From NCBI GenBank assembly GCA_964400545.1, contig CAYNUG010000001.1:2394-66393 (forward strand): a DNA stretch of 64,000 nt, given 5' to 3'. A program made the position numbers and the translations under genes. The stretch comes from an uncultured Clostridia bacterium. Lineage in GTDB: Bacteria > Acidobacteriota > Aminicenantia > UBA2199. Positions 1 to 64,000 of the stretch are shown piece by piece; position 1 is the stretch's first letter; every line of letters starts with the position of its first letter. Below the pieces are notes generated by a model. It was not told where the DNA came from. It did no database searches and saw only the letters and a program-made list of their open reading frames with translations.

Positions 1-501
1 TCCACCAACATCTTCTCTGTCGAGCATCATGCCGGGAACCAAGTTCATTATTGTCCAAGGGTTCCTTGCAGTAGGAAGTGATTCGATCATTTCCTTTGAT
101 ACGTTGACTGAAACTGTTGTCTTCCTTGTGTCAACTGTGCTGGCTTTACCTTTAACTTCAATAACTTCTTTTAACTTTGTCGTTTCCATCTGTACGTTAA
201 ATGTCTTGTCCTTACCAACATACAGTCTGATCCCTTTCTGAATTACCGTCTTGAACCCTTCGAGTTCAAACTTTAATTCAATGTCTCCCGGAGGAATGTT
301 AAGGAATCTAAAATTTCCCTGTTCGGATGTAACTGTAACTCTTTTACCGATAACTTCACCGGTCAGTGTTACTGCTACTCCGGGGATTGCTGATCCATCA
401 GGCAATACTACGGTTCCGTAGATGTCCGATGATGCTCCCTGTGCGAATGACAGTCCACTAAGAACTGCAATTGCTACGAGCAGTGTGAATAACTTTTTCA
501 T
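1..501 (-). CDS. TonB-dependent receptor-like outer-membrane protein, N-terminal fragment (gene runs off the left edge)
   Basis: Not in the ORF track. Reverse complement of 1-501 reads from ATG (501-499) without stops: MKKLFTLLVAIAVLSGLSFAQGASSDIYGTVVLPDGSAIPGVAVTLTGE...FRFLNIPPGDIELKFELEGF...SKEMIESLPTARNPWTIMNLVPGM. This gives a signal peptide, a carboxypeptidase-regulatory-like beta-sandwich and the start of a plug domain. GGAGG lies upstream on the - strand (507-511). Confidence 0.7.
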   Translation of the reverse strand, partial: MKKLFTLLVAIAVLSGLSFAQGASSDIYGTVVLPDGSAIPGVAVTLTGEVIGKRVTVTSEQGNFRFLNIPPGDIELKFELEGFKTVIQKGIRLYVGKDKTFNVQMETTKLKEVIEVKGKASTVDTRKTTVSVNVSKEMIESLPTARNPWTIMNLVPGMMLDREDVGG

Positions 502-740
502 ATAAACCTCCTTTAAGTTTATGGACATATAAGTAGCAAAAATGATACCAAGTTTATATAACACCTATATATTTGAATAAAATCTATTTTCAGCATTATT
601 AATCCAATAATTTGGACACATTCTGCAATAAGATGAATAAAGATGCACAGTTTGGAATGTTCTTATACAATTTTACATTATTTCTGAAAGGAATACTGGC
701 CTTCAGTGAAAAACCTGATCCCTATTCAATTTGTTAAAAT

Positions 741-769
741 TTGAAATTGTTGCTTAATTAATGTAGAAT
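741..769 (+). promoter_or_regulatory. sigma-70-like promoter candidate for the M16 peptidase gene
   Basis: TTGAAA (741-746), 17-nt spacer, TAGAAT (764-769); AGGAGG RBS at 784-789 and ATG at 794. Confidence 0.4.
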
Positions 770-793
770 ATTTTTCTATCTCCAGGAGGAAAT

Positions 794-3373
794 ATGAACA
801 CAAAAGTAATAAAAGTACTATTGACCATATTAGCATTATTTGCAGCAGCTCTTATAGGAAGCGAAATAACACCACTACCAAAGGGAGTTTCGATCTACCG
901 CCTCGATAACGGGATGGAAGTATTATTAATAAAGAATCCAGGCCTTCCAATGACAGGTGCCAATATGGTCGTCAAAGTCGGCTCTGCGTATGAAACTTTT
1001 GCATCAAGTGGAATGAGCCATATGCTCGAGCATCTCCTTTTCAATGGAACAAGTTCCAGAACACAAAAAGAATTGTATGACGATACAGACAGCATCGGAG
1101 GATACAACAATGCAAATACATCCAACTATTTTACCAATTATATGATGGTGACTCCTTCAGAGAATTTTGAAAAAGGACTTGAGATCCAGGCGGATATGTT
1201 GTTCAACTCTATTCTCCCCAGGAAAAAATTCAAAAAAGAGAAGGGTATAGTTCTGGAGGAGATATCCAAGAGTCTGGCAGAACCGGACGAACAGCTGAAT
1301 AGAAATTTGATCTCGATAATCTTCAAAGGACATGCTCTCTCTTTGCCCACGCTCGGGACATACTCTACAATCAAATCCATGAGCAGAGATGACGTCTATA
1401 AATTCTATAAGAACAATTATGTCCCCAACAACATGATCCTGAGTATCGTTGGTGATTTTAATACAAAAGAAATGATGGGCGTTGTCAACAGGATCTACGG
1501 AAATCAGAAAACTTCAAATGTGATCAGACCTGACTACAGTGAGTTAAAGACAGGTTTTAATATTCCTTCAAAAAGAGAAGATGCCACCGGGACTTTTAAC
1601 AGGTCTTATAACGGCAAAGATACCGTCTTACAGAAATTTTTCATGATAAATAAAAAACTGGGGCCGGCATATATTAAACTTATTGAAATATCCTTACGAA
1701 AGGAAACCAGGAAGATAAATTTACTTTTAAGAAAAAAATATCCCGACCTGGTAGGAAAAGCGAATCTTACTCTTCATGCAACTCCCGTAAAAAATTTCAT
1801 TGAAGCAAAAGTAACTTTGAAGAAGAGCAACAAGCTCGATCAGATATCAGGTGATATAGGATCCTTTATGAGTTCTGTTGATCTTACACTGGATGAAACT
1901 TCGACCAGAACGGAAATGCTGAAATCCAGGACAGACTTCCTTAAGAACATCGAAAAACCTCATATGTTTGGGATCTTCAATGCTTACTATTTAGCTGTAA
2001 ACGGGATAGAACCGGTACTTTCTTCATATATGGGATACAGCTTCCGATCCATTTCCAAAGATCTGAGAAATATCAAATTAACATCATCTGCGATCACTTT
2101 GATCCAGAATCCACTACCCGGGAATATTAAAGACAAGGTTGGAACAGGCTCGAGAACAAAATTATTTTACAATTCTGAGAAAGGCAAATCCCTGATAATC
2201 ACAAATAATGGAGGATCAAACCTTCTTGCAATCCATTATTTGTTCAAACATAAAGCAATGTACGAATCTCAATTCGGGAAAGATATAGCAAAAATACTTC
2301 ACCAATGTTTCGGCAACAGACTCAAATCTGAAGAAATTATGAAAAAAACAGCCCCTTTCGGACTTACCTACAAAGTTAATGATAACCCTTTCTTCCCGAT
2401 GGATGACATTTATATGCATCCCGATTTTGGATATATCAGGGTGGAAGGGTTGGCAGATGATGTCCCGGCTGTGATCGGGATCCATAATTCAGAACTATTT
2501 GATTTCAAACCATCAGAGGCTGAATTTAATAAAGCTCTCGCAGAAGTGAATAGAATGTTCTCTCCGATGATGATGCGGGGAAATATTGCAAAAAAGATCT
2601 TCGATAAAGAATATAACTCACAATTATTTGTTGAAAATAAATACAAACCGGGAAATAGGAAGATCACTTATGACAATTTGATAAAATTTTCTGAAAAATA
2701 TTTCAGACCGGAAAACATGATAATCTCAGTTTCATCTCCGGAAAAAATTGAAACAATAGATAAATTGTTCAGTAAATCCTTTACAGGAAACAATAATAAT
2801 GAACCAGATGCATGGGACAAGGAATTCAAGATGAGGGATAAACCTGTAAAAATAGAAAAGGACGGCAAGGGGAAAAGATCCTATCTCTTCTGGGGTTTCA
2901 CTAAAAAATTCGATCCTGAAGATGAAGTTGCTCTCAAAGCCTTATCTCTTTACATGTCCGATACCATTGTTTTTGATATCCGAGAGAAGAGAGGGATGGC
3001 ATACAGAATGAGCGCAGGGATAAAGATTAAAAATGGGAAAGCCATATTCTTTATAAATATGGGGACACGCACAAAAAATGTTGATAAGATAGTTCCCGAA
3101 TTTCCGGGGTTCTTCAATACAAAGAATATCAACAAACTGACCGAAAAAGAATTGAACAAACTGGTCAATATGTATCTCGGCAGAATGAAATTCAGGAGAC
3201 TCTCCAGCATAAACAGAGCATACTATTTCGCACACTCACTTTATTTTCACAAGGACATCAACAGCGATTCCAAATTCTTTTCAAAATTGAAAAAGATCAC
3301 AGTGGAAGATATAAAAAAAGTCGCAAAAAAATATATGGTTGCCAAAAATCCTATTTCTATAATTATCCGGTAA
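794..3373 (+). CDS. M16 (pitrilysin/insulinase) family zinc peptidase, two-lobed, exported
   Basis: 859-aa ORF with N-terminal hydrophobic signal MNTKVIKVLLTILALFAAALIG and the inverted zincin motif HxxEH in GMSHMLEHLLFNGT. The length fits active plus inactive M16 halves. Confidence 0.85.
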   Translation: MNTKVIKVLLTILALFAAALIGSEITPLPKGVSIYRLDNGMEVLLIKNPGLPMTGANMVVKVGSAYETFASSGMSHMLEHLLFNGTSSRTQKELYDDTDSIGGYNNANTSNYFTNYMMVTPSENFEKGLEIQADMLFNSILPRKKFKKEKGIVLEEISKSLAEPDEQLNRNLISIIFKGHALSLPTLGTYSTIKSMSRDDVYKFYKNNYVPNNMILSIVGDFNTKEMMGVVNRIYGNQKTSNVIRPDYSELKTGFNIPSKREDATGTFNRSYNGKDTVLQKFFMINKKLGPAYIKLIEISLRKETRKINLLLRKKYPDLVGKANLTLHATPVKNFIEAKVTLKKSNKLDQISGDIGSFMSSVDLTLDETSTRTEMLKSRTDFLKNIEKPHMFGIFNAYYLAVNGIEPVLSSYMGYSFRSISKDLRNIKLTSSAITLIQNPLPGNIKDKVGTGSRTKLFYNSEKGKSLIITNNGGSNLLAIHYLFKHKAMYESQFGKDIAKILHQCFGNRLKSEEIMKKTAPFGLTYKVNDNPFFPMDDIYMHPDFGYIRVEGLADDVPAVIGIHNSELFDFKPSEAEFNKALAEVNRMFSPMMMRGNIAKKIFDKEYNSQLFVENKYKPGNRKITYDNLIKFSEKYFRPENMIISVSSPEKIETIDKLFSKSFTGNNNNEPDAWDKEFKMRDKPVKIEKDGKGKRSYLFWGFTKKFDPEDEVALKALSLYMSDTIVFDIREKRGMAYRMSAGIKIKNGKAIFFINMGTRTKNVDKIVPEFPGFFNTKNINKLTEKELNKLVNMYLGRMKFRRLSSINRAYYFAHSLYFHKDINSDSKFFSKLKKITVEDIKKVAKKYMVAKNPISIIIR

Positions 3374-4049
3374 TTTCGTTCAGGATGACGGTGAAGGCTC
3401 CCCTGGGATCCTTACTGGCGGTGATGGGTCGGCCGATAACAAGATAATCTGCTCCGGCCTCAACTGCCATTTTTGGAGTGAAGACCCTTTTCTGATCCCC
3501 CTTTGCTGCCCAGTGAGGTCTGATACCCGGAGTCACCAATTTTATTCTTTCCCCCAGTTTTTCCTTTAATATTTTTATTTCTAGTGGAGAACACACAAAT
3601 GAATCAAGCCCCGAATCGAGCCCCAATCTGCAGAGTTTTAGCACAGCTTCTTCCGTTCCGTCATTAATGCCGGTCTCTGCAAGATCTTCATCCGAAAAAG
3701 AGGTGAGGACAGAGACTCCCAGTACTTTCATATCTGCAGAATCTTCAGCTGCAAGCACTGCTTTTTTTATCATATCCCTCCCTCCACTCAAATGGATCGA
3801 AATAAATCGCGGGTCATACATTAGTGAAGATTTGACAGCCCAGAAAACTGTATTAGGTATGTCTTTGAATTTGAGGTCCAGGAAAACATTTTTTTTCTTC
3901 TCTTTAAGCAACTTCATGATCTTGGATCCATATTTCATAAATGCCTGCAGCCCCACTTTATAAAAAACAGCCTCATTTAAGGTCTCAACAAAAGACTTTG
4001 CAACTTCAAACCTGTCAAAATCAAGAGCAACAATTATTCTTTCTCTCAT
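3363..4049 (-). CDS. pyrF: orotidine 5'-phosphate decarboxylase
   Basis: 228 aa with IVALDF, DLKFKDIPNTV and GADYLVIGRPI motifs. 4-nt start/stop overlap with pyrD; last gene of the pyrK-pyrD-pyrF string. Confidence 0.85.
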   Translation of the reverse strand: MRERIIVALDFDRFEVAKSFVETLNEAVFYKVGLQAFMKYGSKIMKLLKEKKKNVFLDLKFKDIPNTVFWAVKSSLMYDPRFISIHLSGGRDMIKKAVLAAEDSADMKVLGVSVLTSFSDEDLAETGINDGTEEAVLKLCRLGLDSGLDSFVCSPLEIKILKEKLGERIKLVTPGIRPHWAAKGDQKRVFTPKMAVEAGADYLVIGRPITASKDPRGAFTVILNEITG

Positions 4050-4957
4050 ATCTTCAGGCCTCCTCTTATTTCCTCAAGACTTTTGATCTTAAGTTGATCC
4101 ATCAATTCCATAGTTTCATTTATGATCCGGACAGATCCGGTAGGTTCTACAATATTAACGGTTCCCGTCTGAACAGCTGCAGCCCCTGCAAGAATGAACT
4201 CAAGTACATCTCTCCCTGTCATTATCCCCCCTATCCCAATAACAGGAATATCAACAGCATTAGCGACCTCCCATACGATCTTCAGCGCAAGAGGCTTGAT
4301 GGCAGGCCCGGATAATCCTGCAAAAAAGTTCTTGAATACAGGTCTCCTCTTTTCTATGTCAAGAGCAAGCCCGAGAAAAGTATTGACAACAGAAATCGCA
4401 TCCGCACCCGCCTCTTCAGCCGAACCCGCAATAGCGGCAATATCTGAAACATTAGGTGAAAGTTTTACGATCAGTGGTTTTTTTGTATTTTCCTTCACAA
4501 GTTTGACCACCCTACCGGTGTCATGTGGGCTCTGTGCAGGACAGCTGCCTCCCTCCCTCACATTCGGGCAGGAAATATTCAACTCCAACATTGCAACTTC
4601 TTCCATATCATCAAAGATACTGGCAACTGCAAGATATTCTTCATCAGAACCGCCACAAACATTAACGATGATCGGAGTAGATGTTTTCAAAGCCACATCT
4701 TTGATGATCGTGGTAAGACCTTCGGCACCTGGTCCGGCCAGACCTATCGAGTTAAGAAGACCGGAATAGGTTTCCCTTATCCGTGGAGGATCATTACCTT
4801 CCCTCTCTTCCAGATAAACCCCCTTCATCACAAATGCGCCGAGAAGATCAAGATCGAAGAACCGGAGAAATTCGCCACCGTATCCAAATGTACCCGATGC
4901 TGGTATAACAGGATTTTTCAGTTTTATAAATCCAAGATCTGCAGTCAGGTCAGCCAT
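4046..4957 (-). CDS. pyrD: dihydroorotate dehydrogenase, class 1B catalytic subunit
   Basis: 303 aa with LKNPVIPASGTFGYG, ELNISCPNV and IPVIGIGGI. Overlaps pyrK by 13 nt. Confidence 0.9.
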   Translation of the reverse strand: MADLTADLGFIKLKNPVIPASGTFGYGGEFLRFFDLDLLGAFVMKGVYLEEREGNDPPRIRETYSGLLNSIGLAGPGAEGLTTIIKDVALKTSTPIIVNVCGGSDEEYLAVASIFDDMEEVAMLELNISCPNVREGGSCPAQSPHDTGRVVKLVKENTKKPLIVKLSPNVSDIAAIAGSAEEAGADAISVVNTFLGLALDIEKRRPVFKNFFAGLSGPAIKPLALKIVWEVANAVDIPVIGIGGIMTGRDVLEFILAGAAAVQTGTVNIVEPTGSVRIINETMELMDQLKIKSLEEIRGGLKI

Positions 4958-5715
4958 TCAATATCCTCCATCCTGAATACAGGCCCATCTGTACAAACCT
5001 TCTTGTATTTTCCGTCACTGCCCTTCACGGCACAGCTGTGGCATACTCCGAAACCGCATCCCATATAGGCCTCCAGAGAGACAAAATTCCGGATATCGAG
5101 AGATCCGATTTCTTTATTCAATGATCTGAGCATTCCTTCAGGACCACAGGAAAAAGTAACGCTAATCCTGTTCCTTTCAACTATATTTTTTATATCAGTA
5201 GTAACAATTCCTTTTTTATATCCGGAGCCGTCATCTGTATAGAAAATCGTTTCTGTTAAAGGAAATCTTTCTATTTCTCCTGTGAAATTAAGATCGGATC
5301 CAGATCCGGCCCCATAGATCAATGAAACATTGTTCGACTCCGAATACCTTTCAAGTGCAAAATAAAGAGGAGCTATCCCTCTCCCTCCACCTATTAAAAG
5401 CAGATTTTCTCCTTCATATCCGGGAAAAGTATTGCCGAGGGGACCGATAGCCATCACTTTATCACCCTCCCTTTTTAATGCCATGAGATTACTTCCCCTT
5501 CCAACTACCTCATAGTAAATATAAAAATAGGGGGGATCAGTCTTGAATATTCCGAAAGGTCTCTTTAAAAGAGGATCGTGCCCTCCTGAAACAGCAACCA
5601 TTACAAAATTTCCGGGTTCACTGTTTTTTGATATATATTCCGATTCTATCTTCATAAGATAATATTTTCCCCGGACAACAGTGTTGGAGGCTATCCTGCA
5701 TTCTTCTTCTATCAT
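4945..5715 (-). CDS. pyrK: dihydroorotate dehydrogenase electron-transfer subunit (FAD/2Fe-2S)
   Basis: 256 aa with a flavin reductase-like fold (RPFGIF, LLIGGGRGIAPL) and the C-terminal Cys cluster CGFGVCHSCAV...C. Confidence 0.85.
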   Translation of the reverse strand: MIEEECRIASNTVVRGKYYLMKIESEYISKNSEPGNFVMVAVSGGHDPLLKRPFGIFKTDPPYFYIYYEVVGRGSNLMALKREGDKVMAIGPLGNTFPGYEGENLLLIGGGRGIAPLYFALERYSESNNVSLIYGAGSGSDLNFTGEIERFPLTETIFYTDDGSGYKKGIVTTDIKNIVERNRISVTFSCGPEGMLRSLNKEIGSLDIRNFVSLEAYMGCGFGVCHSCAVKGSDGKYKKVCTDGPVFRMEDIEWLT

Positions 5716-5876
5716 ACTCGAATTATCCCATTGTGCAGGTCGAAAGTAAACCCGGATAGATTGTAATAAAAACCGTATTTCATTAAAATATCACAGATAC
5801 ATCAAAATGAAAAAAATTAATACTAAAGTGAATGAAGTGACGGTTTTTCTAAATAAGGTAAAAATCAGGAGACAGA

Positions 5877-7073
5877 ATGAAAACGAAAATTAAAAGAAAA
5901 GATCTTGAAAAGTGGGCTGACTTTATTCTTGACCACTCACTGGGTGGCATAACACCAGAAGATGTTGTTATGATCAAAGGAGAACATATAACCTGGCCTC
6001 TTATATCTGTTCTGCAGGATAAGGTTTTCAAGGCCGGTGGAATCGCTGATGTGAATATTGTGGCCCCGGATAACAACAGAGGTCAGGTATGGGGTGCTTC
6101 AATTACAAAGTACGGCTCTGTCGAACAGATTGGCCGAATCCCCATCTGGCACAAAATAAGATATGAGTTAATGACAAAATATATTGAGATCCTCGGATCT
6201 GAATCACCAGACCTCTTTGCAAATCTACCGGAACAAACTTCAGCAGAACTAAACAGAGCCGATCTCCCGTTCAGAAAAACACGTCTCTCGAAGAACTGGA
6301 TCCTTACATTGTTCCCGACCAAAGCATTTGCGGATATGGAAGATATGTCACTTGAGGAGTACACCGGGATAGTTGTCGGCGCATCAGTTACAGATCCTGC
6401 ATTTCTTGAAGAAGTAGAAGAACCGATCCACAATATTCTTGATCGTACAAACAAATTGAGGATCGAAACAGAAGACCCATCATCTTTGGAAATTCTTAAG
6501 TTAGAGATGGATATTTCAGGAAGAAATGTCATAAAATGCACAGGGCTTAGAAATTTTCCTGATGGAGAGGTCTTTACAAGCCCTGATGCCAATTCAGTTG
6601 AAGGCGAAATATTTGTTGATCTTCCGGTTTATTACAACGGGGTTACTATTCAGGGGATCTATTTGAAATTCGAGAATGGTGTGATAACAAAATATAATTC
6701 CAATCAAGGATTTGAAACTCTCAGAAAAATCATTGAGACTGACGAAGGTTCTCACAGACTCGGAGAAGTTGCACTCGGGATGAACAGCGGATTGAGGAAA
6801 GCTCTTAAGCACCCGTTGTTCGTCGAAAAAGTAGGAGGTACACTCCATATTGCGATAGGGGACTCTTATCCTGAATGTTTTGTGAATGACCCCGGAGCTC
6901 CGAAGAATCATGCAAAACTTGAGATCTTCTACATGGAGGGAAAAGCAAACAGGTCTTCCCAACATGTGGATATCGTAACAGATTTCAGACCAGGAGGATC
7001 GGGCAGAGCAGTCTGGCTCGATGACACACGGTTAGAGGTAAAAAATAATATATGGATAGTTCCCGAAGAATAG
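5877..7073 (+). CDS. M29 family (AmpS/PepS-like) aminopeptidase
   Basis: 398 aa with GEVALGMN, TLHIAIGDSY and HVDIV, the pattern recalled for thermophilic-metalloprotease M29 aminopeptidases. GGAGA RBS before the ATG. Confidence 0.7.
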   Translation: MKTKIKRKDLEKWADFILDHSLGGITPEDVVMIKGEHITWPLISVLQDKVFKAGGIADVNIVAPDNNRGQVWGASITKYGSVEQIGRIPIWHKIRYELMTKYIEILGSESPDLFANLPEQTSAELNRADLPFRKTRLSKNWILTLFPTKAFADMEDMSLEEYTGIVVGASVTDPAFLEEVEEPIHNILDRTNKLRIETEDPSSLEILKLEMDISGRNVIKCTGLRNFPDGEVFTSPDANSVEGEIFVDLPVYYNGVTIQGIYLKFENGVITKYNSNQGFETLRKIIETDEGSHRLGEVALGMNSGLRKALKHPLFVEKVGGTLHIAIGDSYPECFVNDPGAPKNHAKLEIFYMEGKANRSSQHVDIVTDFRPGGSGRAVWLDDTRLEVKNNIWIVPEE

Positions 7074-7077
7074 ATCA

Positions 7078-7815
7078 TTAATTTAACTCCGTAAGATATC
7101 TGGAAGTGTTCAGATTGAATTCCCCATGATACTCTATTTTGTTTTTTAGGATCTGGAATATATGCCTGTATTCTTCAGAAGAGAGTGTTTTAAATATTTC
7201 GGATGTACCTTTCCTTTTTGTCCACTCTATAAAGTCAACTCCTGCTCTTCTCAGCAGGAGATCTTCCCCTTTTCTGCACTTTTCACAAACAACGCCTCTA
7301 AAATCCTGTGCGACCCATATTTTTTCGTTATTTCGGGAATTGCATTTACTGCATTTCCCCACCTCAAACATCATCCCCTCTATCCTCAGTATCCATACCA
7401 TAAAATAGATGATAAGATATTTCATCTCTGTTCCTTCCATACTGCTGTTCAGAACTGATTTAATTAATTTATATATTCTCTCTGTATTAAAGTTGGCGGG
7501 AACAAATCTCATAACTATCTCTGCTATCAGATAAAAATAGAATATCCTTCCGGGATCAGACACAGTTTCAAAATAACTTGTGATCAAATCACCCTTCGAA
7601 AGAGTAGCAAGTTCTCTGTCCTCCTTCCTGTAAAAGAAAAATTCTCCCTCTGTAAAAAGTTCAAGAAGAGACCCGAATCTGTTTTTTCCTCTTGATGATC
7701 CGGGAGCTACAATTTTCTGAATCCCGTTGCATGAGGTAAGCAGATGGACGATCTTGTCCTGTTCCTTGAAAATATATGAACCGATAACCAATGCCTCTTC
7801 GGATTCTAAAGGCAT
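7078..7815 (-). CDS. recO: DNA repair protein RecO
   Basis: 245 aa with an N-terminal OB-like region and a C-terminal zinc finger CSKCNS...VCEKCRK. Size and layout match RecO. Confidence 0.65.
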   Translation of the reverse strand: MPLESEEALVIGSYIFKEQDKIVHLLTSCNGIQKIVAPGSSRGKNRFGSLLELFTEGEFFFYRKEDRELATLSKGDLITSYFETVSDPGRIFYFYLIAEIVMRFVPANFNTERIYKLIKSVLNSSMEGTEMKYLIIYFMVWILRIEGMMFEVGKCSKCNSRNNEKIWVAQDFRGVVCEKCRKGEDLLLRRAGVDFIEWTKRKGTSEIFKTLSSEEYRHIFQILKNKIEYHGEFNLNTSRYLTELN

Positions 7816-7818
7816 TTT

Positions 7819-9180
7819 TTAGACAAGTATCATTGAAGACACTCCGAGGAAAAATAATAAACCGAGAGAATCAGTAAGCATAGTAACAATTAAACCTGAA
7901 GCAAGTGCAGGATCCAGCTTTATTTTTTTCAGTATATACGGAACAATAGTACCGAAAAATGTTCCATTAATAAGATTAAACAATATTGCCCCACCGAAAA
8001 TTATTCCGATTCTCCAGTCTTTAAAGAATAAAAAAGTTACCAGAGAAGCAAAAATCCCTATAATAATTCCATTCCCAAAACTAACCAGCATTTCCTTAAA
8101 TAGTATTTTTTTTGTCTTTTTCCACTCCATCGTTCCGATAACGATCTCTCTTACCATTATTGCAACCGTCTGGTTCCCAACTACTCCCCCTATTGCATTG
8201 ACCATACCCATAATTACAGCAAGCGTAATAAATTCTTCAATTGTTCCTTTAAAAAGAGTTATAACAAGAGCGGAAAATGATGCTGTGAAAAGACTGAGGA
8301 ATAGCCATGGCATCCTCTTGACAATTGATTTACCAACTCCCATTTCAACACTGTAGTCCTGTGTAACACCGGCAAGTTTATAAATATCTTCGGTCGCCTC
8401 ATCATGTATAATGTCAATTACATCATCAACTGTTACAACCCCCACAAGCTTATTCAGATCATCAACTACAGGGATCGCAAGGAGATTGTAGTTTGCAACT
8501 ACTGATGCAACCTCTTCCTGATCAGTGAACACATCTACTTTGTAAACTTCAGAATTCATTATATCTTTCAACTTCATCCTTGACTTTATCAGGATCAATT
8601 GCTTGAGAGATACAACACCAATAAGTCTTTCCTCTTCATCAATGACGTATAGATAAAAAGGGACTTCTACATCCTCCCCTGCCAGTTGAATTGCGGATAT
8701 TGCATCCGCTGCTGTGGTAGTCTCTGCCAAAGCAAGAAAATCCGATGACATTATCCTTCCTGCAGATTCTTCAGGATAAGAAAGCTGTTCCTGCAGATCG
8801 ACAGCTTCCTCATTCTTCATCTGTTTTAAAATATTGATCTGCAATTCTTCATCAAAGAGGGGGATGAGAGAAGCAGCATCGTCAGAGGACAACTCATTCA
8901 GGATCGGGACAATATTTTTTATCTCAAAATTTGACAAAATTTCAACTGCTATTTCAGGTTTTATCTCACTGATTATTTCTGAAAACTTCGGTGGTTCAAG
9001 CTTCCTGTCGAAAAAAAGCTGGAAAACTATCTGACGCTCTGATGGGCTTAAATGTTCAATTAAAGTAGCAACATCTGCATAATGCAACTTTATCAGAGCA
9101 TTCCATAAATGCCCGAGCGTACGCAGTTTTACAAACTGCTTTGTAAACCTAAGCAGTTTTTCCAGTGCTACATCTTTCAT
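7819..9180 (-). CDS. mgtE: magnesium transporter MgtE
   Basis: 453 aa with an acidic N-domain, tandem CBS domains (LLAIPVVDDLNKLVGVVTVDDVIDII), DEATEDIYKLAGV, and five C-terminal TM helices. Confidence 0.9.
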   Translation of the reverse strand: MKDVALEKLLRFTKQFVKLRTLGHLWNALIKLHYADVATLIEHLSPSERQIVFQLFFDRKLEPPKFSEIISEIKPEIAVEILSNFEIKNIVPILNELSSDDAASLIPLFDEELQINILKQMKNEEAVDLQEQLSYPEESAGRIMSSDFLALAETTTAADAISAIQLAGEDVEVPFYLYVIDEEERLIGVVSLKQLILIKSRMKLKDIMNSEVYKVDVFTDQEEVASVVANYNLLAIPVVDDLNKLVGVVTVDDVIDIIHDEATEDIYKLAGVTQDYSVEMGVGKSIVKRMPWLFLSLFTASFSALVITLFKGTIEEFITLAVIMGMVNAIGGVVGNQTVAIMVREIVIGTMEWKKTKKILFKEMLVSFGNGIIIGIFASLVTFLFFKDWRIGIIFGGAILFNLINGTFFGTIVPYILKKIKLDPALASGLIVTMLTDSLGLLFFLGVSSMILV

Positions 9181-9196
9181 TCAGATTCCTTTCCGC

Positions 9197-9433
9197 TCAG
9201 CCCTCTTCCTTTTCTGCTTCTATTGTTCCGGCCTTCTCTTTCGCTTCAGAGAGAAACCCGATCAATTCATCAACCTTTTCCGGTTTTACGGTTATCCCTT
9301 TTTTTGTAGGCCGCCATTCACCATTATCGGCCAGATAATAGATCCTTACTGAAATAAAATCAGAGCCCTTATAATTACTAGCTTCAATTCTCAGCCTTTC
9401 AGTATCATTTCTTTCAATTTCGCCAATTACCAT
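9197..9433 (-). CDS. PC4/YdbC-like single-stranded DNA-binding protein
   Basis: 78 aa: LRIEASNYKGSDFISVRIYYLADNGEWRPTKKGITV. This matches the recalled bacterial PC4 (YdbC) pattern fkG..y.diR.wy...ge..PTkKGisl. Confidence 0.6.
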   Translation of the reverse strand: MVIGEIERNDTERLRIEASNYKGSDFISVRIYYLADNGEWRPTKKGITVKPEKVDELIGFLSEAKEKAGTIEAEKEEG

Positions 9434-9499
9434 TGTTTCACCTCATATCAACAATTATTCAATTTACCATTTTTTTATTCACCGGTCAATATTTATGAC

Positions 9500-9527
9500 T
9501 TGCATTTGTAATGAAGCTCAAATGCAA
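9500..9527. promoter_or_regulatory. 9-bp inverted repeat in a divergent promoter region
   Basis: TTGCATTTG (9500-9508), 10-nt spacer, CAAATGCAA (9519-9527). Lies between the PC4-like gene (-) and the pgsA-like operon (+). Confidence 0.2.
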
Positions 9528-9633
9528 CAAATCATTTCTCTTGCATTCAAAATATTACAAAGTTTTTCGTGCTCAGGCAAACTTTGATCAAATAAATATT
9601 GATTTAAAGTCGTTATTATATTATATATTTTTC

Positions 9634-10176
9634 ATGAGATTTATTTTGAATGTTCCTAACTCACTTAGCATCCTGAGAATGATGCTGATCATTCCCATAT
9701 TCATTCTGATCATCTACTCAACACCCGGAACTTTTTGCTGGCTCATTATCGTATATTTTTTCTCTATATTTTTTGATTTCCTGGACGGGTACATCGCCAG
9801 AAGATTTTCAATGGAAACAGCATTGGGTAGGATTCTTGACCCTGTCGCAGACAAATTTTTAATGTTCTTTGTACTGATCGCACTGATACTAAAAACAGAT
9901 TTTCCGGTATGGATAGCAATTCCGATCTTCGTTAGAGATTTCCTTATCCTTCTTGCAAGTTTTTTCATCTACAAAAAGAACAAAGAGATCAAATCCTCTA
10001 TCACTATCGGAAAAATAGCCTTCGGAAGCCTCAGTTTTCTAATATTTCTCTACATAGTAGGAATTAATTCAGGATCTGAACTTGATCTTTTAAAAAAATT
10101 TGTGGCTGTTTTCACATTGAACTTTCTTCTATGGTCCTGGATTGAATATCTGTTTGTATATTTGAGGGAAACATGA
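9634..10176 (+). CDS. CDP-alcohol phosphatidyltransferase (PgsA-like)
   Basis: Signature D-x2-D-G-x2-A-R-x8-G-x3-D-x3-D in DFLDGYIARRFSMETALGRILDPVADK, and polytopic membrane profile. I prefer the ATG at 9634 (MRFILNVPNSLSILR); the track start 9511 adds a non-hydrophobic 41-aa extension. Confidence 0.8.
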   Translation: MRFILNVPNSLSILRMMLIIPIFILIIYSTPGTFCWLIIVYFFSIFFDFLDGYIARRFSMETALGRILDPVADKFLMFFVLIALILKTDFPVWIAIPIFVRDFLILLASFFIYKKNKEIKSSITIGKIAFGSLSFLIFLYIVGINSGSELDLLKKFVAVFTLNFLLWSWIEYLFVYLRET

Positions 10177-10550
10177 CAAGAAAAAAAGAAATTTTAATTA
10201 TTGAAGATGAGAGGGACATTAGCGAGATGCTGCAAAAATTCCTTGAAGAGAACGATTTCATCGTTTCTCTTGCTGAGGACGGCAATGCAGCTGTTGAGAT
10301 ACTGAAATCTAATGATTTTGATCTTCTCATTGTTGACATGCTTTTGCCGGGTGAACATGGTTTGGATATCATAAAAATGAAGGGACATAACTATATCACC
10401 CCGATTATAATCATCTCTGGAATTTATGATGAGAAAGAGATCTTTAAAAGGACAAAGGATTCTAATGTAAAATATTTTATCAAAAAACCTTTTAACCTCA
10501 AAGACCTTCTTGAAAAGGTGAAATCGGCTATTAATGCAGATCAGATATAA
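10173..10550 (+). CDS. stand-alone response regulator receiver (CheY-like)
   Basis: 125 aa with ILIIEDERD, DLLIVDMLLPGEHG (acceptor Asp) and IKKPF, and no output domain. ATGA overlap with the upstream gene. Confidence 0.8.
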   Translation: MTRKKEILIIEDERDISEMLQKFLEENDFIVSLAEDGNAAVEILKSNDFDLLIVDMLLPGEHGLDIIKMKGHNYITPIIIISGIYDEKEIFKRTKDSNVKYFIKKPFNLKDLLEKVKSAINADQI

Positions 10551-11442
10551 TTCTTTCAATTCATTTCTTAAAAAAAAATTCCCCGGGGAAAAGATCAGGA
10601 AGATACCGATAAATGCCGGATTCTCCTGCCCGAATAAAAATGGAGAGATTTCTGAAGAAGGATGTATCTTCTGCGATAAATACGGGTCAGGACCTATCGA
10701 AACTTTTTCACAACCGATCCGAAAACAGATCGAGATATTCACTTCTGTCAACAAAGGGAAAAAATTCATTGCATATTATCAGGCTCATTCGAACACATAT
10801 GCACCTCAGGATGAATTGGAAAAGAAATATAAAATTATTTTTGAATATAGTGATATTGTTGGATTATTCATAGGTACCAGACCTGATTCCATAGCCGGGA
10901 ATGTATATCCGCTACTCGAAGAGATAGGGGAGAAAACATATCTGTCAGTTGAGCTGGGTCTTCAATCTATTCATGAAAAAAGTCTGAATTTATTGAACAG
11001 AAATCATTCCTATAATATTTTTCTGGAAACATTCGAGAAATTAAGATCATCGGGTATTGATGTAATTGTTCATCTGATCGTAGGCATTCCCGGTGAGAGC
11101 ATGAGCGATATGCAGAAAACAATAAGTGAAATGAACAGAATAAAACCTGCCGGCATAAAATTTCACCTCCTTCATGTTCTGAAAGATACTGAACTTTTCA
11201 ACATGTATGAGAGGGGTGAAGTAAAACTGATGGAAAAAGAAAAATATGTGGACACCATAGTACAGCTTCTTGCCGGATTGGATAAAAACATTGTAATTCA
11301 CAGGCTGACAGGAGAACGGGATCTCCGGATATTCCATGCACCGGAATGGGCTCTTGACAAACCAGGTGTGATCTCATCCATTCACAAAAGGATGGAGGAT
11401 CTCGACCTTCAACAGGGACAATTGATCAGTAAGTTTCGATAA
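10534..11442 (+). CDS. radical SAM protein, TIGR01212/YhcC-like family
   Basis: 302 aa with the Cys cluster FSCPNKNGEISEEGCIFCD and a downstream TIM-barrel-like region (GTRPD, VELGLQS). Overlaps the receiver gene by 17 nt. Confidence 0.75.
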   Translation: MQIRYNSFNSFLKKKFPGEKIRKIPINAGFSCPNKNGEISEEGCIFCDKYGSGPIETFSQPIRKQIEIFTSVNKGKKFIAYYQAHSNTYAPQDELEKKYKIIFEYSDIVGLFIGTRPDSIAGNVYPLLEEIGEKTYLSVELGLQSIHEKSLNLLNRNHSYNIFLETFEKLRSSGIDVIVHLIVGIPGESMSDMQKTISEMNRIKPAGIKFHLLHVLKDTELFNMYERGEVKLMEKEKYVDTIVQLLAGLDKNIVIHRLTGERDLRIFHAPEWALDKPGVISSIHKRMEDLDLQQGQLISKFR

Positions 11443-11475
11443 GAACATATTTCTTCTCAAGATAGTTTTCGGATT

Positions 11476-11503
11476 TTGTCAAACCGAGTAAATGTCGTAT
11501 AAT
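11476..11503 (+). promoter_or_regulatory. sigma-70-like promoter candidate
   Basis: TTGTCA (11476-11481), 16-nt spacer, TATAAT (11498-11503); GGAGG RBS before the ATG at 11546. Confidence 0.4.
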
Positions 11504-11545
11504 TATTGCTTGTTTAAGGATTTTTTGCCAATGGAGGAACAATAA

Positions 11546-12226
11546 ATGGCTGAGAAAAAGAAAAAAGAAATTGTCCCTATTATTCTTAAGAACGGGATAA
11601 TAGTTGCAGGACACCCAAGAAGCGGAACCTCTCTGGCGTGTCAACTTGTAGAGAGTGCAGGGATCTCATTTCCCTCCGACCTCGGGGCCGATCTATATAA
11701 TAAAGAAGGATATTTTGAAATGGCGGATGCAAAGGAACTTGAAAAATCACTTATTGATGAAGCCATGACAGATAACAACACTGTTGAACTTAATAAGATC
11801 GTCAAAACACTAAATTCAACCTCAGGTCTTACAGGACTTAAAATAGTTCATATCCCTGCGATCTTTTTCTATAACCATATCGCGAAAAATATGAGGGTGG
11901 TCTTTATTTACAGAAATCCTTCAGATGTAAAATCAAGCATGTTCAGAAGAGGTATTTCCCAGTTCAAACTAAGCTGGTTCGAGAACAACAACGCACTTAT
12001 TGCAGCCTATGAAAATATTCCTAAAAGCATAATTATCAGTTACGAATCCATAATCGAAGGGAAAGCAAGCGTAAAGAACGGTTTTAAAAAACTTGGCCTC
12101 AATGTGAACATGGATGTAATGAAAAAAGGGCATAGGACACAGGAGAACAGCGGGATAATCCTCACTGAAGATGAACTCAAATTATATAAATATTTAAAAA
12201 AACTTGAGAAGAAAAGTTGCAGTTGA
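11546..12226 (+). CDS. sulfotransferase-family protein
   Basis: 226 aa with GHPRSGTSL (5'-PSB-like loop) and IYRNPSDVKSS (3'-PB-like RxPxD motif). Confidence 0.55.
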   Translation: MAEKKKKEIVPIILKNGIIVAGHPRSGTSLACQLVESAGISFPSDLGADLYNKEGYFEMADAKELEKSLIDEAMTDNNTVELNKIVKTLNSTSGLTGLKIVHIPAIFFYNHIAKNMRVVFIYRNPSDVKSSMFRRGISQFKLSWFENNNALIAAYENIPKSIIISYESIIEGKASVKNGFKKLGLNVNMDVMKKGHRTQENSGIILTEDELKLYKYLKKLEKKSCS

Positions 12227-12236
12227 GGAGTACAGA

Positions 12237-12494
12237 ATGGCAGAGAATGATAAAATAACGATCCTTGATGATGAAGCAAAAGACCTTTTCTCTAATCTGA
12301 TCTCATTCAATATTAATCCGGAAGAAATGTGTATGGGGTTGGGAATAAGAGATGTGAAAGATCCGAATATTGTCAAAGTCCACTCCTATCTCCATATGAC
12401 CATTCCACACTTTTTGCGCTATGCCGAATCTGTAAATAAGCAGGTTGAACTATTAATAGAGAAAGGTGTTATATCTAGAGAACCGGAACAATAG
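12237..12494 (+). CDS. hypothetical protein (85 aa)
   Basis: ATG at 12237 preceded by GAGGAG (12224-12229). No recognisable motif. Confidence 0.4.
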   Translation: MAENDKITILDDEAKDLFSNLISFNINPEEMCMGLGIRDVKDPNIVKVHSYLHMTIPHFLRYAESVNKQVELLIEKGVISREPEQ

Positions 12495-12498
12495 AAGT

Positions 12499-13350
12499 CT
12501 AAACAATCCAACTGTTATCGTGAATAATTAATACAGAAGAATATTTGTTCTTCAATTTCCCGGAAGAATAATCAAGTTCAGATCCGAGAGTTGAGTGCGG
12601 GATAAGATACACAAATATCATCATTACTGTTGCTGTGAATACCCACCATTTGCTCTTCTTCCTCAGGAAAAATGCCAACAACCAGAATATAAATGCAAAA
12701 AGCGTTTTATTATCGGTTAGATCTGTCCCATAAGGGATCCCCGTCCAGAAATCACCAAAAGCATACTTCTGAACTATCGGCCCAAGTATCATCCCGCCAA
12801 TAAAAACTATGCCCAATGTCCATTTAACAAGATTCAGGAATCGGCCCTCTTTTCTGAGAGCCTCAAGGCCGGTTCTGATAGCAAACAAAAATCCGAAAAT
12901 CATAAAAATTATATGCGTTAGAAGGAATGCTGTAGGGACGCTATCCTTAAATCTCGCAACGATGGTTCTCCCTTTGTTAAGAACAAGCTTTTCATTACCA
13001 TGACCAATTCTGATGGTATATTCGACTTTTCCGGCACTTGGTTGCCCCGGCAATTCCGCAATAAGCTTTCCTTCTTTTCTTACCATTTCTATTTCTGTCC
13101 AATCATCACCACTCTTATACCTTCTGTATTTAATAAAACCGAATACATTTTTTTCTGCAGTTTTCACTTCAATTGGAAGAAGTTCAAAAGAAGTGTGACT
13201 CCTCGGCAACCTGTAACTTATCTCTACACCATTTATCGATTCGTGTCCTTTGATCGGATAAGTAGGACCTGTCATCCTCTGATAAAAAATCACTATTACT
13301 GTCAAAAAAAACGCTAGTACCCATAATGAAATTGAAACCTTTTTATTCAT
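12499..13350 (-). CDS. hypothetical membrane protein (N-terminal extracytoplasmic domain plus about 5 TM helices)
   Basis: 283 aa. ATG at 13350 has GGAGG 6 nt upstream; the track start 13356 is a TTG. Signal anchor SISLWVLAFFLTVIVIF, a beta-rich domain of about 130 aa, then several TM helices. Confidence 0.5.
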   Translation of the reverse strand: MNKKVSISLWVLAFFLTVIVIFYQRMTGPTYPIKGHESINGVEISYRLPRSHTSFELLPIEVKTAEKNVFGFIKYRRYKSGDDWTEIEMVRKEGKLIAELPGQPSAGKVEYTIRIGHGNEKLVLNKGRTIVARFKDSVPTAFLLTHIIFMIFGFLFAIRTGLEALRKEGRFLNLVKWTLGIVFIGGMILGPIVQKYAFGDFWTGIPYGTDLTDNKTLFAFIFWLLAFFLRKKSKWWVFTATVMMIFVYLIPHSTLGSELDYSSGKLKNKYSSVLIIHDNSWIV

Positions 13351-13456
13351 TCTCAACTCCTTCCCGTTTGTCTGATTATAGATTTAACAATAATACCTTG
13401 TCAAGTGAAGCAGAAAGAATAAAATGGCTCAGATAGTATTTTTTTCACAAAGTTTA

Positions 13457-13484
13457 TTGACATAAAATTTTTATCAATTAAAAT
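13457..13484 (+). promoter_or_regulatory. sigma-70-like promoter candidate
   Basis: TTGACA (13457-13462), 16-nt spacer, TAAAAT (13479-13484); ATG at 13497. Confidence 0.4.
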
Positions 13485-13496
13485 ACATATAAAGAG

Positions 13497-13883
13497 ATGG
13501 GAAATTTTGGAAATTACCTCAGGGAGAAGAGAATCGAAAAAGGGATAACAATCGAATATATATCTCTTCATTCTCCTTTGAACGAGAACATAATCAAAGC
13601 GATTGAAAATGAAAAATATGATTTCTTTAACAGTTCTTTTTATTTCTCAAACTTTCTTAACAGTTATCTCGATTTTCTTAAAATAGACAGAGACCTGTTC
13701 TACTCAGAATTTTCTAATGAAATTAATTCTCTTAAACAGAATGAAAACAACAGCATTACCAAATCAATAACAGGATTAAGATATTCTGAATTTCGTAACA
13801 GAAAAATGGTCATTAAGGGGATTATATCCGGTATTATAGTAGCTATCCTATTCTATTTACTGTTTATTAATAAAGTGATCTGA
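13497..13883 (+). CDS. membrane-anchored helix-turn-helix protein (RodZ-like)
   Basis: 128 aa with an N-terminal XRE-type HTH (LREKRIEKGITIEYIS) and a C-terminal TM helix GIISGIIVAILFYLLFI. Confidence 0.5.
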   Translation: MGNFGNYLREKRIEKGITIEYISLHSPLNENIIKAIENEKYDFFNSSFYFSNFLNSYLDFLKIDRDLFYSEFSNEINSLKQNENNSITKSITGLRYSEFRNRKMVIKGIISGIIVAILFYLLFINKVI

Positions 13884-14938
13884 TGGAACCTTTAATCTCA
13901 AAAGACCCCATAGTTGAAAAGATAGTAAACGGAAACCCGGGCAAAGAAATTCTTGAACTCCTACTAAATAAAAACCTCCCTCTCAAAGATGAAGAATACA
14001 TGGAAACACTTGTTTTTGTGATTCCTGACAAAGAATTCGGAGATAGAGCAGGCATAAATTTTATGAACATTCCCTCCTCGGTCAAACTCGGATACATAAA
14101 GAAAAAGGAAGCTAATCACAATGTAGCAAGATTTATACTCACAAACGCTCTTCATACTGATGACAGCAATATAATGATCGCTGCTGTCAACAACCAGGCG
14201 CTCCCTGTTGATATACTTATGATGATAGCTGAACAAAGTTCTTTTCAAATACTTACCGCCCTGCTTGAGAACCAAATAAAGATGATCGCCTATCCGGAAA
14301 TAATGGAAGCGATCGAAAAGAACAATTCCGCAGATTCATTCATAAAAGGAAAGATCAGGGAAATAAGAGAATACTATCTTGAGGCCGAGGACACACCTCC
14401 CATTCCGGAGAAAGAAATTCTTGAAGACCTTCATGACATCACGGACTCTGAAGAAATAAAAGAGATCCTTTCAGAAATTGAGAATAAAGACTGGCTTGAA
14501 AGTATTACTATCGAAGAAAAAACTCTGACAACACTGCAGAAGATCAACAAAATGAAAATGCCTGAGAAAGTTAAACTGGCACTGGAAGGGACGAAAACAG
14601 AAAGAATGATCCTGTTGCGTGATCCCAGTAAATTTGTTGTTAAATCCGTATTGAACAGTCCAAAGATATCTGAAGATGAAATAATCATTTTTCTTAAGAT
14701 CAAAAGTATTGACAAAGAATTTATAGAAAAAATTGCAAAGAGCAAAGAATGGACAAAAAAATATCCGATAGTTCAAGGGCTGGTTCACAATCCGAAAACT
14801 CCTGTGACAGAAGCCATGCGTCTTACACGTAATCTTCATCAACGGGATCTGACTATCCTTTCAAGAGACAGAAATGCCAATCCCGTTGTTATGAAGTTTG
14901 CAAAAAACCTGCTCTCACAGAGGCAGGGAATCAAATAA
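13883..14938 (+). CDS. hypothetical acidic alpha-helical repeat protein
   Basis: 351 aa. Segments such as VHNPKTPVTEAMRL and LNSPKISEDEII resemble LRV/HEAT-like helical repeats. 1-nt stop/start overlap with the HTH gene. Confidence 0.4.
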   Translation: MEPLISKDPIVEKIVNGNPGKEILELLLNKNLPLKDEEYMETLVFVIPDKEFGDRAGINFMNIPSSVKLGYIKKKEANHNVARFILTNALHTDDSNIMIAAVNNQALPVDILMMIAEQSSFQILTALLENQIKMIAYPEIMEAIEKNNSADSFIKGKIREIREYYLEAEDTPPIPEKEILEDLHDITDSEEIKEILSEIENKDWLESITIEEKTLTTLQKINKMKMPEKVKLALEGTKTERMILLRDPSKFVVKSVLNSPKISEDEIIIFLKIKSIDKEFIEKIAKSKEWTKKYPIVQGLVHNPKTPVTEAMRLTRNLHQRDLTILSRDRNANPVVMKFAKNLLSQRQGIK

Positions 14939-14940
14939 AA

Positions 14941-16401
14941 TTATTTTAGTTCTTTCAGTAGTTCTGAGATGAAATCACGAATCATCCCGACAGTACCTAT
15001 ATGAACCTTTTCATCGGGACTGTGGGGATACTTCAATGTCGGTCCAATAGAGATCATGTCCATTCCTGGATTTTTATCTCCGATAATTCCACATTCCAGT
15101 CCTGCATGAATAACCTCAACAACCGGTTTTTTGTTGTACATCTTTTCGTAAAGTTTAACACTTCTTGCAAGCAGGGGGGAATCCATATTAGGCTCCCACG
15201 GAGGATAGCCATCACTGCTTTTCCCTTCTCCTCCGGCCAGTCTTGCAATAGCCTCAATACTGTTAGTTAAAGCATCAAGCCTTGAAACAAGTGAACTTCT
15301 CTGGCTTGTAAGTACCATGACCTTTCCGTTTTCTAACTTAATGTTTGCAAGGTTATTTGATGTTTCTACAAGATCATCTATATCTGCAGACATGGCAGAA
15401 ACACCGTGAGGAATTGCAAGAACAAAATCACATATTCTTTTTATTCCTGAAGAATTTACGCTTTCTGAAACTGAAGAGCCATTTTCAGCGATCAACTTTA
15501 TTTCAAGATCAGGATCAGTTAGAGAATGTTCGAATTTTATAGTTTGCTCACTATCGCTCACAATTTCTTTGACCTTTTCAACATCTCCATCCCCTACAAA
15601 AACAACAGCTTCCGCATCCCGAGGAATTGCATTATGAGCACTTCCCCCTGTTATATCGGAAAGATAAATATCATACCCATTATTAACAACGGAATTTATG
15701 GTTCTTGCAAGAACTTTTATCGCATTAGCTTTTCCGAGAGCAATATCAATTCCCGAATGACCACCTTTCATTCCACCGGCTTTTAATTTAAATGAGCTGA
15801 ATCCCGAAGGAACATTCTCGAGTTCGACCGGGAGTGTCAGATTAGTATTAATTCCTCCGGCACATCCTACTGTAAAAACGCCCTCATCTTCAGAATCTAC
15901 ATTTATTAGAAGCTTTCCTTCAATAAATCCCGGTTCCAACGAATTGGCACCTGTCAATCCGGTTTCTTCATCAACGGTAAAAAGTAGTTCAAGCGGGGGA
16001 TGCACAATATCCTTATCTAAAGCTGCAGCCATTGCCATTGCAACTGCGATCCCATTATCAGCACCGAGAGTCGTCTTATCAGCAGTAAGCCATTCACCGT
16101 CATAAACAAGTTTGATCGGATCCTTTGTGAAATCATGATCCGAATCAGGTGTTTTTTCACAAACCATATCCATATGTCCCTGGATAACAACAGGAGAAGA
16201 TTCTTCATACCCTGCTGAGGCCGGCACCTTTATAACAATGTTCTGTACACTATCAAGTTTATACTCAAAACCTTTTTCCTTTGACCATTCTTCCAGATAC
16301 TTGACGATCTTATCTTCATGTTTTGAACATCTGGGTATTTTACTTATCTCTTCAAACCATTTTAAAATTTCTTCTGTTTTTTCATGGGTAACATTTTCCA
16401 T
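14941..16401 (-). CDS. pepD: aminoacyl-histidine dipeptidase (M20 family, PepD)
   Basis: 486 aa from ATG 16401 (GGAGA RBS), with ILKWFEEISKIPRCSKHEDKI, IQGHMDMVCEK, TVDEETGLTG and VIHAGLECG. The track start 16455 adds 18 aa. Confidence 0.85.
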   Translation of the reverse strand: MENVTHEKTEEILKWFEEISKIPRCSKHEDKIVKYLEEWSKEKGFEYKLDSVQNIVIKVPASAGYEESSPVVIQGHMDMVCEKTPDSDHDFTKDPIKLVYDGEWLTADKTTLGADNGIAVAMAMAAALDKDIVHPPLELLFTVDEETGLTGANSLEPGFIEGKLLINVDSEDEGVFTVGCAGGINTNLTLPVELENVPSGFSSFKLKAGGMKGGHSGIDIALGKANAIKVLARTINSVVNNGYDIYLSDITGGSAHNAIPRDAEAVVFVGDGDVEKVKEIVSDSEQTIKFEHSLTDPDLEIKLIAENGSSVSESVNSSGIKRICDFVLAIPHGVSAMSADIDDLVETSNNLANIKLENGKVMVLTSQRSSLVSRLDALTNSIEAIARLAGGEGKSSDGYPPWEPNMDSPLLARSVKLYEKMYNKKPVVEVIHAGLECGIIGDKNPGMDMISIGPTLKYPHSPDEKVHIGTVGMIRDFISELLKELK

Positions 16402-16522
16402 TGATTTCTCCTTATACTGAAAGGTAAATATATGGAAAAACATACCAATTGTCAAGATTATTTTGATAATTCTTTGCTATAGCAAATTGCAAAATATTTA
16501 CAGGAATGCTAAACTATCCCAG

Positions 16523-17467
16523 ATGATTCTGGAAGACATACAAACCCCTGTTAAAAAAATGCTGAATTCTACCACAGAGATACTCGCTTCAGCAATGGAA
16601 AGCAATATCAATCTGATAGATCAGATCAAATCCATTATTCCAGTATCAAAAGGCAAAAAAATAAGGTCAACACTTTTATTTCTCCTTAGCGGTGCAAACA
16701 ATAACTTTTCCAGTGATCTGCCTGTCATCGCATCTTCTATTGAATTATTTCACCTGTCAAGCCTGATCCATGATGATATACTGGATAACGCAGAGCAGAG
16801 ACGGGGAGAAAAAACACTTAACAGCGCAATGGGAAATCTAATATCTGTACTCGGTGGAGATTTTCTGTTCGTTCATTCCCTCGATCTTATGAACGGTATC
16901 AATGATCGCAGATTTATTGATATTCTTCTAAGTTCCACAAGAGAAATGGTAGAAGGTCAATTGCAGGAAATTGAGAATAATTTCAATTATGATGTTACCC
17001 TTAAAACCTATCTTGAAATAATTTCGAAAAAAACATCTTCCCTCTTCGGCGCGATATCAAGGATGTCCGCCGTTATAAATAAAGAACAAATTGATACAGA
17101 GAACGAGTTTCTTGAATTCGGAATAAATTTCGGGAACATCTTTCAGATCAGTGACGATCTGATTGATATTTTTTCGACAAACTCAGGAAAAGACAGATTC
17201 CGGGATCTGCAGGAGGGAAAGATCACACTCCCATTTATTCTTCTTCAGGATATTTCAGAGGAAAAGAATGTTAAAGAAAAATTTTCCTTCGAACATACAG
17301 GGAAACTTCTGGAATTATTCTATAAATATGATATTAAGGAAAAATCACTCAATAAGATAGATGAATACTACATCAAATGTTTTAAATTTCTCGAGAGATT
17401 TCCAGAATCTGTATACAAGGAATCCTTAGTAAAAATGCTCGATTTTATCAGGTTCAGGGAATATTGA
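16523..17467 (+). CDS. trans-polyprenyl diphosphate synthase
   Basis: First DDxxD in LIHDDILDN and second in FQISDDLID. I prefer ATG 16523 (MILEDIQTPV). Confidence 0.85.
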   Translation: MILEDIQTPVKKMLNSTTEILASAMESNINLIDQIKSIIPVSKGKKIRSTLLFLLSGANNNFSSDLPVIASSIELFHLSSLIHDDILDNAEQRRGEKTLNSAMGNLISVLGGDFLFVHSLDLMNGINDRRFIDILLSSTREMVEGQLQEIENNFNYDVTLKTYLEIISKKTSSLFGAISRMSAVINKEQIDTENEFLEFGINFGNIFQISDDLIDIFSTNSGKDRFRDLQEGKITLPFILLQDISEEKNVKEKFSFEHTGKLLELFYKYDIKEKSLNKIDEYYIKCFKFLERFPESVYKESLVKMLDFIRFREY

Positions 17468-18321
17468 CGAATTTTTTCATTCTCGCAGGAGGACTCGGAA
17501 CAAGAGCTGAACCCCTTTCCAGTATCCTTCCCAAACCGTTATTTCCTCTCGGTGGTAAACCTCTGCTCAAGCTTCTTGCAGAACAGTTGAAATCCAATAG
17601 ATTTAGAAGAGGGTTCATTAACGTACATCATAAAGCATCCATGATCACAGATTTCCCATTGCCCGGACTTGACACGACCTATCTGAAAGAAGAAACCCTG
17701 TCAGGGAACAGGATCCTTTCCACGATCGGGAATTATACGAACGAAGATCTTCTGGTAATTAACGGAGATACATATATAGATATTCCATGTTTGCAACTTC
17801 AAAAAGAACTGGATCAAAGCGGATCTGATGGTGTTATCCTCGTCAGAAAAAAGGACGGTGTCTATTCATCTATAATTACTCATGACAGATTTTTTAAAAA
17901 AAGAGACAAAGACCCCGAAATCACTGATATTATGTATGCAGGTGTATCCATTTTTAAAAACAGTTTTCTTAAAAAGCTCCGGAGTGAAAATCTTTTTGAT
18001 TCGCTGGAAAAATCGGGTGGATCGATCAGAATCATTGAATACAATAAAATATGGCTGGATCTTGGCACTCCTGAAAACTATTTTCACTCAAATGCGATCT
18101 TCAGAGAAAAAGAACGCATACATTCCTCAAATTCTTTATCTGACGATATTTTCATATCGGACAATGCAGAAGTTATTAATTCGATCATATGGAACAACAC
18201 AAAAATAAGCGGTCATACTACTATCAGAGATTCCATTGTTACGGGAAACCAGGAGATCCGGGAGAAAAATTTTCTTAAAAAGATAGTTACAGAAAAAGGA
18301 ATTTTCAACCTCTCGGTCTGA
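17464..18321 (+). CDS. sugar-phosphate nucleotidyltransferase (NTP_transferase family)
   Basis: 285 aa from a TTG start, with ILAGGLGTRAEPLSSILPKPLFPLGGKPLL (G-x-G-t-R-l...K-P). Overlaps the upstream gene by 4 nt. Confidence 0.7.
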   Translation: MTNFFILAGGLGTRAEPLSSILPKPLFPLGGKPLLKLLAEQLKSNRFRRGFINVHHKASMITDFPLPGLDTTYLKEETLSGNRILSTIGNYTNEDLLVINGDTYIDIPCLQLQKELDQSGSDGVILVRKKDGVYSSIITHDRFFKKRDKDPEITDIMYAGVSIFKNSFLKKLRSENLFDSLEKSGGSIRIIEYNKIWLDLGTPENYFHSNAIFREKERIHSSNSLSDDIFISDNAEVINSIIWNNTKISGHTTIRDSIVTGNQEIREKNFLKKIVTEKGIFNLSV

Positions 18322-18331
18322 TATCGCTTGC

Positions 18332-19594
18332 CTACCAGCTAACAGACTTGCGGCTTACCGGCATCGTCATGCACCGACATCCGCCACCACCCCTTGACAA
18401 TTCACCGCCATGTATAGTGATAACATATTTTTCGTGATCTTTAATATCAACTTTACCCGAAATAATATCGGCAGCCTTAATTACTTCAAAACCTTTCTGG
18501 TTCATCTCTTCAATAGTATAATTGTTTCTGCCATATCCTATGACTTTCCCCTCTCCAAGAGCAAAAAAGTTTGCCCCGCTATGCCATTGTTCCCTCTCCT
18601 GGACCCAACTATCCTTTCGGCCACCGCAATAGACCGGTTCAAGATCAAGCCCTAAATCACTCAGCACTTCGAGAATATTCTTCTCTTCTCTGATGGAGAC
18701 CACCTTGCCATTATCCAGACTTATCCTAACAGTCTGATACTTGTTCGCACTTAGAACAGCCGGTTCATAGATCATACATTTATCTTTATCAAGCATTGTA
18801 AAGATCATATCAAGGTGAATAAACGATTCCGGACTCATTGGGAGCTCCTGCACGATTATATCCATTTTTCTTTTACGTTCATTCATTTTATCGATGATAT
18901 AGTCAACTCCTTCAGTCGAAGTTCTGGCTCCGATTCCCACGACCAATATATCATTTCTTACGACCAGGATATCGCCTCCTTCTATAGAAAGATTTTCACT
19001 CACTTTCAGGTCTTCAAGAGGACTCATCGTTTTTGTATTAAACATTTGATGGAAATCAAATATCGTCTCCATAATCAAAGATTCCCTTCCCCTGACCTTA
19101 TTCTTCATCCGGCCGATCAGCACCGATTCTCCAATGGAAATTGACGCATCTCTGACATAAAAAAAGTTATGGAGAGGTTTAAGAGAATATTTTTCTCTGC
19201 TTAAAAATTTTGTAAGTGAATCAGATACTTTTTCAGTACCTTCAATAAGAGCTTCAGACAAACGATCCGTATTCATTCCCAACAGTTCATCACGGATGTC
19301 ATAAACATCCTCATTCTCACATACTTTTTCCACAAGGGTCTCTTTGACCTTCTCATTTAACAATACATCTTTAAGGAGATCCCTTATCTGATAAGTTACG
19401 GTAATCTTATTTAGAACATCTCTCATTTGTGAATACTCTTTTGATACTACGGAGAGATTCAATATATCACTATAAAGTGCTCTCTCCACATTTTCGGGGG
19501 TCATATTCTCGACCTCTCTGCCGGGAGTATGCAGGATCACACTTTCCAATTCACCAATCTCAGAGTTTATTTCAACTTTACATTCTTTTTGCAT
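18332..19594 (-). CDS. arcA: arginine deiminase
   Basis: 420 aa with FYVRDASI, HLDMIFTM, and the C-terminal catalytic Cys region GGGGCRCMTMPVSR. Confidence 0.85.
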   Translation of the reverse strand: MQKECKVEINSEIGELESVILHTPGREVENMTPENVERALYSDILNLSVVSKEYSQMRDVLNKITVTYQIRDLLKDVLLNEKVKETLVEKVCENEDVYDIRDELLGMNTDRLSEALIEGTEKVSDSLTKFLSREKYSLKPLHNFFYVRDASISIGESVLIGRMKNKVRGRESLIMETIFDFHQMFNTKTMSPLEDLKVSENLSIEGGDILVVRNDILVVGIGARTSTEGVDYIIDKMNERKRKMDIIVQELPMSPESFIHLDMIFTMLDKDKCMIYEPAVLSANKYQTVRISLDNGKVVSIREEKNILEVLSDLGLDLEPVYCGGRKDSWVQEREQWHSGANFFALGEGKVIGYGRNNYTIEEMNQKGFEVIKAADIISGKVDIKDHEKYVITIHGGELSRGGGGCRCMTMPVSRKSVSW

Positions 19595-19828
19595 TAATTA
19601 GTCCTCCAGAAAATTCATTATATACTCTATACATCATTCAGTACAACAAGATCACATCCTCCAAAAAATATAGGGACGGTTCCCATTTACGAATAAAATT
19701 TAAAGCAAATCTGTCAAATCTGCAAAGAACCCGGAAATCTTATCCTGAAGATCTATTGACCTATAATTGAAATCAATCTCTGTATTTACTAAGGAACTAC
19801 ACGTTTTATTTTTCTACCCATAATTATC

Positions 19829-19853
19829 CAGGGCACCCGGGAAGGGTACCCTG
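19829..19853 (-). terminator. hairpin downstream of the NO reductase gene
   Basis: CAGGGCACCC (19829-19838), loop GGGAA, GGGTACCCTG (19844-19853); 10-bp stem with one mismatch. There is no clear U-tract, so the call is weak. Confidence 0.3.
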
Positions 19854-19874
19854 AACGATTCTATATAGAAATAT

Positions 19875-22121
19875 CTATACTTTAACTGCCTTTTTTCCCA
19901 TAAATGTTTTTTTGAACAGATCCACAAATATCATAATACCGCCCAGGATCATTAACGTATCAGGTAAAATACGGAACCACATCCAACCACGGACGATCTC
20001 GATCGCTTCCCGTGTTCTGGTAAAATAGTAACCCATTTCGGCAGCGATCCTGGTCTGTTCCAAACCGATGATCAATGTTGGAAGCGCAAAAAGCAAGACA
20101 CCGATCGTTAGAGACCAGAACCCGATCTTACTCAATTTGTCATTCCACTCCCATCCGTTTGCCATCGAATTAGCTCGAGAGGTCATATAGAGGAAAGCGA
20201 TCGAGATGTAACCGAACGCTCCCAATAAAGCAACATGGCCATGGGGCATGATCAGATAAGTTCCATGAGAATAATATGAGATCGTAGGAGTATTAATAAC
20301 CATACCGAAGAATCCGGCTCCTATCCAATTCAGGATGGCAGATCCTGCAATCCACATAAAAGGCGTGCTGAACTGATTTTCTTCTCCTGACAATTTTTTC
20401 TTCCTCAAATTTTTCCAGGCTTCAACGATCATCAACGCAAGAGGAAGCGGTTCAAGTGCAGAAAAAATTCCGCCGATAGCTATCCAGTATTGATCCAGTC
20501 CCTGCCAGAAGTAATGATGACCAACTCCCAGTGTCCCCGACATCATAATAAGGAACAACTCGAAAAACATCGTCCTTTCAGCGGTCTTTCGGGAAATCAA
20601 TCCGAGAGTGACTGTGAAATATGCGATCACACCGGCAGCAAACAGTTCAAAAGTCAACTCGACCCATAGATGTATAACCCACCATCGATAGTAATCATCG
20701 ACTGTAAAGTTAGGCATGATCTTATGAATAGGCATCATACCTGCAATGTATAATGTTGCTATTGCAAAAGCTGACCATATAATTGTCCCGACAAGCGGAT
20801 TGTTCGTCGAAGCTTTTTTGATCAAAGTTATGATCAGAATAAACCAGAAAACCAATCCCAGGACCAGTCCTATATCCCATACTCGTCCCAGATTCAGTAA
20901 CTCCCGACCTTCATTCCCAAACCAGAACCATACCTTACGCAAATAACCATTTGCCCCCAGATACAATCCTATGGTAGAACCAACAGCAACCACGACCAGT
21001 GCTGACCAGAGTACATCAATCAGCCATGGCATTTTATGATCTTTATTTGCAATCAACGGCGCAATTAACAAACCCCCTACCAGCCAGCCAACAGCTACCC
21101 ACAGAATGGCCAACTGAGTATGAATGGAACGAAGTACATTAAATGGCAACAAACTTTGTGAAAAAATAAAATTCTGTGTAGGATTTGCATACAGGTGGGC
21201 TAAGTATGCACCTATGATCAATTGAACCACAAATAATAAACTTACTACAGGAATATATTTCAAAAGTTTTTTCTGTGATTTGAATAAAGTAGTTATTTTT
21301 AAAGCAGGCTCAAGTTTCTCGTTCTCTTCTTTTTTGAAAAGGTATTCATAAGACAAAAAGATAACGATTATAGTAAGGGTCCACAATAACAGGAACTCCC
21401 ATAATGAAACTATATGACTGTTGTATGAAGTATCCTGATCAACGAGCGGTTCCTTTGGCCAGTTGTTTGACCAGGTTCTCTCTTCACCGATCTTCCCCTC
21501 GGTTCCGGGCCGAAGTGATGATGCCACAAGCTGGGACCAATCAATAAAAGTTGCAATTTTTTTTGCTTCTGACTCTAATATCACTCCGCCAACGAATGCT
21601 CTTTCCTTATCCCCGTTTACCAGCATATCCGTTAAATGTTCGACATTTTTCTTATATGCTAATGCTGAAGCATCAGTATAGGTAACTCCGGACTCCATTA
21701 ACTTAGTCTGCTTCCGGAAATCTTCCTTGACGCGAACTTTCACTCCGCCTCTTTCAATATCCGTCAGATCTTTTGCTGATTTACCATACATCTGCCCGGC
21801 ATAATAATCATACAGAAACTCTGCTCTATGGTGAAAGAACTCCGTAGTAAAATCAGGACCCATATAAGCGCCCATCCCCAACAGAGTCCCCCAATCCATC
21901 AAATCGAATTCCTGAAAATACCCTTTCCCCTCAACCACATCATCGTAAGTATACAAAACTTCACCAGATTCGGATTGAACTACTTTAGGAATAGGTGGAA
22001 CTTCCTTCTGCAAATTCGCAGTAAAATAGATTAGGATAGAAACCATAAAAATGGCAATCATCCAGAAACCGACATAGAGACTTTTTCGGCTCATAAATTT
22101 GTCTAACAATGATTCTTTCAT
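19875..22121 (-). CDS. quinol-dependent nitric oxide reductase (qNOR; NorB fused to a heme-less NorC-like extension)
   Basis: 748 aa. The N-terminal extension of about 250 aa has one TM helix and no Cys, hence no CxxCH. It is followed by a 12-TM heme-copper-oxidase subunit I-like core with His ligands (HGHVALLG, VGHHYFWQG). Confidence 0.85.
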   Translation of the reverse strand: MKESLLDKFMSRKSLYVGFWMIAIFMVSILIYFTANLQKEVPPIPKVVQSESGEVLYTYDDVVEGKGYFQEFDLMDWGTLLGMGAYMGPDFTTEFFHHRAEFLYDYYAGQMYGKSAKDLTDIERGGVKVRVKEDFRKQTKLMESGVTYTDASALAYKKNVEHLTDMLVNGDKERAFVGGVILESEAKKIATFIDWSQLVASSLRPGTEGKIGEERTWSNNWPKEPLVDQDTSYNSHIVSLWEFLLLWTLTIIVIFLSYEYLFKKEENEKLEPALKITTLFKSQKKLLKYIPVVSLLFVVQLIIGAYLAHLYANPTQNFIFSQSLLPFNVLRSIHTQLAILWVAVGWLVGGLLIAPLIANKDHKMPWLIDVLWSALVVVAVGSTIGLYLGANGYLRKVWFWFGNEGRELLNLGRVWDIGLVLGLVFWFILIITLIKKASTNNPLVGTIIWSAFAIATLYIAGMMPIHKIMPNFTVDDYYRWWVIHLWVELTFELFAAGVIAYFTVTLGLISRKTAERTMFFELFLIMMSGTLGVGHHYFWQGLDQYWIAIGGIFSALEPLPLALMIVEAWKNLRKKKLSGEENQFSTPFMWIAGSAILNWIGAGFFGMVINTPTISYYSHGTYLIMPHGHVALLGAFGYISIAFLYMTSRANSMANGWEWNDKLSKIGFWSLTIGVLLFALPTLIIGLEQTRIAAEMGYYFTRTREAIEIVRGWMWFRILPDTLMILGGIMIFVDLFKKTFMGKKAVKV

Positions 22122-22251
22122 AACACCTCCGTTATAAACTCATCTATTTTTTATACTGTAGTCTAAATACAAAATCAATATTTTTTCTACTTACAGACCG
22201 ATAGTATTAATCGTTATATTTTAATTATTTTAATACAACCGATCTGGTTAA

Positions 22252-22268
22252 GTCAAATTTGCTTTGAC
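22252..22268. promoter_or_regulatory. inverted repeat upstream of the NO reductase gene
   Basis: GTCAAA (22252-22257), TTTGC, TTTGAC (22263-22268); lies 131-147 nt upstream of the qNOR ATG (22121). Confidence 0.2.
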
Positions 22269-22502
22269 ATACGTTCGTTTTGGATCAGGCCCCTTTCTAT
22301 TCAAAAAAAAATATTCTCTTATTTCTCAGAAAACAAAAACCTAAGTTATCAATCAAATCGTATCAGTGAAAGTTGTGAGAAAGAGCTATCCCCCATGCTA
22401 AAATAATCCTGAGAAATTGTAAGACGGATTGCAAAATATCACTATAGAAAAACACACCGGCATTCTGATAATTATTTTTTCACAAAAACCGGAACAGCAG
22501 GA

Positions 22503-23192
22503 TCAAGAACCTGAAAGCAATTTTATTTTCTTAGAAGCTTCCCCGCTCAACGGACTGAACATTTTCTCCAACATCCTCAATTCCTTTAGTGCATCGCCTT
22601 TCCTGTTCATCCTCAGAAAACAAATACTCCGGTAGTAAATCGCCTCATCATAATAGGATGGGTCCATACTATTCGTGATCATGTTGAAAAAAGAAAGTGC
22701 ATTTTCATTTTCTCCATTTATCAGACCAAGTATCCCGCTGAAAAACCATATTTGCGGATTCCCATTCTTAATGGTTTTAATGATTTTATATGAACTGTCA
22801 TAATCACCTTTCGAGTAATATTCCATCAATTGATCGAATACAGACGGCACATTGTACCCCCTGTTTTCGCCTTTGATATAGAGCGGTGGGGTAAAACAGG
22901 AAATTTCGATCAATTTTTTATTTCTGCTGCCAAGATCTACAAAAAACAATGAAGAAAACACAATAAGGATCAATGCGGCAACAACAAGTAAAGGTTTGAA
23001 AACAAAAAAATGCTTACGTTTCTCTCCGGAAACAATATTTACCTTTTTTCTATACAGGATCTCATTAACTTTCAGTGAAGCAAAACAATCATTACATATG
23101 AAATAATGCTCTTCAAAGTTTTCTTTTTTTTCATCCGGAATCGTCCCGTCCAAATAGCTGCCGATAAGAGATTCAAATTCACTACAGTTCAT
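22503..23192 (-). CDS. anti-sigma factor (zf-HC2, single TM, extracytoplasmic TPR-like domain)
   Basis: 229 aa with H-x3-C-x2-C in EEHYFICNDC, TM FKPLLVVAALILIVFSSLFFV, and a helical-repeat C-terminus. Lies 10 nt downstream of the ECF sigma gene. Confidence 0.65.
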   Translation of the reverse strand: MNCSEFESLIGSYLDGTIPDEKKENFEEHYFICNDCFASLKVNEILYRKKVNIVSGEKRKHFFVFKPLLVVAALILIVFSSLFFVDLGSRNKKLIEISCFTPPLYIKGENRGYNVPSVFDQLMEYYSKGDYDSSYKIIKTIKNGNPQIWFFSGILGLINGENENALSFFNMITNSMDPSYYDEAIYYRSICFLRMNRKGDALKELRMLEKMFSPLSGEASKKIKLLSGS

Positions 23193-23202
23193 GTTTCCTC
23201 TG

Positions 23203-23763
23203 TCATTTAAATAGATCTTCAGCTCTCATTATCTCACTTTTTATTTTTTTTAACGCCCTCTCTTTTCGGACACTTACATAATGTTTTGTCCTTTGCAATA
23301 ATACGGATATTTCACCCACAGAGTTCTCTTTCATAAAAAATTCCTTTAAGATCGTCCTGTCGATTTCTTTAAGTTTTTCAATGTGAGTATTTATAAGTTT
23401 TATCAACCTGTCATTGTTCAGGATATCCTCACCTGAAAAATCAACAAAAGGATAATGAGTGTTTTCTGCTTTCTTTCTTATATTTTCAGTTTTCTTTTTC
23501 TTGTAAAAAAAATTGTAAACGACTCTTTTTGCAATACCGAAAATAAAAGGTGCTATAAACACATCTTCAGAGATCTTTCCTTTTTTCACAGCGTCAAAAA
23601 AAGAAACAAAAACCTCCTGAACAAGATCATCGTAGTTATCCACACCTTTTATTCTTGATCTGAAATAAGTGAAGAGTCTGGAATTATATTTGCCGACAAT
23701 TATCGTATCAACGGAAGAGTTATCTGTTTTTAATAATTGTATTAAACTTTTGTCTCCCTTCAT
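23203..23763 (-). CDS. ECF-type RNA polymerase sigma factor
   Basis: 186 aa with region 2 (DDLVQEVFVSFF) and region 4 HTH (SVGEISVLLQRTKHYVSVRKERALKKI). Confidence 0.8.
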   Translation of the reverse strand: MKGDKSLIQLLKTDNSSVDTIIVGKYNSRLFTYFRSRIKGVDNYDDLVQEVFVSFFDAVKKGKISEDVFIAPFIFGIAKRVVYNFFYKKKKTENIRKKAENTHYPFVDFSGEDILNNDRLIKLINTHIEKLKEIDRTILKEFFMKENSVGEISVLLQRTKHYVSVRKERALKKIKSEIMRAEDLFK

Positions 23764-23790
23764 TACCCTTTCCCTGATAAATCCAAAATA

Positions 23791-23819
23791 ATTCTAATGG
23801 ATTATCATTCATTAATCAA
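23791..23819 (-). promoter_or_regulatory. sigma-70-like promoter candidate for the ECF sigma operon
   Basis: On the - strand: TTGATT (23819-23814), 17-nt spacer, TAGAAT (23796-23791). Sits about 28 nt upstream of the ATG at 23763. Confidence 0.3.
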
Positions 23820-26604
23820 GAAATTGAAACTTTTTTCTATTTTCAATAAGATTAAATTTATGAGACAGAAATTTCTGTTGTTATTTATACTATCATTTAC
23901 ACTGAATATTTGCCCCGTCCCCCGGGAAAAAAGCAACATTCCGGTAGAAACACTTAACACTCTCATGGAGAACGTTCACAATTTCAATAGTGCTGAAGAT
24001 AATATCTGGACACTAAAGCAGGATCTGAGAAGTATCAATCGCTATGGAAAGAGTATCAACAACCATAAGAAAGTCTTTCTTTTTTTCAATCAACTGCTCA
24101 GAGAAAAAAAATTTAAAGATATTCATTACTTCATTTATCTTCAACTTGCAAAACGGACTAAAAATAAAAAGAGATCCTATTTAAGAAAAGCTCTTCAACT
24201 CTCTCTTAATGATGAATCCAGACTTGAAGTTCTTGTGAAGCTCTATGAGTATCATAAGTGGAAAGGTGATACTGAAAGTGAAATATTTTATCTGAAGAAG
24301 CAGGTCAATATCAGGAAAAAATCCGGAAACAGAAAGGGATTGCAAAAAACATATACTGCAATCGGAGATTACTACCTGTTGGAGAATAATCTCATAAGAT
24401 CCCTTCAAAATTTCTTTGAAGCACTGAAATATTCTGAACGTACAATAAATGCAAAAAATGGATATATCTATGAGAAGATAGCAATAGTTTTCTCTTCACT
24501 GGGAAGAAATAAACTGGCGCTCAAATATTTGAAAAAAGCCCTCGATTGTTCAACAAAATTCAGAACTGATACTCTCCGCAGATCAGTTCTTAATGATTTC
24601 GGAAAAATTTACTTTTCCATAGGAGATTATAAGAATGCAGATTATTACAACAATCTCAGTCTGAAAATCTCAGAGAAAAAAAATTTGCCTGTATTGAAAT
24701 TAAATTCGGATTATTTAAAAGCCCGAATATATTTTAAGACCGGAAAGGAAATAGAAGGGCTAAGCTTACTTAAAACTGCAGTTGACAATGGTATCCGTTC
24801 AGAATCATATATTGATCTCCTCCCTGTCCTTTATGAGTTCATAAGAAAAGCCATTCTGTATGGAAACCTTGAGATCGCCTCCTCGTATCTGCAGTGGCTG
24901 GACGAAATCTACGCACCGTATCATAGAGGTTATTTCCTTTACTATTTTCTGAAAGCTGTCATTAGCGAAAAAAAAGGAGATCTCGGAAATGCCGGAAAAT
25001 TTTTTGACAGAACCGTAAACAATCTAGAAAAATTCTTTTCAGGATTGAAAAACCTTAAGTATTACCCTTTCAAGAAAGAAATAACATATATATATTCGAT
25101 TATTGCCAGATTTAATTTCAGAATGTTCGACCTTACAAATGATGTCAAATTTCTTAAGAAAGCAATTTATGCCGGAGAAGTTAAGAATCCTTATATGTTC
25201 CGGCTTTCACATAAAAAGACGAAACAGTCCTTAAATATCTCAATTGAAAGAAATAGGATCAAAAATGAGATCAGCTCAACAAAAAACAGACTTACGTCAG
25301 TTGAAAATAATAGTAATGAAAAAACATTTTTCAAAAACAGACTTTCAAAGTTAAGGACACAACTTGTTGAAATGGACGATCTGCTGATAGAAGTACCGAA
25401 GAATTATAGTAGATACCGGATTTCCGATCTGGATATATCCGGGATCCAGAAAACATTGGCGAAAGATACTGTAATAATAAGATTTTTGATTCTTGAAAAA
25501 AACGCATACGCATTTGTTATAGATAACAAATCAATAGGATATAAAAAGCTGGAAAGAAGCAGTAAATATATCCGGGAACTGACCAATACCCTTATAAACC
25601 CGATAGAAGATTATGCTGAAGGTTCTGTGGATTTCCTTAGAATTAAATACGATCTGAAAAAATCTCAGGAATTGTATAACATCATTCTGTTTGAAATTCT
25701 CGAATTTCAAAAAGATAAAAAAAAGTTGATCATCATTCCCGATAATGTACTTTTCAAGATCCCGTTCGAAGCTCTCGCAACCGACATCGGGAATATCACA
25801 AGATCATCAGGGATCATTTTTTCAGAATACGAAAATGCACGATTCCTTATTGACAACTATTCTGTAGAATATGTTCTCTCTCTGTTTCATTTACATAAAA
25901 AGAAAAAATCGGGGAAGAACATTTATAACCTTGCTGCATTCGGTTTCCCGGAAATAATATCAAAGAACAAAGATTCCCGGGATTATTTCGGTTTCCCCGA
26001 TTCAGGGCTACTAAGCCTTCCGTCATCCGGTATAGAAATAAACAAGATAAAAAAGATTTGGGGGAAAAACAGAAATCGGTACTTTACGGGAACAGGCTTC
26101 ACAAAAGAAAATTTTATACGAATTGCACCGGAATCAAGAATAGTCCATATTGCAACCCACTTTGTAAGCAACGAAGAATACCCTTGGTACTCATTCTTTT
26201 TGTTTTCTCCCGGCAAGAAAGGCGACGCCATTTATTACGTTTCGGAAATGTCAAAATTAAAACTGAATTGCGAACTGATGTTCCTGAGCACCTGTAAAAG
26301 TTCTGAGAACCACCTTATGGGCGAACAATTGATCAACGGTGTGACAGCTGCGCTCTTCAATTCCGGAGTAAGATCAATTATTGCAAGTTCATGGCCGGTA
26401 AATGAATTCAGCACCGGATTGATCACTCCGTTCTATACGGAATTAATGAAGGATCCTGAGGTTAGTAATGATGTTTCAAGATTAATGAGAAAAATAAAAA
26501 TATCTTTTAAGAAAAAAAGGATCCGGCTAAAAAGCGGACAAATTGTATCTTTCAGCCATCCCCTTATATGGGCAAATTTCAATTTATACAGATTCAATTT
26601 ATAA
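23797..26604 (+). CDS. exported TPR-repeat protein with C-terminal CHAT (caspase-like) domain
   Basis: 935 aa; alternative start M22 at 23860 gives the signal-like MRQKFLLLFILSFTLNICPV. About 600 aa of TPR-like helical repeats plus coiled coil precede the CHAT domain from about 25726 (LIIIPDNVLFKIPFEALA). Putative dyad: His in VHIATHF (26146-26160) and Cys in LMFLSTCKSS (26293-26295). Confidence 0.8.
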   Translation: MDYHSLIKKLKLFSIFNKIKFMRQKFLLLFILSFTLNICPVPREKSNIPVETLNTLMENVHNFNSAEDNIWTLKQDLRSINRYGKSINNHKKVFLFFNQLLREKKFKDIHYFIYLQLAKRTKNKKRSYLRKALQLSLNDESRLEVLVKLYEYHKWKGDTESEIFYLKKQVNIRKKSGNRKGLQKTYTAIGDYYLLENNLIRSLQNFFEALKYSERTINAKNGYIYEKIAIVFSSLGRNKLALKYLKKALDCSTKFRTDTLRRSVLNDFGKIYFSIGDYKNADYYNNLSLKISEKKNLPVLKLNSDYLKARIYFKTGKEIEGLSLLKTAVDNGIRSESYIDLLPVLYEFIRKAILYGNLEIASSYLQWLDEIYAPYHRGYFLYYFLKAVISEKKGDLGNAGKFFDRTVNNLEKFFSGLKNLKYYPFKKEITYIYSIIARFNFRMFDLTNDVKFLKKAIYAGEVKNPYMFRLSHKKTKQSLNISIERNRIKNEISSTKNRLTSVENNSNEKTFFKNRLSKLRTQLVEMDDLLIEVPKNYSRYRISDLDISGIQKTLAKDTVIIRFLILEKNAYAFVIDNKSIGYKKLERSSKYIRELTNTLINPIEDYAEGSVDFLRIKYDLKKSQELYNIILFEILEFQKDKKKLIIIPDNVLFKIPFEALATDIGNITRSSGIIFSEYENARFLIDNYSVEYVLSLFHLHKKKKSGKNIYNLAAFGFPEIISKNKDSRDYFGFPDSGLLSLPSSGIEINKIKKIWGKNRNRYFTGTGFTKENFIRIAPESRIVHIATHFVSNEEYPWYSFFLFSPGKKGDAIYYVSEMSKLKLNCELMFLSTCKSSENHLMGEQLINGVTAALFNSGVRSIIASSWPVNEFSTGLITPFYTELMKDPEVSNDVSRLMRKIKISFKKKRIRLKSGQIVSFSHPLIWANFNLYRFNL
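23824..23852 (+). promoter_or_regulatory. sigma-70-like promoter candidate for the CHAT gene
   Basis: TTGAAA (23824-23829), 17-nt spacer, TAAGAT (23847-23852). The predicted TSS falls at or next to the internal ATG 23860 (MRQKF...), which would imply a near-leaderless mRNA. Confidence 0.25.
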
Positions 26605-26668
26605 AAAGGAGAAATAAAATGAGATATAGTAAATGTATTTATATATATAGAATAAGGAGAATCATACT

Positions 26669-29272
26669 ATGAAGAAAACTCTGTTTTATGTGATACTAAT
26701 TTCATTATTTTGTACTCCATTTGTAGTGGGAGAAAACATAACATCCAACCCCGGACAAATCTTCCCGGGAACTGTGGTGAATTTCGGAATTCATGCTGGC
26801 AATCCTTCAAATATCTCACCTGCCTATAAATGGGACTTCGGTGACAACACGCCTCCCCAAACCAGTCAAAACCAATCTCCGACACATACTTATAAAGAAC
26901 CTGGAAATTATAATGTAACTTGCACAATAACTCATCCCGGAGGACCGCCGGCGATCCTTTCCATGCGCTTAACCGTAACAGAAAGAAGGACGGTAGAACC
27001 CAAGGGCAATACCTTCAAGGCTGGGACCCCGGTATTGTTGGAATCAAAGTATTTCGTTGATAATTCTCTGAATTGGGATTTCGGAGATAATACGATCACT
27101 AATGGCCAGAAAAATATGGAGCATACTTATCGGAACCCGGGAAATTATACAGTTAAAGTAAAAGATTATAGCGGTCATTCTTCTTCGGTTATTACCTGCA
27201 CCGTCAATATCGCTCCGGATAACAGATCTATAACCATGAATCCACAGAACCCTTCACTTTATGATGAGGTTACTTTTAATGCTGTCAACTTCCCCTCCGG
27301 ATCAATAGAGTGGGATTTTGACAGAGGAAATAAAAAGAACGGAGGACCGGTCGAAAAACACATATTCACTAATATGGGGACATTCAAAATAAAAGCGAGA
27401 GAATCCGGTTCAAGCACCCCTTTCGTAACTTTAAATATCTCCGTTAACCGGGATAAAAGAAAAATATCTACACAACCTAATTCAGCTTTTGTCGGTCAGG
27501 ATGTATCCATTAAACTTCAGAACAGTTCGGCAAATACTGTAAAATGGAAGATAGGAAAAGAAAACCCAATAAATAATTCCCCTCTGAATATCATGCATAA
27601 ATTCAAAAGCCCGGGAAGAATAGAGATAATCGCAGAGATACAGGGACAATCTCCTGTAAGAGGAACAATATCAATAAACGAAAATCGAAAGATCGAATCG
27701 GAAAGTAAATATCTTTTTGAAAAGGGCGAACTGAAGTTTACCGCCAGAAGATTTAACACTCCCTCCTCTCTCAAGTGGGATTTTGGAGATGGGACCGTAC
27801 GTACCGGAAATGACCGGATGATCTTCAGATACAAGAGACCGGGAAATTTTACAATAAAAGTATATGATTTCAACGGTTCCGCTGTCGTTCCGGTTAAGCT
27901 GAGAGTAAAAGTGATCAGGGATAACAGAGAAATAGTTTCCGTAAATAAAAAATTCTTTGAAAACACTGAGATCGAGTTCAATGCAAGAGGTTTTATCGAT
28001 AACAGGGTCAAGTGGAATTTCGGCGATGGAATAGAAATGAAAGGTTCAAAGCGTATTAAGCATAAATACAACAGAGCCGGAACATACAGAATATATGCTA
28101 TTGATATGGACGGTAAAGGAGATAAAAAAATAGATCTGAATGTTACTGTTCTTAAGGACACCAGGAATTTTCAGTTGGGGGATAAGATCATTGCAGGTGT
28201 ACCCGTTTCAATGCAGATAACAAATTCACAAGGCGGGAACTTCGAATGGAAATTGCCGGGCGGAAAAATTTCGTCAGGCCAGAGACCCGGAATGTTTGTG
28301 TTTTCCAAACCGGGAATGCAGACAATTGTTATCAAAGACAGATCAGGAATATATCCTCCGGTTACAAAAACAATAAATGTACAACAAGATAACAGATCTC
28401 TCGAGATCAAATCAGATTCACTGCTTATAGGAGACCCTTTAAAAATCACTCTTAAAAATTTCATCGGCAAATCAGTAAAGTATGATTTCGGAGATGGAAC
28501 TTCACCGGAAGTATCGGCAGGAACGGTTACACATAAATACATCTCCGCAGGTTCATTTGTAATCACAGTTATGGATTTTAAAGGTGCAGGGAAAAAGCAC
28601 TTTAAAAAAACCGTGACGATTAATGAGCAGATGGATGATTTTCAAATAATTAAAATGGAATTTACTTTCAATAACGGTAAATATTTCAGATTGATCCCGA
28701 GAAAAAGTTTTTCGCCCGGATATGTTCTTAAGCTCAACTTTAGAGGGAGAGGGATATTAACCGGCAACTGGATTTTTGACGGGCATATACTCGGAATTTT
28801 CACAAAACTTTCATCAGGAAGGAACCAGATCATATTCAAAGGAAATGAATTACCCAAACTGCCTGTATTAGATTCTGGAATTCATTCTTTAAGTTTTGAA
28901 TTTACAAATTTCAGATTCAAAGGACGGATCCCTATCCTGAGATATTTTGTAACTAATGGCAGATCTATCAAAACAATTTCCCCATCTCCCGGCGCCAAAT
29001 TCAGTATAGGAGAAAGCATTCGGTTGAAATGGAAGAACTTGGAAAAAGGAGACAGATTTCAAATAGCTGTTTCGAAGATCCCATTTCAATTCCTCAGCAA
29101 AAAAAATATCAAATGGAAAGATACAGGTGAAAATAATTATTTCGATCTTGACACGGATTCTTATACTAAAGGAGCATGGATCTACTGGCAAGTTAGAATA
29201 CTGGACGCAACGAACACGGTTTCGACAATGTCGGAAATTTCTTATTTCAGATTATTGAAAAACCGAATTTAG
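26669..29272 (+). CDS. secreted protein with 8 PKD-like repeats and a C-terminal uncharacterised module
   Basis: 867 aa with signal MKKTLFYVILISLFCTPFVVG. The PKD signature recurs eight times, e.g. WDFGDNT...HTYKEPGNYNVT and WDFGDGT...YKRPGNFTIKV. The C-terminal ~215 aa is paralogous to 32079-32733. Confidence 0.8.
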   Translation: MKKTLFYVILISLFCTPFVVGENITSNPGQIFPGTVVNFGIHAGNPSNISPAYKWDFGDNTPPQTSQNQSPTHTYKEPGNYNVTCTITHPGGPPAILSMRLTVTERRTVEPKGNTFKAGTPVLLESKYFVDNSLNWDFGDNTITNGQKNMEHTYRNPGNYTVKVKDYSGHSSSVITCTVNIAPDNRSITMNPQNPSLYDEVTFNAVNFPSGSIEWDFDRGNKKNGGPVEKHIFTNMGTFKIKARESGSSTPFVTLNISVNRDKRKISTQPNSAFVGQDVSIKLQNSSANTVKWKIGKENPINNSPLNIMHKFKSPGRIEIIAEIQGQSPVRGTISINENRKIESESKYLFEKGELKFTARRFNTPSSLKWDFGDGTVRTGNDRMIFRYKRPGNFTIKVYDFNGSAVVPVKLRVKVIRDNREIVSVNKKFFENTEIEFNARGFIDNRVKWNFGDGIEMKGSKRIKHKYNRAGTYRIYAIDMDGKGDKKIDLNVTVLKDTRNFQLGDKIIAGVPVSMQITNSQGGNFEWKLPGGKISSGQRPGMFVFSKPGMQTIVIKDRSGIYPPVTKTINVQQDNRSLEIKSDSLLIGDPLKITLKNFIGKSVKYDFGDGTSPEVSAGTVTHKYISAGSFVITVMDFKGAGKKHFKKTVTINEQMDDFQIIKMEFTFNNGKYFRLIPRKSFSPGYVLKLNFRGRGILTGNWIFDGHILGIFTKLSSGRNQIIFKGNELPKLPVLDSGIHSLSFEFTNFRFKGRIPILRYFVTNGRSIKTISPSPGAKFSIGESIRLKWKNLEKGDRFQIAVSKIPFQFLSKKNIKWKDTGENNYFDLDTDSYTKGAWIYWQVRILDATNTVSTMSEISYFRLLKNRI
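26756..28625 (+). repeat. eight tandem PKD-like coding units (protein-level repeat)
   Basis: Equivalent Trp codons lie at 26831, 27074, 27311, 27545, 27776, 28013 and 28247, with Tyr at 28481, giving a period of 231-243 nt, all in frame. The units are diverged at nucleotide level. Confidence 0.75.
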
Positions 29273-29355
29273 TTGCCTCTTACAGTCTTGAATTTTTTAT
29301 TATTTTCATATATTGTTTTTAACAACATCATGAGTATCCAAGAAGGAGTGAAAAA

Positions 29356-31263
29356 ATGCAAACAAAATTTCATTATGTCTTAATCCTGCTTTTATTATTG
29401 AATTTCGGTCTTTGGAGCAAATCTTTCGGATTCTCCAACTATCTTCCGGTTATTGAAAAGGGAGATAGTGAAATTACTATCAAAGTTACTACTCTTAGCC
29501 GTGGAGATGATTTTTATCTCTATTATAAAACGGAAGGACTTAGTCACTATCAGGTAAGAAAGATGCTAGTCAATTCGAAAGGAGAGATCTATTATAAACT
29601 TCCGGTTGAGAATCTATACGGAAAAAATCTGGAGTATTTCATCTTTGAAAAAGACAAGAGTAAAATAAGACCCCTTTCTCCTGTTTTCACGATTACTAAT
29701 TTTACAAAGAAAGAATCTCCAAGAATATATTTCATGGATGCAGGATCTGGATCATCCACTCCGAAAAAGAGAAATCCTTTTATTAAGATCAGTCCTTCGT
29801 ACTCTGCATCATTAAGGTTATATGACAACATGAATAATCAGGAAGAACCATTCGCAAATGATGGGAGATTGAAATTATACAGGAATATTTATGATGGTGA
29901 ATATCAATTTGATTTCGAATCCGAATTAACATATCTGGATCAGATCGGACCTGACGAGAGTCATATCAACCTTTCAAGCATGATAATAAGATTCAAGAAG
30001 GGAAATCATAAATTTGAAGCCGGTGATGTTTCAATGTGTTATACAAATTTCACTGCTCCCATGTTGAATAGAAGGGGATTGAACTATGAAATGACAGGGA
30101 AAAAAGTAAACTTGAATCTCTTTTCATTAAATTCCCAACAGAAGACCGGTTTTGAAGGTTTTGGAATTCCTATCCCCGATGCAAATTTATTCGGAGCATC
30201 AACCGGGTATAAGATCGGGCAAAATTTTAAGGTAACAACTCTTTTCATCACGGGAAAAGACAGAACTGACAGTAAAACGGTATATTCCAATGAGGATCCT
30301 TATAGAGAAGGAGATATTATTTCGTTATGGGGGGAATTAAAACTTTTAAAAAGAAGCCTTACATTAAAAGGAGAGATCGCTCAAAGTAATTTCGGGAAGG
30401 GCGAATCCAGTAACGATATAACCAAAGAGAAAGATACTGCCTGGAAAGCAGGTTTTAACTATTACAAAGGTAAAGTATCTGCAAGCGGAACATTTAAGAG
30501 GATTGGTACCGACTATCATTCTATTGCAAATCTGATGCTTCTTAATGACCGCGAAGGTCTTAACACAACTATAGGTCTGACATTCTCTAAACTCACATGG
30601 AATGTCACATATATGGATGAAAAAAACTATCTTAACAGCACTGAATGGAACAAAGAAAGGACAAAAGAGATCAAAACAGATGTAAATTGGACATTGGGAA
30701 ATCACTTTAGTATTGGAGGAAATGTTGGAAGAAATAATCTCAATTATGATGAGTCAACAGGGCTTCAAAACTCAGGTAACCCGATGAATACAACAACATA
30801 TCAGGGAAATATCAGATACTTTGCAGGCAGAAACAGTATCTCATTCGGAATTGGTCAAATAGAATCAGAAAATTTCAGATCTAACTTCAGTACAAATCTG
30901 TCAATGATGCTGAATCTTGGGAAGTTCCTGTCCCTTACGCCTTCAGCATCATATACCAGCACCGAGAATTTGACCGATAACTCAACCTCAAAGACACTCA
31001 ACGTAACATTAAGCTCCGAACTGACATTCATTCCGGAAATTTTCACTATAAGCAACTATTCATCGTACTACAAGAGTGATAATGTTAATTCACAAATGGA
31101 AATATTCTCCACGGATCTAAGTCTTAATTTCTTTATGGCCAAGATTTTTAAGAACAAGATCCGCCCCTCACTATCATTAAAAAGCAATTATAAAAGTGAA
31201 AACAATTCGGGAGTAATAGTTGACACACTCACTCTGTATTTAAAAGCAAACATATCATTCTAG
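29356..31263 (+). CDS. outer-membrane beta-barrel protein candidate with N-terminal soluble domain
   Basis: 635 aa with signal MQTKFHYVLILLLLLNFGLWS. The first ~110 aa are beta-rich. A long run of alternating amphipathic strands rich in Y/N/S/T/G follows, ending in a C-terminal aromatic (LKANISF). No family recognised. Confidence 0.55.
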   Translation: MQTKFHYVLILLLLLNFGLWSKSFGFSNYLPVIEKGDSEITIKVTTLSRGDDFYLYYKTEGLSHYQVRKMLVNSKGEIYYKLPVENLYGKNLEYFIFEKDKSKIRPLSPVFTITNFTKKESPRIYFMDAGSGSSTPKKRNPFIKISPSYSASLRLYDNMNNQEEPFANDGRLKLYRNIYDGEYQFDFESELTYLDQIGPDESHINLSSMIIRFKKGNHKFEAGDVSMCYTNFTAPMLNRRGLNYEMTGKKVNLNLFSLNSQQKTGFEGFGIPIPDANLFGASTGYKIGQNFKVTTLFITGKDRTDSKTVYSNEDPYREGDIISLWGELKLLKRSLTLKGEIAQSNFGKGESSNDITKEKDTAWKAGFNYYKGKVSASGTFKRIGTDYHSIANLMLLNDREGLNTTIGLTFSKLTWNVTYMDEKNYLNSTEWNKERTKEIKTDVNWTLGNHFSIGGNVGRNNLNYDESTGLQNSGNPMNTTTYQGNIRYFAGRNSISFGIGQIESENFRSNFSTNLSMMLNLGKFLSLTPSASYTSTENLTDNSTSKTLNVTLSSELTFIPEIFTISNYSSYYKSDNVNSQMEIFSTDLSLNFFMAKIFKNKIRPSLSLKSNYKSENNSGVIVDTLTLYLKANISF

Positions 31264-31275
31264 GAGAACAGAAAA

Positions 31276-33060
31276 ATGAAAAAAACAATATTGATACTAA
31301 CAATTTCATTTATTTTTGCATTGTCATCTTATTCAGCGATCATTGTAAATAATGACGGTCCCTACCATATAGGAGTCAGAATAGGATTTAATAAGGATTG
31401 TCATGACTTCGGCAGGGGTGAATCCAATTGGGAATTCGGAGACGATACTGTCAAAGGGTTCGCAGATGATCTCGACCACGGTTGGCAATATCATTCTTAC
31501 TCTATTCCCGGGACATATAAAGTGACATATACTCATGGTTCAACTATATCAACCCCAATGTGTGGAGTTACATCTGCAGCCTATTCTGAGACTTATATGA
31601 TAACCATTCTACCCGGCAGATTACTCACGGCTTCGCCCTCTAATCCGGGAGTCGACCAACTCGTTTATTTTAGTGCCTTGAACTTTAACGGATCCTCTCT
31701 TTTATGGAACTTCGGAGAAAGTTCATCAATATGGGGAAGCCCTTATCAAACTCACCGATATTCACGGGAAGGAGTTTATACTGTTTCAGTAATGGAAAAG
31801 GATATCAGACATACTCCCGTTACTACTGTTGTTACAGTTTTGCCTGATAACAGGTTCATCCAGGTTTCTAATTCTGAAATAAGGACCGGACAACCGATAA
31901 TTATCTATGCCAGGAATTTTTACGGGGAAACTATTCTCTGGAATTTTGGTGACGGGACAATAATTCTGGGCGGACAAACTGTTTCTCATATTTATAAAAG
32001 ACCCGGCAACTATACTATCACAGCTATTGATGACGAAGGAACAAGTAAAAAGAAATTTGAGACAAAAATACATGCTTTCGGAATATCTGACACAGTTCTT
32101 CTTGAAATAGCCGAACTCAGCTTTGCCAACGGGAAATATTTCATGGTAGTTCCAAGAAAATCGGACATACTGAAACCAATTCTGAGATTGAAAATGAGAG
32201 GAACCGGGGTTGTCACAGGATACTGGTTATATGATGGAGCAGTTTTTGGATTTATTAATGAATTATCAACTCAGGGTGCTGTTAAAGAGATAACAATGGA
32301 TAAAACTCATCCGTTACCAACCATCGATCCCGGAGTTCATACAATTACATTCCATCTCACAAATCCGGAAACCGAAGCAGTTTTCCCTATTCTGCGATAC
32401 TATGTATTGCCATATGAAAGAGGATTCACACTGCTCTCTCCTCCAGATGGTTTCGTTGCAAAAGACAAAGAGATCCCGGAATTTTCATGGGAACAGATAA
32501 AAGGAGGAGCGGCGAAATATCAGATAGCTTTCGAGAAATCTCTTTATAATCTTATGGATAACAAATCTTCAGTGAAATGGACAGATGTTAAGGGAAGTCT
32601 GAATTTCACTCCAGACAAAATTATATGGAACGGACTAAAAAGGAACAGATGGACATACTGGAAAGTTAGAGCTTTTGACAGTTTTAATAATGTTGTAGGA
32701 GAAAGTGGAATTAATGAGATAAAGGTCGTTATAGCCAAAGCGGAGATCACACTGAACAAGATCACAGATCTTGAAGGAAAAAAGATCCATTTGGGCAAGG
32801 ATGGCATTTTCTCCGGGTCAGATATGATTCTGATAAACGGCAGCGTGGAATACAAAGGAGATTCAAAGTTCCTTATTCTTCAGGTCATGGTAAATGATAA
32901 AATGATCGATCAGCTCCTTTTTAGAGATGTTAAGAAAAACGAGATAAGAACATTTGAAACATCCGTGCCAGGAAAAAAGAAAGGTAAGATAGTTTTCCGT
33001 GTTCTAAAATCCTCATCTCCCTCTGTTGTCGTCGGGATAAAAGGGATATTACTGAAGTAA
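31276..33060 (+). CDS. secreted protein with 3 PKD-like repeats, the shared C-terminal module and an extra C-terminal beta domain
   Basis: 594 aa with signal MKKTILILTISFIFALSSYSA and repeats WEFGDDT, WNFGESS and WNFGDGT...YKRPGNYTITA. The module at 32079-32733 aligns with 28631-29269. Starts 12 nt after the barrel gene. Confidence 0.75.
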   Translation: MKKTILILTISFIFALSSYSAIIVNNDGPYHIGVRIGFNKDCHDFGRGESNWEFGDDTVKGFADDLDHGWQYHSYSIPGTYKVTYTHGSTISTPMCGVTSAAYSETYMITILPGRLLTASPSNPGVDQLVYFSALNFNGSSLLWNFGESSSIWGSPYQTHRYSREGVYTVSVMEKDIRHTPVTTVVTVLPDNRFIQVSNSEIRTGQPIIIYARNFYGETILWNFGDGTIILGGQTVSHIYKRPGNYTITAIDDEGTSKKKFETKIHAFGISDTVLLEIAELSFANGKYFMVVPRKSDILKPILRLKMRGTGVVTGYWLYDGAVFGFINELSTQGAVKEITMDKTHPLPTIDPGVHTITFHLTNPETEAVFPILRYYVLPYERGFTLLSPPDGFVAKDKEIPEFSWEQIKGGAAKYQIAFEKSLYNLMDNKSSVKWTDVKGSLNFTPDKIIWNGLKRNRWTYWKVRAFDSFNNVVGESGINEIKVVIAKAEITLNKITDLEGKKIHLGKDGIFSGSDMILINGSVEYKGDSKFLILQVMVNDKMIDQLLFRDVKKNEIRTFETSVPGKKKGKIVFRVLKSSSPSVVVGIKGILLK

Positions 33061-33126
33061 AATATTTTAATGGTCACTGCTTCTAAAAAGCAGGCGGACT
33101 TTTATAAAGTTACAGAGCCTTTGCAG

Positions 33127-33783
33127 TTATTTATTATTTTCTTTAATAAAAAATGTCAGTGAAGTGCTTTTTCCTTTGTAAAAAGTGGAAAGAAGATAAT
33201 ATCCGCTGTATTTAAGTTTCAGAAAATAATGATTAGTTTTCCCTGAGTAAAGATAAACAGGTTTTTTACCTTCCGGTATAACAATGAGTTTTGATCTCAC
33301 GGACTTCCCATCTGACAGAATTCTGATCCGTAGATCGTCTGACATTTTTTTATTGAACAGATCTTCGGGAATGATCTCCAATCCTTGTCCAGAAAACAAT
33401 TTTTCGTCATCAGCTTCTCTCTTTCCCGGAAAGACAACAGCTCTTCCATAAAAGAAAGGTGTCTTTGATAGTTTTTTCTTCAAACTGAAAACGATCAAAT
33501 ACTCCGAATCCGGGACCGCATCAACCACTCCTGTCCATGTTTTACCTTTCCTCAAAATTTCAACCGGTTTCTTCACTCCATGATCAACGAAATAAACACT
33601 ACCGATCATTTCTCGTTTCAGCAATAATTCATTTTCAGGGAATTTATGTCCACAGCATATCCGGAACATGATACCTTTTTCGGCTCCGGATATTCCTGTC
33701 TCGGGAATTATCCATTTATAATGTGAAAATACAGGTAATGAAAAAAATAATACCATAATTACTATTTGAATTTTTTTATTCAT
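33127..33783 (-). CDS. DUF4198-like periplasmic protein (family linked to Ni/Co uptake)
   Basis: 218 aa. Signal peptide ends ...LPVFS followed by HYKWIIP (mature N-terminal His), plus CCGHKFPENE and GLEIIPE, the pattern recalled for DUF4198. Strong GAGGAG RBS. Confidence 0.5.
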   Translation of the reverse strand: MNKKIQIVIMVLFFSLPVFSHYKWIIPETGISGAEKGIMFRICCGHKFPENELLLKREMIGSVYFVDHGVKKPVEILRKGKTWTGVVDAVPDSEYLIVFSLKKKLSKTPFFYGRAVVFPGKREADDEKLFSGQGLEIIPEDLFNKKMSDDLRIRILSDGKSVRSKLIVIPEGKKPVYLYSGKTNHYFLKLKYSGYYLLSTFYKGKSTSLTFFIKENNK

Positions 33784-33806
33784 CTTTTCTTCTCCTCAAT
33801 ACTTTG

Positions 33807-33833
33807 GTGTTACGATATTTGCAAACGTAACAC
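33807..33833. promoter_or_regulatory. perfect 8-bp inverted repeat (operator candidate) in a divergent intergenic region
   Basis: GTGTTACG (33807-33814), 11-nt spacer ATATTTGCAAA, CGTAACAC (33826-33833). Lies in the 106-bp gap between 33783 (-) and 33890 (+). Confidence 0.35.
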
Positions 33834-33889
33834 TTGGCACGCAAAAAGTCAATCATTTTTTTATTATTCACTTTGTAGTAAAATTAAGT

Positions 33890-35008
33890 ATGGGACTAAA
33901 AAAAATTATATTTATTAGCATATCCGTGTTTTTTCTTTCACAAATACTTCCGGCCTCAGGTCCTCCTGGAGGAAGTAAAACCGAATTTGATCTTAAAATT
34001 GATGTCAGGTCATATTTTTCTAACGACCAGAGGATCCAGTGGAGCGGAGCGGAAGCAACATTTGGAACAGAAGCGATCATCCGTGGAAATGCAAAAAAAA
34101 TGATCAGGAACACCGAGTTCTTTGCAGGTGGGGAGATCAGGCTGAATCAGTCATTTGACAATAATTTCCTTGTTGATGAGTATAGAGAAAAATATATTCA
34201 GAACTTCAAGACAGACCGCTTTCAGATAGCAGGGATGTTTGTCGGGCTGAGAGTAAAGAATTTCGAATTATCATTGGGGAAGAGGAGATCGATCTTCGGA
34301 AATGACCAATTGGTACATCTTACAAACGGAGAAATTTTCCAGCCTTTCATCAGAACTGAATCCGTGCTATGGTGGGAGACAGGGCTTTTCCTGAAATACA
34401 GAAAGGGAATAATTCGGCTCGATCTGTCGGTTGTGAACGGAGGACCCGATAAAGATACCAACTCCAGTAAAGCCGCAGTAGCAAGAGCCGGGATCGAATT
34501 GAAGAATTTTGCTATCGGTGTATCGGCAAAAGTTCAGGACGGAATAGGTTCAGAACAGCAAAAACAATATAAGAACCATATAGGATTTGATATTTCATTC
34601 AGATCAGGAAAGTTCAGACTTTCCGCAGAAGGGATCTATGATGAATATGGATTCAGGAAAGAATTTAACAGCGATGATATATTCTGGGAAAGGAGTCTGT
34701 ACTACAGAGATCAGTTTTATAAATCGGAGACTCCTATCACAGGAATTGGCGGATATATTGATCTCAGCTATCACAACAACAAGATCCTTGTGAATATTAA
34801 CTACGGGGAATTCCATCCTGAGAAGATCAATAATCCTTATCATGATCCCCCGATAAGGAGAGGAATATTGAAGTTCATATATAATTTTTCACACGGATTT
34901 GGTATTTTTCTTAGTACTTTAATAGAGAATGACAGGTTAAGAGAGCCTGTTTTTTCAGGGGCTGAAGGCTACGCATATATAGTTGGCATGACATTTTCTA
35001 TAAATTGA
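33890..35008 (+). CDS. porin-like outer-membrane protein candidate
   Basis: 372 aa with signal MGLKKIIFISISVFFLSQILPASG and an alternating beta-strand pattern throughout. No specific family recognised. Confidence 0.4.
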   Translation: MGLKKIIFISISVFFLSQILPASGPPGGSKTEFDLKIDVRSYFSNDQRIQWSGAEATFGTEAIIRGNAKKMIRNTEFFAGGEIRLNQSFDNNFLVDEYREKYIQNFKTDRFQIAGMFVGLRVKNFELSLGKRRSIFGNDQLVHLTNGEIFQPFIRTESVLWWETGLFLKYRKGIIRLDLSVVNGGPDKDTNSSKAAVARAGIELKNFAIGVSAKVQDGIGSEQQKQYKNHIGFDISFRSGKFRLSAEGIYDEYGFRKEFNSDDIFWERSLYYRDQFYKSETPITGIGGYIDLSYHNNKILVNINYGEFHPEKINNPYHDPPIRRGILKFIYNFSHGFGIFLSTLIENDRLREPVFSGAEGYAYIVGMTFSIN

Positions 35009-35061
35009 TTTTTTTTGAGATATCAGATATCCGATCTTTATTTATAAGCAAGGAGAAAAAA

Positions 35062-35517
35062 ATGAAAAAAATAATTATACTTATTTCAATCACAATGCTG
35101 ATAGCAACAGGAATATTGCTTAGCAATGAGAATAAATCCTTCCAGCCTGTTTCATCTTCAAAGATAATGGAAATATCAGGAAAGATCCAGGCAATCATGA
35201 CAAACATCCCGGTCAGGAGATCAGCAATGGAGGGCCCTTCGGTCGCATTTATAAAGATCAAAGTTAAGAACCTGACTACCGGACAGGAGAGTTCTGTTCA
35301 GATCGCACCGGGCTATTTTCTCAAGATTAAAGGGGTAGTTCTTCAGAAAAATGACCAAATCAAGATCAAAGCATTCAGAAAGGATAATTCCGCCGAAATA
35401 CAATCCCTGGAGATCGAAACGAGAGGCAGGGTCCTTGTCATCAGAGATCGATTCGGCAATGGCTTGTGGGAAAAACCTCAACTCAGACCTAAAAGATCCG
35501 GATTTGGCAAAAAATAA
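35062..35517 (+). CDS. small periplasmic protein (possibly MamS/MamX-N-domain-like)
   Basis: 151 aa from ATG 35062 (AAGGAG RBS at 35050-35055); the track start 35005 is a TTG. Signal MKKIIILISITMLIATGILL. VQIAPGYFLKIKG...GRVLVIRDRFGNGLW resembles a recalled small periplasmic family; this is a low-confidence family call. Confidence 0.45.
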   Translation: MKKIIILISITMLIATGILLSNENKSFQPVSSSKIMEISGKIQAIMTNIPVRRSAMEGPSVAFIKIKVKNLTTGQESSVQIAPGYFLKIKGVVLQKNDQIKIKAFRKDNSAEIQSLEIETRGRVLVIRDRFGNGLWEKPQLRPKRSGFGKK

Positions 35518-36651
35518 TCAGATAAGATAAGACAATATTTCATTAAGGACAACCATTCTTGAGGGGATGACCCTGTAAGAATTTTTCATCTCCTCGAGAA
35601 ATCCTTCTTCAATAAGTTTTCGTATCCCGGGTTCATAGAAAGCGAACTTGTCCTTTTCAATACCTTTACTTAATCTCAATCCTGTCACGAGTGCTCTTTT
35701 CAATGGATCATTTTTTGTTCGTTCTTTTACCGGGATGATATTGTTCCTGACAGATCTGCCATAATCTCCCATGTTAGAATGGTTTGTATAATCAATCTCA
35801 TCCTCATATCCGGATGCAGATAATCCTGCCCCAATATAGTTCCCACTCTCCCAATAATTCATATTGTGTTTCGATATATTGCCATCCCTGGAGTAATTTG
35901 AAATTTCATACTGTTCAAATCCTTTTTCAGAAATTTTTTCTCTAAAGATATCATAAATATAACTTTGATGATCTGCATCAGGTTGCGGTCTATTGCCAAA
36001 TTCTTTTACTCCCTCAAGGAGATATGCTGACACATGATTGACATCTGATGAAGTAATAATGCTTATATTCTTTTCCAGTGTTTCTATTTCCTGACCGGGA
36101 ATTCCAATAATAAAGTCAACACTTACAGAATCAAAACCAGTCTTAAGTACAGTTTTAACAGCTTCCAATGCGATTGCGCCCGAATGATTTCTTGACAAAT
36201 ATCTCAGATCAGGATCATAAAAAGATTGGACACCAACACTAACTCTGTTAAATCCCAGGTCCTTAAAGAAATTCAGTTTTTCCTTGTTGCACTCTTCCGG
36301 ATTAATTTCTATGGTCATTTCAGTAACAATATCTGTTCTGAAATTATCATTAAGAAAAACTATTATTTTTTCGAGAGATGCTGCCGGAATTACGGCAGGC
36401 GAACCACCTCCGAAATAAACAGTATTAATCTCATGTTTGGAATTCTTCCTCATCTCCAATTCGGAACACAGAAGATCAGCATATTTTTTTGCAGAATCCT
36501 CCTCGTATTTGAACTTTGTAAAGTTGCAGTAATAGCATTCCCTTTTGCAGAAAGGGATATGGATATATATAGCCGAAGTATCTTTAGCCGGCATCTTCTT
36601 TACATCAGGATAACCCAGAGCCTCCGTTTCTTTTTTTAAGCTCAAGATCAT
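35518..36651 (-). CDS. hemW: radical SAM heme chaperone HemW (HemN-like, oxygen-independent coproporphyrinogen oxidase family)
   Basis: IYIHIPFCKRECYYCNF (CxxxCxxC), VYFGGGSP and a HemN_C-like tail. The alternative start M20 at 36594 would remove the 47-nt overlap with trmJ. Confidence 0.8.
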   Translation of the reverse strand: MILSLKKETEALGYPDVKKMPAKDTSAIYIHIPFCKRECYYCNFTKFKYEEDSAKKYADLLCSELEMRKNSKHEINTVYFGGGSPAVIPAASLEKIIVFLNDNFRTDIVTEMTIEINPEECNKEKLNFFKDLGFNRVSVGVQSFYDPDLRYLSRNHSGAIALEAVKTVLKTGFDSVSVDFIIGIPGQEIETLEKNISIITSSDVNHVSAYLLEGVKEFGNRPQPDADHQSYIYDIFREKISEKGFEQYEISNYSRDGNISKHNMNYWESGNYIGAGLSASGYEDEIDYTNHSNMGDYGRSVRNNIIPVKERTKNDPLKRALVTGLRLSKGIEKDKFAFYEPGIRKLIEEGFLEEMKNSYRVIPSRMVVLNEILSYLI

Positions 36652-37411
36652 TTTCCATGTACCATCTCATCTGCTTGCATATTCTGTCAAATACTGCAAT
36701 ATCTGCATTTGTCCATCGGGTCCTGTTCATTGCTCTTTTCAGAGACCGATGGAACAATCCTTTCTCTTCTTCAACGAAACTTGCACTCTTCATAAGATCG
36801 TTAATGTTTTGATTAAGCCGATCAAACGACTTCTTTGCAGCCATTTTCGGAAAGGGGGGAATAACATCTCCTTTTGTCATAAAAGAATAGATCGCATGAA
36901 CAGTGACCATTACAGCCTGGGACAGGTTTAGAGACGGATATCTGACGGCAGCGGGAATATTAATACAATAGTTTGCATATTGACTTTCATCGATGGTAAC
37001 ACCGGAATCTTCTCTTCCAAACACAACCCCTATCTTTTCTTTTACCGATTGCTGAGATATCAGCTCGGCAGAACTCTCAAGTGAAAGAAAATCTTTTTTC
37101 CACTTCCCCTTTCTTGTTGTGGTCAGGAAAACAACAGAAAGATCGGCAACAGCTTCTTTTAATGAACTGAATTCTCTGCTGCTTTCTATTATCTCCTGAG
37201 AGCGGTATCCGAGTTTCCTCTGTTCAACAACATTTCTATATTCTACCGGATTAACAAGTCTCAGGTCACTGAATCCCATATTCTTCATCGCTCTTACTGA
37301 CGACCCTATATTACCGGGATTTTTGGGTTCAACAAGTATTATACTAACATTCTTTAAAGCATCCGTTTTTCTCATTCCCGGCATTATAGTACAAACAGAA
37401 GTTGCGGGCAA
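36605..37411 (-). CDS. trmJ: SpoU/TrmH-family tRNA 2'-O-methyltransferase (TrmJ-like)
   Basis: 268 aa with IILVEPKNPGNIGSSVRAMKNMGFSDLRLVNP and VFGREDSGV...IPAAVRYPSLNLSQAV. Confidence 0.7.
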   Translation of the reverse strand: MPATSVCTIMPGMRKTDALKNVSIILVEPKNPGNIGSSVRAMKNMGFSDLRLVNPVEYRNVVEQRKLGYRSQEIIESSREFSSLKEAVADLSVVFLTTTRKGKWKKDFLSLESSAELISQQSVKEKIGVVFGREDSGVTIDESQYANYCINIPAAVRYPSLNLSQAVMVTVHAIYSFMTKGDVIPPFPKMAAKKSFDRLNQNINDLMKSASFVEEEKGLFHRSLKRAMNRTRWTNADIAVFDRICKQMRWYMENDLELKKRNGGSGLS

Positions 37412-37417
37412 ACTACC

Positions 37418-39583
37418 TTAAACCTTATCGAATTGTTCATCGAGCCTTTTCCGCAGGAGCGTTCTCCTTTCTCCGGGAGTAGACTTTACGACAGCTGCCC
37501 TGATTGTTTTTTTATCCGATACAATAAAGATCTTTTTTTTCGCTCTCGTGACCGCAGTATACAGCAACTCCCGATTAAGCATCATGGAATGAGAAGGAGA
37601 CAAAATAAGGATGAGAAAATCATACTCGGACCCTTGCGATTTGTGTATTGATATTACGTAAGAAAGGGTTATCTCATCTAATTCATCTTTTGAATATTCA
37701 ATCAGATTATTATCATAATTGATTGTTAAATGTTCTGTTTTTTTATCGAATTTTTCGACTACTCCGTGTTCACCGTTAAAGATCTCTTTCTCATAATTGT
37801 TCTTAAGTTGCATCACCTTATCACCCTCTTTCAATTTAAGCTTCTCACTCTCATATATGAAATCAGATTTGTTGAATTTATCCTGAATCAGCCGATTCAG
37901 ATTGTCGATCCCCGACTCACCCCGGTAAACAGGCGACAATATTTGATATGTCATTGAATTGAAATCAAAATCTAAATTGTGATATTCAATTATTTTTAAT
38001 ACTTTCCCCGGAATAACAACAGGATCCTGATAATTGATGAACACAAAATCAAGATCATCACTATATGGTCTGAATTCCGGTTCTTCTCCGTTATTGATTC
38101 TGTATGCATTGTCTATAATAAGACTATTCTCACTCTGTCTGAAATTTCTATTGAGATAGACGGTCATAAAATATCCCGATGTTATCAGATCCCTGAGCAC
38201 ATTTCCCGGGCCCACAGACGGCAACTGATCCTTATCTCCTATAATTATCAGTTTTGCGGATACCGGCACAGCTTTAAGCAGAGAGAAAAAAATATTTGTA
38301 TCTACCATTGAAAACTCATCAATAATGATCACATCCGCCTTAAGCGGATTAGATTCATCATGAATGAAGTGTCTCGTTTCCGGACTTATCTTCAGCATCC
38401 TGTGTATGGTTGATGTCTGACAAAATGTAGCTTCTTCGATCCTTTTTGCCGCTCTGCCTGTCGGTGCTGCAATCTGCACAAGTTTCCCATCATCTTCAAA
38501 TGCTTCGATTATTGCTCTTATTATAGTTGTTTTTCCTGTCCCCGGTCCCCCGGTGATTATGGTTATTTTATTATTTACCGCACTATCAACTGCCTCTTTC
38601 TGCTCTTCAGTAAGTTCAAACTCGATCCGTTCAATAACAGAAGCGGTATCGATCTTATCTTTATCAGGAGTATCCCCTTCCTTGCTCAGTTTCAATAGAT
38701 ACCTTGAGATTGCTTTCTCAATCAAAAAATTATTGTAAAGGATAATTATATTTTCAGGAATATTCTCAGATACAATCTCATTTCTGTCAATAAGATCAGA
38801 TATTCCACTTTCGACCTGATCTCCCGATACTCCCAGCAGTCTTTCACCTGCAACATATAATTCCTCTCTTGTCATGTAGAGATCGCCCTTTCGCTCTTCA
38901 TTTCCGGAAAGAACAAACTTCAGCCCCGACATGATCCGGAAAGGATCATCGGGTGATATCCCGAATCCCCGGGCTACCATATCCGCACGTTTGAAACCAA
39001 CCCCCCTGATCCTGTCGATCATGCTGTATGGATTCACACCCAATATCTCGAAAGTATTATCCCCGAACTCTTTATATATCTTAAAGACCGTATCATCACC
39101 TATCCCGTATGGGGAAAGTTTTACGAGTAATTCCCTTAAAACCTTGTTTTCCTTCAAAGAATCTGTCAGGCCCTTTATGATACTCATTCGAAGACCCCTG
39201 ATCTCTTTTAATCTTTCAGGAAATTTTTCAATTATCTCAAATGTATCCATTCCAAACTTATCAACGATCTTTTCAGCACTTTTCTTTCCTACTCCCTTTA
39301 CTCTTCCTGAGGATAGGAATTTCTTTATCCCGTCCAAATCCTGCGGCAGGACAGTTTTAAAACTTTCCACTTTGATCTGATTTCCGAATCTGGGATGATA
39401 AATATACTCGCCCTCTATCTCGAGAGTATCTCCCTCCCTCACATCAAAGAGATTCCCTACAATTATCTCACTGTCTCTTTCTGGAATGGAAATAACCCTG
39501 AACACACCAAATCCATTCTCCTGGGACACGAATATTTTTCTGTTTACTTTAACTTTAAGTCCGGAAATATGTAAAGATTCCAT
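37418..39583 (-). CDS. recD2: RecD2-type SF1B ATP-dependent DNA helicase
   Basis: 721 aa with Walker A ITGGPGTGKTT, Walker B IIIDEFSMVD, IIIGDKDQLPSVGPG, YVISIHKSQGSEY and an N-terminal HhH-like region. Confidence 0.85.
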   Translation of the reverse strand: MESLHISGLKVKVNRKIFVSQENGFGVFRVISIPERDSEIIVGNLFDVREGDTLEIEGEYIYHPRFGNQIKVESFKTVLPQDLDGIKKFLSSGRVKGVGKKSAEKIVDKFGMDTFEIIEKFPERLKEIRGLRMSIIKGLTDSLKENKVLRELLVKLSPYGIGDDTVFKIYKEFGDNTFEILGVNPYSMIDRIRGVGFKRADMVARGFGISPDDPFRIMSGLKFVLSGNEERKGDLYMTREELYVAGERLLGVSGDQVESGISDLIDRNEIVSENIPENIIILYNNFLIEKAISRYLLKLSKEGDTPDKDKIDTASVIERIEFELTEEQKEAVDSAVNNKITIITGGPGTGKTTIIRAIIEAFEDDGKLVQIAAPTGRAAKRIEEATFCQTSTIHRMLKISPETRHFIHDESNPLKADVIIIDEFSMVDTNIFFSLLKAVPVSAKLIIIGDKDQLPSVGPGNVLRDLITSGYFMTVYLNRNFRQSENSLIIDNAYRINNGEEPEFRPYSDDLDFVFINYQDPVVIPGKVLKIIEYHNLDFDFNSMTYQILSPVYRGESGIDNLNRLIQDKFNKSDFIYESEKLKLKEGDKVMQLKNNYEKEIFNGEHGVVEKFDKKTEHLTINYDNNLIEYSKDELDEITLSYVISIHKSQGSEYDFLILILSPSHSMMLNRELLYTAVTRAKKKIFIVSDKKTIRAAVVKSTPGERRTLLRKRLDEQFDKV

Positions 39584-39778
39584 TTGATAAAAAATTATAC
39601 CTTAACCTGTTCTAAAATCAACTTAATAAAAATCACAAACTGTAAATTTCATAAAAATGCCTGCCCCCTTTCCGCTGCATTAATTCTAAAATTATAATCA
39701 TTACGGGGTTTACTTTTTAGTATCGAAATGTTACTATTCCTCCAATTATACAATAAAAAAGGTGTCATCCCGTTCTCA

Positions 39779-41530
39779 ATGGAAATAAAAGATCAAATTA
39801 AAAGAAGTGTTTCAATTACGGACGTAGTTCAGAGTTATGGACTCGATCTGAAACCTGCCGGAAAAAATTACAAGGCACTTTGTCCTTTTCACACGGAAAA
39901 GACCCCTTCCTTTTTTGTAAAACCTGAATCAGATTCCTTTACTTGCTATGGATGCAACAGGTTTGGGGATATATTCACTTTCGTACAAAACATTGAAAAT
40001 GTGGGTTTTGTAGAAGCAATGAACATTCTAATAGAAAAATTCAATATTCAGGTGGAACAAAAAAAAGGATTCAATTATTCAAAAGAAAAAAAGTACTCGG
40101 TAATAAATGATATCGCCATGAAATATTTTACAGGGAACCTTTCCGGTTCCGGTGAAGGCAACAAGGCCATCAAGTATTTGAATGATCGCAATATATCCGA
40201 AAAAACAATAAAAGATTTCTCTCTTGGATATGCTCTCGACAAGTGGGACGGATTTCTTAGCTTTACAAAAAGCAGATCTCTTGATCTCGAGATGTGCATT
40301 GAATTGGGACTTCTTATCAGAAATAGTAAAGGCGAAATTTATGACCGTTTCAGGGGAAGAATAATATTCCCGATCTTCTCGGAATCAGGGACAGTTATCG
40401 GATTCGGCGGGAGAACAATATCGGATGACAAAGTAAAATACTTAAACTCTCCGGAAACTCCGCTCTTCAAAAAGGGAAAGAACCTTTACGGTTTCAACCT
40501 AACGAAACGTTTCATGAGGGAACAAAGATCTTCAATACTTGTTGAAGGATATTTCGATGTAATATCACTCTATCAATATGGAATAAAAAATGTGGCAGCA
40601 TCTCTCGGAACAGCATTGACACCGGGGCAGATTCACTTGTTAAGGAGAGTTTCCGAGGATATATTTATCGGATATGACTCAGATGAAGCAGGGATAGATG
40701 CAACGATAAGGGGAATTGAGAGAATGTTCGAACAGAATCTTAATCCCCGTATTTTGAAGTTCAGGGGGGAAAAAGATCCTGATGATTTTATCAGAAAATT
40801 CGGCACTGAAGAATTCGAAAAAGAACTCGGATCTTCAGTAGATGGTTTGAAATTCCTCATTTCCATGATCACGAAAAAGTATAATACGGATATTCCCGAA
40901 AAGAAAAGAGACGCAGTAAAAGAAATCGGCAGATTCATCAGTAAATTCGATGACCCGATAGTGAGGGACGGATATATTACAATAGCTTCAGATTTTTTCA
41001 ATGTAAATGAAAAAGAATTCGAACCTTTAAAAACTGTCTCTCCCAAATCAACAGGATCACCTGCGCCGGTGGAATTGCTCACATCCGAAAACATCCTTCT
41101 TCAATCTATATTGAAAGAGCCTTCGTTCATAGGAATGATAGAGCCATTGTTCAATTCCCGATTATACTCTGTCATAAATATCGGAAATCTGCTGAAAAAA
41201 ATATTTGAGAACTATGCTTCACAGGGGGTTCTTAATTTTGATCTGCTTCAGGAAGAACTCACTCCCATAGAAAAAATAACATTGAGAACCGTCTTCGATA
41301 GTATAGAAGATATTTCCGGAGATAACAGAGTCCTGGAACAGAATATTGAATCTTCCATGGTAAATTTCTTTAGTATTTTAAATGAAGTCGAAATCTCAGA
41401 AATAGGAAAAAAAATCAAGAGAGCTGAAAGAGAAGGAAATATCGAAGAGATCAAGAAGCTTATCAACATAAAAAACAAGTTCAATCAGCAAAAATATAAA
41501 GTCTCATTAGGAGGAAATATTGCCAAATAG
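39779..41530 (+). CDS. dnaG: DNA primase
   Basis: Zinc finger [13 protein letters not shown]...CYGC and [15 protein letters not shown]...GYDSDEAG. I prefer ATG 39779 ([11 protein letters not shown]). Confidence 0.9.
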
Positions 41531-43397
41531 TAAGACAGAAAAGATGAGCAAATCAGGAAAGAATAAAGGGAAGACCGTAATAGCTGATATTCAGATTTCT
41601 TCAAAAATGTACGATGAATTGATAGAAATAAGCAAAAAAAATGAAAACAAAATAGAACGCGAAGATTTCACAAGATTTCTTGAAGAGAACAATCTGAAGA
41701 AACAGAAAAAAGAGATCACTCACAGATTGAACACATTAAATATAAAAATAGCGCGGAAAAAATCTGTTATGAACTCTGAAAAACTTAAGCAATACAACAG
41801 TTTCCTGACAGATTATAAAAAAGAGCTTAAATCTATTGTGAGACGATCAAAGAAACACTTCGGAATTGTAGAAAATACTTATATATCAAGTTTATTCGAC
41901 CGTGAAGAGATAATTAAGATCAATCTGAAATTCCTGAAGCTTTTTCTAAAAGAGAATGAGATAAAACTTGTAAACCTTCCAAAACCGAAACCGACCTCTC
42001 CGGGTCAGGAAAAAAGTGATATCGTCGGTGACCCGGTAAGACAATATCTCCGGGAAATGGGGGGAGTCAATCTTCTTTCCAGAAGTGAAGAAGTGGTGAT
42101 CGCAAAGAAGATAGAGAGAGGCGAAAAGAAAGTTGTTAAAGCTCTGTCAAAAACGAATATAGTTCTGAATTCCGTAATTGAACTTGGAGTTGATATTCTG
42201 GAGGGAGTAAAAGATATCGATGATGTAATAGATGTGAATGAAGACATCCTTGATGAATCGAAAAAACAGAATGTCAGAAATCATTTTCTGAAACAATTTG
42301 AAATTCTCAATCAACTAAAAAGAGATCTTAAAACAGATAAAGGCAGTAAATCATCAAATTTTTCTATTGCAAAAAAGATGGTTGAGATCACCCAGTTGAT
42401 ACAGAGTATGTCACTCAGGCAGGAACACAAGAAATCTTTCATGTACAGGATAAAGCAGTTAAAAGAGAATTACACTCATATTCAGGGGCGGGTGGAAAAG
42501 CTGAAGGTTGAAACTTCCGGAAAGAAAGGAAAAGTATTAAAGAGCATCAAAGAAGAGATTTCAAATTATCAGAACAGACTCGAAGGCCTTAATAAAAAAT
42601 ATGATATCACTCCGGAAGATTTATTCAAAACCTGCAAAGATATCGAGAACGGGCAGAGACTTATAGAATTCTCGAAAAATGACCTCGTCGAATCAAATCT
42701 AAGACTTGTTGTATCAATTGCCAAAAAATATATAAATCGGGGACTTCAATTCTCAGATCTTATTCAGGAAGGTAATATCGGACTTATGAAAGCTGTTGAA
42801 AAATTTGAATACCAACGGGGATATAAATTCTCCACTTATGCCACCTGGTGGATAAGGCAAGCTATTACAAGAGCGATAGCCGATCAGGCGAGAACAATAA
42901 GAATTCCGGTACATATGATCGAAACGATCTATAAGATAAACAGGACACAGAGACGACTTGTTCAGGAACTGGGAAGAGAACCGACCGAAGAAGAGATCGG
43001 AGCAGAAACAGGATTCACTTCTGATAAGATCCGCAAGATCATGAAGATCGCTCAAGAACCGATATCACTTGAGACTCCCGTCGGAGATGACGAATCCCAT
43101 TTAAGAGATTTCCTTGAGGATGATCAAACCGCCTCACCTCCTGAGATGATAAATCAGATGAACCTCAGAGAACAACTCAACTTTGTCCTGTCAACTCTGA
43201 CCGAAAGAGAAGCGAGAGTTATCGAAATGAGATTCGGATTGATCGATGGAAACGAACATACTCTGGAAGAAGTTGGACAAGAATTCCAGGTAACAAGGGA
43301 AAGAATAAGGCAGATCGAGGCAAAAGCTTTAAGAAAACTCAAGAAAAAATCAAAGAAACTTGTCAGTTTTCTTGATAAACCCGAGAATATAAAATAA
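41520..43397 (+). CDS. rpoD: primary RNA polymerase sigma factor (sigma-70)
   Basis: 625 aa from a TTG start 4 nt after AGGAGGA (41509-41515). Region 2 is [27 protein letters not shown] and region 4 is [27 protein letters not shown]. Classic dnaG-rpoD order. Confidence 0.9.
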
Positions 43398-43398
43398 G

Positions 43399-44328
43399 TT
43401 ATTCTTCTGCATCACTTCTGGGGTGTAGTTTATCGTAAATCTTTTTAACCCTGTCTTTTGCTACAAATGTATATATCTCTGTTGTAGAAATATTGGAATG
43501 ACCCAACATCATCTGTATAGACCTGAGGTCTGCGCCCTGTTCCAGCAAATGTGTGGCAAACGAGTGTCGGAGCATATGTGGCGTCAGTATTTTTGATATT
43601 CCCGTTTTAACTCCATATCCTTTAATGATCTTCCATAGACCCTGACGACTTAATGGTCCTCCATTTTTGTTCAGAAAAATAAAATCAGTGCTATTTTTTT
43701 TTAATAATCTCGGGCGTGCCAGCTCATAATATCTTAATAGTTCTTTTTTAGCTTTTTCATTGAAGGGAACTATCCGCTCCCGGCTTCCCTTTCCCATTAC
43801 CCGGAGAAAATTATCATCAAGAAAAATGTTTTCAAATTTAAGTCCGATGGTCTCTGATATTCTTAGCCCTGTTGCATACATAAGTTCGAGAATGGCCCTG
43901 TCCCTTACTCCCGTATTCTTTGTTATATCCGGAGAATTTATCAGGTCTACCACATCTTTTTTTGAAAGATATTTCGGAATACTTTTCCATTTTTTTGGAA
44001 ATGAAATATTTGAGACGGGATTTACATCAATCTTTTCATCAATTATCAAATATTTGTAAAAACTCCTCAGAACGGATATCAAATGTGATTGAGTTGAGGG
44101 CATTTGACCTTTCCTGGATTCTACTCTGATAAAATCGAGGATATCTCCTTCTGAAACTTTTAGATATTCCAGATCTTTTTCTTTCAGAAAGTTTCCAAAT
44201 TTATCCATCTCTCCTACATATGAAGACAGTGTGTTCCCTGACAATCCTTTCTCGATATCAAGAAATACCCTGTATCTGTCTAATTCATAAAAGTATTTAT
44301 CTTTGTCCCACATTTTATCTTCCGGCAT
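43399..44328 (-). CDS. XerC/XerD-family tyrosine recombinase
   Basis: 309 aa with ATGLRISE and HMLRHSFATHLLEQGADLRSIQMMLGHSNISTTEIYTFV (R, H-x-x-R, H, Y set). Confidence 0.8.
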   Translation of the reverse strand: MPEDKMWDKDKYFYELDRYRVFLDIEKGLSGNTLSSYVGEMDKFGNFLKEKDLEYLKVSEGDILDFIRVESRKGQMPSTQSHLISVLRSFYKYLIIDEKIDVNPVSNISFPKKWKSIPKYLSKKDVVDLINSPDITKNTGVRDRAILELMYATGLRISETIGLKFENIFLDDNFLRVMGKGSRERIVPFNEKAKKELLRYYELARPRLLKKNSTDFIFLNKNGGPLSRQGLWKIIKGYGVKTGISKILTPHMLRHSFATHLLEQGADLRSIQMMLGHSNISTTEIYTFVAKDRVKKIYDKLHPRSDAEE

Positions 44329-44945
44329 TACATAAATGGATTAAATGCCAACTCCTTTTTTAGTGTTGTCTCCTCTCCATGCCCCGGAAGCAAAATAGTT
44401 TCCGGAGGGAAAAGCCTTAAAATATCGAGAGAATTCTGCAGAACACCAAAATCACCTCCCGGAAGATCTGTCCTCCCGACCGATCCGGCAAAGAGGGTGT
44501 CCCCGGTAAAAATGATATTCTCAGCCTTAAAACAAACGGACCCGGGAGTATGACCCGGTGTATGTATAACGGTCAGTTCAACATCTCCGACACCAATCTT
44601 ATCTCCGTTTTCAAAAAAGTTATCAGGGGGAGGAGGAATTGACAACCCTAAAGATTCTGCCAGACTCAAATTCACTCCTGAATTAAGGACAGGCAGATCT
44701 TCTTCGTGCATCATAAGTGGGATGTTAAATTCGTTAAGGATCCCGGAAACACCGCCGCAATGGTCCATATGTGCATGGGTGAGAATCACACCTTTGGGAA
44801 TCAGTTTCATCTTCCGGATTGTTTTTATTATCCGTTTGCCCTCATCTCCGGGATCAATTATAAAACAATTCTCCCCTGTTTCCCGATAGACTATATAACA
44901 ATTTACACCGAGTTCTCCAACAGTTATTTTATTATATCGCATCAC
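44328..44945 (-). CDS. MBL-fold metallo-hydrolase (glyoxalase II-like)
   Basis: 205 aa with THAHMDHCGG, HTPGHTPGS and LPGHG. Confidence 0.75.
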   Translation of the reverse strand: MMRYNKITVGELGVNCYIVYRETGENCFIIDPGDEGKRIIKTIRKMKLIPKGVILTHAHMDHCGGVSGILNEFNIPLMMHEEDLPVLNSGVNLSLAESLGLSIPPPPDNFFENGDKIGVGDVELTVIHTPGHTPGSVCFKAENIIFTGDTLFAGSVGRTDLPGGDFGVLQNSLDILRLFPPETILLPGHGEETTLKKELAFNPFM

Positions 44946-45157
44946 AAATACTAATCCTTCTGGAAAATATACCAGAATCCCATAATATTAGAAAGGGGAC
45001 AGGCACTTTTCAAAATAAAGATCAGATCCTAGATCCGAAACGACCCCGAATTAACCAAATCCAAATATTTAGAACGAGAATATAACTGCGTCTGAAATTT
45101 TTAATTTGAAAAAATGATGTTATAATTTAAAGTTATATAATTAAAGGAAGTGATAAA

Positions 45158-46672
45158 TTGAAGAAGCCGGTTTGTTTAATAATCAGAGACGGATGGGGCA
45201 AAGGTGATCAAACAGATTCAAATGCAATATTTGTAGCAAAAACACCTTTTACAGACGGTATAGAGAAAAAATTCCCTACAACAATGATTAAAACATCCGG
45301 ACTGGATGTAGGGCTACCGGAAAGATATCAGGGCAATAGTGAGGTCGGCCATCTTAATATCGGAGCAGGAAGGATCGTTTACCAGAGCCTCACTAGAATT
45401 GAGAATTCCATTAATAACGGAGAATTCTTTAAGAATAAGAAATTAAGAAAATCAATAATATCTGCGATCAAAAAAAAAGCCACTATTCATTTGATGGGAC
45501 TTATTCAGGAAGAAGGTGTCCACGCTGTTACCAGGCATTGCTTTGAAATATTGAAGATCGCAAAAGATGAAGGTGCCAAAGATGTGCTCATTCATGCAAT
45601 AACAGACGGGAGGGACACGCCACCGAGATCGGCACTGGAACATCTGAAATTTCTTCAGGATGGAATTAACAGAATAGGAATAGGAAGAATTGCATCTGTT
45701 ACCGGCAGATACTATATGATGGACAGGGACAAAAGGTGGGACAGAACCGAAATCGGCTATAGGGCCATAATGGAAGGAAAAGGACTGCATGTTAAGAACT
45801 GGGAAGAAGCAGTCCGGAATAATTACGCCCAGGGTATAACTGACGAATTCATTAAGCCCTGCACAATAAACTATACAGGGATCGATCGGGACGATACTTT
45901 TATTTTTTTCAACTACAGATTTGACAGAACACGCCAAATAACCAAAGCAATTGTCGAAAAAGATTTTTCTGAATTCAGTACCATTAGGCATAACATGGAT
46001 TTCCTGACAATGACCCATTATTATGATAACGGGAATTTTACCGAACTTTTTTCAGAACTCACATACAAAAACATTCTGGGAGAAATTATTTCTTTAGAGG
46101 GGATCAGACAATTAAGGATCTCTGAAACTGAAAAATTCGCCCATGTTACATTCTTCTTTAATGCACTCAGAAATAAACCATTTCCCGGAGAGGACAGAAT
46201 TCTCGTCAACAGTCCAAAAGTTGCAACCTATGATAAAAAACCTGAAATGTCCGCTTTCGAAATAACTGAAAAACTCCTGATCGCGATCAGGTCGAAAAAG
46301 TATGATTTAATAATAGTGAACTTCGCAAACTGTGACATGGTGGGTCATACCGGCGTTTTCAACAAGATACTAAAAGCAGTTGAAACTGTGGATTCATGTA
46401 CAAATAAAGTGTCTGAAGCTGTCCTTGATCAGGACGGAGTTGTCATTCTGACCGCAGATCACGGCAACGCCGAAGAGACAAAACTCGAGGACGGATCTCC
46501 GATGACATCACATACAACAAATCCGGTTCCTCTTACATTGCTTGGGGCGGGAAATATCAAACTCAGATCCGGCGGAAAGCTCAGTGACATCGCTCCAACC
46601 ATACTGGAGATCATGGGGATAAACCAACCTCCCGAAATGGATGGAGTAAGTCTTATAAAAAAATCTTCCTGA
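45158..46672 (+). CDS. gpmI: 2,3-bisphosphoglycerate-independent phosphoglycerate mutase
   Basis: 504 aa from a TTG start, with GNSEVGHLNIGAGR, TDGRDTPP, NFANCDMVGHTG and TADHGNAE. Confidence 0.9.
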   Translation: MKKPVCLIIRDGWGKGDQTDSNAIFVAKTPFTDGIEKKFPTTMIKTSGLDVGLPERYQGNSEVGHLNIGAGRIVYQSLTRIENSINNGEFFKNKKLRKSIISAIKKKATIHLMGLIQEEGVHAVTRHCFEILKIAKDEGAKDVLIHAITDGRDTPPRSALEHLKFLQDGINRIGIGRIASVTGRYYMMDRDKRWDRTEIGYRAIMEGKGLHVKNWEEAVRNNYAQGITDEFIKPCTINYTGIDRDDTFIFFNYRFDRTRQITKAIVEKDFSEFSTIRHNMDFLTMTHYYDNGNFTELFSELTYKNILGEIISLEGIRQLRISETEKFAHVTFFFNALRNKPFPGEDRILVNSPKVATYDKKPEMSAFEITEKLLIAIRSKKYDLIIVNFANCDMVGHTGVFNKILKAVETVDSCTNKVSEAVLDQDGVVILTADHGNAEETKLEDGSPMTSHTTNPVPLTLLGAGNIKLRSGGKLSDIAPTILEIMGINQPPEMDGVSLIKKSS

Positions 46673-46760
46673 TAACTGTTCTATCTCATTTCGTTATGTA
46701 CCATAATTATATTGTTTTTTTTATCTAAAAAAAATATAATCTGGATTAATAGGAGGATAT

Positions 46761-48035
46761 ATGAAAAATATGTTCAAAATTTTCAGCATTATTGTACTTA
46801 TGTTAGGACTCTCGTTCAGCGCATATTCAAATGGATTAAATCTGAACGGAATGGGTACTAAAGCTATAAGTATGGGTGGTGCATTTATTGCAGTTGCAGA
46901 CGATTACAGCGCAGTATTCTGGAATCCCGCAGGATTGACGCAGATGGACAAAGCAAACTTCACTGCTTTTTCATCCTTCATAGTTCCAACAGGCACCTAC
47001 AAGTATGCAGTCGCCGGTATAGACACGACATCAGAAAGTAAGATCTTTCCAGCCCCGGCAATTACATATTACAAACCACTTTCTGACAAACTGGTTTTCG
47101 GACTTACTTTTTATGCAACATCGGGAGCAGGGGCTTACTGGAATGGTGCAGACCTTAAACCGCTTAACGTAGGATTCCCCGCTGATACAAAAGCATACAA
47201 ATGGGAAAGTAAAGTTGGCGGACTTACCGTTTCACCTGTCATTGCATTCAAAATAAGCGATAAGTTCTCACTTGGCGCAACTCTAAATATTACATACGGA
47301 ATGCTGGATATGAACAGACATGCTCTTGGTTTACAATACACGGAATCCGCAACCGGTATCGGCTTTGGTGCAACAATCGGTGCAATGTTCAAACCTTCGG
47401 ATAAGTTCAGCATCGGATTAACATTTAAAACCCCTCAAAAGCTTACTTTGAAAGGGGATATTGCTCTTGAACGTCTCAGTAATGTGTTACCTATCCCGGG
47501 ATTAAATGATTCGGTAGAGATAACAAGAGATATCACATGGCCGATGTGGGCCGGTGTAGGAATCGCTTTCAAACCTACAGATAAACTTACAATTGCTTTT
47601 GATGTCCAGTATACCAAATGGTCAACTCTCGACGAACTTCCTGCCGAAACGGATGACACATTATGGAACACTTCATTGCCGTTTATCGGGAAACTGATCG
47701 ATGGAACTTCGTACGAATTGATGTGGGAAGATGCAACTCAGATAAGAGTGGGATTCGACTACAAACTTTCTGACACATTTTCACTGAGAGGCGGTTACTA
47801 TAACGATCCGGCTCCAGCACCTGATACAACACTCAACATACTCCTCCCCAGTATTACATATAATGTATTCACACTCGGTTTCGGTTACCATACCGAAAAG
47901 ATCGTTCTTGATGCAGGCTTTGAATATCTGAGCGGAGCTGACAGAGAGGCTGACATGTCTCTGAGTAAAGCAATGCCAGGTACACATGGGATGAAAATGC
48001 TGGTTCCGTCCATCAGCTTAACATTTAATTTTTAA
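46761..48035 (+). CDS. FadL/OmpP1/TodX-family outer-membrane transport protein
   Basis: 424 aa with a signal peptide, GTKAISMGGAFIAVADDYSAVFWNPAGL and the C-terminal aromatic ...SLTFNF. Confidence 0.7.
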   Translation: MKNMFKIFSIIVLMLGLSFSAYSNGLNLNGMGTKAISMGGAFIAVADDYSAVFWNPAGLTQMDKANFTAFSSFIVPTGTYKYAVAGIDTTSESKIFPAPAITYYKPLSDKLVFGLTFYATSGAGAYWNGADLKPLNVGFPADTKAYKWESKVGGLTVSPVIAFKISDKFSLGATLNITYGMLDMNRHALGLQYTESATGIGFGATIGAMFKPSDKFSIGLTFKTPQKLTLKGDIALERLSNVLPIPGLNDSVEITRDITWPMWAGVGIAFKPTDKLTIAFDVQYTKWSTLDELPAETDDTLWNTSLPFIGKLIDGTSYELMWEDATQIRVGFDYKLSDTFSLRGGYYNDPAPAPDTTLNILLPSITYNVFTLGFGYHTEKIVLDAGFEYLSGADREADMSLSKAMPGTHGMKMLVPSISLTFNF

Positions 48036-48055
48036 TACAAATATCAAAATAAAGG

Positions 48056-48089
48056 GGGAAAAGGTTTGTGCCTTTTCCCTTTTTTTTTC
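48056..48089 (+). terminator. Rho-independent terminator
   Basis: GGGAAAAGG (48056-48064), loop TTTGTG, CCTTTTCCC (48071-48079), then a T-run (48080-48088). Lies 20 nt after the FadL-like stop. Confidence 0.7.
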
Positions 48090-48134
48090 TTGAAAAAAAT
48101 TGGCTTATAATGTAGTATCCGTTCAGGAGGAAAA

Positions 48135-49046
48135 ATGGATAACGAGATACATATTCCGACAGATGTTCCGAACGGAAGTATAAATGAATATCTTTCAAAT
48201 GCCGATGAGATAACACTCGGTTCCGGGAGAGTTATGCTTTTCGCAGGTGACCAGAAAATTGAGCACCTGAATGCAGACTTTTATGGGGATAATATACACA
48301 AAGATGATGGTGATCCTGAGCATCTTTTCAGGATAGCCGACAAAGCCGAGATCGGGGTTTTTGCAACCCAGATGGGATTGATATCAATGTACGGCAGTGA
48401 TTATCCGGAAGTTCCATACCTTGTGAAGTTAAATTCAAAAACTAATCTGGTCAAGACTGCTCAGAAAGATCCGGTTTCACTACAGCATATAGATATGGAT
48501 CAGGTTATTGATTTCAAGAATAAATCGGGACTTAATATTCTCGGGATCGGTTACACAATATATCTCGGAAGTGAATTTGAGCACTTAATGATAAGAGAAG
48601 CAGCTCAGGCTATTCGTCACGCACATGAATACGGGCTGGTCTCAGTACTCTGGATATATCCGAGGGGACAGTCCGTAAAAAATGAAAAGGATCCCGATCT
48701 CATTGCAGGAGCTACCGGAGTAGCTGCAACACTTGGCACAGACTTTGTAAAGGTCAACTATCCGAAAAAAGAAGGCGAGGAATCATCAGAAATGTTTAAA
48801 AGAGCTGTGATCGCGGCAGGAAAAACAAAAGTAATATGTGCAGGAGGATCAAGTACTGATCCGAAACTTTTCCTACAGCGTCTTCATGACCAGATCCATA
48901 TATCCGGAGCAATGGGAAATGCAACAGGAAGAAATATCCATCAAAAATCCCTCGAGGATGCTGTACGGATCGCAAATGCAACTTCAGCAATAACTATCCA
49001 TGACAAAAGTGTTGAAGAGGCCTTTAAAATTTACAACGGAAAATAA
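48135..49046 (+). CDS. DhnA/archaeal-type class I aldolase (fructose-bisphosphate aldolase class Ia family)
   Basis: 303 aa of the DeoC/FbaB superfamily pattern, with GTDFVKVNYP (Schiff-base Lys context) and VICAGGSS. Substrate assignment is uncertain. Confidence 0.6.
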   Translation: MDNEIHIPTDVPNGSINEYLSNADEITLGSGRVMLFAGDQKIEHLNADFYGDNIHKDDGDPEHLFRIADKAEIGVFATQMGLISMYGSDYPEVPYLVKLNSKTNLVKTAQKDPVSLQHIDMDQVIDFKNKSGLNILGIGYTIYLGSEFEHLMIREAAQAIRHAHEYGLVSVLWIYPRGQSVKNEKDPDLIAGATGVAATLGTDFVKVNYPKKEGEESSEMFKRAVIAAGKTKVICAGGSSTDPKLFLQRLHDQIHISGAMGNATGRNIHQKSLEDAVRIANATSAITIHDKSVEEAFKIYNGK

Positions 49047-49112
49047 TCTTTTCTGATAATTATTAAGATTTATTCATATAAACTGAGCCGGTGTTATAAG
49101 CATTCGTATTAA

Positions 49113-49141
49113 TTGACACAATAAATTTATTTTGATAACAT
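49113..49141 (+). promoter_or_regulatory. sigma-70-like promoter candidate for metK
   Basis: TTGACA (49113-49118), 17-nt spacer, TAACAT (49136-49141); GGAGG RBS before the ATG at 49166. Confidence 0.3.
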
Positions 49142-49165
49142 CGACTGTTAACACACGGAGGAATT

Positions 49166-50317
49166 ATGATAAAAGGAAAATATCTGTTTACATCCGAATC
49201 GGTCACCGAAGGACATCCGGATAAGGTTTGCGACCAGATATCTGATGCAATTCTGGATAAATGTCTATCTCTTGACAAAGAATCAAAAGTGGCAGTAGAA
49301 TGCCTTATAAAAACCGGAGCAGTGATTGTAGCCGGAGAAATAACAACAAATTGTTATGTGAAAATCCCAAAAATAGTAAGAGAAACTCTCAAAGAAATAG
49401 GGTATACAAAATCAAGTTTTGGTATGGATGCCGACAATACCGCGGTTCTGGTTCATCTTGAAGAACAGTCTTCTGATATCTACCAGGGAGTAAATTCCGA
49501 AGATGGTCAATACAAAGAACAGGGAGCAGGAGACCAGGGAATGATGTTCGGATATGCAACTAATGAAACGAACAACTATATGCCGCTTCCTATTGATATG
49601 GCTCACAAACTTTCGAAAAAACTCGCCGAAGTAAGGAAAAATGGCACTCTCCCCTATCTGGGACCTGACGGGAAATCTCAAGTCACAGTCGAATATAACG
49701 ATGGCAAACCGCAAAAGATAACAACTGTCGTTATTTCGAATCAGCACGATGAGGGAATTGAACATAAGCAGATAAAAGATGATGTTATCAGGGAAGTGAT
49801 CAAGCCGGTTCTGGGAGATTTGATCAATAATGAAACAATATTTTTTGTTAATCCCACAGGAAAATTTGTTAGAGGTGGTCCCCAGGCTGATGCAGGTCTG
49901 ACAGGAAGAAAGATTATTGTCGATACTTATGGTGGAATGGGGAGACATGGAGGCGGTGCATTCTCAGGAAAAGATGCTTCAAAAGTTGACCGTTCCGGAG
50001 CATATGCCGCAAGATATATTGCAAAGAACGTAGTCGCTGCAGGCCTTGCCGACAGATGTGAGATCCAACTTGCTTATGCAATAGGAGTTGCAGAACCGGT
50101 ATCTGTAATGGCTAATACATTTGGGACAGGAAAGATTCCTGAAGAAAAAATAGTTGAGATGATCAGCGAGGTTTTTCCGTTAAAACCGGCTGATATAATT
50201 AAAGAATTAGGATTAAAAGAACCAATATTTAAACAGACAGCTGCTTACGGACATTTCGGAAGAGACTCTTTCCCATGGGAAAAACTGGACAAGGTTGACG
50301 ATCTAAAAAAATATTAA
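49166..50317 (+). CDS. metK: S-adenosylmethionine synthetase
   Basis: 383 aa with [34 protein letters not shown], and [19 protein letters not shown]. Confidence 0.95.
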
Positions 50318-50340
50318 AAATATAATAGAGCGAAAGATAT

Positions 50341-51432
50341 ATGAGCAGGAAAAGATATAAGGTCCTTATTACTGATGATGAGAGTGATATCAGGGAACTA
50401 CTGGGAGATTTTCTTGAAGATAAAGGATTCGATTACTTCCTTGCTGAAAATGCATTCGAATCCCTGGAGATATTCAAGAACAATCCCGATATAGACTTGG
50501 TAATGTCCGATATCAGAATGCCGGGGAGATCGGGCCTCGATCTACTCGGAGATATAAAGCAAATTGATGAAGATGTCATTGTGATAATGATCTCTGCCGT
50601 AAAAGATATTGAGTCAGCTATTTCTGCAATGTCCAGAGGTGCATACGACTATGTATCAAAACCTTTCAAACTGGCCGAAGTAGGAATAATAGTTGACAAA
50701 GCAATAGACAAAAGGAGACTTATTCTTGAAAACCGGGAATACCAACGGAATCTGGAGATAAAAGTCGCCGAAAGGACTGAAGAATTGAAAAATGCATTGA
50801 ATGAATTGGATACATCATACCTTATGACACTGGAATCACTTGCCACTGCTCTCGACATGAGAGATGAAGAAACACAAGGGCATTCGGTAAGGGTTCTACA
50901 ATATGCAATGAAACTGGCCGAACTCATGAACATAAAAGATCCTGCTAAACTTAAAATTCTTGAATATGGGTCTCTCCTCCATGATATCGGAAAAATTGGG
51001 ATACCGGATGCAATCTTAAAAAAACCATCCAGTCTTAATGAAGAAGAATGGAAGATAATGAGAACTCATCCGTCAGCCGGATATAAAATACTCAGCAATA
51101 TCCGATTCCTTGAAGAAGCCTCAAAAATAGTCCTTTATCATCATGAGAACTATGACGGGACCGGTTACCCGGATAAACTCAAAGGGAATGACATACCGTG
51201 GGCAGCCAGAATATTTTCAGTTGCAGATGCTCTTGATGCAATGACCTCTCACCGTTCATACCGAGATGCCCTTTCTTTCGAAAAAGCAGAAGCGGAATTG
51301 AGGCAATACTCAGGGACAAGATTTGATCCGGAAGTAGTCGAGGCATTTTTGACCATTTCCATCACAGATTGGGAAAAAGAAGGTCAAAAAGCGATCAGAA
51401 AAGTTAAAGAAAACCACTCGTCTGATAATTAA
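50341..51432 (+). CDS. response regulator with HD-GYP phosphodiesterase output (RpfG-like)
   Basis: Receiver domain (VLITDDESD, DLVMSDIRMPGRSG, SKPF), coiled-coil linker, and HD-GYP domain (LLHDIGKIGIPD, HHENYDGTGYP). Confidence 0.85.
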   Translation: MSRKRYKVLITDDESDIRELLGDFLEDKGFDYFLAENAFESLEIFKNNPDIDLVMSDIRMPGRSGLDLLGDIKQIDEDVIVIMISAVKDIESAISAMSRGAYDYVSKPFKLAEVGIIVDKAIDKRRLILENREYQRNLEIKVAERTEELKNALNELDTSYLMTLESLATALDMRDEETQGHSVRVLQYAMKLAELMNIKDPAKLKILEYGSLLHDIGKIGIPDAILKKPSSLNEEEWKIMRTHPSAGYKILSNIRFLEEASKIVLYHHENYDGTGYPDKLKGNDIPWAARIFSVADALDAMTSHRSYRDALSFEKAEAELRQYSGTRFDPEVVEAFLTISITDWEKEGQKAIRKVKENHSSDN

Positions 51433-51896
51433 TTCAGATCAAGCCTTAATATCAGAGCATCATCTCCGGGATTATTATAGTATCCTTTTCTGATCCGGAG
51501 AAATTTGAACCCTGACTTCTCATAGAATTGTACTGCTCTTTTATTTTGAGATCTCACTTCAAGAAAGACTGATTCCATTTTTTCTCCAACAGCAATTTCT
51601 ATCAGGGATGATAAAAGACCCCATCCTATTCCCTTCCTTCTTGATTTCCTCTTCACTGCAATATTGTTTATTTCTATGATATCGATAATTTTCCTGAAAA
51701 CTATAAACCCCTCAATATTTCTGTTCTCAAAACTGCGAAAAACGAGTATAGTGGAAATTTTATTATTAAACTCTTCCTCAAAAAATGATCTTTTCCATGG
51801 ATTTGGCGAACTTTCTCTCTCTATATCCAAAATATCATCAATATCTTCCGGCTTCGCCTTCTCAATTTTTCCTTTTTCCAAAATTTTTCTCGGCAT
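51429..51896 (-). CDS. rimI: ribosomal-protein-alanine N-acetyltransferase (GNAT)
   Basis: 155 aa with the acetyl-CoA motif VKRKSRRKGIGWGLL. Directly downstream of and overlapping tsaB. Confidence 0.7.
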   Translation of the reverse strand: MPRKILEKGKIEKAKPEDIDDILDIERESSPNPWKRSFFEEEFNNKISTILVFRSFENRNIEGFIVFRKIIDIIEINNIAVKRKSRRKGIGWGLLSSLIEIAVGEKMESVFLEVRSQNKRAVQFYEKSGFKFLRIRKGYYNNPGDDALILRLDLN

Positions 51897-52557
51897 CCGG
51901 AATCCTTATGTACAAAGGTTCAATATTGCCTGTCCCTTTCTTATAATTACCAGCATTAAATTCCGTCAATGCAATGGACCCGACTTCACTTGATATAAAA
52001 GGAGATCTGTTGACAACAATGCTTCCCGGAAAATCTTCTGAAAGAAGATCTTTATATACCAAAGAACCCATGCCGGTAAAACAAATATTGCTTTCATTTT
52101 GCAATTCACCCTTCAGTTCTCCGACCTTTATCAATGTCGGTTCAATACTCCGGACCAAATCATTCTTTTTGCTCTTGTATGAAGCAAAATATATTTCTTC
52201 CCTTCGTGCATCAAGTATGGGAATAATGGTCATCCCCGTATAGGTCAATTTTGCTGCTGCAGCTTCCAGCGAACTTACAGGAACAACAGGGATAGGCTTG
52301 CCGAAGAACAGTCCTTTCAATGTTGCAAGACCGACTCTGATCCCTGTAAAAAATCCCGGCCCGACAGAGACTCCTATAAGACCGATGTCATCAGCATTGA
52401 TCTTTAATGTTAAAAACACTGAATCAATATATGAAACAAGTGTTTTGGAAAGTTCCTCTGAAGAAATAAAATTAAACTCAGTAAGGATCTCTTCCCCTTT
52501 CAGAATAGTGATAGAACAATAATTGGAAGTCGTATCAAGTGCAAGAGTAAACTTCAT
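51862..52557 (-). CDS. tsaB: tRNA t6A biosynthesis protein TsaB
   Basis: 231 aa with MKFTLALDTTSNYCSITIL and VSVGPGFFTGIRVGLATLKG. Confidence 0.8.
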   Translation of the reverse strand: MKFTLALDTTSNYCSITILKGEEILTEFNFISSEELSKTLVSYIDSVFLTLKINADDIGLIGVSVGPGFFTGIRVGLATLKGLFFGKPIPVVPVSSLEAAAAKLTYTGMTIIPILDARREEIYFASYKSKKNDLVRSIEPTLIKVGELKGELQNESNICFTGMGSLVYKDLLSEDFPGSIVVNRSPFISSEVGSIALTEFNAGNYKKGTGNIEPLYIRIPDAEKNFGKRKN

Positions 52558-52970
52558 ACTGCTTTTTCAAGAATGACTCTCGTCCCGGTTCCGATATTTG
52601 AAAAATCTACACGATCCATATAGTTCCTCATTATAAGAATCCCCCTTCCGTTAAGTGAAAGGACGTCCTTAGATTCGATCTTCTTTGACATCTCCTCGAA
52701 ATCAACTATTTCAGTATTCTGATCCGTTACTGTCAATTTCAGTTTCCTTTTCTCCCATTCGAAATCGAGGAAGACCCTTTTCTTCGGATCATATTTGTTC
52801 CCGTGAATGATCGCATTGTTAATTACTTCTCTGAGAGATATCTCGATCTTGAACATATCATCATCCGATATCTTCAAAATGTTCTTCAGATAATTAAGGA
52901 TGAATACAGTGAATTCAGTAAATTTAAGATTACTGACAAAATTCGTAGATATTTTTCTGCCTGTTAGCAT
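52554..52970 (-). CDS. RsbW/SpoIIAB-like anti-sigma serine kinase (HATPase_c fold)
   Basis: 138 aa with N-box EVINNAIIHGN, G2-like NGRGILIMRNYMD, and GTGTRV. 4-nt overlap with tsaB. Confidence 0.55.
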   Translation of the reverse strand: MLTGRKISTNFVSNLKFTEFTVFILNYLKNILKISDDDMFKIEISLREVINNAIIHGNKYDPKKRVFLDFEWEKRKLKLTVTDQNTEIVDFEEMSKKIESKDVLSLNGRGILIMRNYMDRVDFSNIGTGTRVILEKAV

Positions 52971-53066
52971 ATCAAAAGTATATCAAAAGAAAGAGAGATT
53001 TTCAAAAACCTGATTTATCGATATGCTGACATATTGCGTCCCAACTCCAGAGAAAAAGGAACATCC

Positions 53067-53095
53067 TTGACATTATTTTCCCCCAAACATAGAAT
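53067..53095 (+). promoter_or_regulatory. sigma-70-like promoter candidate heading the 53.1-64 kb same-strand gene array
   Basis: TTGACA (53067-53072), 17-nt spacer, TAGAAT (53090-53095); GGAGA RBS before the ATG at 53128. Confidence 0.4.
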
Positions 53096-53127
53096 TAATT
53101 GTTCTATAATAATAATAGGAGAATATT

Positions 53128-53970
53128 ATGACAGTAAAGAAAAAAACAGCAACTAAAGAAAACTGTAATTGGGTCTTTAACCTTATAGTAAAATTTGTCG
53201 ATGTAATGAGAAATGTACTTAGTGAGAAACTTTTCAAATTTTTAAAAAAATGGCTTCTCATCCTCGGGAATTGCGGATTTTATGTAGCTTCCGCTCTCGC
53301 TTTTCTAATAGGTCTCATAGCTGCAATCAGAACAGAATCATTCGGGGTATTTGCAACAGGATTCGGATATGCGATCGGGTTTTTCGTCCTTCAGTACGTA
53401 GCGGTAAAATTTGCAAATGCCGGAGATAAGCTGATAGAGAACAACAAGACGGGACTGGCTTCAGCGGCCTTCCTTGATAGCATAGGTCTATTGTTCATGA
53501 TCGGAGGTGCACTTATTCTGCTATTCAATTCATACTTAGCTATAAAGCAAGGGGCATTTTCACCGTTTTTAGAAGGAATTGCAGCCTTTATTGTGTTTGA
53601 ACTGTTCGCACTTCTTGCACTTAACCCGAAAACAGTAACTTTAGAGGTTGTTCCCGGAACTTCAGCAGGACAGGAAGCAATAGGGATCGTCACTTTCTTC
53701 CTGAAATCGTTCATGAAACTAGTTCCTATCATTTACGGCGTAGGGATTATTGTTACAACGATCCTTATGTTCATCCACTCCTTTGGATTGTTCAAGGAAG
53801 GCAGAATGACATTTGCGTGGCTGAGAGTTACGGGAGATTTCCAGACAATAGCAATAATTGCGTTGCTTCCTCTATTAGCTTACATTATTTTTGCTTTTGT
53901 TTTCCTTGCTATTGATGTAATAAGGGCGATACTTTCTATCCCATCGAAACTGGACAAACTGGCAAAATAG
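53128..53970 (+). CDS. hypothetical polytopic membrane protein
   Basis: 280 aa with about 6 hydrophobic helices and no recognisable motif. First gene of the nucleoside array. Confidence 0.45.
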   Translation: MTVKKKTATKENCNWVFNLIVKFVDVMRNVLSEKLFKFLKKWLLILGNCGFYVASALAFLIGLIAAIRTESFGVFATGFGYAIGFFVLQYVAVKFANAGDKLIENNKTGLASAAFLDSIGLLFMIGGALILLFNSYLAIKQGAFSPFLEGIAAFIVFELFALLALNPKTVTLEVVPGTSAGQEAIGIVTFFLKSFMKLVPIIYGVGIIVTTILMFIHSFGLFKEGRMTFAWLRVTGDFQTIAIIALLPLLAYIIFAFVFLAIDVIRAILSIPSKLDKLAK

Positions 53971-53989
53971 ATCAGATTAATCCCTTAAA

Positions 53990-56284
53990 ATGGCAATAAA
54001 TCTGATAATAAACGGTTGCCCTCTCGAGATATTCGATGGGGCAACCATAGGAGACGCCATAAGGAAATTCTCTCCTGATACACTTTCTGATGTTGAGCAG
54101 GGAAGATCCGAAGTCAGGGATTTGGACGGCAACTTGTACTACCTTAGCGGAGAACTGACCGGAGGAGAAGTATTTGGAATTGAAAAAAAATCACAATCGG
54201 AGAAAAATATGGATCAATCAAAACACTCACTGATTACTATAGTTTTAATAGCATTATCTCTCATACTTCTTGGAACATTCCTGATCAGGGCAGATAGTGA
54301 AGAAACAACAATCACCATATTTCATCTTAATGATATACACGGAACTATCAAAAATATGGGGAAAATCACTTCAATTGTTGAAACAGAAAAAGCAAATAAT
54401 CCGAATGTATTCCTTATGGAGGCAGGAGATAATTTCAGTGGAAATCCGGTTGTCGATCAGTATGATCCTAAGGGCGAGCCCATATTGGTATTGATGAATA
54501 AAATGAAGTTTGATGTGGGAGTATTAGGTAATCACGATTTTGATTTCGGGAAAAAGATATTAAAAAGATTTATGAAGAAAGCAAATTTTCCGATCTTATG
54601 CTGTAATGTAAAAAGCAATGATCCCGACTTCCCTCAGCCTGAACCTTATACAGTATTAAAAACCGAGAACGGAATTGATCTGGTTATTCTCGGATTGATC
54701 CAAACAGAAGCACATTCGGGAATTCCCAGCACGCTTCCTGCTAACGTTAAAGATCTTAGATTTTTTAAAGGAACTGAATTTGCTTTAAAATACAAATATT
54801 TGAAAAAAGATAACAATATCTTCATTGCCCTCAGCCATCTCGGATTTGGAAAAGACAAGGAACTTGCTGCCAACATGAAGGAACTTGACTTGATAATTGG
54901 TGGTCACTCTCACACACTGATTGAGAACCCCGCGTTTGAGAACGGAGTACTAATTGCACAGGCCGGGGCACATGCAGACTACCTTGGCAGAATCGATATT
55001 GTGGTCAAAAATGGTAAAATAATAAGCAGGAAGGGCTCTGTTATTGATCTTCATAAAGTAAAAACAAGTAACAAAGAAATTGATAAACTTGTTACAGATT
55101 TCAACAGCGAAAGTTCTCTGAACAATGTCCTTACCGTGATCGACACCACTATCACCGGAAGAAACGACCTGGGTCTAATGGTCACTGATGCTGTTCGTGA
55201 GGACCTTGGCCTCGACATGATCTTCTACAATAAAGGAGGGATCAGGATAAACAGATTATCCGGTAAGGTCAGGGCCAAAGATATTTACTCTATGCATCCT
55301 TTCGGGAACTATATCGTTGAGATATTGATGGATACTTCGGAAATAAAAAACCTTATCAAAAATGATTATGAAAGTCACAGGGGACTCGATATAATCCCTT
55401 CGGGACTAACCTACAGAGTAACCAGAGATCTGAACAAAAAAGTTATTAAAGTTGAATTATTCGATCTTAACGGATACAGGTTGCCGGACAACAGAAAATT
55501 CAGGGTCGGACTCAACAACTATATCGTAAGTTCTTATAATTTCACACATAAAGATCCGGGGAAATCTACAAATGCGAAAACAGTGGATATTATGCTCAGA
55601 TTCTTTTCTAACCTGAAAAAGAAATTGAATTACTCTGATGTAGTAAGAGCCGAAGAAAAAATCGTCTATTCAGGGAATGTTAAAACTTTGGGTGTAACGG
55701 AAACGGATATTTTTGCAGCAAAGAAAACATTCTATAAAAACTCCCCATCCGGAAATCTTATAACAGATGCGATGAGGGTTCAAACAAGTTCTGATCTGGC
55801 GTTATTCCCGACCAGGCTTTTAAGAGAAGGATTGATCATACAAAAAGGAAAAAAGATATACAAAGAGGTACTTCCCGATCTTTACAGTTTCATAAAACAA
55901 AGCAAAGTTATAAAGATCACACTTACCGGGAAGCAATTAAAAGATTTCATATTTAAAAGGACCGGACAGAAGAACAATATAGACCTTCAGATATCGGGAG
56001 CATCATACTCCGTCCTTTATGATAAGGAAAATAAGGTTTGTAATGTAGAATTTAGTTTATCCACAGATCCGATCTTCAGTGAAGCAAAATCCTACAGCAT
56101 TGCCATGATCGAATATGAATTCAGGAATTTCTATAAATTGAAAAAATTAACCGCCAAACCTGAAAGGGTAAAGAAAGGACTTGAGGATATTTTGTCAGAA
56201 TATATCATGGCTAAAAAGATCATCACAGAACAAATAGCAATACCAAGGATCCTATTAAAAAAACAAGTGAAAGCGAGGAGGTAA
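53990..56284 (+). CDS. membrane-anchored 5'-nucleotidase / metallophosphoesterase (UshA-like)
   Basis: Motifs LNDIHG, GDNFSGN, GNHDFDFG and GGHSH, plus a C-terminal 5'-nucleotidase domain and TM LITIVLIALSLILLGTFLI. The alternative start ATG 54209 has GGAG 6 nt upstream. Confidence 0.8.
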   Translation: MAINLIINGCPLEIFDGATIGDAIRKFSPDTLSDVEQGRSEVRDLDGNLYYLSGELTGGEVFGIEKKSQSEKNMDQSKHSLITIVLIALSLILLGTFLIRADSEETTITIFHLNDIHGTIKNMGKITSIVETEKANNPNVFLMEAGDNFSGNPVVDQYDPKGEPILVLMNKMKFDVGVLGNHDFDFGKKILKRFMKKANFPILCCNVKSNDPDFPQPEPYTVLKTENGIDLVILGLIQTEAHSGIPSTLPANVKDLRFFKGTEFALKYKYLKKDNNIFIALSHLGFGKDKELAANMKELDLIIGGHSHTLIENPAFENGVLIAQAGAHADYLGRIDIVVKNGKIISRKGSVIDLHKVKTSNKEIDKLVTDFNSESSLNNVLTVIDTTITGRNDLGLMVTDAVREDLGLDMIFYNKGGIRINRLSGKVRAKDIYSMHPFGNYIVEILMDTSEIKNLIKNDYESHRGLDIIPSGLTYRVTRDLNKKVIKVELFDLNGYRLPDNRKFRVGLNNYIVSSYNFTHKDPGKSTNAKTVDIMLRFFSNLKKKLNYSDVVRAEEKIVYSGNVKTLGVTETDIFAAKKTFYKNSPSGNLITDAMRVQTSSDLALFPTRLLREGLIIQKGKKIYKEVLPDLYSFIKQSKVIKITLTGKQLKDFIFKRTGQKNNIDLQISGASYSVLYDKENKVCNVEFSLSTDPIFSEAKSYSIAMIEYEFRNFYKLKKLTAKPERVKKGLEDILSEYIMAKKIITEQIAIPRILLKKQVKARR

Positions 56285-56286
56285 AA

Positions 56287-56856
56287 TTGGCTCAACTATA
56301 CTACAGACACTCAACAATGAACGCCGGGAAATCAACAGAAGTATTGAAAATAGCACACAATTATGAAGAACAGAATAAAAAAGTTCTCCTCTTTACACCT
56401 TCAATTGACGACAGGTACGGAGAGGGAAAGATCACATCAAGAATGGGTTTCCAGCGTGAAGCAATAATGATCAAATCGGATACAGATATTTATGCAATCG
56501 CCGAGAAAGAGAGTCCTTTTTGTATTCTCATTGATGAAGGACAATTCCTTAACCGCCAGCAGGTGATCACGCTGACAAAAATAGTTGATGAACTTAATAT
56601 ACCCGTAATTGTTTACGGGCTTAAGAACGATTACAGGAACCAATTATTTCCGGGAAGCGAAGCACTTCTCCTCCTTGCAGATAAGATAGAGGAAGTGAAA
56701 ACAGTATGCTGGTATTGTACAAGAAAGGCAACCATGCTTATAAAATTCAAGGATGGAAAGCCTGTCAACAAAGGTGAGCAGATAGAGATCGGTGGAAACG
56801 ATAAGTACACTTCTGTATGTAGAAAATGCTATTCTGCCAGATTACCGATCATTTAA
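56287..56856 (+). CDS. tdk: thymidine kinase
   Basis: 189 aa from a TTG start, with P-loop MNAGKSTE, ILIDEGQF, and the zinc ribbon CWYC...CRKCY. Confidence 0.9.
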   Translation: MAQLYYRHSTMNAGKSTEVLKIAHNYEEQNKKVLLFTPSIDDRYGEGKITSRMGFQREAIMIKSDTDIYAIAEKESPFCILIDEGQFLNRQQVITLTKIVDELNIPVIVYGLKNDYRNQLFPGSEALLLLADKIEEVKTVCWYCTRKATMLIKFKDGKPVNKGEQIEIGGNDKYTSVCRKCYSARLPII

Positions 56857-56921
56857 ACAGTTAATAACCCTTATCGAACTTGAAAATAGTATAATAAAGT
56901 TGTAAAGTCATATAATAAAAA

Positions 56922-57560
56922 ATGGAAAACAATAAGCCGCTGGTAATTGGTGTAGCCGGAGGGAGTGGATCCGGGAAGACCACGATCATTAATTCGATAA
57001 TAGAAAAGATCAATCCTTTTGATGTGGTAACACTTCAGCATGATTCCTACTATAAGAACAACAATCATCTTCCTCTACTCGAAAGAGAGAATATTAATTA
57101 CGACCATCCTGATTCGCTAGAAACAGATCTTTTAGTTTCAAATCTGGAAGGTCTATTGGAATGGAAAGAAATCGAAACACCGATCTATGATTTCAAAACC
57201 CATTCAAGAAAAAAAAAGGGACTGATAAAGAAACCAGCCGAAGTAGTGATAGTTGACGGTATCCTGATATTTGTTGAGGAAAGATTAAGAGAACTTATGG
57301 ATGTAAAGATATTCGTGAACACCGATAGCGATATAAGGTTCATAAGAAGATTGAAAAGGGATATGATCGAAAGGAACAGAAGTCTTGACTCTGTAATAAA
57401 TCAATATCTGGCAACAGTAAAACCTATGCATCTCGCTTTTGTTCAACCCAGCCGTAGATTTGCAGATATCATTATTCCAGAGGGAAAAAGTCCTATCTCA
57501 ACAGCAATGGTTGTAAATCTTATAGAAAGCCATTTAAAAAAAGGTCAGAAAAAGAACTGA
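56922..57560 (+). CDS. udk: uridine kinase
   Basis: 212 aa with P-loop VIGVAGGSGSGKTT, HDSYY and VIVDGILIF. Confidence 0.9.
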   Translation: MENNKPLVIGVAGGSGSGKTTIINSIIEKINPFDVVTLQHDSYYKNNNHLPLLERENINYDHPDSLETDLLVSNLEGLLEWKEIETPIYDFKTHSRKKKGLIKKPAEVVIVDGILIFVEERLRELMDVKIFVNTDSDIRFIRRLKRDMIERNRSLDSVINQYLATVKPMHLAFVQPSRRFADIIIPEGKSPISTAMVVNLIESHLKKGQKKN

Positions 57561-57566
57561 AGGCTT

Positions 57567-58163
57567 ATGTCTGGAGAATTTGTTATGGTAGAAAAAGAAT
57601 TTATAAGTGCACAGCAGTTGTTGGAAGATTCTTTCCGGCTTGGCATTAAGATCCTCGAGAGTGGTTTTAGACCAAACTACATTGTCGGGATCTGGAGAGG
57701 CGGCACTCCCGTAGGAATAGCCGTTCAGGAATTGTTGGATTATTTTGGAATAAAAACAGACCATATCGCAATAAGAACATCATCCTATGAAGGGATCGGC
57801 AAAAGAAAAAAAGAGATCAGGGTTCACGGTCTGGATTATATCTCAAACAGTATCAATTACGATGATAATCTGCTGATCGTTGATGATGTATTCGATACAG
57901 GGTTAAGCATTGAAGGAGTTTTAAATTCTCTCAAAGCGAAAGCCAGAAGGAACACTCCCAAAGATATAAGGATCGCAACATCCTATTACAAACCGGACAA
58001 CAAAAAAACTGACTTCAAACCAGATTATTATATTCATGAAACATCCAACTGGCTTATTTTTCCGCATGAACTTGATGGATTATCAAAAGATGAGATCGAA
58101 AAATATAAACCAAATGTTTCAAAACTAATTAAGGCGGTAAACAAAAATGGAAATAACACGTAA
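57567..58163 (+). CDS. purine phosphoribosyltransferase-family protein
   Basis: 198 aa with the PRPP-binding loop LLIVDDVFDTGLS. Base specificity cannot be determined from sequence. Confidence 0.6.
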   Translation: MSGEFVMVEKEFISAQQLLEDSFRLGIKILESGFRPNYIVGIWRGGTPVGIAVQELLDYFGIKTDHIAIRTSSYEGIGKRKKEIRVHGLDYISNSINYDDNLLIVDDVFDTGLSIEGVLNSLKAKARRNTPKDIRIATSYYKPDNKKTDFKPDYYIHETSNWLIFPHELDGLSKDEIEKYKPNVSKLIKAVNKNGNNT

Positions 58164-59361
58164 ATTTATAGAAAAGATACCAAAAACTGATTTGCATCTT
58201 CATTTAGACGGTTCTTTGAGATTGGAAACACTTATTGAACTTGCCGATGATGCAGGTATAGAACTTCCGGCCAAGACTGTCGAAGGTCTGAAAAAAACTG
58301 TTTTTAAAGATAAGTACAATAACCTTGGAGAATATCTGAAGGGGTTTTTCTATACTGGCTCAGTAATGCAGACAGCAGATTCTCTTGAACGAATATCTTA
58401 CGAACTCGCTCTGGATAACATCAACGAAGGAGTTAAATATATAGAGGTCAGGTTTGCACCGCAATTACATCAGAATGATGATCTCGGTATAATCGATGTC
58501 CTAAAAGCAGTTAACAAAGGGTTGAAAAAAGCTCAGACAGAATTCAATGATCGCAAAGAGATAGGTTCCGGTACAGAACCGCCTTTCGAATACGGAATAA
58601 TCTCCTGTGCAATGAGAATGTTTGATTACGGATTTTCCAAATATTTCGATGATCTGCTGAACGTTCACAAATATTCTGACAGAAAATGGATATTCTCATT
58701 AGCTTCACAGGAACTCGTAAGAGCTTCAGTAGATGCCAGGGATAATCATGACATTCCGGTTGTCGGATTTGATCTGGCTGGAATGGAAAAGGGATATCCT
58801 GCTGTTGATCATAAATATGCATACAACCTCGCACACAAAAGTTTTCTGAAAAAAACTGTCCATGCCGGGGAAGCTTACGGGCCTGAAAGTATTTTTCAAG
58901 CAATAACCGAACTACATGCTGACAGGATCGGACATGGGCTTCATCTGTTTGATGCGAACATTATCAAGAATGATGACATAATTGATAAAGAGGATTATGT
59001 AAACGATCTTGCCCAGTACATTGCTGACAGGAGAATCACAATCGAAGTTTGTCTTACTTCAAATATGCAGACGAATCCTAAATACAAAACTCTCGAAGAC
59101 CATCCTTTCAGAAAAATGAAAGATGCACGATTATCTCTGACCTTTTGCACGGACAACAGAACCGTATCATCAACAACGGTAACTGATGAGATATTTAAAG
59201 CTGTCAACACATTCGATATTTCTCATAAGGATCTCAGAGACATAGTCGTATACGGCTTTAAAAGGAGCTTCTTTCCGGGATCATACCTGAAGAAAAGACG
59301 ATATGTAAGAAGGATCCTCAATTATTATGATGAAATTGAAAAAGAATTCGGACTAAAATAA
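58147..59361 (+). CDS. add: adenosine deaminase
   Basis: 404 aa with PKTDLHLHLDGS, VHAGEAYG, and FCTDNRTVS. Overlaps the upstream gene by 17 nt. Confidence 0.85.
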   Translation: MEITRKFIEKIPKTDLHLHLDGSLRLETLIELADDAGIELPAKTVEGLKKTVFKDKYNNLGEYLKGFFYTGSVMQTADSLERISYELALDNINEGVKYIEVRFAPQLHQNDDLGIIDVLKAVNKGLKKAQTEFNDRKEIGSGTEPPFEYGIISCAMRMFDYGFSKYFDDLLNVHKYSDRKWIFSLASQELVRASVDARDNHDIPVVGFDLAGMEKGYPAVDHKYAYNLAHKSFLKKTVHAGEAYGPESIFQAITELHADRIGHGLHLFDANIIKNDDIIDKEDYVNDLAQYIADRRITIEVCLTSNMQTNPKYKTLEDHPFRKMKDARLSLTFCTDNRTVSSTTVTDEIFKAVNTFDISHKDLRDIVVYGFKRSFFPGSYLKKRRYVRRILNYYDEIEKEFGLK

Positions 59362-59383
59362 CACTACTTACAAAAGGAGTATT

Positions 59384-60736
59384 ATGGAATTGATAACCAT
59401 ACTGAGAGGATTGGCAGGAGTCATTTTTATTCTGGGAATTACATTTTTATTTTCGAACAATAAAAAAAAGATCAATTGGAGACTCGTGGGAACAGGACTT
59501 TCCATACAGTTGATATTTGCTGTTTTTATCATTCACGGTGAAACATTCAGATCCTGGTTCTTTATCCTGGGGTGGCCAAAAGATATGCTCAACTGGTTCG
59601 GGGGAGTAGTGGTTAAGATCCTCAGTTTTATTGCCGAAGGGTCTCAGTTCGTATTCGGATCTCTTGCAGTAAGTCCGGGAAGTAATGGCAGTTTGGGATT
59701 CTTTTTTGCATTTCAGGTTCTACCGACAATAATATTTTTTGCTTCTTTAACAGCTGTATTGTATTACACGGGTGTGCTTCAGATGATCGTAAAATGGATG
59801 GCATTTATTATGGCAAAACTACTCGGCACAAGTGGAGCAGAATCATTATCCAATACAGCAAATATTTTTATAGGGCAAACGGAAGCTCCGATCCTCATAA
59901 GACCTTATATTAATTCAATGACAAATTCAGAACTCCTTACAATAATGATAGGCGGGATGGCGACAGTAGCGGGGGGTGTTATGGCCAGCTACATTCAAAT
60001 GTTGGGTCATGCAATGTCAGTGGCAAAAGGTATCCCTTTAAATGAGGCACAATTGGGATTTGCCATCCATCTTATTACAGCCAGCGTAATGGCTGCACCG
60101 GCTTCGATCGTTATAGCAAAAATGCTTCACCCCGAAACAAAAGTTCCTGTAACACTCGGAAAAGTTACAATGGAAGTTGAGAAAAATGGTTCCAATGTTA
60201 TCGAAGCTGCGGCAAACGGTGCATCTGACGGACTTAAACTGGCACTGAATGTCGGGGGAATGCTGATTGTTTTTATAGCTTTCATCTATTTGTTCAATTA
60301 TCTGTTCCATAGTTTCGGTGACATCATCGGGATCAATGCATGGCTTACTGCAAAATTCGGACAACCATTATCTATGCAACTTATTATGGGACTTCCATTA
60401 AAATATCTGGCAATAGGTATCGGTGTTCCTACCCAGGATGCATTCGACTTCGGGAGACTATTCGGAACGAAGATCGTTCTTAATGAATTTGTTGCTTATC
60501 TGGATCTTGTAAAAATAATAAAAGCTAATGCAATGAGCGCAAAGGGTATAACAATGGCCACTTTCGCACTTTGTGGTTTTGCAAACTTTTCATCAATTGC
60601 TATCCAGCTTGGAGGTATTGCACCCCTTGCTCCTGGCAGAAAAAAGGACATAGCCGCTCTCGGTCTGAAATCTGTTCTCGGGGGAGGATTGGTAACACTC
60701 CTCACTGCTACACTTGCCGGTGTTCTTATCTGGTAG
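59384..60736 (+). CDS. nupC: NupC-family concentrative nucleoside transporter
   Basis: 450 aa, polytopic, with IFIGQTEAP, MATVAGGVMASY, and CGFANFSSIAIQLGGI. Confidence 0.85.
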   Translation: MELITILRGLAGVIFILGITFLFSNNKKKINWRLVGTGLSIQLIFAVFIIHGETFRSWFFILGWPKDMLNWFGGVVVKILSFIAEGSQFVFGSLAVSPGSNGSLGFFFAFQVLPTIIFFASLTAVLYYTGVLQMIVKWMAFIMAKLLGTSGAESLSNTANIFIGQTEAPILIRPYINSMTNSELLTIMIGGMATVAGGVMASYIQMLGHAMSVAKGIPLNEAQLGFAIHLITASVMAAPASIVIAKMLHPETKVPVTLGKVTMEVEKNGSNVIEAAANGASDGLKLALNVGGMLIVFIAFIYLFNYLFHSFGDIIGINAWLTAKFGQPLSMQLIMGLPLKYLAIGIGVPTQDAFDFGRLFGTKIVLNEFVAYLDLVKIIKANAMSAKGITMATFALCGFANFSSIAIQLGGIAPLAPGRKKDIAALGLKSVLGGGLVTLLTATLAGVLIW

Positions 60737-60777
60737 AACTATAAAGTTCCTTAAATTCATATATAGCAGCACCTCTA

Positions 60778-60806
60778 TTGAAATATTTTCTTCTATACTT
60801 TAAAAT
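60778..60806 (+). promoter_or_regulatory. sigma-70-like promoter candidate for the BMC locus
   Basis: TTGAAA (60778-60783), 17-nt spacer, TAAAAT (60801-60806), 60 nt upstream of ATG 60866. Lies in the only sizeable gap (129 nt) of the 53-64 kb array. Confidence 0.4.
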
Positions 60807-60865
60807 AATCTGATGTCGGGGAGTTGTTATCTCTTTTTTATGAGCAGCCGGAAATATAAAATATA

Positions 60866-62272
60866 ATGGAGACAAAAATAAACAGCAAGATCGCGATCGG
60901 AGCCGATCATGGAGGATTCCCTCTTAAAGAGGTCCTTAAAAGTTTCCTTGAAGAAAAAGGATATCAGATCATTGACTGCGGGACAAACAGTACTGATCCG
61001 GTAGATTATCCGGTATACGCAACCAAAGTGGCAACACTTTTATCCAATTCCGAAGTTGATATCGGTATCATGATTGATGGTGCCGGGATCGGATCGTCCA
61101 TGGTTGCCAATAAGATAAACGGAGTCAGAGCAGCTCAATGTTATGATGTAACAACGGCAGTGAATGCAAGGGAACACAATAATGCAAACCTTCTTACCCT
61201 TGGAGCGGGACTAACCGGAACTGAACTAGCAAAAAAAATTGCAGAGGCTTTCCTGACCCACGAATGCACAATAGACCGCCATATAAATAGGGTGGCAATG
61301 ATTGATGCCCTTGACAATGACAAGACATCCATGGGAGGTCCAGGAGATCCTGTCGGGGAGGATAATTTGGAAGCTATTACAGAAAAAGATATCGATCAGA
61401 TCGCAGAAAAAGTAAGATCAATAATCTCTTCAGAAAATAATATTTCTGAGACTAAAGTAAATGAGGACCCGGAAAGAGAAATGATATGCCAATGCGGAGT
61501 TCATGTAGAGAGGAAACCGGAAACATTGAGAAAATTCATAGAATTTGGTGTTGCCAGGCTCGGTTATAACGATGCCATCGGAGTGGAGTGCGTCCCGGAA
61601 GACATTGCAGCTTGTATCGACCATACGCTGCTTAAACCTGAGGCTACAGTTGATGATATTAAAAAATTATGCGCAGAAGCCAAGGAATACAAATTTGCCG
61701 CCGTCTGTATAAGCCCTAGTTATGTGGCTCTCGCTTCACGTGAACTTACAGGAAGCAATGTTATAGTATGTACTGTGGTCGGATTTCCATCTGGAGCACA
61801 CGTTTCAGATATCAAGGGAATGGAAACAAGAAGAGCAATAAGAGATGGAGCTAAAGAAATTGATATGGTTATCAATATAGGTGCCCTGAAGAGTAATAAT
61901 GACGATCTGGTATACAAAGATATAAGGACAGTATGTGAAGCTTGCGAGGATGGAGGAGCACACAGTAAAGTGATAATCGAAGCCGCACTTCTTACGGACG
62001 ATGAGAAGGTCAGGGCCTGTCAATTGGCAAAAAAAGCAAGAGCGGACTTTGTAAAAACATCAACCGGATTCGGGCCACACGGGGCAACAGCAGCTGATGT
62101 CGAACTAATGAGCAGTATTGTAAGGGAATCGGGGATTGGTGTTAAAGCTGCGGGTGGGATCAGATCGCTTGAGGACGCTGCAGCGATGATCAATGCAGGT
62201 GCAACCCGAATAGGAGCCAGTGCCGGAATAAAGATTCTAAAAGCCGCAGGTGGAATAACAGTTTCATCCTGA
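60866..62272 (+). CDS. fusion protein: RpiB/LacAB-type sugar-phosphate isomerase + deoxyribose-phosphate aldolase (DeoC)
   Basis: 468 aa. The N-domain has [10 protein letters not shown]...[17 protein letters not shown]...[16 protein letters not shown] linker of about 85 aa follows. The C-domain has [18 protein letters not shown] and [10 protein letters not shown] (Lys codon 62054-62056). Confidence 0.85.
61385..61426 (+). other. candidate internal encapsulation peptide (amphipathic helix) in the RpiB-DeoC linker
   Basis: [14 protein letters not shown]. It matches EEIDRIAERVVSLL of the AldDH N-terminus at 7 of 14 positions, with conservative changes at 5 more. Confidence 0.45.
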
Positions 62273-62285
62273 TAAGGAGGATAAT

Positions 62286-62909
62286 TTGGTCGATCTGAGA
62301 GCATACGTTTTTTTAGATAAGATCCAACCCCAGTATGCAGCATTTCTGGGAACAATTGCACAGGGATTCTTACCTGTTGCAGGAATGTCTTCACTTTATA
62401 TCGAGATCTCACCCGGAATAGAGATCAACAGGGTTACTGATATCGCATTAAAATCTACAAATGTCACACCGGGCATGCAGATCGTTGAAAGGTTGTACGG
62501 AATGCTTGAGATTCACTCTGCATCCCAGGCCGATGTCAGGCAGGCCGGAAGAGCGATCCTTGAAGCTCTGGATATCAAAGAAGAGGAAAGGTGGAAACCC
62601 AAGATCTATTCACAGCAGGTTATCAGAAGAATAGATGATTATCAGACACAATTAATAAATAGAATGAGACACGGCAACATGATTGTCCCCGGAGAGACAA
62701 TGTTCGTTCTGGAAGTCCAACCCGCAGCCTATGCAGCACTTGCTGCAAATGAAGCAGAAAAAGCTGCATCCATTAATATCCTGGAAGTAAGATCCTTCGG
62801 TAGTTTCGGAAGAGTATATCTCGGTGGGGATGAGAGAGATATTGATGTCGGATGGAGAGCGGCTGTAAATGCGATCGAAGATGTGACAGGAAAAACAGAT
62901 CATAAGTGA
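62286..62909 (+). CDS. tandem BMC-domain shell protein (BMC-T-like)
   Basis: 207 aa from a TTG start 4 nt after AGGAGG (62275-62280). Two halves each carry a BMC-like core: [24 protein letters not shown]...[13 protein letters not shown] and [29 protein letters not shown]...[12 protein letters not shown]. Subtype undetermined. Confidence 0.6.
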
Positions 62910-62940
62910 TCAAATATATAATATTAAACAGGAGGAAAAA

Positions 62941-63249
62941 ATGGCAGATGCACTGGGAATGATAGAAACGAGGAATTTTCCCGCAGTAGTAGAAGCAGCG
63001 GATGCGATGGTAAAAGCTGCAAAAGTGGAATTAGTATCATATGAAAAAACTGGCGGCGGATATGTGACAGCAATAATCCGTGGAGATGTGGCAGCGGTAA
63101 AAGCTGCCTGTGACGCAGGGAGAATTGGTGCAGCCAGGGTCGGGGAAGTTGTTGCGATCCATATCATTGCAAGGCCTCATCAAAATGTTGATGCTGTTAT
63201 ACCGCTGGGAAGAACTAAAGAAGGAAAGTCTGAAATGAAGGACAAGTAA
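62941..63249 (+). CDS. BMC-H hexameric shell protein (PduA/EutM/CcmK-like)
   Basis: 102 aa: [56 protein letters not shown]...HIIARPH. AGGAGG RBS. Confidence 0.9.
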
Positions 63250-63264
63250 CCTTTTGGAGAAGAC

Positions 63265-63564
63265 ATGATCCTCGCAAAAGTTATCGGCACTGTAGTATCA
63301 ACCCAAAAAGAGTCCACAATGGATGGGCTTAAACTCCTGCTCCTTCAGCAGATAGATTCAGAAGGAAAGGAAAAAGGGAATACCGTTGTTGCGGCAGATG
63401 CAGTTGATGCCGGTGTAGGTGAGATCGTCCTGTATGCAAGCGGAAGTTCAGCCAGACAGACAAAAAGAACTGATAATCGCCCATGTGATGCAGTAGTTAT
63501 GGCCATTGTAGATAATTGGGAAGTTAATGGAAAGATCGTTTATAAAAAAGGTGCGGACGGCTGA
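63265..63564 (+). CDS. BMC-P pentameric vertex protein (EutN/CcmL/PduN-like)
   Basis: 99 aa: MILAKVIGTVVSTQKESTMDGLKLLLLQ...VAADAVDAGVGEIVLYASGSSAR. Confidence 0.85.
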   Translation: MILAKVIGTVVSTQKESTMDGLKLLLLQQIDSEGKEKGNTVVAADAVDAGVGEIVLYASGSSARQTKRTDNRPCDAVVMAIVDNWEVNGKIVYKKGADG

Positions 63565-63643
63565 AGAAATCCAGGATCAGGGGGAAAAAGATTTACTCCA
63601 TTAAACTCCCTGTTCCCGGGACCACATCTTCCAGGAGATCAGA

Positions 63644-64000
63644 ATGGCACCATTAAAAACAGAAGAGATAGACAGAATAGCAGAGAGAGTAGTCTCACTT
63701 TTAAAGAAGGACACTACTGCCAGCAATACGTTCTCCGGTGGTAATGGCATTTTCTCTTCAGTTGATTCTGCCGTAAACGCAGCTGCAAAAGCTCAGAAAG
63801 AATTTGTGAGACTCCCTCTTGAAGAAAGAAAAAAGATAATTGCGAACATAAGAAAAGAGATGCTCGCTAAAGCAGAAGAACTTGCAAAAATGGCATGGGA
63901 AGAAACAGGCATGGGAAGATGGGAAGACAAGATTGAAAAGAACCGTCTTGTGATCAACAAAACTCCCGGGACAGAGATATTAAAACCGGATGCATATTCA
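63644..64000 (+). CDS. acylating aldehyde dehydrogenase (PduP/EutE-like), 5' fragment running off the right edge
   Basis: Not in the ORF track. ATG 63644 follows AGGAG (63633-63637); 119 codons are open to the window end: MAPLKTEEIDRIAERVVSLLKKD...GIFSSVDSAVNAAAKAQKEFVRLPLEERKKIIANIRKEML...WEETGMGRWEDKIEKN. This is the typical start of BMC-associated AldDH. Confidence 0.75.
   Translation, partial: MAPLKTEEIDRIAERVVSLLKKDTTASNTFSGGNGIFSSVDSAVNAAAKAQKEFVRLPLEERKKIIANIRKEMLAKAEELAKMAWEETGMGRWEDKIEKNRLVINKTPGTEILKPDAYS
63662..63703 (+). other. candidate N-terminal encapsulation peptide of the aldehyde dehydrogenase
   Basis: EEIDRIAERVVSLL, with amphipathic helix periodicity, is followed by a Ser/Thr/Gly-rich linker (TTASNTFSGGNG) before the catalytic domain. 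Confidence 0.5.

Follow-up and report, generated by a model that had tools for sequence, protein, structure and literature searches.

The last part of a 64-kb window (the whole stretch of DNA analysed here) encodes an RpiB-DeoC (RPI-DERA) fusion and an acylating aldehyde dehydrogenase (AldDH), with genes for the shell proteins BMC-T, BMC-H and BMC-P located between these two cargo genes (Table 1). A preliminary description of this DNA had claimed that one amphipathic helix occurs both at the N-terminus of AldDH and between the two catalytic domains of the fusion, and that it targets both enzymes to the shell of a bacterial microcompartment. The question raised by the locus is whether the two helices are encapsulation peptides (EPs) of one kind and, if they are, how an EP comes to lie in the middle of a protein. 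We consider it probable that the fusion and AldDH each bear one EP of the same sequence class, which would load both into the shell.

Gene content of the locus

A DeoC-type aldolase (PF01791), an RpiB-type isomerase (PF02502) and AldDH (PF00171) are co-encoded with shell genes according to Pfam, and genes for nucleoside uptake and salvage lie directly upstream of the microcompartment locus. The window ends inside AldDH and shows one BMC-P and one BMC-T; whole-locus content was read from syntenic relatives at 80-82% identity (L001, L003 and L004), in which the gene set is fusion, BMC-T, BMC-H, BMC-P, AldDH, BMC-T, BMC-P, BMC-P, with two BMC-T and three BMC-P genes in all. In these three loci the BMC-T orthologues match CsoS1D_N plus BMC, the full-length AldDH orthologues (471-474 aa) occupy the equivalent position, and no cargo genes were found beyond the fusion and AldDH.

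Judged by its own gene content and that of its relatives, the window comes from a Marinimicrobia-like genome and probably contains the first (5') half of a bacterial microcompartment locus of the sugar-phosphate-utilising SPU3 type. In the isomerase domain Asp71 aligns with the catalytic Cys of the RpiB structures 3ph3 and 3he8, and Asp replaces the catalytic Cys (E. coli Cys66) in all SPU RPIs (PMC11585597). The SPU3-type compartments described previously (PMC4207490, PMC8217296, PMC11585597) likewise have a DeoC-RpiB fusion with Asp for Cys, an AldDH with an N-terminal EP, a shell with a CsoS1D/CcmP-like BMC-T, BMC-H and three BMC-P (as in the relatives here), and no PTAC, as the 2014 work noted for Marinimicrobia; they differ in nothing essential from the present locus. 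The SPU reading, with deoxyribose-5-phosphate derived from nucleosides or degraded DNA and with EP-tagged cargo, is already in the literature.

The fusion itself was noted in 2014 (Axen et al., PMC4207490), its interdomain region has been described as a DERA N-terminal extension and possible EP (Commun Biol 2024, PMC11585597), N-terminal EPs are predicted for every SPU AldDH except that of SPU6 (PMC11585597), and interdomain EPs are reported in a 2025 bioRxiv preprint (PMC12747264). Both the locus and the idea of an interdomain targeting peptide are already known, and the value of the present work lies in confirmation and refinement: within the extension, an autonomous helix of 18 residues is told apart from a variable linker and from a Cys-rich element missing in some fusions; the same in-register motif is recognised in this helix and in the AldDH peptide; and the fused isomerases have lost the extension that is usual in unfused ones.

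Table 1. Positions of genes, domains and interdomain segments in the window
Feature	Position	Strand	Basis
RpiB-DeoC (RPI-DERA) fusion gene	60866..62272	+	468 aa ORF
RpiB-type isomerase domain, residues 9-146	60890..61303	+	Pfam PF02502, E 6.5e-49
Variable linker 1, residues 151-170, Gly/Pro/Asp-rich	61316..61375	+	entropy, indels, pLDDT
Internal amphipathic helix, residues 171-188, candidate encapsulation peptide	61376..61429	+	conservation, AlphaFold2
Variable linker 2, residues 189-205, Ser/Asn/Glu-rich	61430..61480	+	entropy, indels, pLDDT
Cys-rich element of DERA N-terminal extension, residues 206-249	61481..61612	+	invariant residues, orthologues
DeoC/DERA aldolase barrel, residues 250-459	61613..62242	+	Pfam PF01791, E 2.6e-22
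Tandem-domain shell protein, BMC-T, CsoS1D-like	62286..62909	+	Pfam BMC domain
Hexameric shell protein, BMC-H	62941..63249	+	Pfam PF00936, E 2.8e-28
Pentameric vertex protein, BMC-P	63265..63564	+	Pfam PF03319, E 7.7e-31
Acylating aldehyde dehydrogenase (AldDH), 5' part	63644..64000	+	Pfam PF00171; window end cuts gene
AldDH N-terminal amphipathic helix, residues 4-21, LKTEEIDRIAERVVSLLK	63653..63706	+	translation, motif
AldDH variable linker from helix to catalytic core, residues 22-35, KDTTASNTFSGGNG	63707..63748	+	length and sequence differ among relatives

Conservation of the internal helix against variable linkers

The preliminary description had placed the helix within a linker between the RpiB and DeoC domains. 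The helix does lie there, but the region is not a single linker; it is a series of linker, helix, linker and Cys-rich element. Across 120 orthologous fusions at ≥61% identity, the helix forms a conserved island, with D175 present in 117, I179 in 118, A180 in 115, and R or K at position 182 in 118, whereas neither flank is conserved: column entropy is mostly >3 bits, with indels, both in linker 1 (151-170) and over residues 188-199 on the other side. AlphaFold2, of which we used the pLDDT values and secondary structure, predicts a helix at 173-189 with moderate confidence (block mean pLDDT 70 for 171-180 and 58 for 181-190), isolated from the DeoC barrel (pLDDT mostly >85 over 250-459) and set between segments with pLDDT <50 (155-170 and 189-213).

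The Cys-rich element (~45 aa, with C208, C210, H213 and C242) is distinct from the helix and is part of the aldolase's N-terminal extension. Among the 120 orthologues C208, G211, R222, F224, G228, V229, R231 and P244 are invariant, and a CxxCxxC or other three-Cys cluster is present in 76 of 107 diverse representatives. A group of short-linker fusions (L012, L013, L015, L017, L088-L090 and L100) lacks the element and keeps the helix, and because of this retention we regard the helix as autonomous. The element is modelled by AlphaFold2 at low confidence, and a PDB sequence search with the interdomain region returned nothing below E = 1 and no relative of it; with its C-x6-9-C-x2-C-x2-C pattern, it may be a metal or Fe-S module of the aldolase that has so far gone undescribed.

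Given the strong conservation of residues 206-249 beyond the helix, and given that the aldolase helix has a cross-phyla signature of its own (invariant Asp at -4 and a hydrophobic residue at +7, relative to the conserved Ile at 0), the helix might instead be a structural or oligomerisation element of the aldolase N-terminal domain, serving for example an RPI-DERA interface or a higher oligomer, with its likeness to AldDH a matter of generic amphipathic chemistry. We judge this unlikely. The helix is bounded on both sides by hypervariable, length-variable segments modelled with low confidence, it survives loss of the Cys-rich element, a soluble RPI-DERA complex forms without the extension (PMC11585597), DeoC proteins outside microcompartment loci have no such extension, and the in-register motif shared with AldDH (below) exceeds hydrophobic periodicity. 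A targeting role for the helix remains our preferred reading.

Unfused relatives and the origin of the internal position

The internal helix and the helix at the N-terminus of microcompartment DERAs that are not fused are homologous: phmmer alignments extend from it into their N-termini, and unfused aldolases of microcompartment loci thus carry the homologous helix N-terminally. In the bacterial Flav-DERA fusions P0126, P0140 and P0159 the helix likewise lies at the extreme N-terminus. As a rough estimate taken from the first Met, DeoC proteins have a median N-terminal extension of 4 aa in 69 loci that lack microcompartment context (shell, AldDH or RPI genes as neighbours) and of 73 aa in 71 unfused loci that have it.

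The isomerases differ in a complementary way. In 19 of 24 fusions, no more than 25 codons separate the RpiB domain from an upstream in-frame stop (in the window fusion the stop is two codons before the ATG, and the isomerase domain has no N-terminal extension), which leaves no room for a peptide of the isomerase's own; in 45 of 48 unfused RPIs the distance from stop to domain exceeds 25 codons (median 68), and the resulting N-terminal extension in many cases contains an EP-like helix. These counts support the earlier proposal that a single peptide serves both domains of the fusion. The internal helix would then be the ancestral N-terminal peptide of the aldolase, turned internal once an isomerase domain that lacked its own peptide joined upstream, so that it would now lie between two flexible tethers of ~20 residues each, the AldDH peptide being N-terminal and followed by a linker of ~14 residues.

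A peptide with this history might also be a mere vestige of the pre-fusion aldolase EP, inactive in its internal position, with the fusion piggy-backing on AldDH or using another surface. Reviews describe EPs as terminal (PMC4594438, PMC8217296), and AK and RPI, which have no predicted EP, are reported to have interacted with shell proteins all the same (PMC12747264). We nonetheless think this very unlikely. The helix is under strong purifying selection while its flanks have fully drifted, both in the 120 orthologues and across fusions of at least 8 phyla; the fused isomerase has lost its own peptide, leaving the helix as the fusion's sole candidate signal; and the same preprint reports interdomain-linker EPs in related archaeal cargo, with EP-bearing enzymes recruited to shells and EP deletions not. 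An active internal EP fits these observations better.

The two helices share an in-register motif

The internal 14-mer (61385-61426, +; residues 174-187 of 468) and the AldDH 14-mer EEIDRIAERVVSLL (63662-63703; residues 7-20, with the ATG at 63644) are identical, as the checked translations confirm, at the seven positions originally reported (I, D, I, A, E, V and S), and their substitutions include four conservative ones (D/E, K/R, I/L and I/L) and two that are mildly so (K/E and Q/R). The gap-free match reaches 17 positions (fusion residues 171-187 and AldDH 4-20). When every stop-free 14-mer in the six frames of the window was considered, the two proved to be reciprocal best matches, with a BLOSUM62 score of 38 against 22 and 27 for the next best. 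Composition-preserving shuffles, in which the interdomain region 147-249 was compared with AldDH residues 1-35, gave a score of ≥38 in 6 of 20,000 cases (0.03%, p ~3e-4; shuffle maximum 40), and a Gumbel fit of the shuffle scores gave p ~1e-3. Among the within-locus pairs examined, the window pair is the second-highest (38, against 39 for L022).

Both segments are amphipathic, as had been expected of them: the hydrophobic moment is 0.68 for the internal 14-mer (top 1.5% of its own shuffles) and 0.74 for that of AldDH (top 0.5%), and the hydrophobic residues of each are confined to a 60-180 degree arc. The low-complexity flanks were also as claimed, being present on both sides of the internal helix and, as KKDTTASNTFSGGNG, behind the AldDH helix; even the close relatives L001, L003 and L005 differ from one another in how long the AldDH linker (residues 22-35) is and in its sequence.

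At the DNA level the two 42-nt segments are ~60% identical, with the same codon at three of the seven identical residues. Recent duplication or gene conversion was rejected as an explanation, since codon usage differs between the segments; the low DNA identity and the few shared codons point instead to selection at the protein level.

In 20 fusion loci from many phyla both proteins fit, without gaps, the motif L-[ST]-x-x-[DEQ]-h-x-x-I-A-x-[RK]-h; for the two cargo enzymes of the present locus the sequence class can be written at greater length as L-[ST]-x-x-[DEQ]-h-x-x-I-A-x-[RK]-h-x-x-h-h. The mean score over these loci is +1.14 per residue in register, ≤0.18 at other shifts, and ~0 at shifts of +/-3 or 4. 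In the AldDH helix L at -8, I at 0 and A at +1 are present in 20 of 20 loci. That the likeness of the 14-mers is a chance match between charged, isoleucine-rich helices in an AT-rich genome is extremely improbable: the peptides are short, occasional shuffles do attain the score and the window pair is near the top of the pairs examined, but the two are reciprocal best matches at p ~3e-4 and 17 non-redundant loci, from GC-rich as well as AT-rich genomes, have the in-register motif in both proteins.

The claim that the two enzymes use the same helix holds in the sense of a shared motif. Each family keeps its own signature, Asp at -4 with a hydrophobic residue at +7 in the aldolase and Q/E at -4 with Ala at +5 in AldDH, and paired helices showed no co-variation at the level of the locus (within 21.7 vs between 21.5, p = 0.44) or within the fused class (p = 0.6). 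Therefore we make no claim that the peptides co-evolve, touch or share one binding site. The resemblance of DERA peptides to AldDH peptides was greater within a subtype than across subtypes (p ~0.01), a signal partly contaminated by low-complexity linker matches and shared amino-acid composition.

A profile of internal helices, built with the window's clade left out, was run over 7,167 ORFs and placed AldDH N-termini next in rank to the fusions. The matches to AldDH peptides were weak (E 0.06-0.6 in the window's clade), AldDH peptides of other clades reached ~2-3 bits, and spurious partial matches to BMC-H helices ('AAKRVGELV') scored above those of the other clades; the profile is short and Marinimicrobia-dominated, and its ranking is not decisive. 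A search with the 118-aa AldDH fragment gave 15 proteins, mostly fragments, and AldDH N-termini were taken from the retrieved loci.

Proposed function of the shared helix

Judged from sequence comparison, these data strongly support a targeting role for the shared helix in both cargo enzymes, and the computational checks suggested in the preliminary description all favoured it. Both proteins have an amphipathic alpha-helix within the ~15-20 residues usual for EPs, and between it and the catalytic domain runs a flexible linker of low conservation; the extension of the aldolase is missing from non-microcompartment homologues; and shell-protein genes lie in the same locus. The AldDH helix is terminal (4-21), and that of the fusion is not (171-188 of 468). 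Given that interdomain EPs are reported in the preprint (PMC12747264), a terminal position is a typical rather than a defining feature.

Canonical EPs, such as the N-termini of PduP, PduD, EutC and EutE (Aussignargues et al. 2015, PMC4594438; Fan et al., cited in PMC11157265), are likewise amphipathic helices that span 15-20 residues, have small hydrophobic side chains spaced at i, i+3, i+4 and i+7 and are set apart by a poorly conserved linker, are missing from non-microcompartment homologues and occur on several cargo proteins per compartment. They differ in that one of the helices here is internal and tethered on both sides, in that the motif here has a conserved Ile-Ala pair and an L-[ST] N-cap, and in that targeting here is predicted. 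The SPU-like compartments of Hodarchaeales described in the preprint (PMC12747264) share with the present locus a DERA and AldDH pathway, cargo fusions and EPs predicted as interdomain linkers, and there shells took up GFP-tagged enzymes that bear an EP but not their EP-deletion variants. Those loci differ in being archaeal, and the fusion partner is a flavoprotein domain, not RpiB.

How the helix might act can be considered in light of what is known of other EPs. The groove between shell hexamers is a place of EP binding (PMC11157265), and the BMC-H of the window, compared by sequence with the groove residues of PduA, retains the AMVKAA and AAxDAG motifs of this proposed groove. EPs also make trimeric bundles and drive condensation (PMC12339742). 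EPs are also expected to make a protein aggregate when it is expressed alone; the SPU6 DERA, insoluble at full length, is soluble once its extension has been removed (PMC11585597), and DERA and RPI have been reported to form a 1:1 complex. The hydrophobic face of the internal helix (I176, I179, A180, V183, I186 and I187) may dock in the groove between hexamers or may, instead or also, bundle with other EPs, including that of AldDH. In either case, condensation would gather the aldolase, the isomerase-like partner tightly associated with it and the dehydrogenase for enclosure, and acetaldehyde made by DERA would be oxidised within the shell.

A natural, conserved internal EP suggests that the signal need not be terminal and that one peptide is able to load two fused enzymes in fixed stoichiometry, a point relevant to the question, raised by Aussignargues et al. 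(2015), whether the place of the peptide matters; for engineering, it could be used in fusion cargo tagged mid-chain for synthetic microcompartments. Having just two cargo proteins and few shell genes, in a compact set, the locus would also offer a simple system in which to set peptide competition for a single site against bundling.

It is possible, rather than probable, that EPs form subtype-specific address classes regardless of their position in the protein, N-terminal, C-terminal or internal, with one shell- or bundle-compatible code per compartment. Were such a position-independent code to exist, the doubly tethered internal peptide would be a natural design for loading two domains 1:1. 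In SPU6-like loci the N-terminal helix of the aldolase resembles the C-terminal helix of the dehydrogenase (for example, IETLTEIVTREILS and IETLVQQVVQEIIN), and this likeness, together with the motif shared in SPU3-type loci, suggests that the cargo of one compartment converges on a single code.

Matching peptides in the fusion and the dehydrogenase

The preliminary description had proposed that the same targeting helix lies in the linker of the RpiB-DeoC fusion (an RpiB-type isomerase, RPI, joined to a DeoC-type aldolase, DERA) and at the N-terminus of the acylating aldehyde dehydrogenase (AldDH), with one peptide serving both domains of the fusion. Its placement of the two peptides, the seven identical residues and the low-complexity flanks were all borne out by translation. 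In a comparison with every 14-mer free of stops in the six-frame translation of the 64-kb window, the internal and AldDH 14-mers were reciprocal best matches, with a BLOSUM62 score of 38 (next best 22 and 27). When the interdomain region and the AldDH N-terminus were shuffled 20,000 times with composition preserved, only 0.03% of the shuffles reached this score; the match is not due to chance. The similarity continues gap-free across 17 residues. The DNA of the two segments is ~60% identical, with the same codon at only three of the seven identical residues, and the constraint therefore lies at the protein level, a recent duplication being ruled out as the source of the pair. Both segments are indeed amphipathic, with hydrophobic moments of 0.68 (internal) and 0.74 (AldDH) and the hydrophobic residues of each within a single arc of ~120 degrees.

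Features of the fusion, its interdomain region and the neighboring genes
Feature	Fusion residues	Window position	Strand	Description
Nucleoside genes		53990-60736	+	Same strand as compartment genes, directly upstream: 5'-nucleotidase (N-terminal extension), thymidine kinase, uridine kinase, phosphoribosyltransferase, adenosine deaminase, NupC-type nucleoside transporter
RpiB-DeoC fusion ORF	468 aa	60866..62272	+	Pfam RpiB domain residues 9-146, DeoC domain 250-459
Asp71	71	61076-61078		At RpiB catalytic-Cys position
Variable linker 1	151-170			Hypervariable, with indels (120 fusions)
Conserved island/helix	171-187			[LI]-[ST]-x-x-D-[IL]-x-[RKQ]-I-A-x-[RK]-[VI]-x-x-[LMI]-[VIL]
Internal 14-mer	174-187	61385-61426	+	From translation
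Variable linker 2	188-205			Hypervariable (120 fusions)
Cys-rich element	206-249	61481-61612		Strongly conserved, runs into DeoC barrel
BMC-H gene		62941-63249		Hexameric shell protein
AldDH gene		ATG 63644, past window end	+	Next cargo gene; product start MAPLKTEEIDRIAERVVSLLKKDTTASNTFSGGNG, then aldehyde dehydrogenase fold

Anatomy of the interdomain region

Alignment of 120 orthologous fusions (61-100% identity, mostly labelled Marinimicrobia) resolved the region between RpiB and DeoC into four parts rather than a single linker. The island that contains the 14-mer is conserved across the 120 sequences (D175 in 117, I179 in 118, A180 in 115) between flanks that are both hypervariable, and the Cys-rich element beyond it includes the invariant residues C208, G211, R222, F224, G228, V229, R231 and P244. 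In an AlphaFold2 model of the fusion, made with an alignment of 75 sequences, both catalytic domains were modelled confidently and a helix was predicted at residues 173-189 (mean pLDDT by 10-residue block 70 for 171-180 and 58 for 181-190), set between low-confidence flanks with pLDDT <50 (155-170 and 189-213). Comparison of the interdomain region with solved structures found no relative.

The helix in unfused relatives

A set of 1.84 billion cluster representatives was searched with residues 160-300. The matches had the Cys-rich element and the start of DeoC at about position 215 in fusions and about position 30 in unfused aldolases, and several alignments led from the internal helix to the very N-terminal end of the latter (for example MSQPDIDQLVQIIADRVKQRL, MTSRDIDNLVNSIAARVRDQL and MNLSDDDLDRIAARIAEMAK). 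The internal helix is therefore homologous to the helix with which unfused microcompartment aldolases begin. By a rough estimate, the DeoC N-terminal extension has a median length of 4 aa where microcompartment neighbors are absent and 73 aa where they are present.

A second type of aldolase fusion was also retrieved (representatives P0126, P0140, P0159 and P0188), comprising a helix resembling an encapsulation peptide (EP), a PF02441 Flavoprotein-like domain, the Cys-rich element and DeoC. In these the helix is at the extreme N-terminus with the partner domain between it and the aldolase, whereas the RpiB fusion has the opposite arrangement. A Flav+DERA fusion has been described for Hodarchaeales (PMC12747264).

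Among 160 further loci fetched from genomes and metagenomes, 25 encode true fusions, their sources including Neomarinimicrobiota, Planctomycetaceae, Krumholzibacteriota, Elusimicrobia, Thermoanaerobaculia, Opitutales, Lentisphaerae and others. Many tblastn "fusions" (query residues 9-460) proved to be separate RPI and DERA genes, adjacent or slightly overlapping and in different frames (L014, L016, L018, L019, L021, L027, L034-L039, L051 and others); a fusion count based solely on translated searches would be too high.

Of the 24 fusions that no contig end truncates, 19 have an in-frame stop no more than 25 codons before the RpiB domain (in the window fusion, two codons before the ATG), and there is therefore no room for a peptide of the isomerase's own. 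The corresponding distance exceeds 25 codons in 45 of 48 unfused isomerases (median 68), whose extension is usually an EP-like helix (e.g. SDADIQAIIRRVVEQLMG) or a small extra domain. This complementary pattern supports the proposal of a single peptide for both domains.

In some isomerases, mostly from Acidobacteria-like loci, a conserved N-terminal domain of ~55 aa stands in place of the EP helix (RPI of L018, L036, L037, L046, L057, L064, L092, L098, L106, L109, L121 and L157, and the fused L025). Its pattern is RRVITxxDhPxxGxhxVPxGxIVTPxARxxAxxRGVxI, and its sole Pfam signal is E3_binding (peripheral-subunit-binding) at 16.8 bits, below the cut-off of 23.7.

One motif class with two family signatures

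The aldolase and AldDH helices of 20 fusion loci were aligned gap-free on the Ile-Ala pair. Numbering from the Ile (position 0), which both families have, they share Leu/Ile/Phe at -8, Ser/Thr at -7, Ile/Leu/Val/Met at -3, Arg/Lys at +3, Val/Ile/Leu at +4 and a hydrophobic residue at +8; Ala at +1 is found in 12 of the 20 aldolase helices and all 20 AldDH helices, and position -4 is Asp in the aldolase and Gln or Glu in AldDH. The mean score per residue was +1.14 in register and ≤0.18 at every shift from -4 to +4, and the likeness therefore exceeds helical periodicity. Across phyla the aldolase is marked by Asp at -4, which never varies, together with a hydrophobic +7, and AldDH by Ala at +5, its +7 being variable. 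Locus-level co-variation of the paired helices was absent in the 20 fusion loci (within 21.7 vs between 21.5, p = 0.44). The claim that both enzymes carry the same helix thus holds at the level of motif: judged from their sequences, the two carry peptides of one motif class, but each family has its own signature and the pairs are not matched locus by locus.

When helices were compared without a fixed register in 46 loci, which fall into three architectural classes, there was a modest within-locus excess (23.8 vs 22.2, p ~0.01) that was wholly class-level matching, in a noisy test in which some top matches are low-complexity linkers and amino-acid composition is uncontrolled. Fused-class aldolase helices matched best the N-terminal AldDH helices of their own class (25.1 vs 21.5 and 22.9), and the aldolase N-terminal helices of loci like subtype 6 of the sugar-phosphate-utilising (SPU) compartments matched best the C-terminal AldDH peptides of theirs (24.5 vs 20.7 and 19.8). 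Peptide class seems to follow compartment subtype and not protein family or terminus. An internal-helix profile made without the window clade ranked the window-clade AldDH N-termini next after the fusions among 7,167 ORFs, with E-values of only 0.06-0.6.

In the SPU6-like loci L014, L016, L021, L034, L038, L051, L099, L131, L149 and L161, the AldDH C-terminal peptide resembles the aldolase and isomerase N-terminal helices of the same locus class, as in the pairs VETIVEVITREVLQ and IEKVVQAVVSEILN, and IETLTEIVTREILS and IETLVQQVVQEIIN (the latter aldolase vs AldDH C-terminal).

The Cys-rich element

In 107 diverse representatives with an extension of at least 45 aa, CxxCxxC occurs in 42 and another three-Cys cluster in 34. 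The cluster is usually preceded, at a distance of 6-9 residues, by a fourth Cys, and the full pattern then reads C-x6-9-C-x2-C-x2-C-[AV]-x-[KR]-[KR]-P. The element is also present in representatives P0122-P0169 and in the DERA extensions of L009, L014, L027, L028 and L036; the window copy is degenerate (C208, C210, H213, C242). The sequence pattern is reminiscent of a metal-binding or Fe-S knuckle. The words "iron" and "zinc" are absent from the text of the 2024 SPU study (PMC11585597), where the mentions of cysteine or metal retrieved by searching relate to the active site of RPI and to the title of a reference.

The Cys-rich element is missing altogether from eight fusions (L012, L013, L015, L017, L088, L089, L090 and L100), in which the helix is retained with a short linker on each side. 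The helix is thus a module in its own right rather than just a piece of a folded N-terminal domain. A broader reading, in which EPs would be subtype-specific address classes independent of position and the adjoining C-x6-9-C-x2-C-x2-C element an undescribed metal-binding module, is conceivable but rather doubtful.

Locus and pathway

The locus is an SPU microcompartment, of a kind proposed to break down deoxyribose-5-phosphate from DNA or nucleosides (PMC8217296, PMC11585597). In the window the gene order is fusion, tandem-domain BMC-T, BMC-H, pentameric BMC-P and AldDH; in three syntenic relatives (L001, L003 and L004, 80-82% identity) AldDH is followed by a second BMC-T and two further BMC-P genes, and then, on the opposite strand, by genes for pyrimidine-nucleoside phosphorylase and cytidine deaminase. 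Neither PTAC nor any further cargo enzyme is present in the window or these relatives, and the fusion and AldDH are therefore the sole two cargo proteins. The order of the upstream nucleoside genes is also kept in all three. Phosphopentomutase (deoB) was not seen in the examined part of the window or in the flanks of the relatives, so the step forming deoxyribose-5-phosphate is unaccounted for locally.

In the fusion the Thr that follows the catalytic-Cys position of RpiB is replaced by Ala (IDGAG vs ICGTG in 3ph3/3he8). The 2024 SPU study reports Asp in place of the catalytic Cys in all SPU RPIs and found little or no activity on ribose-5-phosphate (PMC11585597), and with Asp71 at this position the RpiB domain is probably not a conventional ribose-5-phosphate isomerase.

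Probable role in encapsulation, and alternatives

EPs, which are 15-20 residues long, form amphipathic helices attached through flexible linkers (PMC4594438); they bind a hydrophobic groove between tessellating shell hexamers (PMC11157265) and self-associate in trimeric bundles, driving cargo condensation (PMC12339742). We consider it likely that both helices act as EPs. The hydrophobic face of each would engage the shell groove, other peptides, or both, with the two variable tethers of ~20 residues each keeping the internal helix accessible; the aldolase, the isomerase-like domain and the dehydrogenase would be co-condensed and enclosed, and acetaldehyde would be consumed inside the shell.

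A purely structural role for the internal helix is improbable given its disordered and variable flanks, its persistence without the Cys-rich element and the in-register motif common to it and AldDH. Moreover, the RPI-DERA complex forms without the extension: the SPU6 aldolase is insoluble with its N-terminal extension and soluble once this is deleted, and it binds its isomerase in a 1:1 complex (PMC11585597). That the helix is a vestigial peptide is less probable still, since it is under strong purifying selection across phyla and the isomerase's own peptide has been lost. Chance likeness is negligible in view of the reciprocal best matches in the window, the rarity of equal scores among shuffles and the in-register motif in 20 fusion loci.

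Marinimicrobia SPU loci with an aldolase-isomerase fusion and missing PTAC were reported by Axen et al. (2014). In the 2024 SPU study 20 SPU3 loci had the chimera, and an N-terminal peptide was predicted for every SPU aldolase and, SPU6 apart, for every AldDH (PMC11585597). A 2025 preprint on archaeal SPU-like compartments describes EPs "as linkers between two domains", and GFP-tagged archaeal EP-containing enzymes were recruited to shells, whereas deletion variants were not (PMC12747264). The targeting hypothesis of the preliminary description is thus already published and was re-derived independently; the observation behind it is confirmed, and conservation, the predicted helix, the unfused homologues and the motif common to AldDH support its interpretation. 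The present analysis adds a division of the extension into three modules (helix, linker, Cys-rich element), an explicit motif common to the internal helix and AldDH with its statistics, the complementary loss of the isomerase N-terminal extension in fusions and the negative outcome for locus-level co-variation.

The BMC-H protein of the window keeps the EP-groove motifs of PduA, AMVKAA and, in helix 2, AAxDAG (residues per PMC11157265), except that Ile replaces the residue corresponding to PduA Ala63, at which the substitution A63R blocked peptide binding in PduA (PMC11157265).
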